Positions 1 to 64,000 of a stretch of 64,000 nucleotides of DNA are shown in pieces. Numbering within the stretch: the first letter of the stretch is position 1; each line of letters begins with the position of its first letter. Origin of the DNA: an uncultured Verrucomicrobiae bacterium (lineage in GTDB: Bacteria > Verrucomicrobiota > Verrucomicrobiia > Chthoniobacterales > Chthoniobacteraceae); the NCBI GenBank assembly GCA_963769025.1, contig CAVYKI010000012.1, forward strand, positions 192,001 through 256,000, in the 5' to 3' direction. The notes under the pieces were generated by a model. That model searched no databases, was not told the DNA's origin, and worked only from the letters and a program-made list of their open reading frames with translations. The translations under genes and the position numbers were made by a program.

Positions 1-273
1 ATTCTTGCACTCATCGCAGTGCCGTTTCTTCTCTGGTTTCGAACTTATTCCGGCATCTTCATCGTTGCGAATGGCCTCATTTATACCCTTAGCCTCGTGA
101 TTCCGGACATGTTTGGTGAATGGCGGTATCTTTTTTTCTCCTACCTCTGTAATTTGCTGTGCATCGTGCTGGCGCTGGAGTGCTGCATCAGGGCGGTGAA
201 ACGGAGGTTCCGGCGTGCGGCGCTTCCTGTGTCGGAAAATGACTCCTTGCCAGCCCTTCAGCCCGGCTCATAA
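1..273 (+). CDS. 3' end of a membrane protein (partial, runs off the window start)
   Basis: Frame +1 is open from base 1, with hydrophobic segments, and stops 12 bp before the glycosyltransferase gene. Confidence 0.55.
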   Translation: MLALIAVPFLLWFRTYSGIFIVANGLIYTLSLVIPDMFGEWRYLFFSYLCNLLCIVLALECCIRAVKRRFRRAALPVSENDSLPALQPGS

Positions 274-285
274 CCTTTTACTCCC

Positions 286-1500
286 ATGGCTTTATCGACA
301 TCCCAATCGGAATCCCCCACCGGAAGCGACCGGATCGGGGCGGGCCGATGCGAACTTTCAGTGGTGATGCCGTGCCTCAACGAAGTTGAGACAGTGGGTA
401 TTTGCGTTGCAAAGGCGCGGCGCTGGATTGAGTCCAATGGGTTGAACGCCGAAGTAATCGTGGCCGATAACGGAAGCACGGACGGTTCCCAGAAAATCGC
501 AGAAGAAAATGGAGCGATCGTCGTCCCCGTACCGGAGAAAGGATACGGCGGCGCGCTGATGGGCGGCATCGCCGCAAGCCGAGGCGATTACATCATCATG
601 GGGGACGCGGATGACAGCTACGATTTCTCCGTTCTGGGGCCATTCGTCGAGCGACTGCGTCAGGGCTACGGGCTCGTCCAAGGGTGCCGCTTGCCGGGGG
701 CCGGCGGGGAAATCAAGCCGGGCGCGATGCCAGTGCTGCACCGGATCGTTGGCAACCCGTTCTTCTCACTGCTCGCGCGAATTTGGTTCAAAGCGCCAAT
801 CCACGACATTTACTGCGGGCTGCGAGGGTTTAGCAGGCAGTGTTACGAGCGGCTTGGATTAAAATGTGTCGGAATGGCGTTCGCGACCGAAATGGTGATT
901 AAAGCCAGCCTGTTTCGGGAGCGAATCTCCGAGGTGCCGATCACGCTCCACCCCGACGGACGTGTGACCCGGCGCCCTCACCTCAAGACATTCCGCGACG
1001 GCTGGCGGACCCTGCGGCTTTTTCTGATGTACGCACCGCGTTGGCTGTTCCTCGTGCCCGGCGGGGTTCTGATTGGCCTCGGCTTGCTCGCCTATGCCCT
1101 CGCATTGCCAGGAATTGCCATTTTCGGCGCGCAACTCGATGCGCACACGCTGCTCTTTGGGAGCCTCTCACTGCTCTGCGGCGCGAACGCAATCTGGTTT
1201 GCCGCTGCGACCAAGGTGTTTGCGATCAGCGAAGGAATGCTGCCGGAAGACCCGCGGCTCACGCGCTTTCTTAGCGTCGTGAATGTGGAGCGCGGTCTGG
1301 TGGCTAGTGCAATTGGCTTGATTGCCGGTCTGGCATTATTGGGGTTCGCCGTTCTGGAATGGCGATCGACGGGCTTCGGCAGGCTCGATTACTCACATAC
1401 GATGCGCCTGGTGATTCCCGGCGCAACCCTCGCCGCGCTCAGCTTCCAGCTCATCCTCTCCATCTTTTTCCTCGGAATCCTCGACATGCACAAGAAATGA
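286..1500 (+). CDS. Family 2 glycosyltransferase (DPM1-like) with C-terminal transmembrane helices
   Basis: SVVMPCLNE, VADNGSTDGS, GYGGAL, MGDADDSYD motifs; hydrophobic C-terminus. Confidence 0.9.
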   Translation: MALSTSQSESPTGSDRIGAGRCELSVVMPCLNEVETVGICVAKARRWIESNGLNAEVIVADNGSTDGSQKIAEENGAIVVPVPEKGYGGALMGGIAASRGDYIIMGDADDSYDFSVLGPFVERLRQGYGLVQGCRLPGAGGEIKPGAMPVLHRIVGNPFFSLLARIWFKAPIHDIYCGLRGFSRQCYERLGLKCVGMAFATEMVIKASLFRERISEVPITLHPDGRVTRRPHLKTFRDGWRTLRLFLMYAPRWLFLVPGGVLIGLGLLAYALALPGIAIFGAQLDAHTLLFGSLSLLCGANAIWFAAATKVFAISEGMLPEDPRLTRFLSVVNVERGLVASAIGLIAGLALLGFAVLEWRSTGFGRLDYSHTMRLVIPGATLAALSFQLILSIFFLGILDMHKK

Positions 1501-2126
1501 GCTTCTTGGACACGCTACACGGCGGCTATGTCCATAGACGCCGCATAACGCGCCTCGCGTTCGCTATCGGCGGCTTGCTTCCGGAAAATTCCAGCCTGCT
1601 GGATGTGGGAGCCGGTGATGGTCGGTTGTCGGCAATGCTCAAAGCCGGCAAATCATCGCTCGATGTCACAGGCATCGACGTTTTGGTGCGTCCCGAGACA
1701 CAGATCCCGGTGAGGCATTTCGACGGCACGCATATTCCCCAAGCCGATCAGAGCTGCGACTATGTCCTGTTTGTCGATGTGCTGCACCATACGGACGACC
1801 CATCGATCTTATTGCGCGAAGCAGCGCGCGTCGCCCGGCGTGGGGTCATCATCAAGGACCATCTGCGCGAGGGAATTCTCGCGAATCGCACCCTCCGATT
1901 CATGGACCGCGTGGGCAACTGCCGGCATAACGTCGCGCTGCCTCACAACTACTGGTCCTTAAAGCAATGGCAGGCGGCGTTCGATGAAATCGGACTTCGG
2001 GCGGCGCAATGGATATCGCAGCTGCACCTTTACCCCATTCCGGCTGACTGGATCTTCGGCAGATCCCTGCATTTCCTCGCGTTATTGGAACGAACGAACG
2101 CGTCTGCTGACGCCCATTCCGTATGA
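1497..2126 (+). CDS. Class I SAM-dependent methyltransferase
   Basis: LLDVGAGDG and DVLHH motifs; ATG overlaps the upstream TGA (ATGA). Confidence 0.85.
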   Translation: MSFLDTLHGGYVHRRRITRLAFAIGGLLPENSSLLDVGAGDGRLSAMLKAGKSSLDVTGIDVLVRPETQIPVRHFDGTHIPQADQSCDYVLFVDVLHHTDDPSILLREAARVARRGVIIKDHLREGILANRTLRFMDRVGNCRHNVALPHNYWSLKQWQAAFDEIGLRAAQWISQLHLYPIPADWIFGRSLHFLALLERTNASADAHSV

Positions 2127-2833
2127 ACGGGGATCCCGTTCGCCCCGACACCGGGGCACCGGTTCACTCGGCGGAATCGCAGGAATGTTGCTCGGGCGAA
2201 TGGGAGCGGGCTTATGCGCGCTTCGAAACCCCTGAGGAGGAAATCGCAAAATTCGTTCGCCGGTTGCGCGACATCGGGGCCGAAAAATGGCCGCGCGACT
2301 GGCAAATCCTTGAGCTGTGTTCGGGACGCGGCAACGGCCTCCGCGCACTCGAAGCATTGGGCTTTGGATCCATCGAAGGATTGGACCTTTCCGCTCCGTT
2401 GATTAGCCAATATCGCGGTCCTGCAAAATGTTATGTCGCGGATTGCCGCAAGTTGCCGTTCGAAGATGCGAGCCGCGACGTGATTCTGGTGCAGGGCGGA
2501 CTTCATCATCTGCCTGAATTGCCGGGCGATCTCGAACGAACGGTCCACGAGGTTCAACGCGTTCTGAAACCTGGCGGGATTTTCGTTCTCGTGGAGCCGT
2601 GGCTGACGCCGTTCTTGCGAATCGTCCACATGGTGTGCCGGCAGCGGATTGCCAGAAGGTTGTCGGGGAAAATTGACGCCCTGGCGACGATGATCGAGAT
2701 CGAGTGGACGACCTACGACCAGTGGCTAAGCCAGCCCGATGCCATCCTTCGCATTCTGCGCCAGTCCTTCAAGGCGAACATGTGCAAGCCAGCCTGGGGC
2801 AAACTTACGGTCGTTGGTCAGAAGCGTGCGTAG
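2123..2833 (+). CDS. Class I SAM-dependent methyltransferase
   Basis: ILELCSGRG, GLDLS, LPFEDAS, RVLKPGG motifs; ATGA overlap. Confidence 0.85.
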   Translation: MNGDPVRPDTGAPVHSAESQECCSGEWERAYARFETPEEEIAKFVRRLRDIGAEKWPRDWQILELCSGRGNGLRALEALGFGSIEGLDLSAPLISQYRGPAKCYVADCRKLPFEDASRDVILVQGGLHHLPELPGDLERTVHEVQRVLKPGGIFVLVEPWLTPFLRIVHMVCRQRIARRLSGKIDALATMIEIEWTTYDQWLSQPDAILRILRQSFKANMCKPAWGKLTVVGQKRA

Positions 2834-3052
2834 CCGAGCGTCTTTCAGCGGTAGCTTGCGTTGGCGGACAGGGCGTGAGCACGCGGGACGGGGGACGGAG
2901 GGCGGTGCCAACGGCGCATGAGTCCGCCCTGCGGGTTGCAGACTGGAAGCGCCCCCTCAAGTCCGCCAACGGCGCGCACGTTTCCCGAGTCCACGCCATG
3001 GCCTCCGCCGTCAACCGCTGTGTCCACGTCGGCCTCCGGGAAAAAGCGGCAG

Positions 3053-3124
3053 TGGGTCGGGCGAGACTCGAACTCGCAACCAACGCCTTAAAAGGGCGCT
3101 GCTCTACCATTGAGCTACCGACCC
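3053..3124 (-). tRNA. tRNA-Lys (anticodon UUU), CCA not encoded
   Basis: Reverse complement GGGTCGGTAGCTCAATGGTAGAGCAGCGCCCTTTTAAGGCGTTGGTTGCGAGTTCGAGTCTCGCCCGACCCA folds as a cloverleaf; anticodon loop CTTTTAA; T-loop GTTCGAG. Confidence 0.95.
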
Positions 3125-3244
3125 GTGGCCGAAACGAGCGCTGCAACTAAGGCACGCCGCCACGTGACGCAAGCGGGAAACGAAGTAAGCCGCCCACTCC
3201 TCCACGATGACACTGGCGGCAAAAGCCGCTAGCGTCCCGTCCCA

Positions 3245-4393
3245 ATGCCACTCCCCAGTCTTTCAAAATCCGCACGCCGACGCATCGCCGTGCTTGGTGC
3301 GCTCCTTGCGGCTGCCGTCGCAGGCGTGATCTGGCAGTGGCCGGAGATTGAGGCGCGTTGGTATCCGGCGGCTGCATCCGTTGCCACGCCGAAGCTCGCG
3401 TGCGCGGAGGTGCAGGCGCGCTCGCTTTATTTCAACGGCCTCGCGCTCCCGTGGCTCGAGAAATTCCGGCCCGAGCTCCTGACCGCCGAGGACCGCGACG
3501 CGACGAGTTCCCGGCGGCGGGCATTCGTCCAGGCGCCGCAAAACCCGAAGCTCTTCCGCCAGCTCGATCGCCAGCATCATTTCGACACGCTCCTTCTCGT
3601 GGGCGAGCCGAGCAACTACCGGCGCCTGCTCGATCATCTCCTCGAGCCCGAGCCGGGCAAGCGCGACTTCCAGCTCGTCTATCTCGACCACTGGGCGTTC
3701 ATTTTCAAACGCGGCGCGGCGCGTGAGTGGGTGCCTGCCGATGCGGAAGCGGTCCGGGCGCGGCTCGGGAATATTCGCACGCGGGACCAAGCCACCTTCC
3801 TCGCGATGGCCGCGGGAAAAATGCTCGCCGTCCGGCAGGTCGAGACGGCGAAGCGCTGGCTCGATGAGGCCGCGGCGCTCGACAGCCGATCGATCGACGT
3901 GCTCGCCGGGCTGGCCGGTTATCAAATCACGATCGGCCGCTGGGTGGAAGCCGAGACCTATGCGGACAAGGCCCTCAAAAAGGATCCCAACTCCGTCCCT
4001 GCGCTTGCTGCGAAGATCGTCGCGATGCGCGCGACGCGTCACCACATCGACGCGTTCAAGTTTTCCGAAAAGCTCAACAGGCTCCTGCCCGAGGACCCGG
4101 TGCGGCTCTGGCAGCACGCTCAACTGGCCCACGAGGCAAAGCAAAATGCAGTCGAGATCAAGGCGCTGACACGGCTCATCGCGCTCGCCCGCGAAGAAGG
4201 GCGGCCCTCGGCCGAGTATGAGTTTTTCCTCGGCGAAGCCCATGCGCACGAAGCGCTCGACAATGCGGAGCACGCGCCCCTCGCGCTCCAGCATCTCCGG
4301 CTCGCCGTGGCGGACCCGGCGCTTCCGGCGGACAAGCGGAAATTTGCCGAGGAACGAATCGCGGTCATCCTCAAGCGCACGGGGCTGAAGTGA
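3245..4393 (+). CDS. Membrane-anchored TPR-repeat protein
   Basis: N-terminal TM segment; TPR-like helices (WVEAETYADKALKKDPNS). Confidence 0.7.
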   Translation: MPLPSLSKSARRRIAVLGALLAAAVAGVIWQWPEIEARWYPAAASVATPKLACAEVQARSLYFNGLALPWLEKFRPELLTAEDRDATSSRRRAFVQAPQNPKLFRQLDRQHHFDTLLLVGEPSNYRRLLDHLLEPEPGKRDFQLVYLDHWAFIFKRGAAREWVPADAEAVRARLGNIRTRDQATFLAMAAGKMLAVRQVETAKRWLDEAAALDSRSIDVLAGLAGYQITIGRWVEAETYADKALKKDPNSVPALAAKIVAMRATRHHIDAFKFSEKLNRLLPEDPVRLWQHAQLAHEAKQNAVEIKALTRLIALAREEGRPSAEYEFFLGEAHAHEALDNAEHAPLALQHLRLAVADPALPADKRKFAEERIAVILKRTGLK

Positions 4394-4454
4394 CGCCGGG
4401 AGCGGTTGCCAAAAGCGCGCGCGCGGCCAAGAATTCCCCAACCTTTCCATCCCG

Positions 4455-5312
4455 ATGCACCTGAGATTTTCCATCGCCAACCTGTGCGCCGCGCTTTTGC
4501 TCGCGCCCATCGCGCAGGCGGAGGAATTGATCTCCATCCGCGGCGCGCAGGTGGCCGCCGAACCGGTGAACGCGGCGGCGGCGGCGATCAAAAAGGTCAC
4601 GGGGCTGGAGTTTCACGTCGTGACCGAGGGAGGGAGCGGCGGAGCCGTCGCCGGCATCGCGGAGGATGTCGCAGAGGTCGCCCTTCTCAGCAGGAAAATC
4701 CTTTCGCGAGAGCACGCGGCGTGGCCCGACAGGAAATTCAGCGAAGCGCAGTTTGGCATGCAGGCGCTCCTCGTCATCGTGCCGGGACCGGTGTGGAAAA
4801 GCGGCGTGCGTGCGCTTACGAAGGATCAACTCCGCGACATCTACGAGGGCCGGGTGAAGAACTGGAAGGCGCTCGGCGGCGAAGACCGCAAGATTGTCTT
4901 CTACAACCGCGATGTGAGGAGCAGTGCGTGGGAGATGTTCATGCTCTTCCTCTACGACGACCCGCGAAGGGCGCCGCCAAGCGACGCCGAGGTGCTGGTG
5001 GAGCCGAGCGATGTCACCACGGCAGTGGACTACAATGGCGGGTCCATCTGTTTCCTCGAGTACGGCGCGCCGCGGCCGAACGCCATCCACACGCTGGGAA
5101 TCCGCCAGGCGGATGGCTCCGTGGTGGAGCCGACCGCCGGGAACATCGCATCCGGCCGCTACGAACTGGCGCGGCCGCTCGTCATCGCGGCGGCGCGCAA
5201 GCCCGCAGGCAAGGTCCGCCGCTTCGTGGAATTCATGCTGGGCGCGGAAGGGCAGGCGTTCGTGAGCAAGACCGGCCACATTCCAAACGCGGAGCTGGCG
5301 GGGAAGAAATAG
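4455..5312 (+). CDS. PstS-like phosphate-binding periplasmic protein
   Basis: Signal peptide; GGSGGAV, LTKDQLRDIYEGRVKNWKALGG, SGRYELARPL motifs. Confidence 0.8.
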   Translation: MHLRFSIANLCAALLLAPIAQAEELISIRGAQVAAEPVNAAAAAIKKVTGLEFHVVTEGGSGGAVAGIAEDVAEVALLSRKILSREHAAWPDRKFSEAQFGMQALLVIVPGPVWKSGVRALTKDQLRDIYEGRVKNWKALGGEDRKIVFYNRDVRSSAWEMFMLFLYDDPRRAPPSDAEVLVEPSDVTTAVDYNGGSICFLEYGAPRPNAIHTLGIRQADGSVVEPTAGNIASGRYELARPLVIAAARKPAGKVRRFVEFMLGAEGQAFVSKTGHIPNAELAGKK

Positions 5313-5318
5313 CGGCCC

Positions 5319-6671
5319 TCAAAGAAGGAGCCGGCACGCCGCGATCGCGCAAATCACCGCGATGAGGTCGGCCGTCAGCCCTGCCGCGATCGCGTGACGG
5401 GTCTTCCGGATGCCGACGCTGCCGAAGTAAACGGCGAGCACGTAAAACGTGGTCTCGGTGCTCCCGTAGATCGTCGCGGCCATCCGCGAGATGAGGGCAT
5501 CCGCGCCGTGCGTCTTCACGATGTCGGTGAAAATCCCGAGCGACGCGCTGCCGCTGAGCGGGCGCATCGCCGCAAGCGGCAGCAGGTCGGGCGGAAAGCC
5601 GGCGTATTCGAGCGCCGGGCGCAGCGTCTCGGTGACGGCCTGCACGACGCCCGCATCGCGCAGGAGGCGGATGGCGACGAGCATCGCGACGAGGAAAGGG
5701 ATGATCCGCTTTGCCGTCTCAAATGCCTCCTTCGCCCCCTCGCAAAACTGTTCGTACACCTTCACCCCGCGCAACGCCGCGACTAGCGGGATGAAGCCGA
5801 ACAGGAATGGAACCGCCAGCACCGACACGGCGCGCAGGATGCGCTGCGGGGTGCCGAGGTCCGGCCAGAACTCCCCGTGCCGCCACTTTGCGTGAAGCGC
5901 GACTGGCAAGGAGTCCGCGAGCTTCGGCCACACGAGCGCGAAAAGCATCCACGCGATGCAAAGCAGGAACGCCCCGAGCAGCACGTGACCGGTGCGGCTG
6001 ATCGGGCTCGGCTCGATTTTCTCCGCCGCGACCTCGGTCGTGTCGGCGGCGGCGGTCGCTTCCACCGGCTCCGTGTCCGGCACGACGCGGAAGACCCGGA
6101 GCCGCGACAGGAGCCGCGCCGCGATGACGCCGCACGTCATCGCGACCGCAGTCGCAAGGATCGCCGGGACGACGATGTTCGACGGGCTCTTCGCGCCCTG
6201 CACGGCGAGGATACTGATGGCGGTCGTCGGGATGAGCTGGAGGCTCGCGGTGTTCACGGCGAGGAAGGTGACCATAGAGTTGCTCGCGACGGTCGGGTGC
6301 GGGTTCAGCTTTTGCAGCAATGCCATCGCGCGGAGGCCGAGCGGCGTCGCGGCGTTGCCGAGGCCGAGCATGTTGGCGGCCATGTTCATCACCATCGCGC
6401 CCATCGCGGGATGTTCCGCGGGCACGTCTGGGAAAAGGCGTCGCATTACCGGGCGCAGGCCACGAGCGAGTTGCCGCACGAAGCCCGCGCGTTCGGCGAG
6501 GCGCATCATGCCGAGCCAGATCGCCATGAGGCCCACGAGCGGCAGCGCGATGTCCATGACCGCGGATTTTGCCGTCGAGAATGCGCCCTCGGTCATCGGC
6601 TCCAGCCGCCCGCTGAATCCGCCGACGAGGACGGCGACGAGCACGATCGCGAGCCAGATGACATTCAGCAT
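5319..6671 (-). CDS. SpmA/SpmB fusion membrane protein (nucleoside recognition/gate domains)
   Basis: ANMLGLGNAATPLGL, RPLSGS, GSTETTFYVLAVYFGSVGIRKTRHA motifs. Confidence 0.9.
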   Translation of the reverse strand: MLNVIWLAIVLVAVLVGGFSGRLEPMTEGAFSTAKSAVMDIALPLVGLMAIWLGMMRLAERAGFVRQLARGLRPVMRRLFPDVPAEHPAMGAMVMNMAANMLGLGNAATPLGLRAMALLQKLNPHPTVASNSMVTFLAVNTASLQLIPTTAISILAVQGAKSPSNIVVPAILATAVAMTCGVIAARLLSRLRVFRVVPDTEPVEATAAADTTEVAAEKIEPSPISRTGHVLLGAFLLCIAWMLFALVWPKLADSLPVALHAKWRHGEFWPDLGTPQRILRAVSVLAVPFLFGFIPLVAALRGVKVYEQFCEGAKEAFETAKRIIPFLVAMLVAIRLLRDAGVVQAVTETLRPALEYAGFPPDLLPLAAMRPLSGSASLGIFTDIVKTHGADALISRMAATIYGSTETTFYVLAVYFGSVGIRKTRHAIAAGLTADLIAVICAIAACRLLL

Positions 6672-6770
6672 TCCGGGGAGGATGAACGTGCCGGCGGGGC
6701 GCAGGCAAGCATCGCCCTTCCCAAAGCGGCGCGGCGTGCTTATCTTCCGCGCCCTTTTCCGAAAAACATC

Positions 6771-7964
6771 ATGCCGTTACCAAGCATCATCGACCCGTCG
6801 CGCACCGAGCGCATCGAGTTCAGCAACGATGAAATCGCACGCTATTCGCGCCATCTCATCATGCCGGAGGTGACGCTCGACGGTCAGAAAAAGCTGAAGG
6901 CCGCGAGTGTGCTGTGCATCGGCGCGGGCGGGCTCGGATCGCCGATTTTGCTCTACCTCGCCGCCGCGGGCGTCGGGCGGCTGGGCATCGTGGACAATGA
7001 CGTCGTCGATTTTTCCAACCTCCAGCGACAGGTGATCCACGGCACGAAGGACGTCGGCCGCAGCAAGTGCAAGTCGGCGCGCGAACGTATCCGCGACATC
7101 AATCCGAACGTGCAGGTGGACATCTACGAGACGTATTTCACCTCGGAGAATGCGCGCAAGATCGCGGAGCCGTACGACATCATCATCGACGGCACGGACA
7201 ACTTTCAGACGCGCTACCTCTCGAACGACCTCTGCGTCTTCACGAAAAAGGCGAACGTGTACGGCAGCATCTTCCGCTTCGACGGGCAGGCGACGGTGTT
7301 CGCGCCGCACCTCGGCGGCCCGTGCTACCGCTGCATGTTTCCCGAGCCGCCGCCGCCGGGCATGGTGCCGACTTGCGCGGAAGGCGGGGTGCTCGGCGTG
7401 CTGCCGGGGATCATCGGCGTCATCCAGGCCGTCGAGGCGGTGAAGCTGATCTGCGGCGTCGGCGAGACGCTCATCGGACGGCTGATGAATTTCGACGCGC
7501 TCGGGATGAAGTTCCGCGAGTTCAAACTGCGCAAGGATCCGAAGTGCCCGGTCTGCGGGCCGAACCCGACTGTCACGGATCTCATCGACTACGATCAGTT
7601 CTGCGGCATCCCGCAGCAGAAGAAGCGCGAGGAGGAGGATGCGCTCGTGCCGCACGTCACCGTCGAGGAACTGAAGGCGCGGCTCGAAGGCGGCGGCAAA
7701 TTCCGGTTCATCGACGTGCGCGAGCCGTTCGAGTGGGACATCTGCAGGTTGGAAAAGAGCGAGCTCATCCCGATGGCGAAGCTCCCGGCGCGCATGAGCG
7801 AATTCGACAGCGCGGAGGATGTGATCCTCATCTGCAAAAACGGCGCTCGGAGCGCGCACGCGGTGAAGATGTTCAACGAAGCGGGATTCACGCGCGTGTG
7901 GAATGTCGCCGGCGGATTGCTCGACTGGTCTGACCGCATCGACCCGACGCTGGCGAAATACTGA
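6771..7964 (+). CDS. moeB: MoeB/MoeZ-type adenylyltransferase with C-terminal rhodanese domain
   Basis: RYSRHLIMPEV, GAGGLGSP, SNLQRQ, CYRC motifs; rhodanese DVREPFEW...CKNGARS. Confidence 0.92.
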   Translation: MPLPSIIDPSRTERIEFSNDEIARYSRHLIMPEVTLDGQKKLKAASVLCIGAGGLGSPILLYLAAAGVGRLGIVDNDVVDFSNLQRQVIHGTKDVGRSKCKSARERIRDINPNVQVDIYETYFTSENARKIAEPYDIIIDGTDNFQTRYLSNDLCVFTKKANVYGSIFRFDGQATVFAPHLGGPCYRCMFPEPPPPGMVPTCAEGGVLGVLPGIIGVIQAVEAVKLICGVGETLIGRLMNFDALGMKFREFKLRKDPKCPVCGPNPTVTDLIDYDQFCGIPQQKKREEEDALVPHVTVEELKARLEGGGKFRFIDVREPFEWDICRLEKSELIPMAKLPARMSEFDSAEDVILICKNGARSAHAVKMFNEAGFTRVWNVAGGLLDWSDRIDPTLAKY

Positions 7965-7970
7965 GCGGCG

Positions 7971-8213
7971 ATGAGCTTTCCCATCGAGCTGCTGCGCTGT
8001 CCGATCTCCGCGCAGACGATGAAGGCCGCGCCGGAAAACGTCGTTCGGTTGTTGCATGAGCGCCAGCAATCCGACGCACTTCGCACGCACGGCGGCGAGC
8101 CGGCGGAGCCGTTCGAGGACGGGCTGCTCAGTGAAAATGGAGCGTGGTTTTACCCCATCCGCGGCGGAATCCCCGTGATGCTGGCGAGCGAGGCGATCGC
8201 CGTCGCGTGCTGA
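7971..8213 (+). CDS. Trm112-like protein
   Basis: LLRCPIS...YPIRGGIPVML signature. Confidence 0.75.
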   Translation: MSFPIELLRCPISAQTMKAAPENVVRLLHERQQSDALRTHGGEPAEPFEDGLLSENGAWFYPIRGGIPVMLASEAIAVAC

Positions 8214-8339
8214 TCGCGGCGCCGTGAGCGGATGGGAAATGTGACGGTTTAGCGACAGTTCAGGGGCGGACGCGTGACATCGGGCGGCAGGGTGCGGATG
8301 AAAGTTGACGGGCGCACCAGACCGGTGACGATGCGCGCG

Positions 8340-9185
8340 ATGAAGGAGCGCCCGACCAGCGGTCCGTTGCTTTCCCGGCGATTCGGCCTCGTGCTGATTC
8401 ACCTGGCCGAGGAGACGCGGCGTGAGCTCGAGAGAGTGGCGGCGCGGCCGGGACGGGCCATCCATTCGGTACGGACGCGGATGAAAAATCTGCGCGCGCT
8501 CCTGCTGCTGGTGAAGCCGCGTCTCCCGAAGCCCGCGCGGAAGGGAGTCGATGCCCTCGCGGGCGCGCTGAAGGACGCGTTCTCCGATCAGCGCGACGCG
8601 GAAGTGATCGCAACGTTGCGTGCAAAGCTGGCCGGGCGGAGCGGTGCCGCGCCCAATGGCAAAGTGACGCCGGCGGAAATTGCGAGAAACAAGGCGGCGA
8701 AACGGAATGCCACCCGGCTGGTCCGGATGGTGTCGAAGCTCGGGCTCGACGGGCTTTCGTGGCCCGAAGTCTTCGCCGGCTATCTGAGGAGCTACCGGGC
8801 GGGACGAAAGGCGATGAAGGCGTGCGAGCGCAAGCCCGCCAGCGGGGCCTTTCACAAGTGGCGGCGGCCGGTGAAGGATCTGTTTTACCAGTCGCAGGCC
8901 TTGCAGCCGCTCGACGGCATGAAGGCGCGCCGGCGCGCGGCTGAGCGACTGGGCAACAGGCTCGGAAAGCTGAATGATCTCCGGATGCTCCATGCCGAGG
9001 CGAAGAAATCCCGCGACTCGCGAATGGGGAAACGCATCGCGAAAAAGGAGCGGGCGCTCACGGCGGCAATCTTCAAGGCGGCGGAAAAACTTTTCGCCGA
9101 ACGCCCGCGGGACATCGAACGGGCGCTGGAGCGCTGCGTGAGATTCCAGCCGTCGCTCGCCGCGACGGCCGTGCGGCAGACGTGA
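8340..9185 (+). CDS. CHAD domain protein (polyphosphate-binding); start uncertain
   Basis: IHSVRTRMKNLRALL, RDAEV, FHKWRRPVKDLFYQ, LGKLNDL motifs; very basic. Confidence 0.85.
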   Translation: MKERPTSGPLLSRRFGLVLIHLAEETRRELERVAARPGRAIHSVRTRMKNLRALLLLVKPRLPKPARKGVDALAGALKDAFSDQRDAEVIATLRAKLAGRSGAAPNGKVTPAEIARNKAAKRNATRLVRMVSKLGLDGLSWPEVFAGYLRSYRAGRKAMKACERKPASGAFHKWRRPVKDLFYQSQALQPLDGMKARRRAAERLGNRLGKLNDLRMLHAEAKKSRDSRMGKRIAKKERALTAAIFKAAEKLFAERPRDIERALERCVRFQPSLAATAVRQT

Positions 9186-9194
9186 GCGGCGTGC

Positions 9195-11321
9195 CTAGCG
9201 CGGGCGGGGCCGCGGCTTGAGCTTCGGTCGGACGATGCGCGGCTTGCGCCGGTTTGGGCGCACTTCACCGAGCGCCAGCGCCATGAATTCCGCCTGGCTG
9301 TCGCGCTTCGGATCGCCTTCGGCACGCGGGACCGGCGCGTAGCCGCCCTCGGGTTCGAGCAGCCACGCCTTGGTGTTGTCGGCAAGCTGGCGCCCGAGGA
9401 TTTCGGTCATGATGCGTCCGCGCAACGCCTCGTCCTCGACGGGAACGACGAGCTCGACACGGTTGTAGAAGTTCCGCGACATCCAGTCGCCGCTGCCGAT
9501 GAAGACCTCGGGCTTGCCGGCATTTTCAAAACAGAAGACGCGCGAGTGCTCGAGGTAGCGGCCGACGATGCTGCGCACGGTGATGTTCTCGCTGAGGCCC
9601 GGCACGCCCGGCCGTAGGCAGCAGATGCCGCGGATGATCAAGTCGATCTTCACGCCCGCCTGCGAGGCGCGGTAGAGCGCCTCGATGGTCTTGGCGTCGC
9701 TGAGCGAATTCATCTTCGCGATGATGCGCGCGGGCTTCTTGCGCTGCGCATTTTCCGCCTCGCGCTGGATGAGTGCGAGGACGCGCGGGAGCAAATCGAA
9801 CGGCGCGACGAGCAGCTTTGCCATCGGCTGGAAACGGCCGTAGCCAGTGAGCAGGTTGAAGAGGTTCGTCGCGTCCTCGCCGATTTCGGGCGAGGCGGTG
9901 AGCAGGCTGAGGTCGGTGTAAAGGCGCGCGGTCGTCGGGTTATAGTTGCCCGTCGCGATGTGGATGTAGCGGCGCAGGCGATCATCGTCCTTGCGCACGA
10001 CGAGCGTCATCTTCCCGTGAACCTTGTGGCCGACGAGCCCGTACACGACGTGGACGCCCGCTGCCTCGAGGCGCCTCGCCCACTCGATGTTGTTCGCCTC
10101 GTCGAACCGCGCCTTCAGCTCCGTGACGGCCGTGACCTGCTTGCCGCTCTCGGCGGCGTGCATGAGCGCGCCGACGATGCGCGCGTCGCCGCCGGTGCGG
10201 TAGAGCGTCTGCTTGATCGCTAGGACGGCGGGATCGCGCGCGGCCTGCTCGAGAAAATCCACGACGGTATTGAAGCTCTCGTACGGACTGTGGATGAGCA
10301 CGTCGCGCCGGCGGATCGTGGAGAAGAGCGAGGCGCGGTCGCGGACCGCGGTGGCGATGGGCGCGATGAAGGGCGCGTCGCGCATCTCCGGCGAATGGGC
10401 GGCCTCGTAGATGGCCATCAGCCGCGTGGGATTCACCGGGCCGTCGATGATGTAAAGGTCGTCGTCGGTGAGGCCGAAATTATCGAGCAGCAGCTGCCAG
10501 ATGGGCTGCGGGCAGCTCTCGTCCACCTCGAGCCGCACGGCCTCGCCGCGGCGGCGGTTGCGCAATTCCTCTTCGACGGCCTTGAGCAGGTTGCCCGCGT
10601 CGATCTCGTCCACGTAGAGCTCGCTGTTGCGCGTGACGCGGAAGCACCACTGGCCGCGGATTTTCGTGCCGGGAAAAAGGTCGCCGAGGTAGTGGCCGAT
10701 GAGCGTGGCGAGGAAGACGAAATCCATCTTCCCGTTTTCGCGCGGCAGGCGCACGAGGCGCGGCAGCACGCGCGGCACCTGCACCACCGCGAGGCGCGAG
10801 ACGGTCTCGCCGTCCTGCTCGATGTCGAGGCTCACGCCGATGTTCAGCGACTTGTTCAGGATGTGCGGGAAGGGGTGCGCCGGGTCCACGGCGAGCGGCG
10901 TGAGCACCGGGCGGACCTGCACGCGGTAGTACTCGTCCAGCCACTTGCGGTCGGACTCCTTGAGCTCGCTGTATTCGAGGAAACTGATGCCCGTCTTCGC
11001 GAGCTGCGGGCGCAGTTCGCCGCGCCAGAGCCGGTATTGATCCTCGACCATGCGGCGGACGCGCCGCGTCACCAGCCGGAGGATTTCAGCCGCGGTTTTC
11101 CCATCCATGCTCGGCTGGGCCACGTCGCTCTCCATCTGCTGCTTGAGGCCGGCCACGCGCACCTCGAAAAATTCATCGAGGTTCGAGCTGACGATGCAGA
11201 AGAATTTGATGCGCTCGAGGAGCGGGTTCGCGGGGTTGTGCGCCTCGGCCAGCACGCGCTGGTTGAACTCCAGCCAGCTCAGCTCGCGATTCAGGAATAT
11301 GTCGGGTGGAAAATCAGTCAT
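9195..11321 (-). CDS. ppk1: Polyphosphate kinase 1
   Basis: NRELSWLEFNQRVL, SNLDEFFEVRVAGL, AIKQTLYRT, LEHSR motifs. Confidence 0.97.
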   Translation of the reverse strand: MTDFPPDIFLNRELSWLEFNQRVLAEAHNPANPLLERIKFFCIVSSNLDEFFEVRVAGLKQQMESDVAQPSMDGKTAAEILRLVTRRVRRMVEDQYRLWRGELRPQLAKTGISFLEYSELKESDRKWLDEYYRVQVRPVLTPLAVDPAHPFPHILNKSLNIGVSLDIEQDGETVSRLAVVQVPRVLPRLVRLPRENGKMDFVFLATLIGHYLGDLFPGTKIRGQWCFRVTRNSELYVDEIDAGNLLKAVEEELRNRRRGEAVRLEVDESCPQPIWQLLLDNFGLTDDDLYIIDGPVNPTRLMAIYEAAHSPEMRDAPFIAPIATAVRDRASLFSTIRRRDVLIHSPYESFNTVVDFLEQAARDPAVLAIKQTLYRTGGDARIVGALMHAAESGKQVTAVTELKARFDEANNIEWARRLEAAGVHVVYGLVGHKVHGKMTLVVRKDDDRLRRYIHIATGNYNPTTARLYTDLSLLTASPEIGEDATNLFNLLTGYGRFQPMAKLLVAPFDLLPRVLALIQREAENAQRKKPARIIAKMNSLSDAKTIEALYRASQAGVKIDLIIRGICCLRPGVPGLSENITVRSIVGRYLEHSRVFCFENAGKPEVFIGSGDWMSRNFYNRVELVVPVEDEALRGRIMTEILGRQLADNTKAWLLEPEGGYAPVPRAEGDPKRDSQAEFMALALGEVRPNRRKPRIVRPKLKPRPRPR

Positions 11322-11482
11322 GGCTCGTGCGCGTGGCCGCCGTGTTTTCCAAGGCTGCCAGCGCTGGCAATGGCCAGCAAGCCCGGCAATGTGACATCGC
11401 CTTTCCTCGAAAGCGGGCGCTCTGCTTGCAGCGCGGGACGCCGCCGTGGTAAAGCGCGCGGATGCCGTCCGATCATTCGTCC

Positions 11483-12241
11483 ATGAAACTGCGCGACCCC
11501 GTCGGACTGAGGAAGGGGCGTTCGCTCGACGACCTCGTCCACGAGGAAGTGTCCGCCAAGGCATACAAGCACGACCTCCGCGAGGCGCAGCTCGAGCTGC
11601 TGACGTGGCAGCGCCGGCTCACGGAAACGAAGAACAACGTGATCGTGGTGATGGAAGGCCCGGACGCGGCGGGGAAGGGCGGAGCCATCAAGCGGCTCGT
11701 CGAACGGCTCGATCCGCGACTGGTGCGTGTCCACTCGACGGTGAAGCCATCGAGTGACGAGAACGAGCGGCACTACCTCTGGCGGTTCTGGTCGCGCCTT
11801 CCGCAGTACGGGCGGATGGTCGTGTTCGATCGCTCGTGGTACGGGCGCGTGCTGGTGGAGCGGGTCGAGGGTTTCTGCAGCCCCGCGGAATGGAAACGTG
11901 CGTACCGGGAGATCAACGAATTTGAGCGCCAGCTCCTCGACGACGGCACGATCATCATCAAGCTCTTCCTCTTCATCACGAAGGACGAGCAGCTCGTGCG
12001 CTTCAAGGCCCGCGAGGCCGACCCGTACAAGCACTGGAAGATCAGCGACGAGGACTGGCGCAACCGCCGGCATTGGAAGGAGAACATCGAGGCCGCGCAG
12101 GACATGCTTTTCAAGACCTCCACCGAGCGTGCGCCGTGGAATGTGATCGGCGCGAACTACAAGTGGCACACCCGCGTGAAGGTGGTAAACGCGGTCGTCG
12201 AGGCGCTTCACAAGGCAAAGCTCCGCGATTCCGCGCTATGA
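11483..12241 (+). CDS. ppk2: Polyphosphate kinase 2 family protein
   Basis: EGPDAAGKGGAIKR, FDRSWYGRVLVERVEG motifs. Confidence 0.95.
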   Translation: MKLRDPVGLRKGRSLDDLVHEEVSAKAYKHDLREAQLELLTWQRRLTETKNNVIVVMEGPDAAGKGGAIKRLVERLDPRLVRVHSTVKPSSDENERHYLWRFWSRLPQYGRMVVFDRSWYGRVLVERVEGFCSPAEWKRAYREINEFERQLLDDGTIIIKLFLFITKDEQLVRFKAREADPYKHWKISDEDWRNRRHWKENIEAAQDMLFKTSTERAPWNVIGANYKWHTRVKVVNAVVEALHKAKLRDSAL

Positions 12242-12903
12242 GACTCGCGGCCTATGCGATGGCGGTGCTGCTGCTGGCGGGCTGTGAAAGACCGGATACC
12301 GGCCGCGAGGCCGTGGACCTCGGCGACAAGCGCGCGAAGCTCGGCGCCTACCGCGAAGCCGTGCGCGCATACGAGGGCGCGCTCGACGGCACCGCGAAAA
12401 CCGCGGAGGTCCACTACAAGCTCGGCGTCCTCTACGACGACAAGCTGAAGGTGCCGCTCTCCGCGATTCACCATTACGAGCGCTACCTCGAACTCGTCCC
12501 CACGGGCGGACGCTCGAAGGAAGCGAAGACGGCCAAGACCGATTGCGAGAAACGCCTTCATCTCACGCTCAAGGACGGCGGCCTGATGACGACCGCCGAG
12601 GCCGCGCGCCTGCGCAACGAGAACGAACGCCTGCGCAAGGACCTCGCCGAACTTCACGCCCTGAAGCCCCCTCCCCCGCCCAACGCACCGATCCCGGGCG
12701 GCACGGACAAAATGCCTCCCGGCGCCCGCACGCATCTCGTGGCGAAGGGCGACACGCTCGCCTCCATCTCGTTCAAGTACTACCGCAATCGCGCGAACTC
12801 GTCCCAGATCAAGGACGCGAACTTCAACCAGCTCGGCGGAAAGGACATCATCAAGCCCGGCATGACGCTCATCATCCCCGAGGCTGCGAAGCGGAAAAAA
12901 TAG
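12238..12903 (+). CDS. Lipoprotein with TPR and C-terminal LysM domain
   Basis: Lipobox LLAGC; TPR; HLVAKGDTLASISFKYY...IKPGMTLIIP LysM. Confidence 0.8.
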   Translation: MRLAAYAMAVLLLAGCERPDTGREAVDLGDKRAKLGAYREAVRAYEGALDGTAKTAEVHYKLGVLYDDKLKVPLSAIHHYERYLELVPTGGRSKEAKTAKTDCEKRLHLTLKDGGLMTTAEAARLRNENERLRKDLAELHALKPPPPPNAPIPGGTDKMPPGARTHLVAKGDTLASISFKYYRNRANSSQIKDANFNQLGGKDIIKPGMTLIIPEAAKRKK

Positions 12904-12948
12904 CTGCGCTTGCGGGCAGGCCGCGCAGCCGCTATCACCCGCGCGCAA

Positions 12949-13749
12949 ATGACCATCATTGATCACGAGTTCGCTGACATCGCCACGCCGGGCGGGCCGA
13001 TGCGCGCGCACATCTTCCGACCCGCGGCTCCGGGGAAATATCCCGCCATCTCGCTCTTCTCGGAAATCTTCCAGGTCACCGGCCCCATCCGCCGCACGGC
13101 TGCGATGCTCGCGGGCCACGGCTTCATCGTCGCAGCGCCGGAAATCTTCCATGAATACGAACCCGCCGGCACGGTGCTCGGCTATGACAGCGCCGGCGCC
13201 GACCGCGGCAACTGGTGCAAGCAGGACAAGCCGATCGCGGCCTACGACGCGGACCTCGCGGCGCTCCGCGAGTTTTTGAAAACGCACCCGAACAGCACCG
13301 GGCGCCTCGGCTCCATGGGTCTCTGCATCGGCGGCCATCTCAATTTCCGGAACTGCTTCAGCCCCGACATCCGCGCGGGCGTGTGTTTTTACGCGACGGA
13401 CATTCACAAGATCGAAACCCACAAGCGCGGCCTCGGCGAAGGCATGGCCGACGACACGCTCGAGCGCGCCCGGCGCGGCGACATCAAGGCCGAGCTCCTC
13501 ATGGTCTGGGGCAGGCAGGACCCGCACATTCCCTTCGAGGGCCGGATGCAGATTCGCCGCGCACTCGAGGAAGGTGGCGCCAATCACCAGACCTTCGAGG
13601 TGAACGGTGCGCACGCATTTCTCCGCGACGAGGGGCCGCGCTACAATCCCGCGCTCGCCCGCCAGTGCTACGGCCTCGCCATCGAGCTCTTCCAGCGCCG
13701 CCTCGGCGAAGGCGACCTGCCCGCCGAAGCCGCCGGACCGAAGCACTGA
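12949..13749 (+). CDS. Dienelactone hydrolase family protein
   Basis: SEIFQVTGPI, GLCIGG nucleophile motif, AHAFLRDEG. Confidence 0.9.
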   Translation: MTIIDHEFADIATPGGPMRAHIFRPAAPGKYPAISLFSEIFQVTGPIRRTAAMLAGHGFIVAAPEIFHEYEPAGTVLGYDSAGADRGNWCKQDKPIAAYDADLAALREFLKTHPNSTGRLGSMGLCIGGHLNFRNCFSPDIRAGVCFYATDIHKIETHKRGLGEGMADDTLERARRGDIKAELLMVWGRQDPHIPFEGRMQIRRALEEGGANHQTFEVNGAHAFLRDEGPRYNPALARQCYGLAIELFQRRLGEGDLPAEAAGPKH

Positions 13750-13885
13750 TCGGAAACCCGCGAGCGGCTTGCGGAATCCGCAGGAAATCCGGACTCCCTC
13801 GCCCGTCATCGGCAATGCGTCCCGTTCGGAGCGGACGATGATTTCCGGATTGTCTTAGCCGCGCCGCGGGAATGGACTCCCGCGC

Positions 13886-15598
13886 ATGAAACTCCCCTTC
13901 CATCCCAAGCGGTTCGCCTTGGCGTTCGTCGGTCTCGCGGCACTGACTTTCACGCAGTGCAACAAACCCGGTGCCGGAACCTCGGCCGGCTCGCCGCCCA
14001 CGGTGAACCCAGGCGCGACGGGAAATTCCATCGCGCTCATCGGCGAAGGCGCTTCGCCTTCGTTCCGCGCAGTCGCATCGCGACTGGAACTCGGCGGGCG
14101 CTCCTTCGAATACTCGGAGACCGGCGGCGCGCCGGCACTCGCGGCATTTTTGGATGAAATCATCAAGGCTCTCCCGGCCTCCGAGCGCAAAGACATCCCG
14201 GCCGGCTTCACCTTTGCGGAGCTGTTCAGCCTCCTCGGCGTCGATTCGGTCGCCGCCACGGGATCGAGCTCGCGCGCACGCGCCGATGGTTCGTTTCACT
14301 CGCGCAGCTTCGCCTACATGCCGCAGGGCAGGAAGGGCCTGCTCACGTTGGGCGGCGGGCCTGCGGCGAAACTCATGCTCCTCGACATCGCACCAAAGGA
14401 CACGGACCTCGCGCTGGAGTTTCCGCTCTACCTGAAGGATTTCGCGCGAGAGGCGATGCCCAAAATCCTCGCGATGATTCCGCCCGCGGAGCGCGCGCAG
14501 GTGGAGCGGCAAATGTCGCAGCCAGTCCCGCCGCTCGGGCTCAGCGGCAGGCAGATCATCGAGAAGCTCGACGCCCACATCGGCATTTTCCTCCGGCTCG
14601 ATCCGACGCAGAAATTCCAGCCGTCGCCCGATGCGCCGCCGATGCCGGGCATGGACGGCGTGATCGCGATCGACCGCCTCGGCTGGCTCGTCGAGGCGCT
14701 GAAGCCGCAGTTCATGCCGATGCTCTCGCAGCCCGGCGGCCCGGTGAAGGTCACCGAAGAAGGCGGCGTGCTCACGATTCGCTTTACGGGCCCCGCCGGA
14801 CCTCCGCCGATGGACTACCAGCCCGTCGTGCGCTTTGACCCGAAGGCCGACCGCATCCTCATCGCCACGCGCCCCGCGCTCTTCGACTCGGTCGTGGCGG
14901 GCACGGAAAAAATCACCCAGGGCGCGGACTTCACACAGGCGTGGCGCGACCTCCCGAGCGACGGCAACACCTGCATCTACGCCTCATCGCGCCTGCTGCA
15001 GACCATCAGCGACCTCATCGCGAAGTCCGCACAGACCGCGAGCACATCGGCGGCGGACGCGGCGTTGGCGGGGAAATTTTTCGGTTGGGTGAAACCGCTC
15101 CTCAGCCGCGGACAGGCGATGGTGATCGCAAACCAGCCCGACGGCATCTTCGCGCTCTCGAACACCTCCATCCCCGCGGGCTCCTCGACGATGACCGCGG
15201 TCTCCACGGTCGCCGTGCTGGCGGCATTTGCGCTGCCCGCCGTTTCGAAGGTCCGGCTGAAGGCGGTGGAGGCCAGCGAACTCAACACTCTGAAACAGGT
15301 GCAACTCGGCCTGAGGATGTATGCCGCGGACAATGACGGAAAATATCCCCCGGCTCTCTCGGCGCTCGCCCCAACCTACATCGGGAGCAGTCAGATCCTG
15401 GAGTTCACCGATCCCCGAACGAAACAACGCACGCCGTGGCTTTACCGCAGTTCGCTCTCCGAGGGATCCCCGGGCAGCGAGGTGCTCGTCGCCGCGCCGG
15501 TGGCATCGCCGGACCGCAAGCGCGCCGTCGGATTCAACGACGGCAGCGTGAGGAGCATCCCGGAGGCCGAATTCCAAGGCCTGTGGAACCGCAAATAG
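13886..15598 (+). CDS. Lipoprotein with C-terminal pseudopilin-like (DUF1559/GspG-like) domain
   Basis: Lipobox-like TFTQC; C-terminal AVLAAFALPAV...NTLKQVQLGLRMYAADNDGKYP and FNDGSV. Confidence 0.65.
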   Translation: MKLPFHPKRFALAFVGLAALTFTQCNKPGAGTSAGSPPTVNPGATGNSIALIGEGASPSFRAVASRLELGGRSFEYSETGGAPALAAFLDEIIKALPASERKDIPAGFTFAELFSLLGVDSVAATGSSSRARADGSFHSRSFAYMPQGRKGLLTLGGGPAAKLMLLDIAPKDTDLALEFPLYLKDFAREAMPKILAMIPPAERAQVERQMSQPVPPLGLSGRQIIEKLDAHIGIFLRLDPTQKFQPSPDAPPMPGMDGVIAIDRLGWLVEALKPQFMPMLSQPGGPVKVTEEGGVLTIRFTGPAGPPPMDYQPVVRFDPKADRILIATRPALFDSVVAGTEKITQGADFTQAWRDLPSDGNTCIYASSRLLQTISDLIAKSAQTASTSAADAALAGKFFGWVKPLLSRGQAMVIANQPDGIFALSNTSIPAGSSTMTAVSTVAVLAAFALPAVSKVRLKAVEASELNTLKQVQLGLRMYAADNDGKYPPALSALAPTYIGSSQILEFTDPRTKQRTPWLYRSSLSEGSPGSEVLVAAPVASPDRKRAVGFNDGSVRSIPEAEFQGLWNRK

Positions 15599-15616
15599 CC
15601 CGGGCCGGCCTGACGC

Positions 15617-16099
15617 CTACTTGAGCTTCAGGCTGTCCACGTGCTTGCGCAGCTTCGCCTGCAGTGCAGCCCACTGCGACTCCTTCGCCGTGGCGGTGAC
15701 CAGATACACGCGATCCCCTTTCTTCAGTGCGCGAGCGTAAAAGTGAAGGTCGCCGCTTTTGGTGGTGGCAGCGTATTCAGCACGCCATTCGTCCTCGCTC
15801 TTTTGCTCCTCGGAAAGGATTTTCCACTTCATCTCGACAAACTGTCCCTTCGAGAGCGCCGCGTATTCCTTGATGGTCCCCTTATACGGCTGGATGTTCA
15901 CGTTGATGTTCGGCGCGAAGCCCTCGCTGACCGGAAGAAACATCAGGATCGCCGTCGTCGTCGCTCCGCCGGGTTCGCCGTCCAGCGCCTCGATCTCGAA
16001 TCCGTATTGCGGAAGATCGATCGTGCCTGCCCCGGCGTGTGGCAGGAAAGACGTGAGAAGGAATGAAAGGGCGACCGCGGTGAGCCTGATGAGTTTCAT
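15617..16099 (-). CDS. Secreted PsbP/DcrB-like protein
   Basis: Signal peptide; FAPNINVNIQ and VYLVTATA motifs. Confidence 0.6.
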   Translation of the reverse strand: MKLIRLTAVALSFLLTSFLPHAGAGTIDLPQYGFEIEALDGEPGGATTTAILMFLPVSEGFAPNINVNIQPYKGTIKEYAALSKGQFVEMKWKILSEEQKSEDEWRAEYAATTKSGDLHFYARALKKGDRVYLVTATAKESQWAALQAKLRKHVDSLKLK

Positions 16100-16229
16100 G
16101 GTCTGCAGAGAATGTGTGGCTCACGCGGTGAGGTCAACGGCGCGCTGCGGCGCGGACGTGGGCTGGCAAGGGGGCACAAAAAGGATCGGCTCGCCAATGC
16201 GCACGCGCATGGTTAATTCCGGCGTTTCC

Positions 16230-17498
16230 ATGACCTCCAAGACTCTCCTCCTCGCCGCCGCGCTCTTCACTTTCACCCTCCATGCCGAGGAAAACTGGCC
16301 GCAGTTCCGCGGGCCGAACGGCGACGGCCGCTCGGATGCAAAATCGCTGCCCGTCGAGATGGGCGAGGGCGTCAATGTGAAGTGGAAGGCTGCGACGCAT
16401 GGCAAGGCGTGGTCTTCGCCGGTCATCTGGGGGAATGAAGTGTGGCTCACGACCGCGACCGAGGACGGCAAGGAACTCGGAGTCATGGCGTTCGACAAGA
16501 CGACCGGGAAGGTGCTGCACGACAAGGTGCTCTTCCGCGTCGAGACGCCGCAGTTTTGCCATAAGTTCAACAGCTACGCGTCGCCGACTCCGGTCATCGA
16601 GGAAGGGCGCATCTACGTGAGCTACGGATCGCCCGGCCTCGCCTGCCTCGACACGAAGACGTGCGCGGTGCTGTGGGAGCGGCGTGATTTCGTGTGCAAT
16701 CACTTCCGCGGGTCGGGGAGTTCGCCGGTGATCTGGAACGGGTTGCTCTTTAATCATTTCGACGGCAGCGATCACCAGTTCGTCGTCGCGCTCGACAAAA
16801 ACACCGGCAAAACCGTGTGGAATGTGAAGCGCTCGGTGGACTACAAGGACATCGAGCCCGACGGGAAAGTGCAGGCGGACGGCGACTGGCGGAAGGCTTA
16901 CGCGACGCCGCAGGTGATCGAGTGGCAGGGCAAGCCGCTGCTGCTCTCCAGCGGCGCGAAGGCGCATTACGGCTATGAACCGATGACCGGCAAGGAAGTG
17001 TTCCGCTTCGAGGAGGCCGGAGCGCACAGCTCCGGCTCGAGGCCGGTGGTCGGCCATGGGATGTGGTTCATCACGCCGGGCTTTGGGAAAAGGAACCAGA
17101 TCGTCGCAGTGAAGCTCGGCGGCAGCGGGGCGCTCGACGAATCGTCCGTCGCGTGGCGCGCTGCGAAGATCGCGCCGAGCAAGCCGTCGCTGCTGCTCGA
17201 CGGCGAGTACCTGTATGCCGTGGACGACAAGGGCATCGCGTCGTGCATCGAGGCAAAGACCGGCGAGGTGAAGTGGAGCGAGCGCGTCGGCGGCGACTAC
17301 TCGGCGTCGCCATTGCTCACGGCGGGACGGCTCTACTTTTTCAGCGAAAACGGCACCGTGACGGTGCTCGCCGCGGCACCCGAGTTCAAAAAGCTCGGCG
17401 GTGGAAAATTTGATGACGGCTTCATGGCCGCACCCGCTGTGAGCGGCAAGGCGATGTTCCTGCGCACCAAGTCGGCGCTTTACCGCGTGGAGGAATAA
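16230..17498 (+). CDS. PQQ-binding-like beta-propeller repeat protein
   Basis: ENWPQFRGPNGDG, WSSPVI, ALDKNTGKTVW repeats; signal peptide. Confidence 0.9.
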   Translation: MTSKTLLLAAALFTFTLHAEENWPQFRGPNGDGRSDAKSLPVEMGEGVNVKWKAATHGKAWSSPVIWGNEVWLTTATEDGKELGVMAFDKTTGKVLHDKVLFRVETPQFCHKFNSYASPTPVIEEGRIYVSYGSPGLACLDTKTCAVLWERRDFVCNHFRGSGSSPVIWNGLLFNHFDGSDHQFVVALDKNTGKTVWNVKRSVDYKDIEPDGKVQADGDWRKAYATPQVIEWQGKPLLLSSGAKAHYGYEPMTGKEVFRFEEAGAHSSGSRPVVGHGMWFITPGFGKRNQIVAVKLGGSGALDESSVAWRAAKIAPSKPSLLLDGEYLYAVDDKGIASCIEAKTGEVKWSERVGGDYSASPLLTAGRLYFFSENGTVTVLAAAPEFKKLGGGKFDDGFMAAPAVSGKAMFLRTKSALYRVEE

Positions 17499-17503
17499 CC
17501 CGC

Positions 17504-18433
17504 GTGCCGTCGCTCGTCGAAAGTCTCGCGCTCCTCGCCGACGCCACGCGGCTGCGGCTGCTGCTGCTGCTCGGCGAAGAGGAGCTGTCGGTCGTCGAGC
17601 TGCAGGAGATTCTCGGCATGGGCCAGTCGCGGATTTCCAACCATCTCGCGCAGCTCCGGCAGGCGGGCCTCGTGCGCGACCGGCGCTCGGGAAAAAACAT
17701 CTACTACGCGCTGATCGGCCGCGAGGCGATGCCCGACCTCGATCCGATCCTGACCGCCGCGCGGCGCGAGATCACGGAGGCTGAGCACGACCGCACGGCG
17801 CTCAAGGTCGCGGTGCAGAAGCGCAACGACCGCACGCGGGAATACTTCAACAAGCTGGCCGGAAAGTTTGGCCGCACGCACTGCCCGGGGCGGACGTGGG
17901 AGGCCGTGGCGCACTTCCTTTTCCTTCTCGTGCCGCCCTCGACGATCGCCGCGGACCTCGGCGCGGGCGAAGGCGCGCTTTCGCAGCTCCTCGCGAAGCG
18001 CGTGCAGAAGGTGATCGCCGTGGACAACAGCGAGAAGATGGTGGAATTCGGCGTGAAGCTCGCGAAGGAACACGGCCTGCAAAATCTCGAATTCCGGCTC
18101 GGCGACATCGAGCAGCCGCCCATCGATCCTGACAGCGTGGATCTCGTGCTGCTGAGCCAGGCGCTGCACCACGCCGAGCATCCGCAGGCTGCGATCGCCG
18201 CCGCTCACAAGGTGCTGAGGAAGGGCGGGCGCATCGTCGTGCTCGACCTGCTGCAGCATCAGTTCGAGGAAGCGCGGGAACTTTACGCGGACCGCTGGCT
18301 CGGCTTCGGCGAGGCGGATCTGCATGGCTGGCTGGAGAAGGCGGGCTTCGGCGGGATCGAAGTCATGACCGTCGCGCGCGAGCCGCAGCCGCCGCACCTT
18401 CAGACGCTGCTCGCGACGGGCGTGAAGGCCTGA
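17504..18433 (+). CDS. ArsR HTH fused to a SAM-methyltransferase domain (SahR/SamR-like regulator)
   Basis: LADATRLRLL...QSRISNHLAQLRQAGLV HTH; ADLGAGEG, SQALHH motifs. Confidence 0.9.
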   Translation: MPSLVESLALLADATRLRLLLLLGEEELSVVELQEILGMGQSRISNHLAQLRQAGLVRDRRSGKNIYYALIGREAMPDLDPILTAARREITEAEHDRTALKVAVQKRNDRTREYFNKLAGKFGRTHCPGRTWEAVAHFLFLLVPPSTIAADLGAGEGALSQLLAKRVQKVIAVDNSEKMVEFGVKLAKEHGLQNLEFRLGDIEQPPIDPDSVDLVLLSQALHHAEHPQAAIAAAHKVLRKGGRIVVLDLLQHQFEEARELYADRWLGFGEADLHGWLEKAGFGGIEVMTVAREPQPPHLQTLLATGVKA

Positions 18434-18434
18434 C

Positions 18435-19040
18435 CTACTCCGCGCGGATCTCGATGGGCGTGCCGGCGCGCACCTTCTCGAAGATGAGCGGGGCGATCTC
18501 CTTCGGGACTCGGATGGAACCGTGCGCCGCCGGATAACCGGGCAGGATGCCGCCGTGGATGCCGAAGCCAGCGACCGTGAACCGGCAGAAATGCGTCATC
18601 GGCTCGGCGACAAAGCGCGTGCCCGCCGGCGCGACATCGAGCCTCATGCTCACGCCCGAGCGGACGGTGCGCCCGAGCTTGTCCACGAAGCTGCCGTAGT
18701 ATGCGGACTGCATGCCCTTCACTTTTTCCAGCACCGAGAAAGTCCCCACCGGCGTGGGACCGCCGCGTTTTCCCGAGGAGATGGGCGTGTCGATGCACAC
18801 CTTCTCGCCGTTCATCAACATGGCCCGCTGGGTGGCGAGGTTGACGACGATCCGCGTCTTTTCCGGCGTCGCCGCTGCGAGCAATTCCGGGACTACACGC
18901 GGCGGGTCCTGTTTCCGGATCATATCGGCCGGGGTCTTCGCAGGCGGCTTGCCGGAGTCCTCCGCGGGCACGGCGACGCCCCGCGGGACTGCGAGCATGC
19001 ACACGGCGGCTGCGAGGATGGGGCGGAACGTCGGAAACAT
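18435..19040 (-). CDS. L,D-transpeptidase (YkuD) family protein
   Basis: IVVNLATQRA, ISSGK..PTPVGTF, GIHGG..PGYPAAHGSIRVP motifs. Confidence 0.85.
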   Translation of the reverse strand: MFPTFRPILAAAVCMLAVPRGVAVPAEDSGKPPAKTPADMIRKQDPPRVVPELLAAATPEKTRIVVNLATQRAMLMNGEKVCIDTPISSGKRGGPTPVGTFSVLEKVKGMQSAYYGSFVDKLGRTVRSGVSMRLDVAPAGTRFVAEPMTHFCRFTVAGFGIHGGILPGYPAAHGSIRVPKEIAPLIFEKVRAGTPIEIRAE

Positions 19041-19148
19041 GCTGCGGTGTTTGTATGGAACGGTTTCTCCGCGCCGCAATGACAGAAATCGATGAGCCGC
19101 GTTGCCACGGTCCCGGCACGTGCCTATAAGCAGGCCCGCCCGTTCACC

Positions 19149-20948
19149 GTGTCCATCCAAGCACTCATCACCGCGATGCTGGCCCTCATGCTGGCTCCGT
19201 TCGCCACGGCACAGGCCCGTCGCGACCGCGCAGGCGCGGCGCCGCCGCCGGTGGTCCCGCAGACCATCGAGATGAGGCGCGGGGAACAAATCGCCGTGCC
19301 GCTCGCCATCTACGGCGCACGCGGCGAGACGCTCGAGTTTCTCATCCGCACCCCACCCGCGCACGGACGCCTCTCCGCGGTGAAAAACACCGGGCTGAAC
19401 GCGGCGACGGTGACCTACATTTCCTCCGCACGCGGCACCGCCGATACGGATCGATTTGCATACGCGGCGCGCAGCTCCGAGGGCGTCTCGGCCCCGGGCC
19501 TGATCACGATTCGCTTCGTGGAGCCGGTGGTGATGCCGGCGAAACTGAAGGCGCCGCTCGATCTGGAATTTCCGCCGGTCTTTCCCGGGCAGCGCAGCAC
19601 GGTGGAGATGGAACTCGCGAACCAAGGCGGCGGAGTGATCGAAGGCGACGTGGCTGTGCCGGAACCATGGAGCATCGAGGGGCTGAAAATTTTCCGCCTC
19701 GGCGCGGGACAGCGCACGACATTCAAGATCGTCTTCACGCCAGCCGAGCCCGGCATCCGGACCGGTGAGGCGGTGATCAGCGGCCCCCAGCGAAAGCTCA
19801 TCCCGCTCCGCGCCTCCGCGGAGGTGCGGCTCGCGGCGACACCGACACAACTCAAACTCACCGCTCAGCCGGGCAGCCAGACGCGGATGGGCGTGCTGAA
19901 GATTGCGAATCATTCGGAGGAAGATGCGACCGTCACGGTGGATGCCGGCGCGCGCCTGCTGACGGATCGCGTCGTGAAAGTCCCCGCGCGTGGCAGTTCC
20001 GCGGTGCCTGTCTTCGCCGACGCCGTCGACGCCGCTGCCTTTGACGACGTCGTTAAGCTGAGCAGCAAGGAATGGAAGGCGACGGTCCCCGTGCGCGCAG
20101 TCGCCGTGGGTCCCATCCTGAAATTCACTGCGCCGGAAGTGAACATCACCGGGAGCGACAAAGGCCTCGAGGCAAGCGGCCTCGCAATCCTCGAAAATGC
20201 AGGCGGCGAACCGGTGACCGTTCGCCTGGACGTCGGCCGTCCCTTTGCGTTGGAGGCGCGTGTCGCAACGGCGCCCGCGCGCGGTCGCGTGGAAATTCCA
20301 ATCCTCGTGCGCGATTCCGGGCCGGGCACTTTCCGCTCGAGCCTGAAGGCGACGGGCGACGGAGGTTCCGCAGTCGTGGCGGTGAAGGCGGAGATCGCCG
20401 AGGCGCTCGCGGTGCAGACGAAAGCAAGCGCGCCCGAGACGCAGGTTGAAAAGGAGGAACCAGCGGCCGCTCCGGACAACGACGCTCGCGACACCACGGT
20501 GCCCGAGATCCCGACGGATGCGCGCGAGGTTCCGAACGGGCTGGGAAAGCTGGCCCGCAACATCGGGATGAATTCCGCATCGCTCGACTGGCCGCTCGCT
20601 CTCGGCCCAGCGGACAACGTGCGTGTCGAGGAACGGGTGCTGTCCTTCGCCGAAGGCGACACGCTGCAAGTCGGATGGTCGCCGCTCCCGAACGTGAGCA
20701 TCGCTCCCTCCGCCGAGCGCGTGGTCGCCGAGCTGCGCGGGCTCAAGCCGGGAACCTTTTACACAGTCAGGGTCGTGAGCGGAAAGGACGCGGAGGCAGC
20801 GGTGCTGTTCACGGCGGATTTTTGGACGCCCGCAAAGAAGCCGTTCTTCACCGGATCGCTTCTCACGCCGCTGCTGGTGTGCGCGCTGTTCCTTCTCGCG
20901 CTCGCGGTCTGGCGTTCGCGCCGCGCACCAGCCGCGGCTCGGAAATAA
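19149..20948 (+). CDS. Secreted multi-Ig-like domain protein with FN3-like domain and C-terminal TM anchor; start uncertain
   Basis: Signal peptide; beta-rich repeats (DRFAYAA, LANQGGG, FTPAEPG); LRGLKPGTFYTVRV; terminal TM helix. Confidence 0.6.
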   Translation: MSIQALITAMLALMLAPFATAQARRDRAGAAPPPVVPQTIEMRRGEQIAVPLAIYGARGETLEFLIRTPPAHGRLSAVKNTGLNAATVTYISSARGTADTDRFAYAARSSEGVSAPGLITIRFVEPVVMPAKLKAPLDLEFPPVFPGQRSTVEMELANQGGGVIEGDVAVPEPWSIEGLKIFRLGAGQRTTFKIVFTPAEPGIRTGEAVISGPQRKLIPLRASAEVRLAATPTQLKLTAQPGSQTRMGVLKIANHSEEDATVTVDAGARLLTDRVVKVPARGSSAVPVFADAVDAAAFDDVVKLSSKEWKATVPVRAVAVGPILKFTAPEVNITGSDKGLEASGLAILENAGGEPVTVRLDVGRPFALEARVATAPARGRVEIPILVRDSGPGTFRSSLKATGDGGSAVVAVKAEIAEALAVQTKASAPETQVEKEEPAAAPDNDARDTTVPEIPTDAREVPNGLGKLARNIGMNSASLDWPLALGPADNVRVEERVLSFAEGDTLQVGWSPLPNVSIAPSAERVVAELRGLKPGTFYTVRVVSGKDAEAAVLFTADFWTPAKKPFFTGSLLTPLLVCALFLLALAVWRSRRAPAAARK

Positions 20949-20955
20949 TCTCCCG

Positions 20956-23040
20956 CTACTCGGCGATCGCGGCCTCGACGTGCGTCTGCGACTTCGACGC
21001 GGGATCGCCGCTCTTCCAAAGTGCGCCCTTTCCGAGTTTCAGCAGGCCGGTGACATCGCCAAACGTCGCGGCCCCCGGCTGGAACCAGGGGCTGTAGATG
21101 CTCGCGGCGTCGAGCAACCGCACGCCCTTCGCATCGAGCACGGCCTTGCTCACGTAGCCGTCGGACAGCGCGCGCGCGGCGGCGGCGATGGCGGCGGTCT
21201 TGTCGAGCGCGACGAGCACGACGCCCGACGAGCGGTGTTCGTGGTCGCGGGCGAACGCGAGCAGCGTGAGCACGTCGTGGACGCGCTGGACGAAGAGCGA
21301 GTGATTGTAGCCGAACGTGAACGCCGCGGCTTCACGCGGGTTTTTCACCTTGCGGACCGGCATGTCGGACTGGCCGTCGGAAAGAAACTCACCCTGCATG
21401 AAAAGGTCGGCCGCGATGACGCTCACGCCGGCTGCGAGCAGGCGCGCCACGTCGGCGTTCGGCTGGCTGCCGTCGAGCAGCGGCGCCTTACCTTTTTCCG
21501 TCAGCCAGATCACGGTGCGCCCGTTCCATTTCTTCGGGTGGAAAAAGACGCACGGCACCGCCTCGTGACGGGCCTCATTGGTCACGACGCCGCGCATGAG
21601 CAACCAGTCGCCACGGTCCTCCTTTTTGAACGTCGATCGATCCATCGCGGCCTTCTCGCCGGCGAGCGGTCGGGCGACGATTGCCTCAAGAGCCGGCCGC
21701 GCGATCTTTTCAAAACCGGCGGCGAGGTTCTTGTCGGTGTCTTCCTTCGACCACTTCAGCAGCTTTTTCTCGAAGTCCGGGCCGGCGGCGGGCGCGGGAT
21801 GCTGTGCGTCCCATACGGTGAGCTGGTCGCGCGTGAGCGGCTCGTAGTCGCGCTCCTTCAGCCACTCGCCGGCGAGGCCGAGGCGGAAGTGCGTGTTGAG
21901 GAAATCGTAGATGTGCTCGCGCGTGACGAGGTTGTAGTTGTGCGGATGATCCGGGTGGTCGAAGAGCTTCACGCTGTCCGGCGCGCCCAGGTTTTTCCAG
22001 TGCTGCGCGAGGTCGGGGAAGCCCTTCGTGGAGAGATTCACCGTCCAGTCCTTCGCGGTCGTGAGGCCCATCGGCTTCGGCGCGAAGAGCGCGGCGAACT
22101 CGATGTTGCCGGTGCCGACACGCAGCAGGCTCGCATTTTCGCACGTGCAGCCGCCCTGCATCGCGGTGCTCACCATCACGCACGGCACCGAAACGGTGAT
22201 GCGCGGATCGAGCGCGGCGAGGATCATGGACTGCGTGCCGCCGCCGCTCGCGCCGGTCACGGCGAGGCGCTTCGGGTCCACGTCGTCGAGCGCGGTGAGG
22301 AAGTCGAGCGACCGGACGTTATTCCACGTCTGGATGCCCATGATGTTCTGGCTGTACGTCTCCGCCTGCGGCGAAAAGAGGCCCCATTTTCCGGGCTCCG
22401 GCGAGATCATCTCCGGCCGCTGAACCTTGAAGCCGTGCGCGATGGCCGCGGCGATCTGCTGCGAGTCGCTGTTGCCGAGCATGTCGCTCACGAAGGCGAC
22501 GCAGCCCATGCGCGCGAGTTGCACGCCCATGGATTGGAAAATTGTGCGCCCGCCGATCAACGAGCGTTCCTGACCGGCCTCGATTTCCTTCTTCAGTGCG
22601 GCATCCGCCTTTTCCCAAAAGCGCGCGTCCTGCCAGTGCCCGTGCGTGACGATGACGGCGGGATGTTTTCCCGGCTGGCCTTTGGGCCGGTAGAGATTCC
22701 CCGTGTGGAAGAGGCCCGGCATCGGCTCGAAGTACACTTTCTCCACCGTGTAGCCGTCGCGTTCGACCTTGCCGTGGATGACGGCGTTCAGCGGCGTGCG
22801 CGTTGGCTCCGGCCAGAGGCCGAGGGCCACGCGCATCTGGGTCTTCAGCGTCGCGGCGCGATTCTCCCACACGGCCTTCGAGTCCGGCGGCGACCACGGG
22901 AAATAGCCGTCGAGGTCTTTGAGGGGCTGCAGGCGGATATCGTCGGGAAGCGATGCCGCGGGCAGCACGCGGGGCGACTCGGCGGCGAAGGTGAGAAACG
23001 ACGTGAGCGCGGCGATGGCGCAGAGGGGGAATGCTTTCAT
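20956..23040 (-). CDS. Secreted acetylxylan esterase-like alpha/beta hydrolase
   Basis: RDGYTVEKVYFE, GASGGGTQ, QGGCTCEN, HNYN motifs; second degenerate hydrolase domain. Confidence 0.8.
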   Translation of the reverse strand: MKAFPLCAIAALTSFLTFAAESPRVLPAASLPDDIRLQPLKDLDGYFPWSPPDSKAVWENRAATLKTQMRVALGLWPEPTRTPLNAVIHGKVERDGYTVEKVYFEPMPGLFHTGNLYRPKGQPGKHPAVIVTHGHWQDARFWEKADAALKKEIEAGQERSLIGGRTIFQSMGVQLARMGCVAFVSDMLGNSDSQQIAAAIAHGFKVQRPEMISPEPGKWGLFSPQAETYSQNIMGIQTWNNVRSLDFLTALDDVDPKRLAVTGASGGGTQSMILAALDPRITVSVPCVMVSTAMQGGCTCENASLLRVGTGNIEFAALFAPKPMGLTTAKDWTVNLSTKGFPDLAQHWKNLGAPDSVKLFDHPDHPHNYNLVTREHIYDFLNTHFRLGLAGEWLKERDYEPLTRDQLTVWDAQHPAPAAGPDFEKKLLKWSKEDTDKNLAAGFEKIARPALEAIVARPLAGEKAAMDRSTFKKEDRGDWLLMRGVVTNEARHEAVPCVFFHPKKWNGRTVIWLTEKGKAPLLDGSQPNADVARLLAAGVSVIAADLFMQGEFLSDGQSDMPVRKVKNPREAAAFTFGYNHSLFVQRVHDVLTLLAFARDHEHRSSGVVLVALDKTAAIAAAARALSDGYVSKAVLDAKGVRLLDAASIYSPWFQPGAATFGDVTGLLKLGKGALWKSGDPASKSQTHVEAAIAE

Positions 23041-23133
23041 CGGTCGCGACAGTGGCAGGCGTCGGAACGGGCGGCAATGCCGGGATGAAGATTGCGTGTT
23101 GTCTTCCCCGTCGGCATGCGGTTGAAATCGCTC

Positions 23134-23610
23134 ATGTTCAGTGGCTCAGTACCCTTTGCGCGTCGGGTGAACACGGTTGCAGGTTTGGAAACCCTGGTCG
23201 GAATCCATGTGACCGGCGAAGTGCCGGAGGTGTATTGGGCGGATTCGCACAGCAATTTTCTATTCGTCAGCGAACGCGAGGCGCGCGAAGCGGTGAGCGA
23301 CCCCTACTACCAGCAATTCCTCCCCGACGTGGATTGGACGCAGACCGCGATCCGGGAGGTGAATATCTACCGTTCGTATTGCTCGGACCCGGCTGCGCTC
23401 TGGCTGGTCATCGAGAAGACGTCGGAGCGTTATGGCGCGCTCAACGTGGTGAAGAAGCAAGGACGCTGGCGGGCGTCCTTTGGGGGCACCGGAGGCAAGG
23501 AAGCACGGACCGCGGCGGTCGCCGTCTGCCTCGCGGCTCTCAGGGCCGCTGATCTCGACGTGGACATCGACCACGACCGCGTGGATGCCGACCTGAGCTG
23601 CAGGCCGTGA
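23134..23610 (+). CDS. Hypothetical protein resembling the phage ABA-sandwich domain; start uncertain
   Basis: YCSDPAALWLVIEK and ARTAAVAVCLAALRA resemble the YSTDIAAAWxVVEK...TAPLAICLAALKA pattern as I recall it. Confidence 0.5.
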   Translation: MFSGSVPFARRVNTVAGLETLVGIHVTGEVPEVYWADSHSNFLFVSEREAREAVSDPYYQQFLPDVDWTQTAIREVNIYRSYCSDPAALWLVIEKTSERYGALNVVKKQGRWRASFGGTGGKEARTAAVAVCLAALRAADLDVDIDHDRVDADLSCRP

Positions 23611-23635
23611 AGACGCCGGGGCGCGGCGATAGCCG

Positions 23636-24262
23636 CTAGCGGGCGGCCGCGAGCAGGCGATCGAGACCGTCGAGGCATAGCTGCGACCACGTCTCCAGCG
23701 CGTCGCGGCGGGCGCGGAGTTCCGGGATGGTGAGGAAGCCCGACTCCGTGATGACGGCTTCGCGCTTTCGCGCCGCGTCACTTTCCAGACGGAAAATGTG
23801 CACCACGCCGAGGTGGACCTTCCCGACGTCGTTGGAGTCGTCGTTCAGGAGCGCGACGGTGTGGTTGGTGTATTTCGTTTCGATGAAGACCTCCTCTTCG
23901 ACCTCACGGCGAACCGCTTCGTTGTAGTGGTCGCGATCGAGATTGTGGATGCCGGGAAGATGCTCATCGCTATCGTTCATGTGCCCGCCGATGCCGAGGC
24001 TCCCCTTCGCAACAAGGCGCTGCTCGCCGGCCTTTTTGCCGCGGACGTAGTGAAACACCGAGTCGCCGTGAACCAGCAGCACGTAGGGGATGATCTGCTT
24101 CAGATCGGGATTCGTCTCCGCCGGGCCACGCGCGGTGAAGAAGTTGTTTTTCCGGGCCAGCAGCACGGGCAGGTAGCGGTCCACCTCGAAGCACAGCCCC
24201 TGGAACATGCCGAGTTCTTCGAGCAGCGGGCGGCGGACGACGAGGATGTTCTCTTCTTTCAT
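23636..24262 (-). CDS. Predicted NUDIX-family phosphoesterase
   Basis: AETNPDLKQIIPY, SLGIGGHMN, RREVEEEV, VGKVHLG, LETWSQ motifs. Confidence 0.85.
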   Translation of the reverse strand: MKEENILVVRRPLLEELGMFQGLCFEVDRYLPVLLARKNNFFTARGPAETNPDLKQIIPYVLLVHGDSVFHYVRGKKAGEQRLVAKGSLGIGGHMNDSDEHLPGIHNLDRDHYNEAVRREVEEEVFIETKYTNHTVALLNDDSNDVGKVHLGVVHIFRLESDAARKREAVITESGFLTIPELRARRDALETWSQLCLDGLDRLLAAAR

Positions 24263-24348
24263 CCCTCCCGTTTAACCGGGCTGGCGATTTTTGAGACAAA
24301 AAAATCGAACGGCGACGCCCTTTCGAGTGACAACATGTCTGCTCCCCT

Positions 24349-24843
24349 GTGCAAAACGAACCTTCTCCCGACGCGTGGCGCGACTGGCTCCGCCATCATG
24401 GCGCCCGCTTTCTCCTTTATGCCCGGCAGCAGACCCGCACGGAGTCGGATGCCGAAGACATCATGCAGGACGCCATCGTCGAGTCGTGGCAGCGCGCAAG
24501 CGGCATGCCCTCGGACGCGCTCGTCTTTTCCACCATCCGCCGACGGGCGATCGATCTCGCGCGGAGCAGTGACCGGCGCCATGTCCGCGAAGAGGAAGCC
24601 GGCGGGCCTGCCGTGGAGTGGGCATCGCCGGATATCGAGGAACGTGAAACCCAACGCATTCTCGCCGAAGCCGTGAATTCGCTGCAACCCAACTACCGCG
24701 AAGTGGTGACCCTGAAGGTCTGGGGCGGCCTCACTTTCCAGGAAATCGCCGAAGTCACGGGAGTCCCGCTGAACACGGCCGCCTCGCGCTACCGCTACGC
24801 GATCGAGGGGCTGCGGGAGAATTTGAAAGGAGTCGTGCTGTGA
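24349..24843 (+). CDS. ECF RNA polymerase sigma factor
   Basis: DAEDIMQDA region 2; REVVTLKVWGGLTFQEIAEVTGVPLNTAASRYRYA region 4. Confidence 0.93.
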   Translation: MQNEPSPDAWRDWLRHHGARFLLYARQQTRTESDAEDIMQDAIVESWQRASGMPSDALVFSTIRRRAIDLARSSDRRHVREEEAGGPAVEWASPDIEERETQRILAEAVNSLQPNYREVVTLKVWGGLTFQEIAEVTGVPLNTAASRYRYAIEGLRENLKGVVL

Positions 24844-25307
24844 GTGACATCGATCCCATCGAAGATGCGCTGCGCAAAATGCGGCCCGCGGAACTGGAAC
24901 CCTCGCTCATGGCGCGGCTTTCCGCGGCGCGTCCGCGCAAGGAAACGCAGCCGACGCATTCCGCATGGCGCGAGGGGCTGCTGCGCTGGTTGCTGCCGGT
25001 CGCGGCGAGCGCATGCGTGGCCGTCGCGACGTTCCTTTTGCTCGAGCGCACCCGCACGCCCGATGTGCGCGAAGGCGGGGCGGACGGCATCACGTCGGCG
25101 GGCTCGCCGCTGCCGGTGGAGAGCCAGGATTACCTCGTGAGCGCGCAGCCGGTCGGCATCGTCGTCGCTCCGAACCAGCAGCCTTACCGGATCATGGACG
25201 TGCAGTGGCTCGAGTATCAGACGGTGCGGGAGCGCTCCGACGGCCCGGCGCTCCATACGGCCACGACGCGGCGCGACATCATCCCCGTCGCTCTCGAACT
25301 TTACTGA
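24840..25307 (+). CDS. Putative single-TM anti-sigma factor
   Basis: GTGA overlap with the sigma gene; short N-terminal domain, one TM (WLLPVAASACVAVATFLL), extracytoplasmic C-terminus. Confidence 0.7.
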   Translation: MSDIDPIEDALRKMRPAELEPSLMARLSAARPRKETQPTHSAWREGLLRWLLPVAASACVAVATFLLLERTRTPDVREGGADGITSAGSPLPVESQDYLVSAQPVGIVVAPNQQPYRIMDVQWLEYQTVRERSDGPALHTATTRRDIIPVALELY

Positions 25308-25332
25308 ACCCTCAACAACCGAACCCCACATC

Positions 25333-26358
25333 ATGAAAACGAAAATCCTGACCCAGACCATCGCCGCGCTGCTCGTCGCGCTCCCCGTCGTGCATGCCGA
25401 AGACCAAAAGGCGGAGGAGAAGAAGGACGCGGCCAAGCAGGGCAAGACGAGTTCATCGTCATCCGTCGTCACGTCCGCCGATGGAACCGCAACCGTGACC
25501 ATCGACATCAACGGCAAGAAGGAGACGCGCACCTTCAAGCTCGGCGACGGGAACAACACGTTCACCTTCGGCAAGGAAGGCGACGGCGCGAAGGCGGCGG
25601 GTGGCGGGAAAATGCAACCGGTCAAGGAGCAGGCGAAGCGCGAGAAGGGCCCGTGGGTCGGCATCGCGATGGAGCCCGTGCACGACGTCGTCCGCGCGCA
25701 GCTCTCGCTCGCGCCGGGCGAGGGAATCGTGGTCAGCCATGTCGCGCCGGACAGCCCCGCGGCGAAGGCCGGTCTGCAGCCGAACGACATTTTGCTGCGC
25801 TTCGAGGACCAGATCCTCCTCGAGCCGCTGCAGCTCCGGAAATTGATCGCCATGAAGAAGCCCGGCGACACGGTGAAGCTCGGCTACCTGCGCAAAGGCG
25901 AGCGCAAGGACGCGAGCGTGACGCTCGTGGAACACGAAATCGAGCCGATGGAGAACAACCCGGCGCAGTGGCTGAAGGGAATGCCCGGCTTTCCGATGCT
26001 GCCGGGGCCGGGAATGGAAAACCGGCTCGAGCGTTTCCAGGAACAGCTCAAGCAACTGAAGGAAAAGCATCCCGGCGTGATCGTGGACAAACGCGAGTGG
26101 TTCAGCGGAGCGCCCGAGCAGATGCTCAAGGGCCCGATCGAAAAACTTCTGCGGGGCCTGGAGGATTCGAAGCTTCCGAAGGACGAAATCGAGAATCTCC
26201 GCAAGCAACTGGAGAACGCGAAACGCAGTTCCGAGGAGGCGATGGAGCACGCACGCCGTGCGGTGGAAGAAGCATCGAGGGCGCTCAACGAAGGACGAAA
26301 GCCGTTCGAAAAGGAGAAGAAAGGCGAACAGCCGAAGAAGCCCGGCGAGCCGCTGTAA
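25333..26358 (+). CDS. Secreted PDZ-domain protein with coiled-coil tail (no protease domain)
   Basis: Signal peptide; PWVGIAM...VAPDSPAAKAGLQPNDILL...PGDTVKLGYLRKG PDZ. Confidence 0.85.
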   Translation: MKTKILTQTIAALLVALPVVHAEDQKAEEKKDAAKQGKTSSSSSVVTSADGTATVTIDINGKKETRTFKLGDGNNTFTFGKEGDGAKAAGGGKMQPVKEQAKREKGPWVGIAMEPVHDVVRAQLSLAPGEGIVVSHVAPDSPAAKAGLQPNDILLRFEDQILLEPLQLRKLIAMKKPGDTVKLGYLRKGERKDASVTLVEHEIEPMENNPAQWLKGMPGFPMLPGPGMENRLERFQEQLKQLKEKHPGVIVDKREWFSGAPEQMLKGPIEKLLRGLEDSKLPKDEIENLRKQLENAKRSSEEAMEHARRAVEEASRALNEGRKPFEKEKKGEQPKKPGEPL

Positions 26359-26384
26359 GGCGGAACCGATCCGCCAGCGCGATT

Positions 26385-26831
26385 TTACCGGTGCCTTTCC
26401 TCCGGCAGGAGGAATGCGCTTTTGATCACATTGATGCGCGGCTCGCCGTCGCCGACGACGACCTCGACGATGTCGAATCGGAAGTTCACCTCGGGCCGGT
26501 CGAGCAGCCGCAGCCACGCGCGCGCGCCGCGTGAGATAAGCTCCTCCTTCGCGCGATCCACGGCGTCGGCGGGGCGTCCAGCCTCCTCGCTGGTGCGCGT
26601 TTTTACCTCGGCAAAGACGAGCGTGTTCTCCACGAGGTCGCGAAGCACGAGGTCCACCTCTCCCCCGCCCTTTGCGCGGAAGTTCCGGTAGAGCACCTTG
26701 CAGCCGTGCCTGCGGAGATGGCGCTCCGCGAGCCGTTCGCCGCGCCGGCCGAGCGAATGCCGCGGGTCAGAGGGCGAGTTCCGCCTGGCGAACCGGGAGA
26801 AAAGACCGGCGATGGATTGGACAAGGCCCAT
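26385..26831 (-). CDS. yraN: YraN family protein
   Basis: LGRRGERLA, RNFR..GGEVDLV, FAEVKTR, RFDIVEV motifs. Confidence 0.9.
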   Translation of the reverse strand: MGLVQSIAGLFSRFARRNSPSDPRHSLGRRGERLAERHLRRHGCKVLYRNFRAKGGGEVDLVLRDLVENTLVFAEVKTRTSEEAGRPADAVDRAKEELISRGARAWLRLLDRPEVNFRFDIVEVVVGDGEPRINVIKSAFLLPEERHR

Positions 26832-27384
26832 GTTGCTTGAGCGCTGCGAGGTGTTGTGGCGTGCCGTAGCCCTTGTGCCGGGCAAAATCGTAGCCGGGGA
26901 ATTTCGCGCACATCTCTACCATCAGCCGGTCGCGCGTGACCTTCGCGATGACGCTCGCCGCGGCGATGCTGAAGCTCAGCGCGTCGCCCCCGACGAGCGC
27001 GGTCTGCGGCACGGGAAAAGGGCGCACGGGAAGCCCGTCGATGAGCACGTGCTGCGGCTGCGGAGTCAGCTTTGCGACCGCCCGGCGCATGGCCTCGTGA
27101 GTGGCGCGGAGGATGTTCAGGCGGTCGATTTCATCGTGCTCCACGATGGCGACCGCCCAAAAGATTTTGCCGTTTCCAGTGAGCTCGCCGTAGATCGACT
27201 CACGCACAGCCTCGGGGAGTTGCTTGGAATCGTTGAGTTTCCGATGCCGAAACTTCTCCGGCAAAATCACCGCCGCGGCGACCACCGGCCCGGCGAGCGG
27301 ACCCCGGCCGGCCTCATCCACTCCCGCCACCAAAAGCAAACCTCGCGAGCGAAGGTCAGCTTCACGCGCGAGGTTGCAGGCCAT
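26767..27384 (-). CDS. rnhB: Ribonuclease HII
   Basis: AGVDEAGRGPLAGPVVAAAVIL, DSK, IAAASVIAKVTRD, HKGYGT motifs. Confidence 0.97.
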   Translation of the reverse strand: MACNLAREADLRSRGLLLVAGVDEAGRGPLAGPVVAAAVILPEKFRHRKLNDSKQLPEAVRESIYGELTGNGKIFWAVAIVEHDEIDRLNILRATHEAMRRAVAKLTPQPQHVLIDGLPVRPFPVPQTALVGGDALSFSIAAASVIAKVTRDRLMVEMCAKFPGYDFARHKGYGTPQHLAALKQHGPCPIHRRSFLPVRQAELAL

Positions 27385-27409
27385 GGGAATGGCAAATGGT
27401 AGATGGTGC

Positions 27410-27793
27410 TTACGCGGCCGCGGCAGGCGCGACCTCGGCCGTTTCGCGCGCCTTGTCCTTCACAGCCAGCGCGGCCTTGCCGGTGCGGTTGCGGAGGTAG
27501 TTCAACTTGGAACGGCGCACGCTGCCCTGGTTTTCGACCGCGATTTTCGAGATGCGCGGGGAATGCAACGGGAACACGCGCTCCACGCCCTCGCCGTAAC
27601 TGATGCGGCGGACGGTGAAGCTGGCGTTGATGTCCGTGCCGCGGCGGGCAATGACGACTCCGGTAAACTTCTGGATGCGCTCCTTGTCGCCTTCCTTGAC
27701 GATGGTGTGGACGCAGATGGTATCGCCGACATTGAACCCGTTACGGTCCGACTTGAGTTGCGACTTGTTGATTTTTTCGATGATGTTCGACAT
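27410..27793 (-). CDS. rplS: 50S ribosomal protein L19
   Basis: EGDKERIQKFTGVVIA, FTVRRISYGEGVERVFPLHSP, VRRSKLNYLR. Confidence 0.97.
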   Translation of the reverse strand: MSNIIEKINKSQLKSDRNGFNVGDTICVHTIVKEGDKERIQKFTGVVIARRGTDINASFTVRRISYGEGVERVFPLHSPRISKIAVENQGSVRRSKLNYLRNRTGKAALAVKDKARETAEVAPAAAA

Positions 27794-27876
27794 AAGCCCG
27801 GTTGGGTTCAAAAAGGGGCGGCGTATTTACCCGATCCGCACCGGCACGCAACCGAAATCTCCGACCGCCTTCCGAC

Positions 27877-28356
27877 ATGGATGAAATCATCGACCTGCAC
27901 AGCGACCAATACTTCATGGGCGAGGCCCTGCGGCAGGCGCATCGGGCGTGGGAGCGCGAGGAGGTGCCGGTGGGCGCGGTGGTCGTCCACAATGGCCGGA
28001 TCATCGCCCGCGCCTTCAATCAGGTGGAGACCCTGAAGGACGCGACGGCGCATGCGGAAATGCTCGCCATCACGCAGGCCGAGGCCGCCATCGGCGACTG
28101 GCGACTGAGCGAATGCGACCTCTACGCGACCAAGGAACCCTGCCCGATGTGCGCCGGCGCGCTCGTGCACGTGCGGATGCGGCGGGTGATTTTCGGCTGC
28201 CCCTCGGCAAAGGACGGCGGCGCGGGAGGCGTCGTCGATCTGCTGCGGCACCCGAAGCTGAACCACCAGTGCGAAGTCACCGGCGGCGTGCGCGAAAAGG
28301 AATGCGCGGAGATGCTCAAGGCGTTCTTCCGCGAGCGGCGCGCAGAGCAGCCGTAG
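27877..28356 (+). CDS. tadA: tRNA adenosine(34) deaminase
   Basis: EVPVGAVVV, TAHAEM, EPCPMCAGAL motifs. Confidence 0.93.
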   Translation: MDEIIDLHSDQYFMGEALRQAHRAWEREEVPVGAVVVHNGRIIARAFNQVETLKDATAHAEMLAITQAEAAIGDWRLSECDLYATKEPCPMCAGALVHVRMRRVIFGCPSAKDGGAGGVVDLLRHPKLNHQCEVTGGVREKECAEMLKAFFRERRAEQP

Positions 28357-28370
28357 GCGCGGGAGGGTGA

Positions 28371-28450
28371 TCCGCAGATTACGCAGATTTTCGCAGAGCC
28401 TCGGAAACGGGATGCCTCAAAAGTCTGCGCCCATCTGCGGAATCTGCGGA
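28371..28450. repeat. Intergenic inverted element built from ~9-bp CGCAGATT units
   Basis: TCCGCAGATT-ACGCAGATT-TTCGCAGA facing TCTGCGCCC-ATCTGCGGA-ATCTGCGGA between convergent tadA and queA. Confidence 0.8.
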
Positions 28451-28457
28451 ATCTCCG

Positions 28458-29510
28458 CTACACGATCAGCATGCAGTCGCCGTAGCTGTAGAAGCGGTAG
28501 CGCTCGCGGATGGCCTCTTCGTAGGCACGCAGGATGAACTCCCGTCCGGCGAGTGCGGACACGAGCATGAGCAGCGTGCTTTGCGGGAGGTGAAAGTTCG
28601 TCAGCAGCATGTCCACGGCGCGCGGTTGGAAGGGCGGGCGGATGAAGATGTCGGTGCTTCCCGCGGCGGCGCGCACGGGACGACCGATGCTTTCGAGCAC
28701 GCGCGCGCTCGTGGTGCCGACGGCGACGATGCGTTTCGCGGCGTTGCAGGCCGCGGCGGTTTCCTCGCTCACTGCGAAGCGCTCCGAGTGCATCCGGTGG
28801 TCCGCGAGATCGTCCACGAGCACGGAGCGGAATGTGCCCACGCCGACGTGCAGCGTGACGAACGCGTGCGGCACACGCGCGAGGATTTCCGGGGTAAAGT
28901 GCAGCCCCGCGGTGGGCGCGGCCACGGCTCCGGCCTCGCGCGCGAAGACCGTCTGGTAGCGCACGTTGTCCGACGCCTCGGGCTTGCGCTCGAAGTACGG
29001 CGGGAGCGGGATTTCGCCGTGCGTGTCCAGGTCCACCGCGTCGAGGAATTCGATCATGCGTTCGCCTTCCGGCTCGATGCCGCGCACGACGCCGGCCACG
29101 CCGCCGACATGCACGAGCGCGCCGAGCCGCATCTTGCGCCCGGGCTTCACGAGGCATTTCCAGAGGTAGGGCGTCCTCGCCGAGGACGCCGACGCATCGG
29201 CCGCTGTGGCCCCGGGATTCTCGCCGGAGGAATGGGGCGCTTTCGGCGAAAGCGCCCTGCCCTCGAGGAACAGCAGCTCGATCTTGCCGTCGTCCGAGAA
29301 TGCCCGTGCCGGGATCACGCGCGTGTCGTTCAGCACGACGAGATCGCCGCTTTCCAGATACGACGGGAAGTCGGCGAACTTCCGGTGCTCGATGCGCTGT
29401 TCGGCGCGGTGCAGCACCATCATGCGGGAACCATCGCGTCGCTCGGCAGGGTAGCGCGCGATGAGTTCTTCCGGCAGGGTGTAATCGTAGTCGGCGGTTC
29501 GCAGGCTCAC
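28458..29510 (-). CDS. queA: S-adenosylmethionine:tRNA ribosyltransferase-isomerase, with an in-frame palindromic insertion
   Basis: LPEELIARYP, LNDTRVIPAR, PLPPY, AAPTAGLHFT, TNFHLPQSTLLMLVSA, YRFYSYGDCM. Confidence 0.96.
   Translation of the reverse strand: MSLRTADYDYTLPEELIARYPAERRDGSRMMVLHRAEQRIEHRKFADFPSYLESGDLVVLNDTRVIPARAFSDDGKIELLFLEGRALSPKAPHSSGENPGATAADASASSARTPYLWKCLVKPGRKMRLGALVHVGGVAGVVRGIEPEGERMIEFLDAVDLDTHGEIPLPPYFERKPEASDNVRYQTVFAREAGAVAAPTAGLHFTPEILARVPHAFVTLHVGVGTFRSVLVDDLADHRMHSERFAVSEETAAACNAAKRIVAVGTTSARVLESIGRPVRAAAGSTDIFIRPPFQPRAVDMLLTNFHLPQSTLLMLVSALAGREFILRAYEEAIRERYRFYSYGDCMLIV
29166..29260. repeat. GTAG-type REP doublet (REPIN-like) inside queA
   Basis: GTAGGGCGTCCTCGCCGAGGACGCC (29166-29190) plus an inverted copy GGCGCTTTCGGCGAAAGCGCCCTGC (29236-29260). 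Confidence 0.85.
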
Positions 29511-29568
29511 AGGGCGGCGAAGGTTCCGCGTCGCGCGCGCGGCGTCCACTTCCGAATTGGAGCGCGAG

Positions 29569-29693
29569 TGTGGAGCGCTGGCGTCCCCGCCGGCCACGCT
29601 CATCTGCGAAGCACCATTCTTCTTCGCACGCCGGACAGAGAAGGTGGCGCTTCGCGTTGTGTTGCATGGCCGGCGGGACGCCAGCGCTCCACA
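29569..29693. repeat. Intergenic GGAG-type REP doublet
   Basis: TGTGGAGCGCTGGCGTCCCCGCCGGCCA ... TGGCCGGCGGGACGCCAGCGCTCCACA inverted arms. Confidence 0.85.
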
Positions 29694-29736
29694 TTTCCAA
29701 ATCGCCCTCCGCATTCCGCCGCTGTATGCGCGGGCC

Positions 29737-32700
29737 ATGCGAATGCTCCCCCTCCTGCTCATCACCGCCGCGGTTTGCAGCGCCGCCGTCACGCCGCCGG
29801 AGCAGATCAAGGTGCCGCCGGGGTTCAAGGTCGAACTCCTGCGCGAAGCCGGGCCGCGCGAGGGCTCGTGGATCTGCATGGCGCAGGACGGCCAAGGGCG
29901 GCTCTACATTTCGCCGCAGGGCGCGATCCCGGAGAGCGGCTTCGGCAAGGACAACAAGTGGGGCGGCATGTGGCGCACGACGATCGTCATGACCGAAAAT
30001 CCCACCGGCAATATTCAGCCGCACATCATCAAGTGGGAAAGGGTGAAGGTCCCCGTCGGCGACGCCATGGGCATGCTCTGGGCGTTTGACTCCCTCTACG
30101 TCTCCGGCATGGGGCCGCAGGGGCGCGGCATCTACCGCTGCACTTCCAGCAAGCGCGACGGCAACCTCGACACCGCCACGCTTTTCAAGGCAATCCCCGG
30201 CGGCGCGGGCGAGCACGGCGCCCACGCCATCGTCCTCGGGCCGGACAAAAAGCTCTACATCGTCAACGGCAACAGCACCGGCATCCTCGACGGCCTCGCG
30301 CCCGACTCCCCGTATCGCCATTGGGGCGAGGACGACCTCCTCCCGCGGCTGAAGGATCCCGTCGCCACCTTCTTCGACAAGCTCAAGGCCCCCTACGGCT
30401 GCGTCTATCGCACCGACGCCGACGGCACGAAGTGGGAGCTCTTCGCCGGCGGCTTCCGCAATCCCTACGACATCGCCTTCAACCCCGACGGCGAGCTCTT
30501 CACCTACGACAGCGACATGGAGTGGGACCGCGGCCTCCCGTGGTATCGCCCCACGCGCATCCTCCACGTCGTCCCCGGCGGCGAATACGGCTTCCGCGAA
30601 GGCAGCGCGAAATGGCCCGCGTATTTCCCCGACTCGCTCCCCGCCGTGGCCGACATCGGCGTCGGCTGCCCCACCGGCATGAAGTTCGGCACCGAGGCGA
30701 AGGGCTGGCCGGAAAAATACCGCCGCGCGCTCTTCATCCACGACTGGACATATGGCCGCATCCTCGCCGTCACCCTCCACGAGAAAGGCGCGAGCTACAC
30801 CGCGAGGAACGACCTCGCCAGCCATACCTACCCGCGGGACGCCGAGGCGAACGGCGACGTGGAAGTCTTCCTCAGCGGAAAAGGCATGCCGGTGACGGAC
30901 CTGGAATTCCTGCACGACGGCTCGATGGTCTTCACCGTCGGCGGCCGCGGCACCGCGGCGGCGCTGTATCGGGTGAGCTACGTTTCCGGCGCCCCCTCCG
31001 GGGCGCATCGCGATTCCACCGGTAATCCGGTGGTTTCACCACCGGCTAATATCCTTCGTCCCTCCGGGACGAACGCAAGCGCACCGTCAACGAGCAATCC
31101 ATCCGCAAACTATCCGCCCGCCAACAATGCGCCGGAGGCGCAGCGGAAGTTAGCCGGTGGTGCAGCGAGCGAAGCGAGCGCAACCACCGGATCGCTGACA
31201 GCAAAAGCAAGCGCCCCGGATGGGGCGCGGGAAGGCGTCAGCGAAAAGCCAAAGCATTCAGGCGGTTTCGATGAAGCCGTCGATCGGGAAGACGTGCGCA
31301 AGATGATGCTTTGGTCCGCGTCCGTTGCCACTCGCGACCACTATGCCCTCCAAGACTCGTGGCCATCAAACCGCGACATCGGGACACCTCGGGGGCTTGC
31401 CGGTAGAATGGTGATGGAATCCGGCCTTTACCCCGAGTTCAGAAACAAAGCCCTCAATGAAGCGGATGATGCTATCGCACTTCCTTCATTGCTCGCGCTC
31501 GCCCGCGTGGGTGCCTCTACAGATCAAGCGGCCATTCTCGCAAGACTCACCAAATTCCCCCTCGCCTCGCTCTCCGACGACTTGAAGCTCCTCAAACTCC
31601 GCGTCCTCGAACTGAGCTTCGCGCGGCAGGGGCGGCCTTCGGAGGAACGGGTGAAGGCCCTGATGGAGGAACTGCTGGCGCATTACCCGGCAACGAACGT
31701 GGCGAAGGGCGCGGCGGCGAGTGGAGCGCTGCCGTCCCCGGCGGCCACGACACCAAACGGCGAAGCCGCACTTCCCAATGGCGCACGGAATGCAAACGCG
31801 CATGAAAGTGGCGCTGCGCGCGGAGCGACCTGGCCGGCGGGGACGCCAGCGCTCCACTCGCCGTCGCTCCCCGTGGATGACCCCGCGTGGCGGCTGAACC
31901 GCGAGCTTTGCGCCCTCCTCGTCTGGCTCTCGAATCCCGAACTCGGCGAACCGAACTCCGCACTTCCGGCGAAGGCGCAGGGCGCGGCGCGTCCGCAATC
32001 GGAAGCGCGCGCTGCGGCGAACAACGCCAGCGCGAAACCGAAGGACAACGATGCCCTTCCCTCGGAAGCGCCGCCGGTGCCGGGAGGCGGTAAAGTGATC
32101 AGTAATCAGTCAAAAGTAATCAGTGAAGCGCAGCCGACTGATCACTCATCCCCGCGCCGAACCCCGGCGCGGACATTTTCCCCGGCCGCAAGCCCGCGCC
32201 TTTCCAGACGGAACTGGGCCGGCAGGTGATCGAGAAGACGCTCGCGCTCATGGACGCCGCGCCTTCGCAGGAGGAGCAAATCTGGTATGCGCTCTGCCTG
32301 CGCTGGGCGCACGGGTGGACGCCCGAACAGCGCGTGCGGTATTTCCGCTGGTTCCACGAAAAGGCCGCGCGCTACACGGGCGGGAATTCGTTCGCGAAAT
32401 TCGTGGAGGCCATCCGCGCCGATGCCGCGTCGCGCGTGCCGGAGGCGGACCGCGCCGCGCTCGCGGACTGGCTGCGCCCCGTCGCCGCGCCCACTCCCGC
32501 CGCCGCGCTGAAGCCACGCGCCTTTGTAAAGGCGTGGACTTTGCCCGAACTCGAAGCCGCGCTCGACAGGCTGAAGGACCGCCAGCCCGACCTCGCGCGC
32601 GGCAAGGAACTCTACACGCAGGCGCAATGCGCGCAGTGCCATCTCTTCCGCGACGCGGGCGGCAACGTGGGGCCGGACCTCACCGCCGTCGCGCAGCGCT

Positions 32701-33011
32701 TCGGCCGGCACGACATCCTCGAATCCATCACCGACCCGAGCAAAGTCGTGAGCGAGCAATACGCGATGGTGACGCTCACCGTGCTCGACGGCAAAGGCGG
32801 CACCGCCGAACTGAGCGGGCTCGTGAAGGAGGAGACGAGCGCAACCATCACCATCCTCACCGACCCGCTCGCGGGGAAGACGGCGAACCTCTACAAGAAC
32901 GTCGTGGTGAAGACGGAGAAGGCCGCCGTGAGCACGATGCCCCCCGGATTGCTGAACACGCTGACGGCAGAGGAAGTCGCGGACCTGCTGGGGCTCTTCG
33001 GCACCAAGTAG
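29737..33011 (+). CDS. PVC-type dehydrogenase-like beta-propeller/HEAT/cytochrome c protein, with several repeat insertions and one frameshift (~32142-32226)
   Basis: Signal peptide; IKVPPGFKVELL, GEHGAH, GFRNPYDIAFN, DSDMEWD..LPWYRPTR; C-terminal CAQCH, GPDLT, STMPPGLL in a shifted frame. Confidence 0.85.
30983..31233. repeat. Inverted pair of ~90-105 bp multi-hairpin elements inside the heme-protein CDS
   Basis: 30983-31071 and the reverse complement of 31129-31233 share CGCCCC.TCCGGGGCGC, TCCGGTGGTT and CACCACCGGCTAA..TCC blocks. Confidence 0.85.
31707..31871. repeat. GGAG-type REP doublet inside the heme-protein CDS
   Basis: GTGGAGCGCTGCCGTCCCCGGCGGCCA (31721-31747) ... TGGCCGGCGGGGACGCCAGCGCTCCAC (31831-31857) with extended flanking complementarity; sister of 29569-29693. 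Confidence 0.85.
32094..32146. repeat. AGTGATC/AGTAATC heptad inverted element inside the heme-protein CDS
   Basis: AGTGATCAGT (32094-32103) and ACTGATCACT (32137-32146) form a perfect IR; AGTAATCAGT occurs twice. Confidence 0.7.
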
Positions 33012-33118
33012 CCGCCGACGGAAGGAGGCGGGCTGATTTTCCTTCTCGCGTTCCGCAATCCGCGCTCCGCTTTCAAAGTGCCCGCCTCCTTCCGTTGGCG
33101 GCTACGGTTGCGGGCCGC

Positions 33119-33625
33119 TCACTCCTTGAACGTGATCTGCGCGGTGATCTTCTCCCACTCGTCCTCGGTCATCTTGTTCTTCAGCGCGCGGAGCATGAAG
33201 CCGCCGACGGCCTTGCCGTCTTCGTTGAACATCCAGTCGCAGACTTCCGCAGGCGGGAAGGAGACCTTGCCATCGAGCGGGATGCCGGCGCCGACGGCGG
33301 CCGTCTTGTCATCGGCCACGCCGTGGAGGAGCGTGCCGTCGAAGGTCACCTGGTTGATCCAAAGGATCTGCTGCTTGCCCGCCTCGCGGCTGGGGAAGGC
33401 CTTGCGCACGAGGAACTGCTTCTGGTTCGGCGCGGGCTTTTGCACCGCGGCGAGGAATTCGCCGACGGTCGTGCGCGCCTTCTCGATCGCCGCACGGATG
33501 TCCGGGTCATCCGTGTTGCCGTGCATGAGCGCGCGGAGATCCTCACGACGCTTCTCCTTCGCCTTGTCCTTGCAGCCGGAAAGGAGGAACGCGGAGAGAG
33601 CGAGCAGGAGCAGTGTGCGGGACAT
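33119..33625 (-). CDS. DUF2314 (YegJ-like) lipoprotein
   Basis: Lipobox LLSGC; AAIEKARTTVGEFL, WINQV, VCDWMF...GGF motifs. Confidence 0.75.
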   Translation of the reverse strand: MSRTLLLLALSAFLLSGCKDKAKEKRREDLRALMHGNTDDPDIRAAIEKARTTVGEFLAAVQKPAPNQKQFLVRKAFPSREAGKQQILWINQVTFDGTLLHGVADDKTAAVGAGIPLDGKVSFPPAEVCDWMFNEDGKAVGGFMLRALKNKMTEDEWEKITAQITFKE

Positions 33626-33696
33626 CGCGCGGACGTTCGCACGACACGGTGCGCGATGTCGAACACGCACAAGCGCCGGCCCGGGCGGCGTGGTTT

Positions 33697-33811
33697 TGAA
33701 ACGCAGAGACGCGGAGACGCAGAGGGGGAAGATGCAATAGGGGAACGCTGTGCTCGGTGGCTCGCTGCAGTTCGCCATGTTTTCTCTGCGTCTCCGCGTC
33801 TCTGCGTTTCA
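33697..33811. repeat. Intergenic element with a perfect 28-bp inverted repeat of 8-bp ACGC(A/G)GAG units
   Basis: TGAAACGCAGAGACGCGGAGACGCAGAG (33697-33724) and its exact reverse complement at 33784-33811. Confidence 0.9.
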
Positions 33812-33893
33812 TCCTTCTTTCCATCTTATCGCCGCCTCCGCCCTTGACCCGTGGCGTGACCTTTGAAACAAGCGCGGCTCTTACTTCCCATAC

Positions 33894-35172
33894 ATGAGCA
33901 CCATCACCGCCCTGAGGGCCGTCAAAGGCAACACGAAGTCCAAAGTCGAAGCTGAACTCTCCAAGACCGGCGGCCTGCTGCGCCTCGCGCCCTGCTGGGT
34001 GCCGCGCGTCGTTCCTCCAGCCGGGCAAGCGGCTGAAGCTGCATCCGGACGATCTCTACGCCTACGGCCTGAACCGCGGCGGCATCGACGAGCGCTGGTT
34101 TGCCTCGCACGACGCCCGCGGCGAACGAAAACCGCACGCCGGACGAAGGGCTGAGCTACGTCGTCGTCGGCAAGGCAGCGGTTCACGCTTGCAGCAGGCC
34201 GTGGAGGACTGCGGCGCGACGCTCATCGGCAGAATCGATCTGGAACAAGTACAAGAAGTGGCCGGTCTATTCGAAGTTCTTCGACAACATGGGGCCGATC
34301 CCGCACCACATGCACCAGTCGAAGGAGCAGGCGAAGCTCGTCGGCCAGGAAGGCAAGCCGGAGAGCTATTACTTCCCGCCGCAGCACAACAACGTCGGCA
34401 ACAATTTCCCCTACACGTTCATGGGCTTCGAGCCCGGCACGACGAAGGCGCAGGTGCGGAAGTGCATCGCGAACTGGAACAAGGGCGACAACGGCATCCT
34501 CGATCTCTCGAAGGCCTACCGCCTGAAGGCCGGCACGCGGCTGGCTGATCGATCCGTGCATTCTGCACGCGCCGGGCTCGCTCTGCACGTACGAGCCGCA
34601 GTGGGGCATCGACGTTTTCGGCATGTATCAGAACCTCGTCGAGGGCCGCGAAGTGCCGTGGGCGCTGCTCGTGAAGGACATGCCGAAGGAGCAAGCACAA
34701 GGACATCGACTTCATCGTCGAGCAGCTCGACTGGGACAAGAACGTCGACCCGAACTTCAAGGACAACCACTACCTCGAGCCCGTGCCCGTCGCCGACACG
34801 CGCAAGGAAGGCTACGTCGACCGCTGGATCGTCTACGGCAAGGTCGACGGCGAGCAGCTCTTCACCGCGAAGGAACTGACCGTCGAACCCCGGCGCGAAG
34901 GCGACGATCAAGGACAACGGCGCCTACGGCCTCATCTGCGTGCAGGGCAGCGGCAAGATCAACAGCCAGCCGCTGAATCGCCCGAAGCTGATCCGCTTCC
35001 ACGAGCTGACCGAGGACGAATACTTCGTGCACCGAGGACGGCGCGAAGGCGGGCGTGACCTTCGAGAACACCAGCGAGACCGAGCCGCTGGTCATCCTGC
35101 GCTACTTCGGCCCCGAGGTGAATCCGGACGCGCCGGCAGATGGGCGCGTATCGCAAGAACAAGTTCAACTGA
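33894..35172 (+). CDS. Cupin/phosphomannose-isomerase-like conserved protein, multiply frameshifted
   Basis: Consecutive fragments LRLAPCWVPR / LKLHPDDLYAYGLNRGGIDERWF / SKFFDNMGPIPHHMHQ..GKPESYYFP / LHAPGSLCTYEPQW / FENTSETEPLVILRYFGP in alternating frames. Confidence 0.7.
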
Positions 35173-35214
35173 CACTCTCCCGCAGAAACCAAACACCAAA
35201 CCAACAACATCAAG

Positions 35215-35682
35215 ATGAAATATCTCAAGATAACCGCATTGCTCGGGGCCGCGATCAGCTTCGCCTTCACCTCGTGCAACAAGGCGCCCGACGAAAAAAC
35301 GGCCATCGCGAATTTCAAGAGCGAGATCGAAAGCGTCGGCAAGTGGATCGAGGAACAGAAACCGGCGGCAAACGATCCGTTCGGAGCGGAGGCGTCAAAT
35401 CAGATCATCGCCAGGCTCAAAGCCATCAAGACCGATGGCCTTCCGGAGGACCTCAAGTCCGCGTGGGCCGAGATGAACGCGGTCTTCACGGAGATGGGCG
35501 AGTTCTTCAAGAGCATGCCAAAGATCGATGTTTCAAAACCCGAGGAGATCAACAAGGCGAAGGCAGAACTCGGGCCGAAGATGATGGCCATCCAGGCAAA
35601 GGTGGAACCTGTCGCGAAGAAGCTCGAGGAAGTCGGAAAGAAGCACGGCATCGATATGTCGAAGGTCGCGCCCGGCAAGTAA
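35215..35682 (+). CDS. Helical lipoprotein
   Basis: Lipobox FTSC; host-like codon usage. Confidence 0.75.
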   Translation: MKYLKITALLGAAISFAFTSCNKAPDEKTAIANFKSEIESVGKWIEEQKPAANDPFGAEASNQIIARLKAIKTDGLPEDLKSAWAEMNAVFTEMGEFFKSMPKIDVSKPEEINKAKAELGPKMMAIQAKVEPVAKKLEEVGKKHGIDMSKVAPGK

Positions 35683-35699
35683 CACCCGCGTTTTTTCAC

Positions 35700-35739
35700 A
35701 AAAGCCGCCGGTCCGTCCCGCACGGGCCGGCGGCTTTTT
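35700..35739. terminator. Intrinsic terminator, probably bidirectional
   Basis: AAAAGCCGCCGGTCCGT-loop-ACGGGCCGGCGGCTTTTT between convergent genes. Confidence 0.85.
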
Positions 35740-35862
35740 GCTGGGGTCAGGCAGCCGCCTGGGTGATGCGGGGGAACGTTCGAGCTGAGAGGCTGGTGCA
35801 ACGTCTGTGCCTTCACCTCGGTCAATCCCCGCCGCGCCGACCGGAGAAGGTCAAGGGGACGG

Positions 35863-36225
35863 TCAGCGGCCGAGGCCGCACTGGAAGACAAACCACGCCG
35901 GATTCAGCGGACCGCAGCGCGGGCGGAGCTTGTCGAGTTCCGCGGCGGAACCGTGGAGCTCGAGCCGCAGGAGATCCGAGTTCTTGAGCATCTCGTCGAG
36001 CAACGCCCCGACGTTATCGAGATGTGCGATGACGCCCTCCGCGCCCACATACGCCTCGCGGCAGAAGACCGTGTCGCCATCGAGGGTGAAGTCGTAGTAG
36101 AGGCAGGCAGTCTCCTGCCGCGTCTTCTCGACAAATGCGGAGAGCAGGCCGCGGACGGTGTCGAGTTTGCCGGCGTGGACTTTGAAATACGGGTGGAGGC
36201 TGACGACGTTGCTGGTCTGGGACAT
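35863..36225 (-). CDS. ABM/putative quinol monooxygenase family protein
   Basis: HPYFKV, TRQETACLYYDF, CREAYVGAEGVIAHL dimeric alpha-beta barrel pattern. Confidence 0.7.
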   Translation of the reverse strand: MSQTSNVVSLHPYFKVHAGKLDTVRGLLSAFVEKTRQETACLYYDFTLDGDTVFCREAYVGAEGVIAHLDNVGALLDEMLKNSDLLRLELHGSAAELDKLRPRCGPLNPAWFVFQCGLGR

Positions 36226-36460
36226 GGCAGGAGGCGTGTTGGAAATGAAGCGGGCTGAGGGTTCGACCGAGACTCGCAGGATCTCCCGCACGCCGCAAGG
36301 CGAACCCATTTCGCGACTGCTCGCCCCGAACGCGCATGAGCCGGTGCGTCGGCGCTCGCGCCGGTCAACACGTCCACGGGCCATGCCGCGCAGCGTGACC
36401 ATGCAAGCGGCTGCAGCGCACCGCGCCACATTTTTCACCCCAGCCTGCCCGTGAACGCGA

Positions 36461-39442
36461 CTACTTCGCCGGTTCCTTCAGCGTCTGCAGGAACGCCTCG
36501 ATGTCGGCAATCTCCTGCGGCTTCAGGATGAGCCCCATCGGCGGCATGGGCGAGATGCCGAGTTTTTCAAAACCCTTCGCGAGCACCTTGTTCGGCTCCA
36601 GCAGGCTTTCCTTGAGGTAGGCGGCGTTCTGACGCGCGGCGATGCCGTCGAGCGCCGGGCCGACGGTGCTGCCCTGCCGCCGAGCATGTGGCAGTTCTTG
36701 CACGCGGCGACGGGATGGTTCCAGAAGATGTCCTCTCCGCGCTTCGCATCGCCCGCGAGCGACTTTCTCGGAATCGGATCTCGAGCGGCAGCAATTCACA
36801 GAGCTTCACGTCGTCGAAAGTGGCCATCGCCCTTCGCGACGTGCAGGATGTTGATGCTCGCCTTCGGCTTGTCCTTGTTCGTGAAGGTCGCCTCGACTTC
36901 GGTCCAGTCGCTCTCGCGCGCGGTGACTTTGTTCGTCTCCGCGCGGCCGACGTGGTCGTTGAGGCTGACCTTGCCGCGGAAGGCGTGGACCTTCACCCAG
37001 CCGCTGAGCCGGTAGCTCGTGTTCGGCTTCAGCGGCACGTCCTGGTAGAGACTGGTGTCGGCGTCGTCGCGCGTGATGCAGCGCACGCGCGCTTCCGCCG
37101 CCGTGCGCATCGGGCGACCACCTTCCACTCCGCACCCTTGTTGCCCGGCCTTGCTTGCCGTAGTCGCGGCGCTTCCAGCCCTCGGGCAGTCCGTCGGCGC
37201 CGAGTTTTTCGAAGTCGCCGTTCACGAGAAGATTCGGGCCTTCCTTGAACGCGGCGGCCTTGTGTTTCTTCACGAGCATGCGCGCGGCTTCCCGCAGCCA
37301 TTCGTCGCCCTGCACGGCGGGCTCGGCGGCGAGTCGTGCGACGAGGGTTTTGATCTCCGGTGTGGTGGGGAAATCGGCGAGCTTCACAAATGCGGCGAGC
37401 CGCGTGTGCAGGTCGGGATCGCTCACGACGCCGGAGCCGAAGAAGAGCTCGCTGCGCCGCCGCGTCGTCGCCGAGCGCGCGGATGGCGTTGCGGCGGAGG
37501 CGCGGCGTCCTTCGCAAGCAGCGCGGCCTTGTGGGTGTCGTCGTCGAGCAGGCCGAGCCCGTGCAGCGCCCACAGCGCGTGGATCGCGCCGATGGCTCCG
37601 TCGTTCGCGATGACGAGCTTGCTTCAGCGCCGGACGCTGCGTCGGCTCTTCTTGCCGTCCACGATCATCCCCTGCGCGAGCAGCCGCCAGTACTGGGTGT
37701 CGCGAATTCGAGCGCCGCCACGAGATCCGCCGTCGGTGCGCCGGCGAGCGGCTTGGGCATCGCCGCGGGCGTGTCCTTTGCCACGACGCGGTAGATGCGC
37801 CCGCGATTGATGATCGCGCAGCGGATTCTCGTGCGCGCCGCCGACGCCGGTCTTCGCCTCGTAGCCGCCGCGCGCGACGCTCGGCGTGGGATTGTGCTGG
37901 ATGATGAAATTCTGCCAGTCCGCGAACCACACCGCGCCGTCCGGACCGACCTCGGCGAAGACGGGCGACATCCACTCATCGCTGCTCGCCACGAGATTGA
38001 AGCATCCTTCGCGCCGTCTAGCCTGCGCCGTCCGGCTGCACGTCCATGAGGCGATGCAGCTTCATCGTCGGCTCGCAGACCATCGCCTTGCCCTGGAAGC
38101 GCGCGCGGCAGCTTCGCCGAGTAGATGAAACGACCGCTGCCGCGGCCGCCGCAGCGTGTAGCCCGCCGAAGACATCCACCTGCCGGTAGTTCGGCGTGAT
38201 GGCGTGCGCCTGTCCTGCACGACGTTGATTTTCTTCGCGGTCATCACGCGCAGCCCCGCGGGCACGACGCTCGCCGGGATGCCGCCGAAGAAGATCGGCG
38301 CGCCGTTCGCCGTGCCGCCGAACTGATCGCCCGCGTCATTCGCGCTGTGCGCCCACGCGTTGTTCGTGAACTGATGCAGGAACTCGAGCGCCGAGCCGTC
38401 CGGCTTGAAGCGATAGGTGCCCATCGCGAAGTCGAACGGCTTCCCGCCGACCGTGCCCTCGAAGCCCGAGTAGCCGACGCAGCCGTAGAGCCAGTTGTCG
38501 TAGCCGTAGTGCAGGTTGCTCGCCTGCGCGTGCGTGTCGCGGATGCCCCAGCCGTCGATGATGCACCTCGCGCACGTCGGCCTTGTCGTCGCCGTTCGTG
38601 TCCTTGAGGAAAAGGAAGCGCGGCGGCTGCGCGACGATCACGCCGCCGCGGGCGAAGACGATGCCGGTCGGGATGTTCAGCTTGTCGGCGAAGACGGTGA
38701 ACTTGTCCGCCTTGCCGTCGCCATTCGGTGTCCTCGCAAATCTTGATGTTGTCGTGCCCCTCGCCGTCCTCGGCTGACGCCGTGCGGATAGTCGCTCGTC
38801 TCCGCGACCCACAGCCGCCCGCGCTCGTCCCACGCGAATGCGATGGGCTTCGCGATGTCCGGCTCGCTCGCGAAGAGCTCCAGCTCGCAGATCCGCCGGC
38901 ACCTGCGTGCGCTCCATCGTGCCCTTCACGCTGAACGGATGCTGAAAGGTGATCGCCTCCGGGCGCTTCTCGTAGTTCGCGACATTCGGATTCTGCTCGC
39001 GCATTTCCGGTTCGCGCTGCGCGAGAAATTTCTCCCAGTCGGATTTCGCCGCCGGGTCCACCGTCGCAAGGATCGTCGAGCGGATCGCCGCAGGCGCTTC
39101 GTTGTCCTTCACCGTCACCACGCGTTGCTTCGCTTTCAGTGCAGAAAGCGCGGGCGCATCGCCGCCACCCAGCACCATCGCCACATCGTAGAGCGCGGCC
39201 ATCTTTTCACTGAGGCCCGAGGCCGGCGTGAAGTAGTCGAAGTAGATCGCATCGCGCCCGAGTTGCTCCATCGCGACGCGCAGGACGCCGGCCTTGCCCT
39301 GCTCCGCGCCGGCCGGATCAAAGAACAGAACCCGCAACGGCCGCGGCTCCGCGGCGAACGCGCCTGGAATGGAGGCGGTGAACATCGCCGCTGCGGAGAT
39401 TGCGAGGCAGGAAGCGGCGAGCGGACGGCGAATGCAGTTCAT
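36461..39442 (-). CDS. PVC-type heme-binding CxxCH protein with CBM4/9-like domain, multiply frameshifted
   Basis: DGKADKFTVFADKLNIPT, DTHAQASNLHYGYDNW, GPDGAVWFADW, RGRIYRV; GPNLLVNGDFE...LKPNTSYRLSGWVK; CKNCH near 36690; SPMPPMG. Confidence 0.8.
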
Positions 39443-39498
39443 GGCGTTGGAGGATGGGAGTGTGCCTATCCATAACCGCAAGCCCGCCCAAACCAATC

Positions 39499-39528
39499 TG
39501 ACATCTTTTGTGGGAAATCGGACACCCG
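39499..39528. promoter_or_regulatory. Putative AraC-family operator (copy 1)
   Basis: TGACATCTTTTGTGGGAAATCGGACACCCG, 25/30 identical to 42036-42065. Confidence 0.6.
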
Positions 39529-39760
39529 TCTCACCCGCCAGCCCGGATGCCACGACTAGGTCGCAGACACGATGCGAGTCGGGGATCTTCCGCAGGCCGA
39601 TGCCAGGACAGCGTTCCGGTCACACTACGCGCGAGCAACATCCGCTCAGCGGAGCCCTTTCGAGTTTGGACCGCTGCTTCCCGCGTGCCGTGGCGGGCAT
39701 CTGCGGGATACGATGGCGACCTGATACCGCACTTCTCCTCCTAAAAGAGGAAGGATCCGG

Positions 39761-41076
39761 CTAGATGAACTCGTTGATCAGGTTCTCCAGGAACTCCTGG
39801 CGTCCGCTCGTGTTCGCGGCGGCTTCGCCCTTCTCGAGCATGAGCTTTTCGAGCGAGCGCGAAGCTTTCCTTGCCCGCCTCGATGCTCGCGCCGAGGCCG
39901 CTGTCCCACGAGGCGTAGCGCTCCTTCACGAAGTCCGCCGAGCCGGCCATCGGCGCGGATCGCCGCGGCGATCTTCAGGCCGCGGGCGAAGGCGTCCATG
40001 CCGCCGATGTGCGCGTGGAAGAGATCCTCGGGGTCGATGCTCTCGCGGCGCACCTTCGCGTCGAAGTTCACGCCGCCGGTGGTGAAGCCGCCGTATTTCA
40101 GCGCCACGAGCATGCACTGCGTGGTGAGGTAGATGTCGGTCGGGAACTGGTCGGTGTCCCAGCCGAGGAGCAGGTCGCCGGTGTTGGCATCGATCGAGCC
40201 GAGCGCGCCCGCGGCGCCGGCGACTTCCATCTCGTGCTGCATCGAGTGCCCGGCGAGCGTGGCGTGGTTCGTCTCGAGGTTCAGCTTGAGGTGCGGCAGC
40301 AGGTCGTATTCGCGCAGGAAGTTCAGGCACGCCGCGGCGTCGCTGTCGTACTGGTGCTTGGTCGGCTCCTTCGGCTTCGGCTCGATGTAGAACTGGCCCT
40401 TGAAGCCGATCTCCTTCGCGTAATCCACGGCCATGTGCAGGAACTTCGCGAGGTGATCGAGCTCGCGCTTCATGTCCGTGTTCCAGAGCGTCGAGTAGCC
40501 CTCGCGGCCGCCCCAGAAGGTGTAGCCCTCGCCGCCGAGCTCGTGCGTCACTTCGAGCGCCTTCTTCACCTGCGCCGCGGCAAAGGCGAAGACGTCCGCA
40601 TTCGGCGAAGTCGCCGCGCCGTGCATGTAGCGCGGATGCACGAAGAGCTGCGCCGTGCCCCAGAGCAGCTTGATGCCGGTGCGCTGCTGCTGCTCCTTCA
40701 GGAGCGCGACGATGGTGTCGAGATACTCGTTCGACTCGCGCAGCGTCTTCCCGTGCGGCGCCACGTCGCGATCGTGAAAGGCGTAGTACGGCATCCCGAG
40801 CTTCTCCGCGATTTCGAAGAAGACCGGCACGCGCGCCTTCGCGAGATCGAGCCCGCTCAGGCCCGCCTCCCACGGGCGGATCGCCGTCGGCCCGCCGAAC
40901 ATGTCCGCGCCCTGCCCACACATCGTGTGCCAGTAGACGATCGAGAAGCGCAGGTGATCGCGCATCGTCTTGCCCTCGACCATTTCGTCCGGGTTGTAGT
41001 GCTTGAAGGCGAGCGGGTTCTTCGACTTCGGGCCTTCGTAGGCGATGCGGCTGATGTTCGGGAAGTTGGAGCTCAT
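39761..41076 (-). CDS. xylA: Xylose isomerase (frameshifts near the 3' end)
   Basis: [45 protein letters not shown], ending [15 protein letters not shown]. Confidence 0.96.
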
Positions 41077-41181
41077 TTTGGGGTTTGGAGATGTTTGCGT
41101 TTGGAGGCGGGATTGGCAGACCGGCTGCCGTTGACATCGAAGGTATAACCCGGCATCGAGCAAAGCGTGACGACAAAGCCT

Positions 41182-41982
41182 ATGCCAAATGCGCCACACA
41201 CATCGCCCCATCGCCCGGTGGGCGCGTTCCCGCAAAAGCTGGCTCGCGAACGGGCGGCGTGGCTGGGCAAGGTGCACCCGAATGCCCATTTTCACACGCT
41301 CTTCGACCATCTGCCCGGCGTCTGCTTCTACAGCAAGGATGTGCGCGGGCGCTTCATGCTCGTGAGCCGCGGCTTTCTCCAGCACCATCAAATGCGCCAT
41401 GAGCAGGAGCTTGTCGGGCTGACCGATTTTGATGTCACCCCACACCACATGGCCTCCGGCTACGTCCGTGACGATGCACGCCTTCTCTCCGGGAAGTCCC
41501 GCTGCGTCGAACGCGTCGAGCTTTGGTTCGACAAACAGGGAACGCCGGACTGGTTCTTCGTCAGCAAGGTGCCGCTCAGGGACACGGGCGGTCGCATCTG
41601 CGGAACAGCCGGCGTGGTGCGGCGCGCGGCCGAGCACGAAATGCAACTGCCGATGATCCAAGGCGTCGCCCGCGCCGTCGAAATCATCCGCCGGGACTTC
41701 GCCGGTCCCGTCGTGCTGAGCGAAGTCGCCCGGGCCTGCGGACTGTCGATGCGCCATTTTCAGCGCCGATTTCAGCATGCCTTCGGTTTCAATCCGCAGG
41801 AGTTCCTGATGAAGACACGGGTCGCCGCCGCGATGAAGCTGCTCGAAGAGACCAATCTGTCCGCATCCGAGATCGCGAACCGCTGCGGCTTCGTGGATGG
41901 GAGCAGCTTTGCCGAGCAATTCCGCCTGCGCGTCAGCCAGAGTCCCACGGCTTACCGCCAGACGTTGCGGAACGATGCCTGA
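41182..41982 (+). CDS. PAS-domain AraC-family regulator
   Basis: [22 protein letters not shown]-terminal [23 protein letters not shown]. Confidence 0.9.
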
Positions 41983-42035
41983 CAGAGGCGGCGAGGATGT
42001 GACGCCCAATAAGCTCGCGCGGCGCGGCTGCCGAA

Positions 42036-42065
42036 TGGCATCGTTTGTCAGATATCGGACACCCG
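42036..42065. promoter_or_regulatory. Putative AraC-family operator (copy 2)
   Basis: TGGCATCGTTTGTCAGATATCGGACACCCG directly before the ATG at 42067. Confidence 0.6.
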
Positions 42066-42066
42066 C

Positions 42067-42840
42067 ATGGCCGCCGCCCGCAAACGCAAAAGTCCCTCCT
42101 CGCTCCGCGAAAGCTTCATCCGCTCCGTCGCGGCGGAGAGCAGCTACCACGCGATCTTTGAGCACGTCACCGGGGTCGCGTTTTTCATGAAGGACCGGCA
42201 GTCGCGCCTCGTCGCGGCGAACCGGCTTTTTTACGAGCGCGTTGGCTTCCGCAGCGAAGCCGAACTCATCGGCAAGGACGACCTCGCGCTCTTTCCCGCG
42301 CGGCTCGCGGAGCATTTCCGCCGCGACGACGCGGAGGTCCTGCGCACCGGAAAGCCGAAGCTGAACATCATCGAGCTGTTCTTCAACCGGCAGGGCATCC
42401 CCGATTGGTTCCTCACGCACAAGCTGCCCGTGCGCGACCGGCGCGGACGGGTCGTGGGCGTCATCGGCGTCACGCAGAGCTACGGCTTTGGCAGCAGCGT
42501 GCGCGAGCCGTATCTCGCGATCGACCGCGCCGTGTCGCTCATCCGCGAGCGCTTCCGTGAAAAGCTCACCATCGGCGAACTCGCCGCGGCGGCGCATCTC
42601 TCGCCGCGCCAGTTGCACCGCAAGTTCATCGAGATCTTCGGCAGCAGCCCGCAGTCGTTCATTTTGAAGGTGCGGATCCAGGCTGCGTGCGAACTGCTCC
42701 AGGAAGGCGACCGGCTCATCAGCGAAATTGCGGGCGAGTCGGGCTTCGGCGATCAGAGCTCGTTCACGCAACACTTTCGCAGGCACCTCGGAATGACGCC
42801 CCGCCGCTACCGGCAGCAATACCGGCTTGTGCGGCGCTGA
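42067..42840 (+). CDS. PAS-domain AraC-family regulator (paralogue)
   Basis: [40 protein letters not shown]. Confidence 0.9.
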
Positions 42841-42967
42841 TCCGGCCGGGGCAGATTTCACCAAAGCGGGCGGCGCGCAGGCGGTTTTCCACTCCGCCAG
42901 ACCGTCCTCGACACACCGTTTGCGGGCGGGCTAGCGTTTCAGACTCTCCAAGCAACCAACTCAAGCC

Positions 42968-44317
42968 ATGAATCCCATCATCACCCCGAATCCCCTCACC
43001 CGTCGTTCCTTTCTCCATCGCGGCGCTGCCGGCGTCGCCGGGGCCGCGCTCGTGAAGGGCTTTCCGCACATCGTGAATGCGCAGGCGGCCAAGGCCATCA
43101 AGATCGGCATCGTCGGCACCGGCGGACGCGGCTCGGGCGCGCTCACGGACGCGATGAATGCGGACCCGAATGTCGTCCTCACTGCGATGGGCGACGTGCA
43201 CGCGGACCGGCTGGAGACGAGCTTCAAGAACATCTCCACCGCGCGGCCCGACCAGGTGAAGGTGCCGGACAACCAGAAATTCTCCGGCTGGGACGCGATT
43301 GACCGCGTGCTCGCGACGGACATCGACATCGTGCTGCTCACGACGCCTCCAGGATTTCGCCCGGCGCATCTGCACAAGGCGATCAACGCGGGCAAGCATG
43401 TCTTCTGCGAGAAGCCGCTCGGCGTGGACGCGCCGGCGATCCGCCATGCGATGGAAGCGGTGAAGAAGGCGAAGGAGAAGAACCTCGCGATCCAGACCGG
43501 CTTTTGCTGGCGCTTTAATTATGCCGAGCGCGCGACCTGGAAGAAGATGCACGAGGGATTCATCGGCGACATCCGCAGCTACTACGGCACCTACCTGACG
43601 AGCAGCCCGTGGGCGCCATTCGAGCGCCAGCCCGACTGGCCGGAGGTCGAATACCAGCTCCGCAACTGGCTCTATTACACGTGGCTCAGCGGCGACATCA
43701 TCGTCGAGCAGGCCGTGCATTCCGTGGACAAGATGAGCTGGGCATTCAAGGACGTGCCGCCGCTGAAATGCACCGCGCTCGGCGGACGCCAGCAGCGCGT
43801 CGAGCCGGAGTTCGGCAATGTGTACGACCACTTCGCCGTGATGTACGAGTATCCGAATGGCGGACGCGGTTTCATCTACGCGCGCCAGCAGGGCGGCTGC
43901 TCGAATGAGAACGCGGACTACATCACCGGCGCAAACGGCACCGGGCAGGTGAACGGTTTCAGGCCGCTGCACGTGCTCGATACGGCCGACGGCAAGCGCT
44001 GGACCTACGAGAAGAACGGCGGCGCGGACGGTGCTTCGCCCGGCGAAAAGAACCTCATGTATGTCGAGGAGCACAAGGAGCTCATCGAGAGCATCAAGGC
44101 CGGCAAGCCGGTGAACAATGGCGAGCAGCTCGCGCACAGTTCGCTGCTCGCGATCATGGGCCGCATGAGCGCCTACACGGGCAAGACGATCACGTGGGAG
44201 GAAGCCGTAGAGTCCAAGGAGACCTGGTCGGCGATCGACGTAAACAAACTCGACTGGAACTCGAAGATTCCCGTGCCCGAAGTCGCGATGCCCGGCCGCT
44301 ACAAGCTGCCGGTGTAA
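42968..44317 (+). CDS. Gfo/Idh/MocA oxidoreductase with Tat signal
   Basis: TRRSFL; IGIVGTGGRGSGA; KHVFCEKP. Confidence 0.9.
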   Translation: MNPIITPNPLTRRSFLHRGAAGVAGAALVKGFPHIVNAQAAKAIKIGIVGTGGRGSGALTDAMNADPNVVLTAMGDVHADRLETSFKNISTARPDQVKVPDNQKFSGWDAIDRVLATDIDIVLLTTPPGFRPAHLHKAINAGKHVFCEKPLGVDAPAIRHAMEAVKKAKEKNLAIQTGFCWRFNYAERATWKKMHEGFIGDIRSYYGTYLTSSPWAPFERQPDWPEVEYQLRNWLYYTWLSGDIIVEQAVHSVDKMSWAFKDVPPLKCTALGGRQQRVEPEFGNVYDHFAVMYEYPNGGRGFIYARQQGGCSNENADYITGANGTGQVNGFRPLHVLDTADGKRWTYEKNGGADGASPGEKNLMYVEEHKELIESIKAGKPVNNGEQLAHSSLLAIMGRMSAYTGKTITWEEAVESKETWSAIDVNKLDWNSKIPVPEVAMPGRYKLPV

Positions 44318-44424
44318 GGCGAAACCGCTCACTTTTCGGAATCCGGCGAGCGAAGAGCGAACCCGCGAAGGTACCCGCAACTCGATCGACTGAATCCATC
44401 CGGGCGAACCGAACGTAAGGGTGA

Positions 44425-46835
<2,411 letters not shown>

Positions 46836-46985
46836 TGAAGGCGGCGCAGGCCGGTATTCTCCACGCAGACAACGGGCGAAAGCGCGATCCGCCTGGGAAG
46901 GTCGCAGCGCGTGATTTGCGGAGTTCCGTTTGAATAAGTTGCGCTGGCTTCGGTCGAAACGCGGGTAAGCTCCCGTACATCCGCC

Positions 46986-49027
46986 ATGAAACCACATTTC
47001 GTTCTCACCATTGTTTTCGCGGCGACCTTCGCCGGCTGCGACCAGAAACAGGCCGACGTCCAGGAACTCGAACGCAAGAACGCCGAACTCCAGGCCCGCC
47101 TCGCCGAGCAGGAGCGCAGCGCGAAGGCGAAGGAGGCCGAGGAGCTTCTCGCAAAACAGGCCGCCGCCAATGATGCGGCCGCGCGAAGCCTCGCCGAGGA
47201 ACGCGCGAAGCTCGAAGCGGAGAAGGCGCAACTTTCCGACGCGCAAAGGAAGGCGTCCGCCGAGGAGATCCGGCGGAAGGAGGAGACTCTCAAGGCCAGT
47301 GAGCGCAAACTCGCGGAGGCGCGGGAGGACGCTGCGGCAAAGCAGGCGGCGGCGCTGAAAGCCGCAAAGCCAGGTGGCTTGCGCACCGCGTCGGCTGCGA
47401 CGCGCACGCTGGACTATTTTTTCGACGCCCTCGACCCGCACGGCGACTGGGTGGAGGTCGAAGGCTACGGTTACGTTTTCCAGCCGACCGCGGCGAAGAA
47501 GGCCGGCTGGTGGCCTTACACGGATGGCGTCTGGGTCCGTACGGATCAGGGTTGGGCTTGGAAATCGAATGAGGCGTTTGGGTGGGCGACGTATCACTAT
47601 GGCCGCTGGATCCGGCTCAGCCGCCGCGGCTGGGTGTGGACCCCCGGCAGCGAATGGGCCCCGGCTTGGGTGGCGTGGCGTCGCAGCGACGAATACATCG
47701 GCTGGGCGCCGCTGCCGCCGGAGGCGCACAGTCCGCAGGGTTTCAACGCCGCGGTGGATGAATACTACGACATCGGCGCAGGCAGCTACGTATTCGTGGG
47801 AGAGCGCGATTTTCTCGGTGGCAAAAGCTATCTGAACCGGCTCGTCGCACCTGCGATGAATCTGCGCATTCATCCGCATACGGTGAACATCACAAACCTC
47901 GCCTACCGTCGGGTGAATCAGGAGATGATCCTTTTCAACGAAGGGCCTGATCCGGCGTCGTTCCGCGCAGCGGGTGCGCCGCCGCCACCACCGCCACTCC
48001 GGATCCGGCGTGTGGAACAGCATGACCCGGCCGCCGCGACCGTCGCAGGCGTGCTCTCGCTCGTCGGCCCGATCCTCGATCACATCGCCCCGCAATCGAA
48101 GCCAAAATCGATCAAAGGCCGTGAGCCTCAGAATATCGATCGCGGCTGGGCTGGAATCGAAGCGGAAGCGCAGCGCCGGTTGCGCGAGCGAAATGCCGAG
48201 GAGGCCAGGAGAATCGAGGCGCAGCAACGGGCTGGCGCGCCGCCAATCCCGCCGAGAGGTGCGCCGCCGGTTCATCCGCCGTCCACGCCACCGAGCGCTC
48301 CGCCGCCTCCGCCTCAACCGCCCCAGCCAGGCGCGCGGCCCCCTGCGCCGCGAAACTCACCTCCGAACAACCCGCCCGATGAGCCGCGGAAGGCACCGCC
48401 GGCCACTCCGCCAGTCACTCCGCCAGTCACTCCGCCAGTCACTCCGCCAGTCACTCCGCCAGTCACTCCGCCAGTCACTCCGCCAGTCACTCCGCCAGTC
48501 ACTCCGCCAGTCACTCCGCCAGTCACTCCGCCGGCCACTCCGCCGGCCACTCCGCCAGTCACTCCGCCAGTCACTCCGCCAGTCACTCCGCCAGTCACTC
48601 CGCCAGTCACTCCGCCAGTCACTCCGCCAGTCACTCCGCCAGTCACTCCGCCAGTCACTCCGCCAGTCACTCCGCCGACCCGATCACTCCGCCGATCACT
48701 CCACCCGTTGCACCGCTGATCACTCCGCCCGTTGCAGCCCCCTCTCCCTCACCAGCTGCACCGCCGGTTCCCGCTCCAATTGCTCCGCGAATTGACCCGC
48801 CAGCTCCTCCGCCGATCACGCCGCCCGCGCCTCCTGCTGAGCCTCCACCGATGCGACCTCCTGGAGTCGAAACTCCACCTGCCCGTGGTCCCGGATCGGG
48901 AGCCCCGCCCCTTCCGGGTCGGCCTCCGCAGGATGCCGAGGTCCCGCCCGGAACCCCGCCAATTCCCCCCGCTGCTCCCCCCGCTGCTCCCACCGCTCCT
49001 CCTCCGAAAACACCGGGCGAACCATAA
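46986..49027 (+). CDS. Lipoprotein with coiled coil, DUF6600-like domain and Pro-rich tail (frameshift ~48680)
   Basis: Lipobox FAGC; WPYTDGVW..GWAW..FGWATYHYGRW..WAPAWVAWR..IGWAPLPP; the Pro-rich frame continues after the shift to TAA at 49025-49027. Confidence 0.8.
48405..48680 (+). repeat. Coding 12-bp tandem repeat (ACTCCGCCAGTC), 23 units
   Basis: 10 x TPPV, 2 x TPPA, 10 x TPPV, 1 x TPPT. Confidence 0.97.
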
Positions 49028-49082
49028 CCGCCCGCTCGCTACTTCCCATCAGGCTCATCGCCCTCGCCGGATTCGGGCCCGG

Positions 49083-51344
49083 CTATCGGCGCGGAGCGGC
49101 AGCCGTGGCATCCAGCGCCTTCCGCGCGGCACGGCGAACGTAGTCGTTTCCGTCGGACAGCAGCGGCTTGAGTTTTTCGGCGAATGGTTGTCCTTTCGCT
49201 CCGAGTCGTCCGATTCGTTCGCACGCCCATGCGCGCGCATCGGCGGACGGAAGCGCGAGCGCTTGCTCGAGCGTCGCGGCATCGCGCACATGCGCAGCCC
49301 GCAGCGCCTCCAGCGCAAAGACCCGATCCTCGCTGTTCGTGAGCATGCTGACGAGGGAGCCGAGCGCGGGAACCACCTTGTCCGGTTCCTTATCACCGAG
49401 TTGCCCGACGATTTCCGCAGCGGTGCGACGGACGGACACCTGCGAATCGTGCAGCGCCTCCATCAATGCAGGCAGCGAATCCTGCACCGCGAGGTGCACC
49501 TTTACCCCTGCACGCAACGCAGCGGATCGAATCTCCGCATCGCCATCCTTCGACGCCGCGGCAATCAATCCCGCCGAATCGGGCGACGCCGAAGCGCCGA
49601 GCGCGCTGAGAATCGCGAGCCGATCCGGCTTTCCGGCCTCCGGGTAAAGCTCCACCAGCTTCGCAGCCGTGGCAGCGTCTGCACCCGTTTTCGCGAGAGC
49701 ATCGAGCGCTGCGCTGCGGTTGGCAGGGTCGTCGAGTTTCGCCACAAGCCGTTTTATCAGCGAGGGATCGCTGCCGCCGACGGCGCCCGCTGCGCGGAGC
49801 GCGGCGGTACGGACGGATGCGTCCGGATCATCGAGCAACGGCGTGAGCGCACCCGAAAGCCCGCGCGCCGACTTTCCCATGGCACCCGCGGCTGTCGCCG
49901 CGGAGAGTCGCACCACCGCCGCGGAATCGCGCATTGCGCCTTCGATCTTTTTCAAAGTACCGCCCATGTCCGTCTCCATCGAGACGAGCGCGCTCAGCGC
50001 CGTCGCGCGGACGAACGGGTCGGAGTCGGCAGTGAGCTTGAGAACCTGCGCGCGGACTTCGCGCGCCTGCTCGCCGAGCGCGTTCAGCGTGCCGAGCGCG
50101 GCGACGCGGACAGGCGCGGCGGGAGAGTCCAGCGCCTTCGTCAGCTCCGGGATTCCCGCGCCGCCGATTCCGGCGAGCAGTTGAATCACCCAATGCTCGC
50201 GGTTCAGCGACGCGGCCGGGACCTTTTCGAGCTGCTTCAAAAGCTCCGGCACCGCAGGCCCGCCGATCTCCATGAGCGCGGAACGATATCCCTCACCCTT
50301 TTGTGCAAACGCCACCAGCTTTGGCAGCGCCGAACGCGCCGCGGGACCGAGGCGGCCGAGCGCGAGCGCCGCGCGTTCGGAAACGCCGGCCTGCGAGTCC
50401 ATCAGCAGCGCAGTGAGCGCCGGGACGACGACCTTCTCCGCGGGGCGGATCGTGAGCAGTCCGTTGAGCGCGGCCGACTGAAGTTCCGCGTCGCCGTCGC
50501 GCAAGGCTTTCACAAGCGGCGGCACGACCTGCTCCTGCGGGAGGCCGACGCGCGGCAGCGCCGTGAGCATCGCGGCGCGCACGGAGCCGTCCTTCTCGGA
50601 CTGCAACTGCGCGAGCAACGCCGGCCCTGCATCGGCAGCCGCGGCACCGATCGCCGCAAGCGCGCGCACGGAGCCGGAGCGGAGGCGCGGGTCCGGCCAG
50701 GCGATCAATTTTGAAAGCGGAGCGATGGCGTCCTTCCCGATGAGCGCGAGCGTCTCGATGACTTCGGTGCGGAGTTCCTCGTCGGCGTGGCCGAGGTTTT
50801 CGATCAAGGCAGGGATTGCATCGCCGGAGCGCGCACCCATTCCGCCGAGCGCCTTCGTGGCACCGAGCCGCATGCCGGTGTCGTTCGACTTCAGCGCGTC
50901 GATGAGCACGGGACGCGCGGCATCGCCGATGCACGCGAGCGCATGCGCCGAACGCATGAGCATCTGCGCCTTGTCCCGCGGGCGGATGTCCCGGTTCCGG
51001 CTGGAGTCGAACGTGAGCATGAGCCGAGGGATCGCCTCCGCGGCAGCAGGGCCGATGGCGGCGATGGCGCTGCACGCGTTGCCCCAGACCTGCTTGTCGG
51101 GATCGTCGAGCGCCTTGATGAGTTCCGGCAGCGCCGGCTTCGCAGCGGCGCCAAGTTTTTCAAGCAGATGACCTGCCTCGCGCCGCGTGTCGCGATCGGT
51201 GGCGCTCAGCTGCTCCGCAAGTTTTGCCGCGTCCGGCGGCGCTTCCGCCGCGGCGGAAAAGTTCACGCAGACCAGCAATGCGAAGCCCGCGGCGATGCCG
51301 CGAGAAAGCCAGCGCCCGGATGCCATGCAACTGCGCAACTGCAT
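49083..51344 (-). CDS. Secreted HEAT-repeat protein
   Basis: Many LxDxDxxVRxxAxxALG repeats; N-terminal signal-like segment. Confidence 0.88.
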   Translation of the reverse strand: MQLRSCMASGRWLSRGIAAGFALLVCVNFSAAAEAPPDAAKLAEQLSATDRDTRREAGHLLEKLGAAAKPALPELIKALDDPDKQVWGNACSAIAAIGPAAAEAIPRLMLTFDSSRNRDIRPRDKAQMLMRSAHALACIGDAARPVLIDALKSNDTGMRLGATKALGGMGARSGDAIPALIENLGHADEELRTEVIETLALIGKDAIAPLSKLIAWPDPRLRSGSVRALAAIGAAAADAGPALLAQLQSEKDGSVRAAMLTALPRVGLPQEQVVPPLVKALRDGDAELQSAALNGLLTIRPAEKVVVPALTALLMDSQAGVSERAALALGRLGPAARSALPKLVAFAQKGEGYRSALMEIGGPAVPELLKQLEKVPAASLNREHWVIQLLAGIGGAGIPELTKALDSPAAPVRVAALGTLNALGEQAREVRAQVLKLTADSDPFVRATALSALVSMETDMGGTLKKIEGAMRDSAAVVRLSAATAAGAMGKSARGLSGALTPLLDDPDASVRTAALRAAGAVGGSDPSLIKRLVAKLDDPANRSAALDALAKTGADAATAAKLVELYPEAGKPDRLAILSALGASASPDSAGLIAAASKDGDAEIRSAALRAGVKVHLAVQDSLPALMEALHDSQVSVRRTAAEIVGQLGDKEPDKVVPALGSLVSMLTNSEDRVFALEALRAAHVRDAATLEQALALPSADARAWACERIGRLGAKGQPFAEKLKPLLSDGNDYVRRAARKALDATAAAPRR

Positions 51345-51350
51345 CGCGCG

Positions 51351-52721
51351 TCAGCCTTCCAGCCCGCGCAAAATCCCCGTGCTGTCGCCGTGCCGCGTCA
51401 CGGCGGCACCGGCCTTGTTCAGCATCGTCAGGAGCAGATTGCACATCGGTGTTTCCGAAGTGTAGCGGAGGTGGCGGCCCGTCATGATCTTCCCGCCCGC
51501 ACGGCCCGCGATGGCGAGCGGCAGGTTTTCGTGCTCGTGACGGTTGCCGTCGGCGAGCGCCGCACCGTAGAGGATCATCGAGTTGTCGAGCACGGTGCCG
51601 TCGCCCTCGGGCATGCTCTTGAGCCTGCCGAGGAGATATGCGAACTGCCGGATGTGGAAGCGGTTGATCTCGCGGATCTGGCGGAGGTTTTCGGCGTTGC
51701 CCTGGTGATGCGAAAGCTCGTGGTGCCCGCGCGTGATGCTCAGGTTGCGGTAGCTGCGGTTGCTGCCTTCATTGGCCAGCATGCAGGTCGCCACACGCGT
51801 GCTGTCGGTCTGGAAGGCGAGCGCGATCATGTCCATCATCAGGCGTGCGTGGTCCTCGTAGCTCTCAGGGATCACCTCGGGAACCTCGTACGCCTCGATG
51901 ATTCCCGAGTTCTGGATCGAGGCCACGCTGCGCTGCGCGGCTTCCACGCGCTCTTCGATTTCGCGCACGGCGGTGAGATACTCGTCGAGCTTCTGCCGAT
52001 CGCTGCCGCCGACTTTCGCGCTCAGCGTGCGCGCGTCTTCGAGGACAAAATCAAGGATGCTCTTGCGCTGCCGCTCGCGGCGTCCCGCGCCTTCCTTGGC
52101 GAGCTTCGGGTTCGACGATGCAAAGAGCCGCTCGAACACGAGCCGCGGATTCACCTCCGCGCCGCTCGGCGTCGTCTCGCTGCGCCATGAAATGTTGTTC
52201 GAATACGCGCATGCGTAGCCGCTGTCGCACTTGCCGCCCTGCCGTGCCGGCTCGATGCCCAACTCGATGCTGGGGAAGCGCGTCCGCCGCCCGATGGCGT
52301 CGGCAAGCACCTGATCGGCCGAGACGCCGACGCGGATGCGCGAGCTTTCGCTTTTCAGCGGCTGCGCGCCCGTGAGCCACGAGGCCGCCGCGCGCGCATG
52401 GTCGCCGGCGCCGTCGCCGTTCGCGCGGCCCTTGTCCTGGGTGAGTCCGGTGAGGACAAGCACGTCGTTCTTATGCGCCTGGAGCGGTTCGAGGGCGTAG
52501 GGCAGTTGGAAATCCGCGCCGGTCTTCGCCGGGGTCCAGTCCACCATGTTCACGCCGTTTGGCACGTAGAGAAATGCCGTGCGAATCGGCGCGCGGCCCG
52601 CGGTCGCTGCGGAGGCCTTGGCCAGCGCCGCACGCGGCACCATGGCCTCGAGGAAAGGCAGGGCCATGGTGATTCCGAGCCCGTGGAGGAAAGTTCTGCG
52701 GCTAAGTGGCTGTGCTGTCAT
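51351..52721 (-). CDS. DUF1552 domain protein (Tat signal)
   Basis: SRRTFLHGLG..ALPFLEAM, YVPNG, GDHARA, CDSGYACAYSNNISW, HHELSHH, NRHEHENLP. Confidence 0.9.
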   Translation of the reverse strand: MTAQPLSRRTFLHGLGITMALPFLEAMVPRAALAKASAATAGRAPIRTAFLYVPNGVNMVDWTPAKTGADFQLPYALEPLQAHKNDVLVLTGLTQDKGRANGDGAGDHARAAASWLTGAQPLKSESSRIRVGVSADQVLADAIGRRTRFPSIELGIEPARQGGKCDSGYACAYSNNISWRSETTPSGAEVNPRLVFERLFASSNPKLAKEGAGRRERQRKSILDFVLEDARTLSAKVGGSDRQKLDEYLTAVREIEERVEAAQRSVASIQNSGIIEAYEVPEVIPESYEDHARLMMDMIALAFQTDSTRVATCMLANEGSNRSYRNLSITRGHHELSHHQGNAENLRQIREINRFHIRQFAYLLGRLKSMPEGDGTVLDNSMILYGAALADGNRHEHENLPLAIAGRAGGKIMTGRHLRYTSETPMCNLLLTMLNKAGAAVTRHGDSTGILRGLEG

Positions 52722-52731
52722 GTCGGGATAA

Positions 52732-53889
52732 TCAGTCTGGGATATCTGAAACATTAGAGTCCGGCTTGGGCGGCTTTGCAGGCGTTTTTTGAGGCGCAAG
52801 CGGCGGCAGTTCCCCGGGCAACTTGAGCGGCAAAACGGGCTGCGTGGCGCCGTCCGGTTTTTCAACAGGAGCAGGATCCGGATTCAGCGGCTTCACCAAG
52901 CGAGGGATCGGCGCGTCCGGCACGAGCACCGCAACGTCACTCGGAGGAGAACCGAGCTTCAGACCGCCCTCGGGCGTTCGCATTGGTGGGGAGTCCAGCG
53001 TGATCGACCGCACCGGGGCCTCGACGACCACCGCCGGCAACGGTTCATGGGCAGACTTCGGCGCGGATTCGGGCTTCACGCCATCCGGGTTTCCGGCGCG
53101 ACCGGGAGCCAGTGAAAGATGTACCGCATTCTCGGTGCCCGCCCCATTTTCGGGACGCGGAGGTCTTCCCGCGGGATCCCGGCTTTCCAGCGCATGCGGG
53201 GCGGAATCGCGCGCCTCGATGAGTCGGAGTTGCATTCCGGGGATGGCCGCCCTCGGGGTGCCCTTTAGGGCTGCGGACTCCTCCAGCCCCCGGAAGCGCG
53301 TTTCCGCCTCCTCCCATTTTCCGAGCCTGCGCTCGACCTCGCCGCAGAGCAGCGCGAGGTCGCCGAATTGCCGGTCGTCCGCGCCCATTCCGTCGAGCGC
53401 CTTCACAAAATGCTCGCGGGACTTTTCCAACAGTCGCTTGGAGAGGGCCTCGCGATCCTCGACCTGCCAGGAGGCGCGCAGGTAGCTCAGCGCGATGTGG
53501 CGGTGCGGCGCCTCGAGGAGCTGCTGCACCTGCGCGAGCGTAAAGTAGGAGGGGTTCTTCGCGGCGAGCATCTGAAAGTCCCCGCCGGTCACGAAAGATC
53601 GAAGGCGCTTGAAGGCCTTCGCCTTCGCGGGGTCGTTCGCCTGCGCGTTGAGCCGGTCGCTGAAAAGCGGGAAGCGGCACTTCGGGCACTGCGGCAGCGT
53701 CGGCGGGTCCACGACATCGCCGAGCTGGCGCAGGTCGAGTCGCAGGCCCAGTGAATGCCCGGAGGTCTCGATGCGCTGTTCCCAGCGCGTACCGCAAATC
53801 GGGCAGAGAAACGCCTGATCCAGCGAGTTCACCGCGCCTGCGACGCACGCGAGGAGCAACGCCGGGAAAAGGGTGAAGAGGAACTTCAT
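52732..53889 (-). CDS. DUF2225-like Cys-motif/TPR protein with signal peptide and Pro-rich tail
   Basis: CPICG...QCPKC; YLRASW; LCGEVERRLGKWEEA. Confidence 0.65.
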   Translation of the reverse strand: MKFLFTLFPALLLACVAGAVNSLDQAFLCPICGTRWEQRIETSGHSLGLRLDLRQLGDVVDPPTLPQCPKCRFPLFSDRLNAQANDPAKAKAFKRLRSFVTGGDFQMLAAKNPSYFTLAQVQQLLEAPHRHIALSYLRASWQVEDREALSKRLLEKSREHFVKALDGMGADDRQFGDLALLCGEVERRLGKWEEAETRFRGLEESAALKGTPRAAIPGMQLRLIEARDSAPHALESRDPAGRPPRPENGAGTENAVHLSLAPGRAGNPDGVKPESAPKSAHEPLPAVVVEAPVRSITLDSPPMRTPEGGLKLGSPPSDVAVLVPDAPIPRLVKPLNPDPAPVEKPDGATQPVLPLKLPGELPPLAPQKTPAKPPKPDSNVSDIPD

Positions 53890-53944
53890 CCGTCCAACAT
53901 GCCGCGCTTTCACGGCCGCGTAAAGGGGCGGCGAGCGATGCGGC

Positions 53945-55141
53945 CTACGGCTGCGGCTTGTCCGGGCTGTTCGGTTCGGACGGCTTGTCCGTGTCGGCAG
54001 GTTTGGTCGGATCGCTTGGCTTATCCGGCTCGATCGGCCTCTCCGTATCGGCAGGCTTTTTGGGATCGCTCGGCTTGTCCGTGTCGGCGAGCTTCGCGGG
54101 TTCGGTCAGCGCCGGCGGAGTCGGCTTGTCTGCGTCAGGAAGTTTTGCGGGCGCGGCAGGCGTCTCGATTACGGCAGGCTCAACGTGGCCGGTGTGCGCG
54201 TCGCCTTCGGGCTGGTCGCCGTTGTACTCGCCGGGTTCGTGGTGGTCGCCTCGGTAATTGCCGTGCTCGTCGTGGTACTCGTCGTGGTAGGCGTGATGCT
54301 CATCCTCCACCGGGGGCACGTAAGGCGGCTCCTCCTTCGGAACGATCGCCGTCTCCTCTTTTCCACGCCGTTTTTCCAACAGCCAGACGAGCCAGATGCA
54401 CGCCTCGAAGAGCACCATGATCGGCAGCGCAAATACGAAGAGCATGAAGAGGTCGGGAGTCGGCGAAATAATCCCGGCGAGCACGAGTGCGATGGCGTAG
54501 CCGTACATGCGCATCCCTTTCAGCCAGGCGTAGCTGATCAGCCCGATGCCGCTGAGGGTCAACATGACGACGGGCAGTTCGCACACGAGCCCGATGGCGA
54601 TGCTCAGGTGCGTGACGAAGCCATAGTATTCCTTCATCGTCCAACTTGGCTTGACGCCGAAACCCGCGGCATCCGAATGCAGCCAGCGCAGCGTCACGGG
54701 GAGGACGAAATGATAGCAGAGCAGGACGCCACCGATGAAAAGTGCAAAGCCGGTGGCGACCGCAGGAAGCACGTAGCGCTTCTCCTTCCGCGTGAGCGCA
54801 GGGAGGAGGAACTCCGCGAGGAAATAGAACAGGATCGGAAACGCGACGACGATGCCCGTGTAGAAGGCGAGCGTGAAGGACATCGTCACCGACTCGATCG
54901 GGCTGATGCTGATGAGCGTGCTCTCGCTCCCATGGCCGAGCGCCATCGTCAGCGGATACGCGAGCGCGGCGGCGATCTGCTTGCGGAATCCGAATGCGAA
55001 CCCCATCGCCACCGTGAGCACGACGATCATCTTCACCAGCGTCCACCGCAGGTCCTCGAGGTGATCGAGGAACGGCTTGACGATGTCGCCGTCGCCGGTC
55101 TGCTCGTCGCGCTTCTTAAAAAGTTTCTTTAGCAACCACAT
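53945..55141 (-). CDS. tatC: Twin-arginine translocase subunit TatC with a long C-terminal extension
   Basis: PFLDHLEDLRW, FLLPALTRKEKR, ELPVV, ISPTPD motifs. Confidence 0.93.
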   Translation of the reverse strand: MWLLKKLFKKRDEQTGDGDIVKPFLDHLEDLRWTLVKMIVVLTVAMGFAFGFRKQIAAALAYPLTMALGHGSESTLISISPIESVTMSFTLAFYTGIVVAFPILFYFLAEFLLPALTRKEKRYVLPAVATGFALFIGGVLLCYHFVLPVTLRWLHSDAAGFGVKPSWTMKEYYGFVTHLSIAIGLVCELPVVMLTLSGIGLISYAWLKGMRMYGYAIALVLAGIISPTPDLFMLFVFALPIMVLFEACIWLVWLLEKRRGKEETAIVPKEEPPYVPPVEDEHHAYHDEYHDEHGNYRGDHHEPGEYNGDQPEGDAHTGHVEPAVIETPAAPAKLPDADKPTPPALTEPAKLADTDKPSDPKKPADTERPIEPDKPSDPTKPADTDKPSEPNSPDKPQP

Positions 55142-55344
55142 GGGCGGCGGAAGATGGGGAGTCGGACGGCGGGTGGGAAGCGGAATTCCACATGGAAGTG
55201 AACCGCGGCCGAGGCTGCGTCTTCGCAGAAATCACGCACGGGTGCGCTGCTTGGGAAGAAGCGGCAGCGATCCCCAAGCCGGCTCAAGGAGCAGCCAAGC
55301 GTTCACGCCGACCCGGGAGTCGGCACCACGATCCAAACAGGCTG

Positions 55345-56250
55345 CTAGAAACTGAGCTTGAGACCCACCTGTCCGTAGATCGCGCCGCTCTTGGTCTGAT
55401 AGTTGTCGCCGACCTTGTGGTAGTCGAAATCGCGGTAGGCCATGTAGCCGACTTCGAGGTCGAGCGTGCGCTTTGCGCCGAACTTCCACGACGCGCCGGC
55501 CCCGGCGCGGACTTCCGTGTAGTCCACGAGTGCGTTGCGGTAATTCCGCCCGCCGGGCCCGTTGGCGAAATTGCTGTTCACGCGGAAGGTGGAAGCGATG
55601 ATTTGCCCGCCCGCATGGAGCGTGAGGTCCTCGGTGGCCTGGAACTCGATCCGCGGGTTCGGCGGGACGACGTTCAGCACCCAGCGATCGGCCATTTTCC
55701 AGCGGAAACCCACGCCACCCATGACAGGATTGCTGGCGTTCGGGTTGATGGACAGCCCCGCAATCCACTGGAAGTCCTTGCTGACGAGATACGACGCTCC
55801 GAGGATGACGGGAACGTTGAAGTTGCCGGAATCAAAGCCTTGGTCGTCTCCGTAGAAGCCGGGCTGCGCCTCGATCCGGATGAGGACATCGGAAATCTTC
55901 AGATCGACTCCCGCCACGAGATTCAGCGACTGGAGGGCGCCGGGAATGAAGCCGGGCCCGGTGAAGCCGAAGTCGTGGCGATCATAACCCACGCCGAAGC
56001 GGAGGATGGGCCGATCAGGCACGGCGTAGGAGAGGACGTACAGCGAATGGTTGCTCTGGCCGGCGATGTCTGCATCGCGCCGGGGGCTGACGTTGCTGCG
56101 CGCTCCGGCGCTGGCGCTGTAGCTGCGCTCGACTTCGTGGCTGAACTCACCCGCAGGGGGCTCGATGGGGGCCTCGCGGACGATCTCGCCCGCAGGCAGC
56201 GAAGCAGCCATTCCGAAGCACAACGAAGTAAGGATGAAGGATGGTTTCAT
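55345..56250 (-). CDS. Outer-membrane beta-barrel protein (DUF6268-like)
   Basis: Signal peptide; amphipathic beta strands; C-terminal Phe (VGLKLSF). Confidence 0.7.
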   Translation of the reverse strand: MKPSFILTSLCFGMAASLPAGEIVREAPIEPPAGEFSHEVERSYSASAGARSNVSPRRDADIAGQSNHSLYVLSYAVPDRPILRFGVGYDRHDFGFTGPGFIPGALQSLNLVAGVDLKISDVLIRIEAQPGFYGDDQGFDSGNFNVPVILGASYLVSKDFQWIAGLSINPNASNPVMGGVGFRWKMADRWVLNVVPPNPRIEFQATEDLTLHAGGQIIASTFRVNSNFANGPGGRNYRNALVDYTEVRAGAGASWKFGAKRTLDLEVGYMAYRDFDYHKVGDNYQTKSGAIYGQVGLKLSF

Positions 56251-56298
56251 GGTATTGGGAGACGAGTGGGAGAGGGTCGGGAGATTGAGTGGGGGAAA

Positions 56299-57315
56299 TC
56301 AGCGCTGCGAGGAAATATCCCTCACCATTGCGGCGATGTTTTTCTGGATTTCCTTCCGCATCGCGACCGAGGCGCCGGAACGTTCGATTCCGCGCAGTTC
56401 GCCGAGCTGGCTGGAGGACAGCAGGTCCGAGCGCCACACGAGCGTCACCGCCTTGCCATCCACCTGCATGGGCCACATCTGCGAGATGGTGAGCATGACA
56501 AAATATCCGTCGCTCGAATAAAACTGCACCGTGCCGCTCTGGGCCGACTCGCCGGCAGAGCGCGAATACGTCGCCCCGAGCGCCACCGCCGCGCGTCCCT
56601 CGACGTCGAACATGTCGTAGTAAAGCGAGGGACTCCCGCCCCCGCCCGTCATCATCCCCGTGAGCGCGGAGAATTGCTTGCGAAGCGCCGGACGCTCCCG
56701 GAGCAATGCCGCGGCCTCGTCCGCAGGCCGGATCGCGCCGCTGCGAGTGGCATAGGCAGGCTGGGCTGCGAGTCCGCCCTGCGCGAATGCGCTCGCGCGG
56801 CCGTGCAGGAGGTTGACCCAAAATGCGCTGATGCTTGGCGACATCGCGCCTCTCGCACCGCCCTCGATCTTTGCGGCGCCTTTCGCCTCCGCGGCGCTCA
56901 TCTGCAGTTCAGGCCGCTCGGGATTCAGCTTTTCCGTCGCGGCGATGAACTTGCTCACGGACGAATTCTGCGGCGCAGACGCGATGCGCTGGAAATCCTG
57001 CGGCGAGGGCCGCCGCGGCAGATCCACATGCTGGTAAATTTTCAGCTCGGAATGCCGCATGCCGTTCCACCGCTGCTGCAGTTCGCTGGCCTTCGCCACC
57101 GGAAGCGGGACGATAAAGAGCGACTCGACCTCAAGCCCGCGCGCAAATCTCATCGTCGGACCGCTCGCGGAGACGACGTCGCCCTTTGCGAGCTTCTTCA
57201 GATCGACCTCCTTGAAATTGGAGAACGAGGTGATCTCCGAGACCGGGTCCGCCATCAGGTGGGGAATCGCCGCCGCCGCGAACATGAGAAACGAGAAAGG
57301 AATCGAAGTGCGCAT
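56299..57315 (-). CDS. Secreted hypothetical protein
   Basis: Signal peptide; long ORF co-oriented with neighbours. Confidence 0.65.
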   Translation of the reverse strand: MRTSIPFSFLMFAAAAIPHLMADPVSEITSFSNFKEVDLKKLAKGDVVSASGPTMRFARGLEVESLFIVPLPVAKASELQQRWNGMRHSELKIYQHVDLPRRPSPQDFQRIASAPQNSSVSKFIAATEKLNPERPELQMSAAEAKGAAKIEGGARGAMSPSISAFWVNLLHGRASAFAQGGLAAQPAYATRSGAIRPADEAAALLRERPALRKQFSALTGMMTGGGGSPSLYYDMFDVEGRAAVALGATYSRSAGESAQSGTVQFYSSDGYFVMLTISQMWPMQVDGKAVTLVWRSDLLSSSQLGELRGIERSGASVAMRKEIQKNIAAMVRDISSQR

Positions 57316-57457
57316 AATCGTAACCTCTGGTTGGAGCGAGTTGGTATGAAAGGAGGGCGATGGTTGTCAACCCCGTCCATCGTCGCGCGGCCGGCATCCG
57401 GCTGTAGTCACCGAGCGGTATTGCGATCCGTTGGCATTCTGTTCATGCTGCCAGCGC

Positions 57458-58408
57458 ATGTCGGACCCGATCATCGTCCTCAAAAACCTCCGCAAGGCCT
57501 ATGGCGCCACGATCGCGGCGAACGATCTGACCATTGCCATCCCGCGCGGCGAAATTTTCGGCTTCCTCGGCGCGAATGGCGCGGGAAAGACGACGACCAT
57601 GCGGATGCTCTGCGGCCTCACGCGGCCGACCTCCGGGCACGGGTTCATCGACGGGCTCGATGTCTGGACGGACCGCTACCGCATCCGGTCAAAGTTCGGC
57701 TACGTCGCGCAAAAGTTCAGCCTCTACCCGGACCTCACCGTCACGGAAAACCTCGCGTTTTTCGGCGGCGCCTTCCGTGTGCCACGGGAGACGCTCGGCC
57801 CGCGCATCGAGACCCTGCTCGCGCAGATGGACCTCGTCGCCAAGCGCGACGCGATGGCCGGCAGCCTCTCCGGCGGCATGAAGCAGCTCCTCGCGCTCGC
57901 ATGCGCACTCGTCCACTCGCCACCGCTGCTTTTCCTCGATGAACCGACCTCCGGCCTCGACCCGGTGCACCGCCAGCAGCTGTGGAATCTGCTCTACGAG
58001 CTCGGCACGCACGGAACGACCATCTTCGTCACCACGCACTACATGGATGAAGCCGAGCGCTGCACCGAAGTCGGCTTCGTGCGCGAGGGCCGGCTGCTCG
58101 TGAGGGACACGCCGCGCCGGCTGAAGGCGTCCTTCAAGTCCAAGCTCCTCGAACTCGAAGTCGATCCCGTGATGCCCGCCCTGAGCGCGCTCCGCAGCGC
58201 ACCCGGCGTGCTCGACGCGACGCTCCGCAGCGGCCACGCGCGCATCTACGCCGCCGAACCCGAACGGCTGCTGCGCGAATGGCAGCGGGCCTGGCCATTT
58301 CCCGAATTCACGTGGAAAAGCCACGCCTGGGTCGAGCCCGACATGGAGGACGTCTTCAAAGCCTGGTCACAAGGATTCACCGAACTTCTCGACAGGAGCG
58401 ACCCATGA
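57458..58408 (+). CDS. ABC transporter ATP-binding protein
   Basis: GANGAGKTT, LSGGMKQ, LFLDEPTSGLDP, TTHYMDEAE. Confidence 0.93.
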   Translation: MSDPIIVLKNLRKAYGATIAANDLTIAIPRGEIFGFLGANGAGKTTTMRMLCGLTRPTSGHGFIDGLDVWTDRYRIRSKFGYVAQKFSLYPDLTVTENLAFFGGAFRVPRETLGPRIETLLAQMDLVAKRDAMAGSLSGGMKQLLALACALVHSPPLLFLDEPTSGLDPVHRQQLWNLLYELGTHGTTIFVTTHYMDEAERCTEVGFVREGRLLVRDTPRRLKASFKSKLLELEVDPVMPALSALRSAPGVLDATLRSGHARIYAAEPERLLREWQRAWPFPEFTWKSHAWVEPDMEDVFKAWSQGFTELLDRSDP

Positions 58409-59593
58409 ACATTCGCACGATTTGGAATCCCATCGCCAGCGTCGCACTGAAGGAGCTCCTCCACCTCTGGCGCGACAAGCGCATCCTCGCGCTCATCATC
58501 ATCCTGCCGCCGTTCTTCACCCTGCTCTTCGGCCATGCGTTCGAGAGCACCGCGCTCACCGGCGTCCCGGCCGTGCTCATCGATCGCGACAAGACCGCAC
58601 AAAGCGAAAAGCTGCGTGAACTCCTCGCGGAAAGCGAAATCTTCGAGTGGAAGACAACCGCCGACACCGGAAGCGACCCGGACCTTCTCCGGGAAAAAAT
58701 CAGCGCCGCTATCATCATTCCGGAAAAGTGGAGCGAGGGCATCCGCATGGGTGATCCGCAGCCCATCCAGCTCGTGCTCGACGGAACCGACGCGACGACC
58801 GCCGAGGAACTGCAGGGCCGCGCGCAGGAAGTCCTCGGGAAATACCAGCTCGCCGCGCGCGATGAGATGATCGAGCAGCTCCCCGACGAAGTCATCGAGA
58901 TGGGCAAAAAGCTGCCCGTCGAAACCCGCAAGCAATTCGTCTCCGCCATGACGCCGTGGACGATGGAAGGCAAGATTCTCTACAACCCCGGGCTGCGGTT
59001 CATCGACTTCGTCACGCCGGGAATCATCGGCCTCATCCTGCAATTGCTCACCGTCACGCTCATGGCCTGCACGATCGCTCGCGAACGCGAGACCGGGACG
59101 CTCGCCCAGCTCATCGTCACGCCGCTGCGCCGCGTGGAGATCGTCATCGGCAAAGTCGTCCCCTACCTCGGCATCTCGCTGTTCCTCATCGGCGTCACCA
59201 TCGCCGTCGCGTACTTTCACTTCGGCGTGCATTTCCGCCAGCCGGTCATGCTCGGCATCATCTGCTTCCTGTTCCTGCTCTGCTCGCTCGGCTCCGGGCT
59301 GCTCATCTCCGCGTTCTGCCAGACGCAGACGCAGGCGATTCAGTTCGCCGTATTCTACCTGCTCCCGGTGTTCCCGCTTTCCGGCGCATTCGCGCCCATC
59401 GAGCGCCTGCCCGCCGGCGTGCGCGTCGTGTCGGACATTTTTCCGCTCACGCATTTCTGTGAAGCCTTCCGTATGGCGAGCCTGCGCAACGCGGAGTTCT
59501 CCTACTTCGCCGGCGATCTCGCTTTTCCTCGCCGTCGGCGCAATCCTCACGTGCGGCGGCGCCGCGTGGATCCTCAGCCGGACGGATGCGTAA
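58405..59593 (+). CDS. ABC-2 type permease (one frameshift at the T-run ~59523)
   Basis: KELLHLWRD, YNPGLRFIDFVTPG, ARERETGTLAQLIVTPL, LSGAFAPIERLP; shifted frame ends LAVGAILTCGGAAWILSRTDA*. Confidence 0.88.
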
Positions 59594-59602
59594 GGCGGAA
59601 GT

Positions 59603-59658
59603 GGGCGGCCTCGGCGAGACCGCCCTACCGTGGTAGGGCGTGCTCGCCGAGCGCGCCC
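59603..59658. repeat. Two intergenic GTAG-type REPs, back to back
   Basis: GGGCGGCCTCGGCGAGACCGCCCTAC-CGTG-GTAGGGCGTGCTCGCCGAGCGCGCCC; same family as the queA insertion. Confidence 0.85.
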
Positions 59659-59664
59659 CATTTC

Positions 59665-60270
59665 TCACTCAGCAAACCGCACCACTCTCATCGCCACCAT
59701 CCGCGCGACGGCGACGAGCGTGTTTGCGTCGCAGATTTCCCCCGAAGCGATCATCGCGCGGATTTCCTGCGCGGAAAATGCGCGGCAGTCGGTGATGGAT
59801 TCCGCGGCGTCCGGCTTCGCGCCACCCGCCGCCGGGACCACCGGCCGCACGAGCAGCAAATGGCTGTGCTCATCCGTGAAACCCGAGCTCGGGAAAAAAT
59901 GCCCGAGTGAAATCACCTCCCCGCCCGGCGCGAGCGCATGTCCCGCCTCCTCCTCCAGCTCACGCAGACCCGTCGTGCGGATCGCATCGGGATCGGCGGT
60001 GTCATCGATCTGCCCGGCCGGAAATTCCCAGATGGTCGCGCGAATCGGCACGCGCTCCTGCCGGATGAGCAGGAATTTCCCTTCCTCCGTCATCGGCGCG
60101 ACAACCACCGCTCCCTTGCGATGCACGACCGTCCACGGGAATGGCTCGGGCCGGGTCGGCGACGTGACCACCGCCTTGTGAACCTCAAGGTACGGGTTCG
60201 CGAATTGCATCTCGCTCGATACGACGCTCCAGCCGGCGCAGTCCTGGATGAAGCGGTGAAAACGATCCAT
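59665..60270 (-). CDS. NUDIX hydrolase (ADP-ribose pyrophosphatase-like)
   Basis: WEFPAGQID...GLRELEEEAG Nudix box. Confidence 0.9.
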   Translation of the reverse strand: MDRFHRFIQDCAGWSVVSSEMQFANPYLEVHKAVVTSPTRPEPFPWTVVHRKGAVVVAPMTEEGKFLLIRQERVPIRATIWEFPAGQIDDTADPDAIRTTGLRELEEEAGHALAPGGEVISLGHFFPSSGFTDEHSHLLLVRPVVPAAGGAKPDAAESITDCRAFSAQEIRAMIASGEICDANTLVAVARMVAMRVVRFAE

Positions 60271-60276
60271 GGCCGG

Positions 60277-61642
60277 TTAGCGGAGCACCTTCTTCCAGCG
60301 AGCGAGTTGCGCGGCGACATTGCGCGGCGACGGCGCTCCGATGCCCTTCCGCGCCGCCATCGCGGTCGCGAGTTTGAAGCAGCGGAAGACACCTTTTTCA
60401 AATGCCGGTGACAGCACGCGCCAGTCGGCAAGCGTGAGCTGCGGCAGGTCGCAGCCGCGCTGCGTGCAGAGCGCCACAGCCTTGCCGACGATCTCGTGCG
60501 CGCTGCGAAACGGCACGCCGCGGTTCACGAGATAATCGGCGACATCCGTCGCGAGCAGCATCGGGTCGGCGACGGCGGCGGCGCATGCGGCGGCGTTCAC
60601 CTTCGTGCCGCGCAGCATCCCGGCGAAGACGGCGAGCGCGGCCTTCACCGTGTCCACGCTGTCGAAGACCGGCTCCTTGTCCTCCTGCATGTCGCGGTTG
60701 TAGGTCATCGGCAGGCCCTTCAGCGTCGTGAGCAGCGAGACGAGATTGCCGATGACGCGCCCGGTTTTGCCGCGCGTGAGCTCGGCGACATCGGGGTTCT
60801 TCTTCTGCGGCATGAGCGACGACCCGGTGGTGTAGGCGTCGCTGATGGTGACGAACTTGAACTCGCTCGACGCCCAGAGGATCACATCCTCGCTGAGCCG
60901 CGAGAGGTGCGTGGCAACAAGCGCGAGCGCGGCGAGCAGTTCCACGGCAAAATCGCGGTCGCTCACCGCATCCATCGAGTTCTGCGTCACCTCGGGGAAG
61001 CCGAGCAGCTTCGCAACAAGCTTCGCGATCGAGCACGATGGTCGAGCCCGCGATGGCGCCGCTGCCGAGCGGCAGCACGTTCATCCGCTTGCGGCAATCC
61101 GCGACCCGTCCGAGATCGCGCTCCAGCATCTCCACGTAGGCGAGCAGGTGATGCGCAAAATACACCGGCTGCGCCCGCTGAAGATGCGTGTAGCCGGGGA
61201 TGATGACGTCGCTGTTCCGCCCGGCGAGATCCACGAGCGCCCGCTGCAAGTCGCGCAACAGCTCGCCGATCGCATCGCACTCGTCCCGGAGATACAGCCG
61301 GATATCCAGCGCGACCTGATCGTTCCGCGAGCGCGCCGTGTGCAGCTTCGCGCCGGCGTCGCCGATGCGCTTCGTCAGCTCGGCCTCGATGTTCATGTGG
61401 ATGTCCTCCAGCTCCGTCTTGAAACGGAACTTTCCCGCCGCGATCTCCGCGCCGATTTTCCGCAAGCCCTCGACGATCTGCGCGCGCTCCTTTTTGGAAA
61501 TCAGCCCCGCCTTTTCCAGCGCCGCGCTGTGCGCGATGGAGCCCTCGATGTCATGCCGCCACAGCCGCCAGTCGAAGCTGATGCTCTCGCTGAACGACTG
61601 GAGCAGTGCGGCGGTTTGTTCTTTGAATCGGCCTTTCCACAT
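60277..61642 (-). CDS. argH: Argininosuccinate lyase (frameshift ~61020)
   Basis: MWKGRF, EDIHMNIE, HTARSRNDQ, PGYTHLQRAQP, GSSLMPQKKNPD. Confidence 0.96.
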
Positions 61643-61713
61643 AGGGCGCGGAGCATTCCGCACGCGCCGCGCCGGTGCAAGAACGGGCTGTTCGACCTCC
61701 GCGACAGGATGTC

Positions 61714-62151
61714 CTATTTCGACCCGCCGTTTGGACCCTCGTCCTCAACACCGATCTTCGCACCCGTCGCGTCTCGGATGTAATCGAGCTCGAATTTCGC
61801 GCCGACAGCCCTCGCTTTGTCCTTCACCGTCACCAGCACTTCGCCCTCCGTGACTGCACCGGGCGCAAAGCCGCCCATCTCTCCGCGGATCACGAAGTGC
61901 TTCCGGGAGCCGAGATCCGCACCCGCAGCGTCGAGAACGGTGATGAGAACCTTCGCGCGGACAATTTGAACCGCTGCCTTGCTTGTCACCCGGTATGCGA
62001 CGTTGACGTGATCTCCGCTGCGGGGAGTGACGGACGTCATCTCAACACGGAGCATGCTGTTCAGCTTCTCCTCGGCAGGAGTCACGGCCTTGTTGCATCC
62101 CATGAGCGACAACAGGAGCAGTCCCGCGGCGAATGCGATGCGCGGCTTCAT
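61714..62151 (-). CDS. Small lipoprotein (Ig-like fold predicted)
   Basis: Lipobox LMGC; beta-rich sequence. Confidence 0.6.
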   Translation of the reverse strand: MKPRIAFAAGLLLLSLMGCNKAVTPAEEKLNSMLRVEMTSVTPRSGDHVNVAYRVTSKAAVQIVRAKVLITVLDAAGADLGSRKHFVIRGEMGGFAPGAVTEGEVLVTVKDKARAVGAKFELDYIRDATGAKIGVEDEGPNGGSK

Positions 62152-62232
62152 TTCAACTGGAGCAGACCCGTCCCGATCGGCCGATGAAGTGTCATGGGCA
62201 AGTGCGACGACTCAAACACTCCGAGCTTCGCG

Positions 62233-63507
62233 CTACTTCCGCGTGTGGACGAAAACGCCGCGCTTGTTCCCGACGACGACGTCGAGCTTGCCGTCGCCAT
62301 TCACGTCCGTGCCCATCACCTGCGTGCCGACGCCGCTGTTGTCGTCGATGATGTGCGCGACGTATTTTGCCTTGCCGCCTTCGCGCTTCAGCTCGAACCA
62401 GTACACCACGTGTGGCGCGTTCGGCTCCGGGTCGCCGGAATTGCCGTGCGCCCAGCAGCGTTTGCCGGTCACGATGTCCTTCAGCCCGTCGCCATTCATG
62501 TCCACGAGATCGATCGCATGCGGCTGGGAAAAGATGATGCCGGTCTCGCCCTCGCCGGGCTTGGTGCCGGTGATCATGTGCTTCGTCCAGCCCTGCACGC
62601 CGCCGTCGTTCGTCTGCTCGAACCACGCGAGGCCATACTGATGCGCGGCGAGGCTGGTGATGATGTCGGCCTTGCCGTCGCCATTCACGTCGTAAGCGTA
62701 CATCTGCGCGCCGCCGCCGCCAAATTGCGCCTCGTGGAAAGTCCACGGCGTCGTGCCGTCCCACTTCGCAGGCTGTTCCCACCAGCCTTTGGATTCGAGA
62801 ATGTCGATGCGCCCGTCGCCGTTCACATCGCCGTAGCCGATGCCGTGGGTGAATTTCGCATACGGTCCCTTTGGCGAGACGGCGTGAAATTTCCACGGCT
62901 CCGCGGGCTTGCTCCAGTCCGCCTCCGCGTAGCCGATGAAGCCGCCGCTCATGCACAGCAGCTCCGGCTTTCCGTCGCCGGTGATGTCCACAAACATCGG
63001 CGACTCGTTGTCCGTCACGGCGAGGATCGTGTGCCGCTGCCAGAGCTCTTCCGTGCCCTTCGGATTCTCCCACCAGAATGTCTCCTGCCCCGGGAACCCG
63101 ATGACCACGTAGTCCGCCCAGCCATCGCCGTTGATGTCGTGCGCGTAGCTGATGAAGTTGTTCGAGTAGGTGTTCTTCGTTCCGAGAAATCCCTCGAAGC
63201 CGGGCACCGTCTCATCCGCACCCGTCAGGCCGTCTTGCGGATGAACGATCTTCTCCATCTGGTAAATGGTGTGCCGCTTTGTGAAGTCCGGCCCCTCGTA
63301 CCAAAACGGCCCGCTGAGGATGTCCATCTTGCCGTCCTTGTTCACATCCGCCACGCACGCGCCCTCGGCCCAGAAATGCTCGGTGAGCTGCTTCTTCGTC
63401 CACTCACCCGTGAGCGGCGGCGGCGGAGTGGAGATTCCCGGCGACGCCGGTTGATCGGCAGCCACGGCAAAAGTCGAAAGGGCGAGGAGGGCGAGCGGGG
63501 TTTTCAT
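62233..63507 (-). CDS. FG-GAP/VCBS repeat protein
   Basis: Repeated D(V/I/M)NGDGxxD motifs; signal peptide. Confidence 0.9.
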   Translation of the reverse strand: MKTPLALLALSTFAVAADQPASPGISTPPPPLTGEWTKKQLTEHFWAEGACVADVNKDGKMDILSGPFWYEGPDFTKRHTIYQMEKIVHPQDGLTGADETVPGFEGFLGTKNTYSNNFISYAHDINGDGWADYVVIGFPGQETFWWENPKGTEELWQRHTILAVTDNESPMFVDITGDGKPELLCMSGGFIGYAEADWSKPAEPWKFHAVSPKGPYAKFTHGIGYGDVNGDGRIDILESKGWWEQPAKWDGTTPWTFHEAQFGGGGAQMYAYDVNGDGKADIITSLAAHQYGLAWFEQTNDGGVQGWTKHMITGTKPGEGETGIIFSQPHAIDLVDMNGDGLKDIVTGKRCWAHGNSGDPEPNAPHVVYWFELKREGGKAKYVAHIIDDNSGVGTQVMGTDVNGDGKLDVVVGNKRGVFVHTRK

Positions 63508-63715
63508 GTGGGGTAATTGAGCGCGCGGAGCGTGCGCGCTTAGGCGCGGAGTGCAAGCCTTCGTAGCCGAAGACGGGGAAGTCGGGCACGCGTCGCCATG
63601 CTGCGTGCGATGCGTGATCAGCTCTCGGCGATCGGAGTTGCGAGCAGCGCAGCGGGCTGTAATCGGATCGCTGATCGCAGCATCCAGCCCGCCTCCTTGC
63701 GTCGGCGGCAAACTC

Positions 63716-64000
63716 CTACTTCGCGCTCTCAAACAGCTTCGTCAGGTCGGCGTAGCCGGCGTCCTTGAGCTTGTCCTTCGGGATGAATTTCAGCGCGGCG
63801 CTGTTGATGCAGTAGCGCTGGCCGGTCGGCTTCGGGCCGTCGTCGAAGAGATGGCCGAGGTGCGCGTTGCTCGTCTTTGCGCGGACCTCCGTGCGCACCA
63901 TGCCGTGCGAGGTGTCGCGCTTTTCCACGATCTCCGTCTTGTCGATCGGCTGGAAAAAGCTCGGCCAGCCGCTGCCGGATTCAAACTTGTGCGTGCTCGC
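63716..64000 (-). CDS. msrB: Peptide methionine sulfoxide reductase B (partial, 5' end outside the window)
   Basis: [39 protein letters not shown]. Confidence 0.95.

Follow-up and report, generated by a model that had tools for sequence, protein, structure and literature searches.

A GTAG-tagged REP doublet in frame within a loop of QueA in an uncultured Verrucomicrobiae bacterium

Introduction

How does a pair of repetitive extragenic palindromic (REP) sequences come to lie in frame inside a housekeeping gene, and what does it do to the product? This question is raised by queA in a stretch of 64,000 nucleotides (the window, G000:C12:192001-256000, where G000 denotes the source genome) from an uncultured Verrucomicrobiae bacterium. 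The initial annotation had read two inverted, tagged palindromes within an intact queA frame, in a loop that is normally short, and had likened them to REPINs and to Rickettsia palindromic elements. The locus is considered here together with its orthologues, the repeat family to which the palindromes belong and the transposases that may have placed them.

A doublet in the queA frame

The features discussed below are the following (window coordinates).

28458..29510, minus strand: queA coding sequence, 350 aa, GTG start, based on NF001140 and PF02547 matches; one copy in the genome
29163..29261, minus strand: 33-codon loop, QueA residues 84-116, in place of an 8-codon ancestral loop, based on orthologue loops, the gap in solved structures and pLDDT
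29166..29190, plus strand: REP unit 1, GTAG tag and perfect 7-bp stem, a rare stem variant, based on sequence
29191..29235, no strand: 45-nt spacer between the REP units, its ends similar to other family copies, based on sequence
29236..29260, minus strand: REP unit 2, commonest stem of the family, tag decayed to GCAG, based on sequence

The queA frame is uninterrupted (29510-28458, minus strand) and its 350-aa translation is as first quoted. The product scores 393 bits on NCBIfam NF001140 (cut-off 324), which places it in the QueA family, PF02547 spans residues 6-349, and the best Foldseek matches of its model are 1yy3, 1vky and 1wdi (E 1e-19 or lower), i.e., the QueA fold. A single queA match was found in G000, tgt and queG both being present with scores above cut-off, and near homologues of the protein are labelled Chthoniobacteraceae in their source records.

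Both palindromes fit the pattern noted by the initial annotation. Unit 1 (29166-29190, plus strand) and unit 2 (29260-29236, minus strand) are 25-nt hairpins, inverted with tags outward and spanning 95 bp in all, and their variable triplets are perfectly complementary. The units have the characters of GTAG-tagged REPs (a palindrome of 20-40 bp, a stem of 5-13 bp and an unpaired GTAG tag at one end), and the doublet has the arrangement of a REPIN, with two inverted REPs at most 200 bp apart. The change of the unit 2 tag to GCAG is synonymous in the queA frame. An additional G precedes the tag of unit 1 at 29165, as in 66 of the 67 units of the family, and another stands beside unit 2 at 29261. 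About 30 extra codons had been proposed; the insertion itself stands, but its size is corrected to 33 codons replacing 8, a net gain of 25, with no target-site duplication.

Other repeats lie close to queA. A perfect 19-bp inverted repeat of a different family is found immediately upstream (29569-29693), and the adjacent heme-protein gene (29740-32229) contains an in-frame unit related to it and several low-complexity insertions, and directly adjoins the following ORF at 32226, as though it had been split. Between the convergent ends of tadA and queA (28373-28455) lies another inverted repeat family with ATCCGCAGAT-type units, of which about 12 dispersed segments occur genome-wide.

Loop states among relatives

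The shortness first ascribed to the QueA loop is borne out. Alignment to three solved QueA structures puts the insert into a gap no longer than five residues, and the orthologue alignment that had been proposed defines an empty site: 17 of the 25 genus relatives with a readable loop lack this doublet and have a loop of 6 or 8 residues. In G336 and G012, the closest relatives, which are 92% and 90% identical to G000 outside the loop, it has 8 residues. The insert is thus an intragenic REP in the usual sense, in frame in a conserved gene with orthologues that lack it.

Among the best 120 QueA homologues, 104 loops were parsed (16 were not), comprising 56 of 6 or 8 residues, 18 of 9-14 and 30 of 18-66, and several unrelated kinds are represented among the long loops. 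The same doublet as in G000 occurs in QueA of G014, G004 and protein P0002. The loop of G010, which was tested, is an inverted doublet of a second repeat family with 19 matches in that genome; this family has 36 matches in G336, yet the QueA loop of G336 is empty. Judged by their peptides, other long loops look repeat-derived. On sequence evidence, then, the same QueA loop has been filled repeatedly across related species, and at least one further repeat family is proven among the fills. Separately, P0042 has a 13-residue loop that looks like one decayed unit of the queA REP family.

Wider searches were also conducted. Phylum and class searches ranked by score gave 20 loci, picked mostly for long span, and 37 others; by eye, the loop is short in nearly all of these, one has a 21-residue loop, and surplus length mostly lies elsewhere in the protein. 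A metagenome pattern scan gave 0 matches to the filled allele, and a second metagenome scan using P0002, in which 41 of 80 loops were parsed, did not return P0002 DNA. The G000 allele was found in no sequencing run searched, these runs containing at most 0.10 of the query words. Contigs skipping the insert were found in DNA runs and in one RNA library; since they also occur in DNA runs and differ at 19-25 other letters, they are empty alleles of relatives and not spliced RNA.

Effect on the enzyme

Structure mapping, likewise proposed at the outset, placed the insert in the gap of the three solved structures and in a modelled coil between two strands. In the AlphaFold2 model (mean pLDDT 69), residues 86-113 are coil with pLDDT below 50, between strands 78-85 and 115-122. 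The strands around the insert would belong to the small beta-barrel domain, distant from the conserved catalytic motifs. The insert is predicted to form a disordered peptide that is likely neutral.

The queA body, judged by its substitutions, is under purifying selection: dN/dS is 0.09 and 0.13 between G000 and, respectively, G336 and G012, and 0.10 between G336 and G012, although such pairwise values cannot place this selection after the insertion. If queA were decaying, the insert would be tolerated only because the gene is dispensable, and the six lineage-specific residue changes in G000, against one in G336, could be taken as a sign of it. However, the insert-free G012 has five such changes, the dN/dS of the G000 gene is like that of empty-loop relatives, the gene is the sole copy next to intact tgt and queG, and a filled, intact gene is retained in both G014 and G004. 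Decay is accordingly an explanation to which we give hardly any credit.

Could the insert instead serve a function, its mRNA hairpin or peptide regulating QueA output, or be removed from the RNA? As DNA, its two hairpins fold separately (z -3.0), while as RNA it forms a single long hairpin (-66.2 kcal/mol, z -3.4), and none of the 8 differences between the orthologous inserts of G014 and G004 falls in the stems. Such folding is nevertheless expected of any REP doublet, and unrelated sequences of 6 to 66 residues occupy the same loop in relatives. The peptide moreover appears free of constraint between G014 and G004, the insert having a dN/dS of about 0.9 (5.5 non-synonymous and 2.5 synonymous changes, hence a ratio based on 8 changes) against 0.14 for the body, and the insert-skipping contigs are accounted for by relatives' empty alleles. 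A functional insert is for these reasons very improbable.

Distribution of the repeat and precedents

The REP of queA belongs to a repeat family. Its exact pattern has 46 copies in G000, spread over 7 contigs; the reversed control has 0, and base composition predicts 0.003. A looser scan detected 67 units in 47 elements, 18 of which are tags-out doublets, and the variable triplets are complementary in 40 of 54 core matches. Multi-copy, dispersed, mostly extragenic and with compensatory stem variants, the family behaves as GTAG REPs do. Using our own hexamer coding model, with a coding signal required on both sides, 8 of the 47 elements were found in frame inside genes and 39 were not. Besides QueA, the hosts are UvrA, a UvrD/PcrA-type helicase, a DnaK-type Hsp70, a protein kinase, a WD40 protein, a cytochrome c domain protein and one poorly characterised protein. 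The initial reading of the queA element is supported by its REPIN-like head-head arrangement, by the short loops of orthologues that lack it and by these seven other in-frame occurrences. In 17 of the 47 elements, the REP tag is the TAG stop of a gene. At the Hsp70 site, 46 residues in G000 correspond to 59 of other sequence in G336 and to a 21-residue segment in four relatives; the UvrD site is without a clean empty allele, 50-75 residues being present in all six genomes compared. Of the 30 genus genomes, 5 contain the pattern (G000, 46; G014, 18; G004, 8; G001, 2; G015, 2), all from one subclade, and a 25-mer identical to the queA REP was found at at least 114 loci in genomes of several phyla.

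The parallel first drawn with Rickettsia palindromic elements holds for in-frame behaviour, but the closest precedent is rather the intragenic GTAG REPs of Opitutus terrae. In its sections on these repeats, the study that published 24 GTAG families (PMC3733652) reports that GTAG REPs inside genes are most numerous in O. terrae, where in-frame dimers make up about 70 table entries. More than half of the intragenic GTAG REPs are dimers or groups encoding 20-30 residues, their tags often give stop codons, and uvrA (two sites) and UvrD/REP helicases are among the listed hosts (PMC3733652). The likeness to our family extends to the GTAG tag, 7-bp stem, head-head dimers, 20-100 bp spacers, TAG stops and a Verrucomicrobia host (PMC3733652). 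The tRNA-ribosyltransferase-isomerase Oter_2037, by name the same enzyme as the queA product, carries a GTAG-19 dimer at residues 101-124 of 398; a CGTC-4 unit is listed at 170-178 for R. conorii RC0283, under the same enzyme name (PMC3733652). As intragenic GTAG REPs are already published for the same phylum with the same gene listed, the queA insertion is not a new phenomenon. There are nonetheless two differences from what these sections and their supplement contain: the queA stem is not among the listed peptides (0 matches in a supplement term search for ALSP), and repeated junction reuse in non-sister lineages is not described, same-site insertion being reported only for recB of two Xanthomonas species (PMC3733652). 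As a side observation, uvrA of G000 has a second, decayed doublet (L073/L277, G000:C9:978000-983300), at a site also filled in G014, which parallels the two uvrA sites of O. terrae (PMC3733652). The uvrA frame of G000 is in pieces where relatives have open frames of about 1900-2075 aa, a contrast suggestive of indel errors in the assembly.

Other known systems resemble the queA doublet in part. Rickettsia palindromic elements, as summarised in a review (PMC10969869), are also palindromic repeats in frame in unrelated housekeeping genes. RPE-1, however, is about 150 bp long with a conserved peptide and is nearly half intragenic (PMC10969869), unlike the queA family with its 25-bp units, variable spacers and peptides and 8 of 47 elements in frame within genes; the queA doublet itself measures 95 bp, and spacer length and sequence vary among copies. 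REPINs overwritten by others in Pseudomonas chlororaphis (REPORTH, 10.1101/2024.10.14.618302) likewise place different repeat types at one orthologous site in different genomes, but those described are extragenic and within one species, whereas here protein loops are included and the sites are compared across species. Among Creative Commons PMC papers and bioRxiv, we found neither a report of junction reuse in protein loops nor a paper dedicated to queA with an in-frame REP insertion.

Candidate transposases

REPINs and REPtrons with a group 3 type RAYT (TnpA-REP; PMC8266576, PMC3116915) share with the queA doublet two inverted perfect-stem REPs at most 200 bp apart, the GTAG tag and, at locus L171 of another genome, a RAYT flanked by the same REP. 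The L171 RAYT scores 87.4 bits on NF047646 (cut-off 80), is flanked by doublets of the queA REP type and terminates on the tag TAG of a 25-mer identical to the queA REP. The queA doublet departs from this model in being intragenic and predicted to be translated, and no cognate RAYT was found in G000. None of the 22 NF047646 matches in G000, G014, G004, G001 and G015 was flanked by the queA REP, in the case of G000 from an assembly that is 83% complete, and a RAYT motif is near 1 of the at least 114 identical 25-mer loci. The four NF047646 matches of G000 are flanked by other repeats or by none, and its only Pfam Y1_Tnp match has no queA-family REP nearby. A RAYT embedded in thrS of G000 lies about 950 bp from a queA-family doublet, but is bounded by a different repeat.

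The thrS-like ORF (L066:935-3466, G000:C10) is 843 aa long and has an in-frame RAYT-like domain (NF047646 78.4 bits, just below cut-off) between long inverted repeats starting with a GTAG tag, the queA-family doublet being just upstream. Two identical-looking RAYT copies of 84.3 bits (L067, G000:C10:511500-515500, and G000:C13:35626-36030) are flanked by arrays of the most abundant repeat family of G000.

Taken together, we consider it probable that a RAYT placed the GTAG REP doublet in a tolerant QueA loop, where it has been kept, near-neutral, as long as frame and fold survive. A RAYT, now missing or unassembled, would have put the doublet into the short beta-hairpin loop in place of the 8 ancestral codons and in frame, and QueA is predicted to bear a disordered, near-neutral addition of 25 residues. 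Tolerance of the loop for extra residues is the likely reason for the persistence of the insert. This loop would be one of a limited number of tolerant sites, colonised repeatedly by different repeat families. Selection would retain only junctions that keep the frame and the flanking strand or helix, which likely accounts for part of the junction reuse described below.

History of the insertion

With the loop excluded, the queA tree groups G000 with G336 and G012 (100/99), and a clade of the carriers G000, G014 and G004 is rejected (p-AU 0.002). P0002 has protein-level junctions identical to both of G000 and yet belongs to another clade, the bootstrap of which is not fully settled. The distant G008 has an empty loop homologous to those of G336, G012 and G015, and the empty state is therefore ancestral; non-carrier loops retain the P...PHT state of the outgroup. 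From these alignments, the best explanation is that the insert replaced 8 ancestral codons after the G000 lineage split from its closest sampled relatives.

Two other loci show a comparable distribution. In the uvrA linker, a doublet occurs at the same junction in G000, G014 and G004 (carrier clade p-AU 0.035), while [RK]xxL is found in 23 of 23 parsed non-carriers (3 of 29 were not parsed). At the gene end G000:C9:497921, G000 and G014 have a doublet at the same junction and G011 a remnant; it is absent from 22 of 25, among them the sister of the carrier G014, G004, and the carrier clade has a p-AU of 0.0004. More generally, 6 of 15 examined G014 REP sites are common to G000.

A single insertion in the ancestor of G000, G014 and G004, lost or overwritten elsewhere, would agree with the restriction of the family to one subclade (5 of 30 genomes) and with the overwriting of REPINs suggested at conserved extragenic sites in 10.1101/2024.10.14.618302. 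G000 may also have branched off before the point implied by the queA tree, as 4 of 6 other genes have quartet counts that place G336 with G015 and not with G000; this leaves the species tree of the subclade unsettled. At one locus, a second-arm variant occurring once in G000 is common to G014, which favours a common origin there. Yet because the insert replaced ancestral codons, its deletion cannot regenerate the empty loops that G336, G012 and G015 share with G008. The same argument applies at uvrA and at the gene end, so that this explanation is for the most part refuted, unless recombination has brought empty alleles back in, and we judge it improbable.

Alternatively, and not exclusively of RAYT placement in a tolerant loop, the filled allele may spread by itself, the doublet either inserting anew or being copied at one junction of orthologous genes, through a RAYT-guided site preference or short-tract recombination; G000, G014/G004 and P0002 would then share the insert and not gene ancestry. 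The non-clade carriers at all three loci, the outgroup state of the non-carriers (including the empty G004 gene end), the G000 junctions of P0002 and the sites common to G000 and G014 all argue for it. Against it, the doublet spacers differ between carrier genomes at shared sites, and the 5' junction of queA lies three codons further on in G014 and G004 than in G000. Informative flank sites of G000 track G336 and G012 to within 3-5 nt of the junction, so that any transferred tract must be nearly flank-free; no conversion tract from G014/G004 to G000 was seen in the flanks, with a portion of the G336 uvrA flank possibly misaligned there. Selection can also force junctions to converge, as illustrated by the REP peptide GRAL, which retains the leucine of UvrA [RK]xxL. 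We hold spread of the filled allele alone to be possible, if on the whole unlikely.

At queA, uvrA and one gene end, non-sister lineages carry the REP at identical or almost identical junctions, which points to repeated targeting or to transfer of the insert alone, as far as these alignments go. The sharing of junctions by non-sisters, and of the second-arm variant by G000 and G014, exceeds what random insertion plus selection easily explains; for 500-4000 assumed sites the Poisson P of the shared sites ranges from 0.004 to 4e-8, values that are indicative only given the assumed numbers.

At L272, L390 and L388 the empty site consists of two convergent genes sharing a CTAG, and in the filled alleles both doublet tags give stop codons, one at an unchanged position; this pattern hints at TAG microhomology in target choice. 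Differing GTAG-led repeats are found 3' of the stop of the same gene in different relatives (L273, G000:C3:1062520; L288, L289, L292). At an intergenic site holding a REP doublet in G014 and G015, G000 has a gene with a Fic-type motif instead (L276:522-1906).

Conclusions

The queA case is a further instance of the published REP dimers inside Verrucomicrobiota housekeeping enzymes, its translation here being predicted. What makes it valuable is the comparison it permits, with clean empty and filled alleles at a number of loci, junctions that recur, and a natural series of loops from 6 to 66 residues long in one enzyme. The mode of REP spread is still described as unresolved in PMC8266576, and the queA, uvrA and gene-end alleles, together with the L171 RAYT, make REP target choice directly testable. 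More speculatively, and with odds that we put rather low, REP doublets of this Chthoniobacteraceae-like genus may act like homing elements for tolerant sites, which non-sister species acquire repeatedly at an identical junction, practically without co-transfer of flanks, so that loops (QueA, UvrA, DnaK-type Hsp70) and stop codons would be fixed slots for whichever repeat family is active. If this were true, the pairs of filled and empty alleles would be the first precise natural substrates and products of the unsolved REP dissemination reaction.

Follow-up and report, generated by a model that had tools for sequence, protein, structure and literature searches.

A gene for a PVC-type heme-binding CxxCH protein, carried on the plus strand at positions 29737-33011 of the 64,000-nucleotide stretch of Verrucomicrobiae DNA analysed here (the window), has probably picked up hairpin-forming, non-autonomous mobile repeats in its weakly constrained loops. 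The most probable account of the gene as a whole is that of a normal, periplasmic protein of its family, built of a beta-propeller, HEAT-like helices and a c-type cytochrome domain, which acquired such repeats while it remained under purifying selection. The original prediction that one open reading frame runs through three unrelated repeats is borne out: the repeats, here named A, B and C, and the open frame were all found at the places given for them.

The host gene and the selection acting on it

The upstream reading frame (frame 1, plus strand) extends from an ATG at 29737 to a TGA at 32227-32229 and encodes 830 amino acids, with a signal-peptide-like N terminus, a beta-propeller reaching to about 30990, a variable linker and HEAT-like helices. 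Frame 0 (32142-33011, plus strand) holds what remains of the HEAT-like region, followed by the cytochrome c domain at the C terminus (about 32586-32993); here the conserved continuation PAPNPGADIFPGRK..ELGRQVIEKTLALMDAAPSQEEQ.. is read from 32142 and translation ends at a TAG at 33009-33011. This downstream frame is collinear with the single-ORF orthologues in the orthologue alignment, and the ending of frame 1 at 32227-32229 is a consequence of the frameshift only. Profile searches recognise the C-terminal heme-binding domain (TIGR02603, 92.6 bits for a cut-off of 68.15; Cytochrom_C, 35.8 bits in the downstream frame), and the heme-binding motif itself (CAQCH) is found at 32628-32642 on the plus strand; the surrounding sequence, AQCAQCHLFRDAGGNVGPDL, is identical in G012 (the closest relative of G000, the genome of the window), G015, G001 and G003 and one residue off in G014, among eight orthologues aligned. 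In the upstream frame, TIGR02604, the model of the N-terminal domain, reaches 44.4 bits, under its cut-off of 122.2, and GSDH 15.8 bits. Despite the sub-threshold TIGR02604 match, the propeller is common to 3306 representatives at E <= 0.001, and the best stretches of 150 family representatives stop at query residue ~417-425, which puts the propeller end near residue 418, that is, about 30990. A search of solved structures with the homologue P0003 as query returned matches to the cytochrome domain only. At the other end of the gene, the GTAG tag of a further REP doublet (33008-33105, 26-nt arms, 96% complementary) includes the TAG stop codon; this doublet belongs to a family abundant in G000 (120 BLAST matches in the genome).

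The gene was matched in all 18 other sampled genomes of the genus and in none of 12 genomes from other families. In seven orthologues whose start codon was recovered, a single ORF spans 1026-1286 amino acids, and the homologues P0002, P0003 and P0004 are likewise intact single ORFs; the G007 frame (1124 amino acids) starts inside the gene, after one in-frame TAG near the 5' end. Decay into a pseudogene, with dN/dS near 1, had been named beforehand as an outcome that would speak against the original prediction; further stops or indels downstream of the lesion would be another mark of it. In comparisons with G012, G014, G015 and G003, dN/dS is 0.29-0.43 over the propeller, upstream of the frameshift, and 0.23-0.32 over the 285-286 codons that follow it, and no stop is met before 33009 downstream of the frameshift. 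Purifying selection acts on the gene before and after the frameshift and the gene is not decayed, so the pseudogene objection to the first reading does not apply.

Elements A and B and their families in the genus

Element A (30984-31233) consists of two ~100-nt three-hairpin units in inverted orientation, the left one (30984-31071) reversed and the right one (31130-31233) forward, and is translated as ..SGAPSGAHRDSTGNPVVSPPANILRPSG..NAPEAQRKLAGGAASEASATTGSLTAKASAPDGA.. in the protein. Its outer arms (30984-31006 and 31211-31233, 23 nt) are 91% complementary and its inner arms (31028-31067 and 31132-31171, 40 nt) 73% complementary; the predicted fold (258-nt stretch) has an energy of -134.4 kcal/mol (z = -7.5), equalled by none of 200 shuffles. 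Within A the frame of the gene is the sole stop-free frame of six, is open throughout and is shared by both flanks. Members of the family are found in 27 of 30 genus genomes, with G000 low-copy (9 matches). Among 22 non-orthologous loci, 17 hold (+,-) doublets and 5 single units, and 19 fall outside any long ORF. At each of five loci fetched from relatives (L058-L062), the unit stands in inverted orientation on both sides of a ~150-aa Y1 transposase ORF; the two of these ORFs that were scanned match NF033573 at 60.3 and 65 bits (cut-off 55). No IS200-type transposase above the cut-off was found in G000. Judged from these comparisons, A appears to be a gene-less pair of the three-hairpin end modules that in relatives flank an IS200-type Y1 (HUH) transposase gene, of the Acido-Lenti-1 type. 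The H1 ends of the in-gene pair face each other, which is the reverse of all 17 doublets among the 22 sampled loci, and in an alignment of A units the two sides of the first hairpin seem, by eye, to change in concert. P0002 and P0003 carry both units, and the right unit is common to the orthologues of G012, G015, G014 and G003 and to the presumed orthologue of G032 (88-94% nucleotide identity). A peptide search for A among longer proteins returned orthologues of this gene only (5 proteins among 1361 candidates); a second gene with an in-frame A doublet is a DUF7133 paralogue in G002.

The type is named after the Acido-Lenti-1 RNA motif (Rfam RF01687; Weinberg et al. 2010, PMC2864571), which the left unit of A resembles over the whole 46-position model (31027-31071, plus strand, 36.2 bits, E 1.1e-5), at a score just below the gathering score of 37. 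The minus strand has a weak mirror match at 31128-31157 (17.5 bits), and another copy in G000 (C1:4484-4529) reaches 40.2 bits; at E <= 0.01 the model found no match in 13 related loci, either transposase-flanking or orthologous. The motif corresponds to hairpins H2 and H1 of the A unit on the opposite strand and, unlike a stand-alone RNA gene, it is here part of a ~100-nt transposase-flanking DNA repeat within coding sequence. Rfam matches to microRNA families were discarded, being far under their gathering scores.

Element B (31707-31871) is a GTGG-tagged, REPIN-like REP doublet. The arms (31707-31747 and 31831-31871) are 41 nt long, 90% complementary and 83 nt apart; they read GTGGAGC, GCTGGCG, TCCC and CGCCGGC in succession, with a tag of the form GT[AG]G, and all four B arms have a 7-bp stem and a 3-4-nt loop. 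Single arms fold no better than shuffles (z -0.6 to -1.0), and the inverted doublet is predicted to form one long hairpin (-111.2 kcal/mol, z = -7.5, equalled by 0 of 200 shuffles). Five of the six frames are open within B, and comparison with empty-site orthologues delimits an insert of 180 nt (31696-31875), or 60 codons, a length divisible by three. A second copy (29558-29693) lies 44 nt upstream of the start codon and is absent from the otherwise closely similar intergenic region of G012, where the site is empty. The family is matched in 15 of 30 genus genomes, with up to 34-37 matches per genome; nine loci were examined, five between ORFs, three in the upstream part of stop-to-stop frames and one in the G001 orthologue. 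G000 has two full copies, both at this gene, and one lone arm-like match elsewhere. At both loci examined in relatives (L056 and L057), B arms flank ORFs that match NF047646 (REP-associated tyrosine transposase) at 90.1 and 85.1 bits, above the cut-off of 80, and B would be a REP doublet (REPIN) like those found on either side of RAYT genes in relatives.

Alignment with orthologues, which had been proposed as a check, showed the B site filled in some lineages and empty in others. The doublet is present in G000, G001 and P0004 and the site is empty in four orthologues (G015, G003, G006 and G017), while other palindromes occupy it in G012 and G014 and in G007, which makes three different palindromes across lineages, differing in sequence and in length. 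Sequencing-run contigs of a relative lacking the doublet have 59 other letters between 31690 and 31873 (X2 record 16, X15 record 11), and in a 70-sequence family alignment the B columns are filled in 1-6% of the other sequences. A peptide search for B among longer proteins recovered the query itself only, a null result of little weight. Further orthologue-specific inserts at other places in the gene are also palindromes or heptad hairpins.

It could be argued that these segments are native low-complexity linkers, which resemble genomic repeats or are their source, and were never inserted. The linkers are indeed hypervariable and low in GC3 in all orthologues (in this gene, 0.47-0.70 at 30997-31536, 0.57 at 31717-31806 and 0.50 at 32077-32138, vs 0.83-0.97 in the domains), and the right unit of A is present in 9 of 10 rows of the closest clade. 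However, tens of copies of the same units are found per genome, in intergenic positions and around transposase genes, clean empty sites exist, the wider family is without the insert columns, and palindromic symmetry has no protein-level rationale. This view is largely refuted and we hold it to be very improbable. A related reading, that the three elements are not repeats, came from their few BLAST matches within their own genome and was overturned by the genus searches.

Element C and the change of frame

Element C (32094-32150) is a heptad-array hairpin in which five AGTNATC units are followed, after an 8-nt spacer, by a short array in inverted orientation (ACTGATC ACTCATC). Its heptads start at 32094 (AGTGATC AGTAATC AGTCAAA AGTAATC..) and are translated in frame 1 as KVISNQSKVISEAQPTDHSS. 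The element contains a perfect 10-bp inverted repeat (32094-32103 and 32137-32146), its predicted fold is weak (z = -2.6, equalled by 3 of 200 shuffles), and within it the frame of the gene is the sole stop-free frame of six. Related heptad hairpins are found in 5 of 30 genus genomes. The conserved anchors around C (32079 to 32151) are separated by 71 nt, which is 2 mod 3; C is thus out of frame with the following sequence in this assembly, and for C the word "tolerated" is unproven here.

Frame 0 has stops up to 32141 (TGA at 32139-32141) and its conserved sequence PAPNPGADIF starts at 32151, so a single event, whether one base missing, two extra or one heptad missing, must fall in 32142-32153 (plus strand). 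This zone is the 3' edge of C, in keeping with the original prediction, which had placed the only frameshift at the end of the last element. Frame 2 is open only from 32117, and a two-event alternative would lie within 32117-32153.

We consider an assembly error and a real, recent lesion tied to C about equally likely as the cause. A recent break, either by insertion of C or by a 7-nt slippage loss in its heptad array, with a length change not divisible by three, is by itself nearly an even proposition, and its consequence would be that translation no longer joins the cytochrome c domain to the exported N-terminal part. It is favoured by several observations: (i), the shift zone, ~1% of the 3.27-kb gene, coincides with the 3' edge of C; (ii), among 15 distinct homologous sequences compared C was seen in G000 only, and the site is without it in P0003 and P0004; (iii), the loss of one heptad gives the observed -1 shift; (iv), the right heptad array (14 nt) is far shorter than the left (35 nt), an asymmetry not seen in the L034 and L037 copies; (v), the indels of the assembly comprise 14 single extra bases and 0 single missing bases; and (vi), frame 1 would be open through C by chance in ~1 case in 3. 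Against this, the sequence downstream shows no decay, with dN/dS as low as upstream and no further stops, the seven start-complete orthologues and P0002-P0004 are intact (the G007 copy, not among these, has its one in-frame TAG near the 5' end), and an intact gene of G017, which encodes a 765-aa PSCyt2/PSD1 protein, contains a heptad hairpin in frame. Moreover, the assembly often breaks conserved genes. When orthologues elsewhere in G000 were used to gauge its quality, 7 of 60 orthologues of G012 ORFs proved to be broken, with 11 frame changes in 25,150 aligned residues, as were 4 of 26 in a first gene set, and the broken genes include argH and katG of the window; 3 of the 11 frame changes consist of two extra bases close together, the same class as at C. 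A missing C in the CCCC run at 32149-32152 was set aside as the cause and counts as one possibility only, the assembly indels being single extra bases untied to homopolymers. None of the sequencing runs available contains this organism, none having more than 0.44 of the sampled words, and the contigs from X1, X2, X5 and X15 are those of relatives only, on conserved parts and repeats, with no record spanning 32080-32160. The G012 contig that holds the orthologue has no matches to the window and is not syntenic with it.

The two frames might instead encode two proteins, or be joined by programmed frameshifting: both are intact, and a GTG at 32226 overlaps the TGA at 32227-32229 (GTGA). We find this hardly credible, given that no compared homologue is divided there, the start-complete orthologues and P0002-P0004 being single ORFs, and that the conserved frame-0 sequence already begins 75 nt upstream of the GTG. 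In addition, a cytochrome c domain made on its own would have no signal peptide.

Probable tolerated insertion and its relation to known systems

The recurrent and tolerated colonisation of loops that the original prediction proposed is upheld by the placement of A, B and C in dispersed repeat families and by the filled and empty sites of the orthologues; these sites, together with the different palindromes found in the same loop, support repeated insertion into weakly constrained loops. The accompanying claim that the inserts fall between domain segments is true of A, which lies at the propeller end (~30990), but not of B and C, whose loops belong to the HEAT-like region. The repeat units would be scattered by Y1 transposases acting on single-strand DNA, or by copies recombining with each other; those copies that land in a tolerant loop, with a length that is a multiple of three and no stop in the frame of the gene, would be spared by selection and passed on as linker peptides rich in A/G/P/S/T and probably flexible. 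The fraction of disorder-promoting residues is 0.82-0.89 in A, B and the third linker vs 0.56-0.63 in three longer domain segments. Against this account, A and B are low-copy in G000 and no IS200-type transposase there exceeds the cut-off; the in-gene copies themselves appear inherited, so no insertion event is observed in this lineage.

That the hairpins are kept for an action of their own at the RNA or DNA level seems unlikely to us, be it ribosome pausing between domains (for folding or export), protection or processing of the mRNA, or, for C, a slippage switch of the heme domain. Control of translation by RNA structure, raised in the original prediction, is not supported. The hairpins predicted for A and B are very stable (z -7.5 for both) and in different lineages it is the same loop that holds palindromes. 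Slippage can shift the frame of heptad arrays, as in phase variation, and the array of C may by extension do the same. In the right-unit core of A, 6.2-16.1% of sites differ from the orthologues, as compared with 13.6-18.7% of four-fold sites, and the core falls below four-fold divergence in two of four comparisons (one-sided Fisher p 0.03, 0.004, 0.08 and 0.48), which are not independent; its changes are spread across all codon positions, and dN/dS within the right unit, based on few changes, is 0.35-1.7. The lower divergence is a weak hint that would fit some DNA/RNA constraint rather than pure neutrality, but gene conversion among copies would mimic such a signal. Furthermore, with the B site empty in four orthologues and most family members lacking all three inserts, nothing essential depends on them, the elements that share a site are unlike each other, and the same families are mostly intergenic. 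It is quite improbable, though conceivable, that the loops in this family of proteins are genuine hot spots for the insertion of hairpin repeats moved by single-strand-DNA transposases and that some inserts were co-opted, the A unit being kept as an intragenic RNA/DNA structure and C serving as a slippage switch by which the cytochrome c domain is reversibly uncoupled from the exported propeller.

The preferred reading, of mobile repeats tolerated in loops, has precedents: translated in-frame repeats are already described (intragenic REPs, PMC3733652; Rickettsia RPEs, PMC10969869), and with in-frame REPs already published this gene is a further case of a known phenomenon. Intragenic REPs tagged with GTAG or CGTC were reported by Di Nocera, De Gregorio and Rocco (2013, BMC Genomics 14:522, PMC3733652), who found tagged palindromes and dimers in frame inside genes whose function is known. 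The largest number is found in the verrucomicrobium Opitutus terrae, whose name occurs 70 times, about once per row, in supplementary file 3 of that report; the GTAG tag is mutated to GTGG in one O. terrae family, some ORFs are hit twice, and the authors argued that the inserts are neutral because they are located in modular proteins. The likeness to the present gene lies in short tagged palindromes and dimers in frame, including the GTGG tag. The differences from the cases set out in that report are that the inserts here are larger (60 and ~83 codons vs a usual 20-30, with clusters of 43-82), that three unrelated families meet in one gene with a fourth at the stop codon, and that a series of orthologues displays empty and filled sites and different palindromes in one loop.

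Rickettsia palindromic elements, as summarised in a review of MITEs (PMC10969869), are palindromic repeats of ~100-150 bp that lie in frame in unrelated genes, are translated and are thought to be compatible with protein fold and function. Host phylum and sequences differ from ours, and RPEs are without a known transposase in that account, whereas A and B have cognate Y1 transposases in relatives. B also resembles the REPIN-RAYT systems described by Bertels and Rainey (2011, PMC3116915) and Quentin et al. (2018, PMC6006769), in that an inverted REP doublet forms a hairpin, is dispersed in some genomes of the genus and, at the two loci examined, flanks a RAYT gene. It departs from them in two respects: REPINs are defined as extragenic, whereas one B copy is translated here, and G000 holds only two full B copies although RAYT genes and another, abundant GTAG family are present.

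For annotation, the gene carries three warnings: genes with such repeats are easily miscalled as pseudogenes, this assembly has many single-base insertions, and repeat-encoded peptides can seed spurious homology. The unexplained Acido-Lenti-1 motif also gains a further context here, being translated as part of what appears to be a transposase-associated DNA repeat. The gene provides an orthologue series in which hairpin repeats of the RAYT and IS200 types would have been gained, lost and replaced inside one conserved gene with the gene unbroken, and it may thus illustrate how selfish palindromes lengthen protein linkers outside Rickettsia.

The host gene and its frameshift

The gene studied here (29737-33011, forward strand) encodes a heme-binding protein in two overlapping pieces: an upstream frame of 830 aa (frame 1) running from the ATG at 29737 to a TGA at 32227-32229, and a downstream continuation in frame 0 from 32142 to a TAG at 33009-33011, both on the + strand. 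The C-terminal part, which carries the CxxCH motif CAQCH (32628-32642, +), matches TIGR02603, the heme-binding domain of PVC-type CxxCH proteins (92.6 bits, cut-off 68.15), and Pfam Cytochrom_C. The N-terminal beta-propeller scores 44.4 bits on TIGR02604, below the cut-off of 122.2, and is common to 3306 cluster representatives at E <= 0.001; in the best 150 of these the best-matched stretch ends at query residue ~417-425, i.e. at about 30990. All 18 other genomes sampled from the genus contain a match to the gene, and none of 12 genomes from other families of the order does. Of the eight orthologous frames obtained, seven include the start codon and are single ORFs (1026-1286 aa), as are three homologues from a protein collection (P0002-P0004); the frame of G007 (1124 aa) starts inside the gene, past an in-frame TAG.

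The original prediction had named decay to a pseudogene as a refuting case. This is contradicted by dN/dS values (vs G012, G014, G015 and G003) of 0.29-0.43 over the propeller and of 0.23-0.32 over the 285-286 codons past the frameshift: the gene is not decayed. Between the first element and the first well-conserved HEAT helices (31234-31536), orthologue changes are saturated (dN > 1) and GC3 is low in all; because the consensus of the family (S.DR..R.AAR.ALE..) can still be aligned to this stretch, it represents a rapidly evolving region in a protein that is conserved elsewhere. A paralogue of the gene at 36464-39619 (-) has DUF7133, CBM_4_9 and cytochrome c pieces in at least four frames, and either has paid a heavy toll to assembly errors or is a real pseudogene.

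The frameshift was noted to begin at the end of the last element, and as a single event it is indeed confined to the 3' edge of that element (C) by anchors shared with relatives and by stop codons. Between the anchor ..PSEAPPV (frame 1, last base 32079) and the anchor PAPNPGADIF (frame 0, from 32151) there are 71 nt (2 mod 3); four stops close frame 0 in 32090-32141, and frame 2 opens no earlier than 32117. This spacing and these stops imply that one base is missing, that a heptad has been lost in 32142-32153, or that 32117-32153 contains two extra bases. Whether this is an assembly artefact or a real lesion we consider a roughly even call. For an artefact speak the intact frames of the seven orthologues with a start codon and of P0002-P0004, and the frequent breakage of conserved genes in the source genome (G000): among 111 ORFs of G012, 60 have an orthologue there (>= 70% identity, >= 50% coverage; 25,150 residues aligned), and seven of these are broken, by 11 frame changes (4/26 matched ORFs, with seven changes, in the first survey set). 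The frame-changing DNA differences comprise 14 single and two double extra bases in G000 and no single missing base; the class needed at C, two extra bases, makes up 3/11 surveyed frame changes. Within the window, argH (60280-61780, -) and katG (44425-46782, +) are each split by one extra base, with both halves intact, and a third gene (34100-35679, +) changes frame near 34620. Together, the broken window genes and the genome-wide survey, with extra bases throughout, point to an insertion-rich assembly. For a real lesion speak the position of the frameshift, at the end of the only element specific to this genome, about 1% of the gene length, and the truncation of the right heptad array of this element.

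Architecture and relatives of the three elements

The proposal that three repeats lie inside the heme-protein gene holds for all of them, as judged by arm complementarity and palindrome structure, with a weak fold for C. Element A (30984-31233) pairs two copies of a ~100-nt unit in inverted orientation as a nested palindrome, with outer arms of 23 nt (91% complementary) and inner arms of 40 nt (73%); its fold (-134.4 kcal/mol, z = -7.5) is equalled by none of 200 shuffles, and the frame of the gene is the only one of six free of stops. Each unit comprises three hairpins: H1 (GYCCCGGAGGGRC), in which both sides covary by eye across copies, H2 (TTAGCCGGTGG..CCACCGG), with a variable loop length, and H3 (GCGCCCCGGNNGGGGCGC), followed by GGGAA. 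On the opposite strand, H2 and H1 together correspond to Acido-Lenti-1 of Rfam; with 36.2 bits, the left unit of A stays just below the gathering score of 37, and a further copy in the source genome reaches 40.2 bits. Acido-Lenti-1, a table entry in PMC2864571, is still of unknown function according to a 2026 preprint, and neither that entry nor the preprint's passages on the motif mention a transposase.

Matches to the A unit were obtained in 27/30 genomes of the genus (at most 51 in any one genome and just nine in the source genome), in a candidate-limited search whose counts are not copy numbers. Among 22 non-orthologous loci, 17 are (+,-) doublets spaced by 10-60 nt and five are single units; 19 lie outside any long ORF. 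In all five loci picked for a Y1_Tnp match adjoining an A unit (L058-L062), a ~150-aa ORF is preceded by a forward unit and followed by a reverse one, and the two of these ORFs that were scanned match NF033573 (IS200/IS605 transposase) with 60.3 and 65 bits (cut-off 55). Because the unit brackets IS200-type transposase ORFs in relatives, we read A as a gene-less pair of transposase end modules. The association is seen in relatives and not in the source genome, where no IS200-type gene scores above cut-off. The H2 motif was found in at least 125 stretches, in Planctomycetota, Verrucomicrobiota, Acidobacteriota and a few other phyla; among these loci the TTAGCCGGTGG..CCACCGG hairpins often form inverted pairs ~100-130 nt apart, and in this genus they bracket IS200-type genes. 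At G000:C3:278700-280450, a 360-aa ORF that by eye resembles an IS110-family transposase lies between A-unit fragments, perhaps as an insertion sequence that inserted into a repeat.

In element B (31707-31871) the arms are 41 nt long (90% complementary), the fold has z = -7.5 and five of six frames are open. Every arm starts with GTGG and continues as a stem of 7 bp with a loop of 3-4 nt, the architecture of a REP, and the paired arms form a REPIN-like hairpin (PMC3116915 gives the definition of REPINs and RAYTs, PMC6006769 their classification). B was matched in 15/30 genomes, with up to 34-37 matches per genome (again candidate-limited, not copy numbers). Of nine loci examined, five lie between ORFs, one is the G001 orthologue and three are in the upstream part of stop-to-stop frames. 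In relatives, as distinct from the source genome, the ORFs flanked by B arms at both of two loci examined score above the cut-off of 80 on NF047646 (REP-associated tyrosine transposase; 90.1 and 85.1 bits). The source genome has only two full copies, plus a lone arm-like match at C3:462837-462863; the second full copy (29558-29693) ends 44 nt upstream of the start codon and has a clean empty site in G012, where the intergenic region is otherwise closely similar. A fourth repeat family touches the gene at its end: a GTAG-tagged REP doublet (33008-33105; 26-nt arms, 96% complementary) begins within the last codons, and its tag includes the TAG stop codon. With 120 BLAST matches, this family is the abundant REP population of the genome.

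Element C (32094-32150) has an 8-nt spacer between five AGTNATC heptads and two inverted ones, and contains a perfect 10-bp inverted repeat. It folds weakly (z = -2.6; 3/200 shuffles as good), and again only the frame of the gene is free of stops. Related hairpins, each combining a heptad array with its inverted array, are present in 5/30 genomes of the genus (candidate-limited search), several of them intergenic; one in G017 (L037, G017:C186, about 1490-1580) lies in frame within the PSD1 (DUF1553) match of an intact 765-aa PSCyt2/PSD1 protein and reads SSVISNQSSVISKKAPLNTESLITDYLLF.

Probable insertion history and passenger character of the linkers

That the inserts are the result of colonisation and not native sequence is supported by empty and filled B sites, by different palindromes at the B site and by sparse alignment columns. 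Of the other sequences in a family alignment of 70, 1-6% have residues in the columns of B and about 7% in those of the third linker. The orthologue alignment, proposed as a check, showed the B site to be empty in G015, G003, G006 and G017 and filled in others: the doublet is present in G000, G001 and P0004, a shorter palindrome of the GTGGAGCG type in G012 and G014, and an unrelated palindrome (GGGGGGCCGTC..GACGGCCCCCC) in G007. On a 16-row tree, the right unit of A is present in 9/10 rows of the closest clade and in 0/4 of the next, the left unit in G000, P0002 and P0003, and C in G000 alone. As the B doublet of G001 is absent from its well-supported sister G003, at least two gain/loss events, or recombination, are needed.

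Other orthologue-specific inserts are hairpins too, such as (AGTGCTC)n at a propeller loop in G014 and (CAGGAGT)n within a HEAT helix pair in G012. A different gene, the DUF7133 paralogue of G002 (L078, G002:C52:1-1900), has an in-frame (+,-) A doublet (about 448-637) in its HEAT region (DUF7133 + HEAT), which reads ..SPEGLGKLAGGETTGS..SSAPSGARPDAGGDPVVSPPANFHQPSG.. and uses the same two unit reading frames as the gene studied here. The G012 orthologue (L013, G012:C81, 3475-3783, -) also contains an in-frame array, 309 nt long, in which palindromic words rich in AT recur (..AAAGCACATGCTTTT..), with a GC3 of just 0.15-0.30, which translates as KAHAFTANTHAFTSKADAF..; other tandem arrays occupy this linker in G014, G006 and P0002.

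GC3 is 0.83-0.97 in the domains, 0.47-0.70 across 30997-31536, 0.57 in 31717-31806 and 0.50 in 32077-32138, and is low in the linkers of all orthologues. The residues A/G/P/S/T/N/Q/E/K/D make up 82-89% of the insert peptides vs 56-63% of three longer domain segments, a composition from which the inserts are predicted to be disordered. Over the shared right unit of A, dN/dS is 0.35-1.7, with few changes, spread over all three codon positions. The core of this unit differs from orthologues at 6.2-16.1% of sites, compared with 13.6-18.7% of four-fold sites in the domains (one-sided Fisher p = 0.03, 0.004, 0.08 and 0.48, in comparisons that are not independent), a lower divergence that hints against pure neutrality.

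Relation to published elements

Intragenic in-frame REPs with GTAG and CGTC tags, most numerous in Opitutus terrae, were listed by Di Nocera et al. 2013 (PMC3733652); one family has GTGG tags. Most of the listed REPs are dimers, and some ORFs contain two. B shares with these intragenic REPs the in-frame pairing, and with the one family the GTGG tag. Palindromic elements of Rickettsia are summarised in a MITE review (PMC10969869). Given these published intragenic REPs and Rickettsia elements, the repeats in this heme-protein gene add a good, thoroughly documented case to a behaviour already known, and do not constitute a new kind of element.
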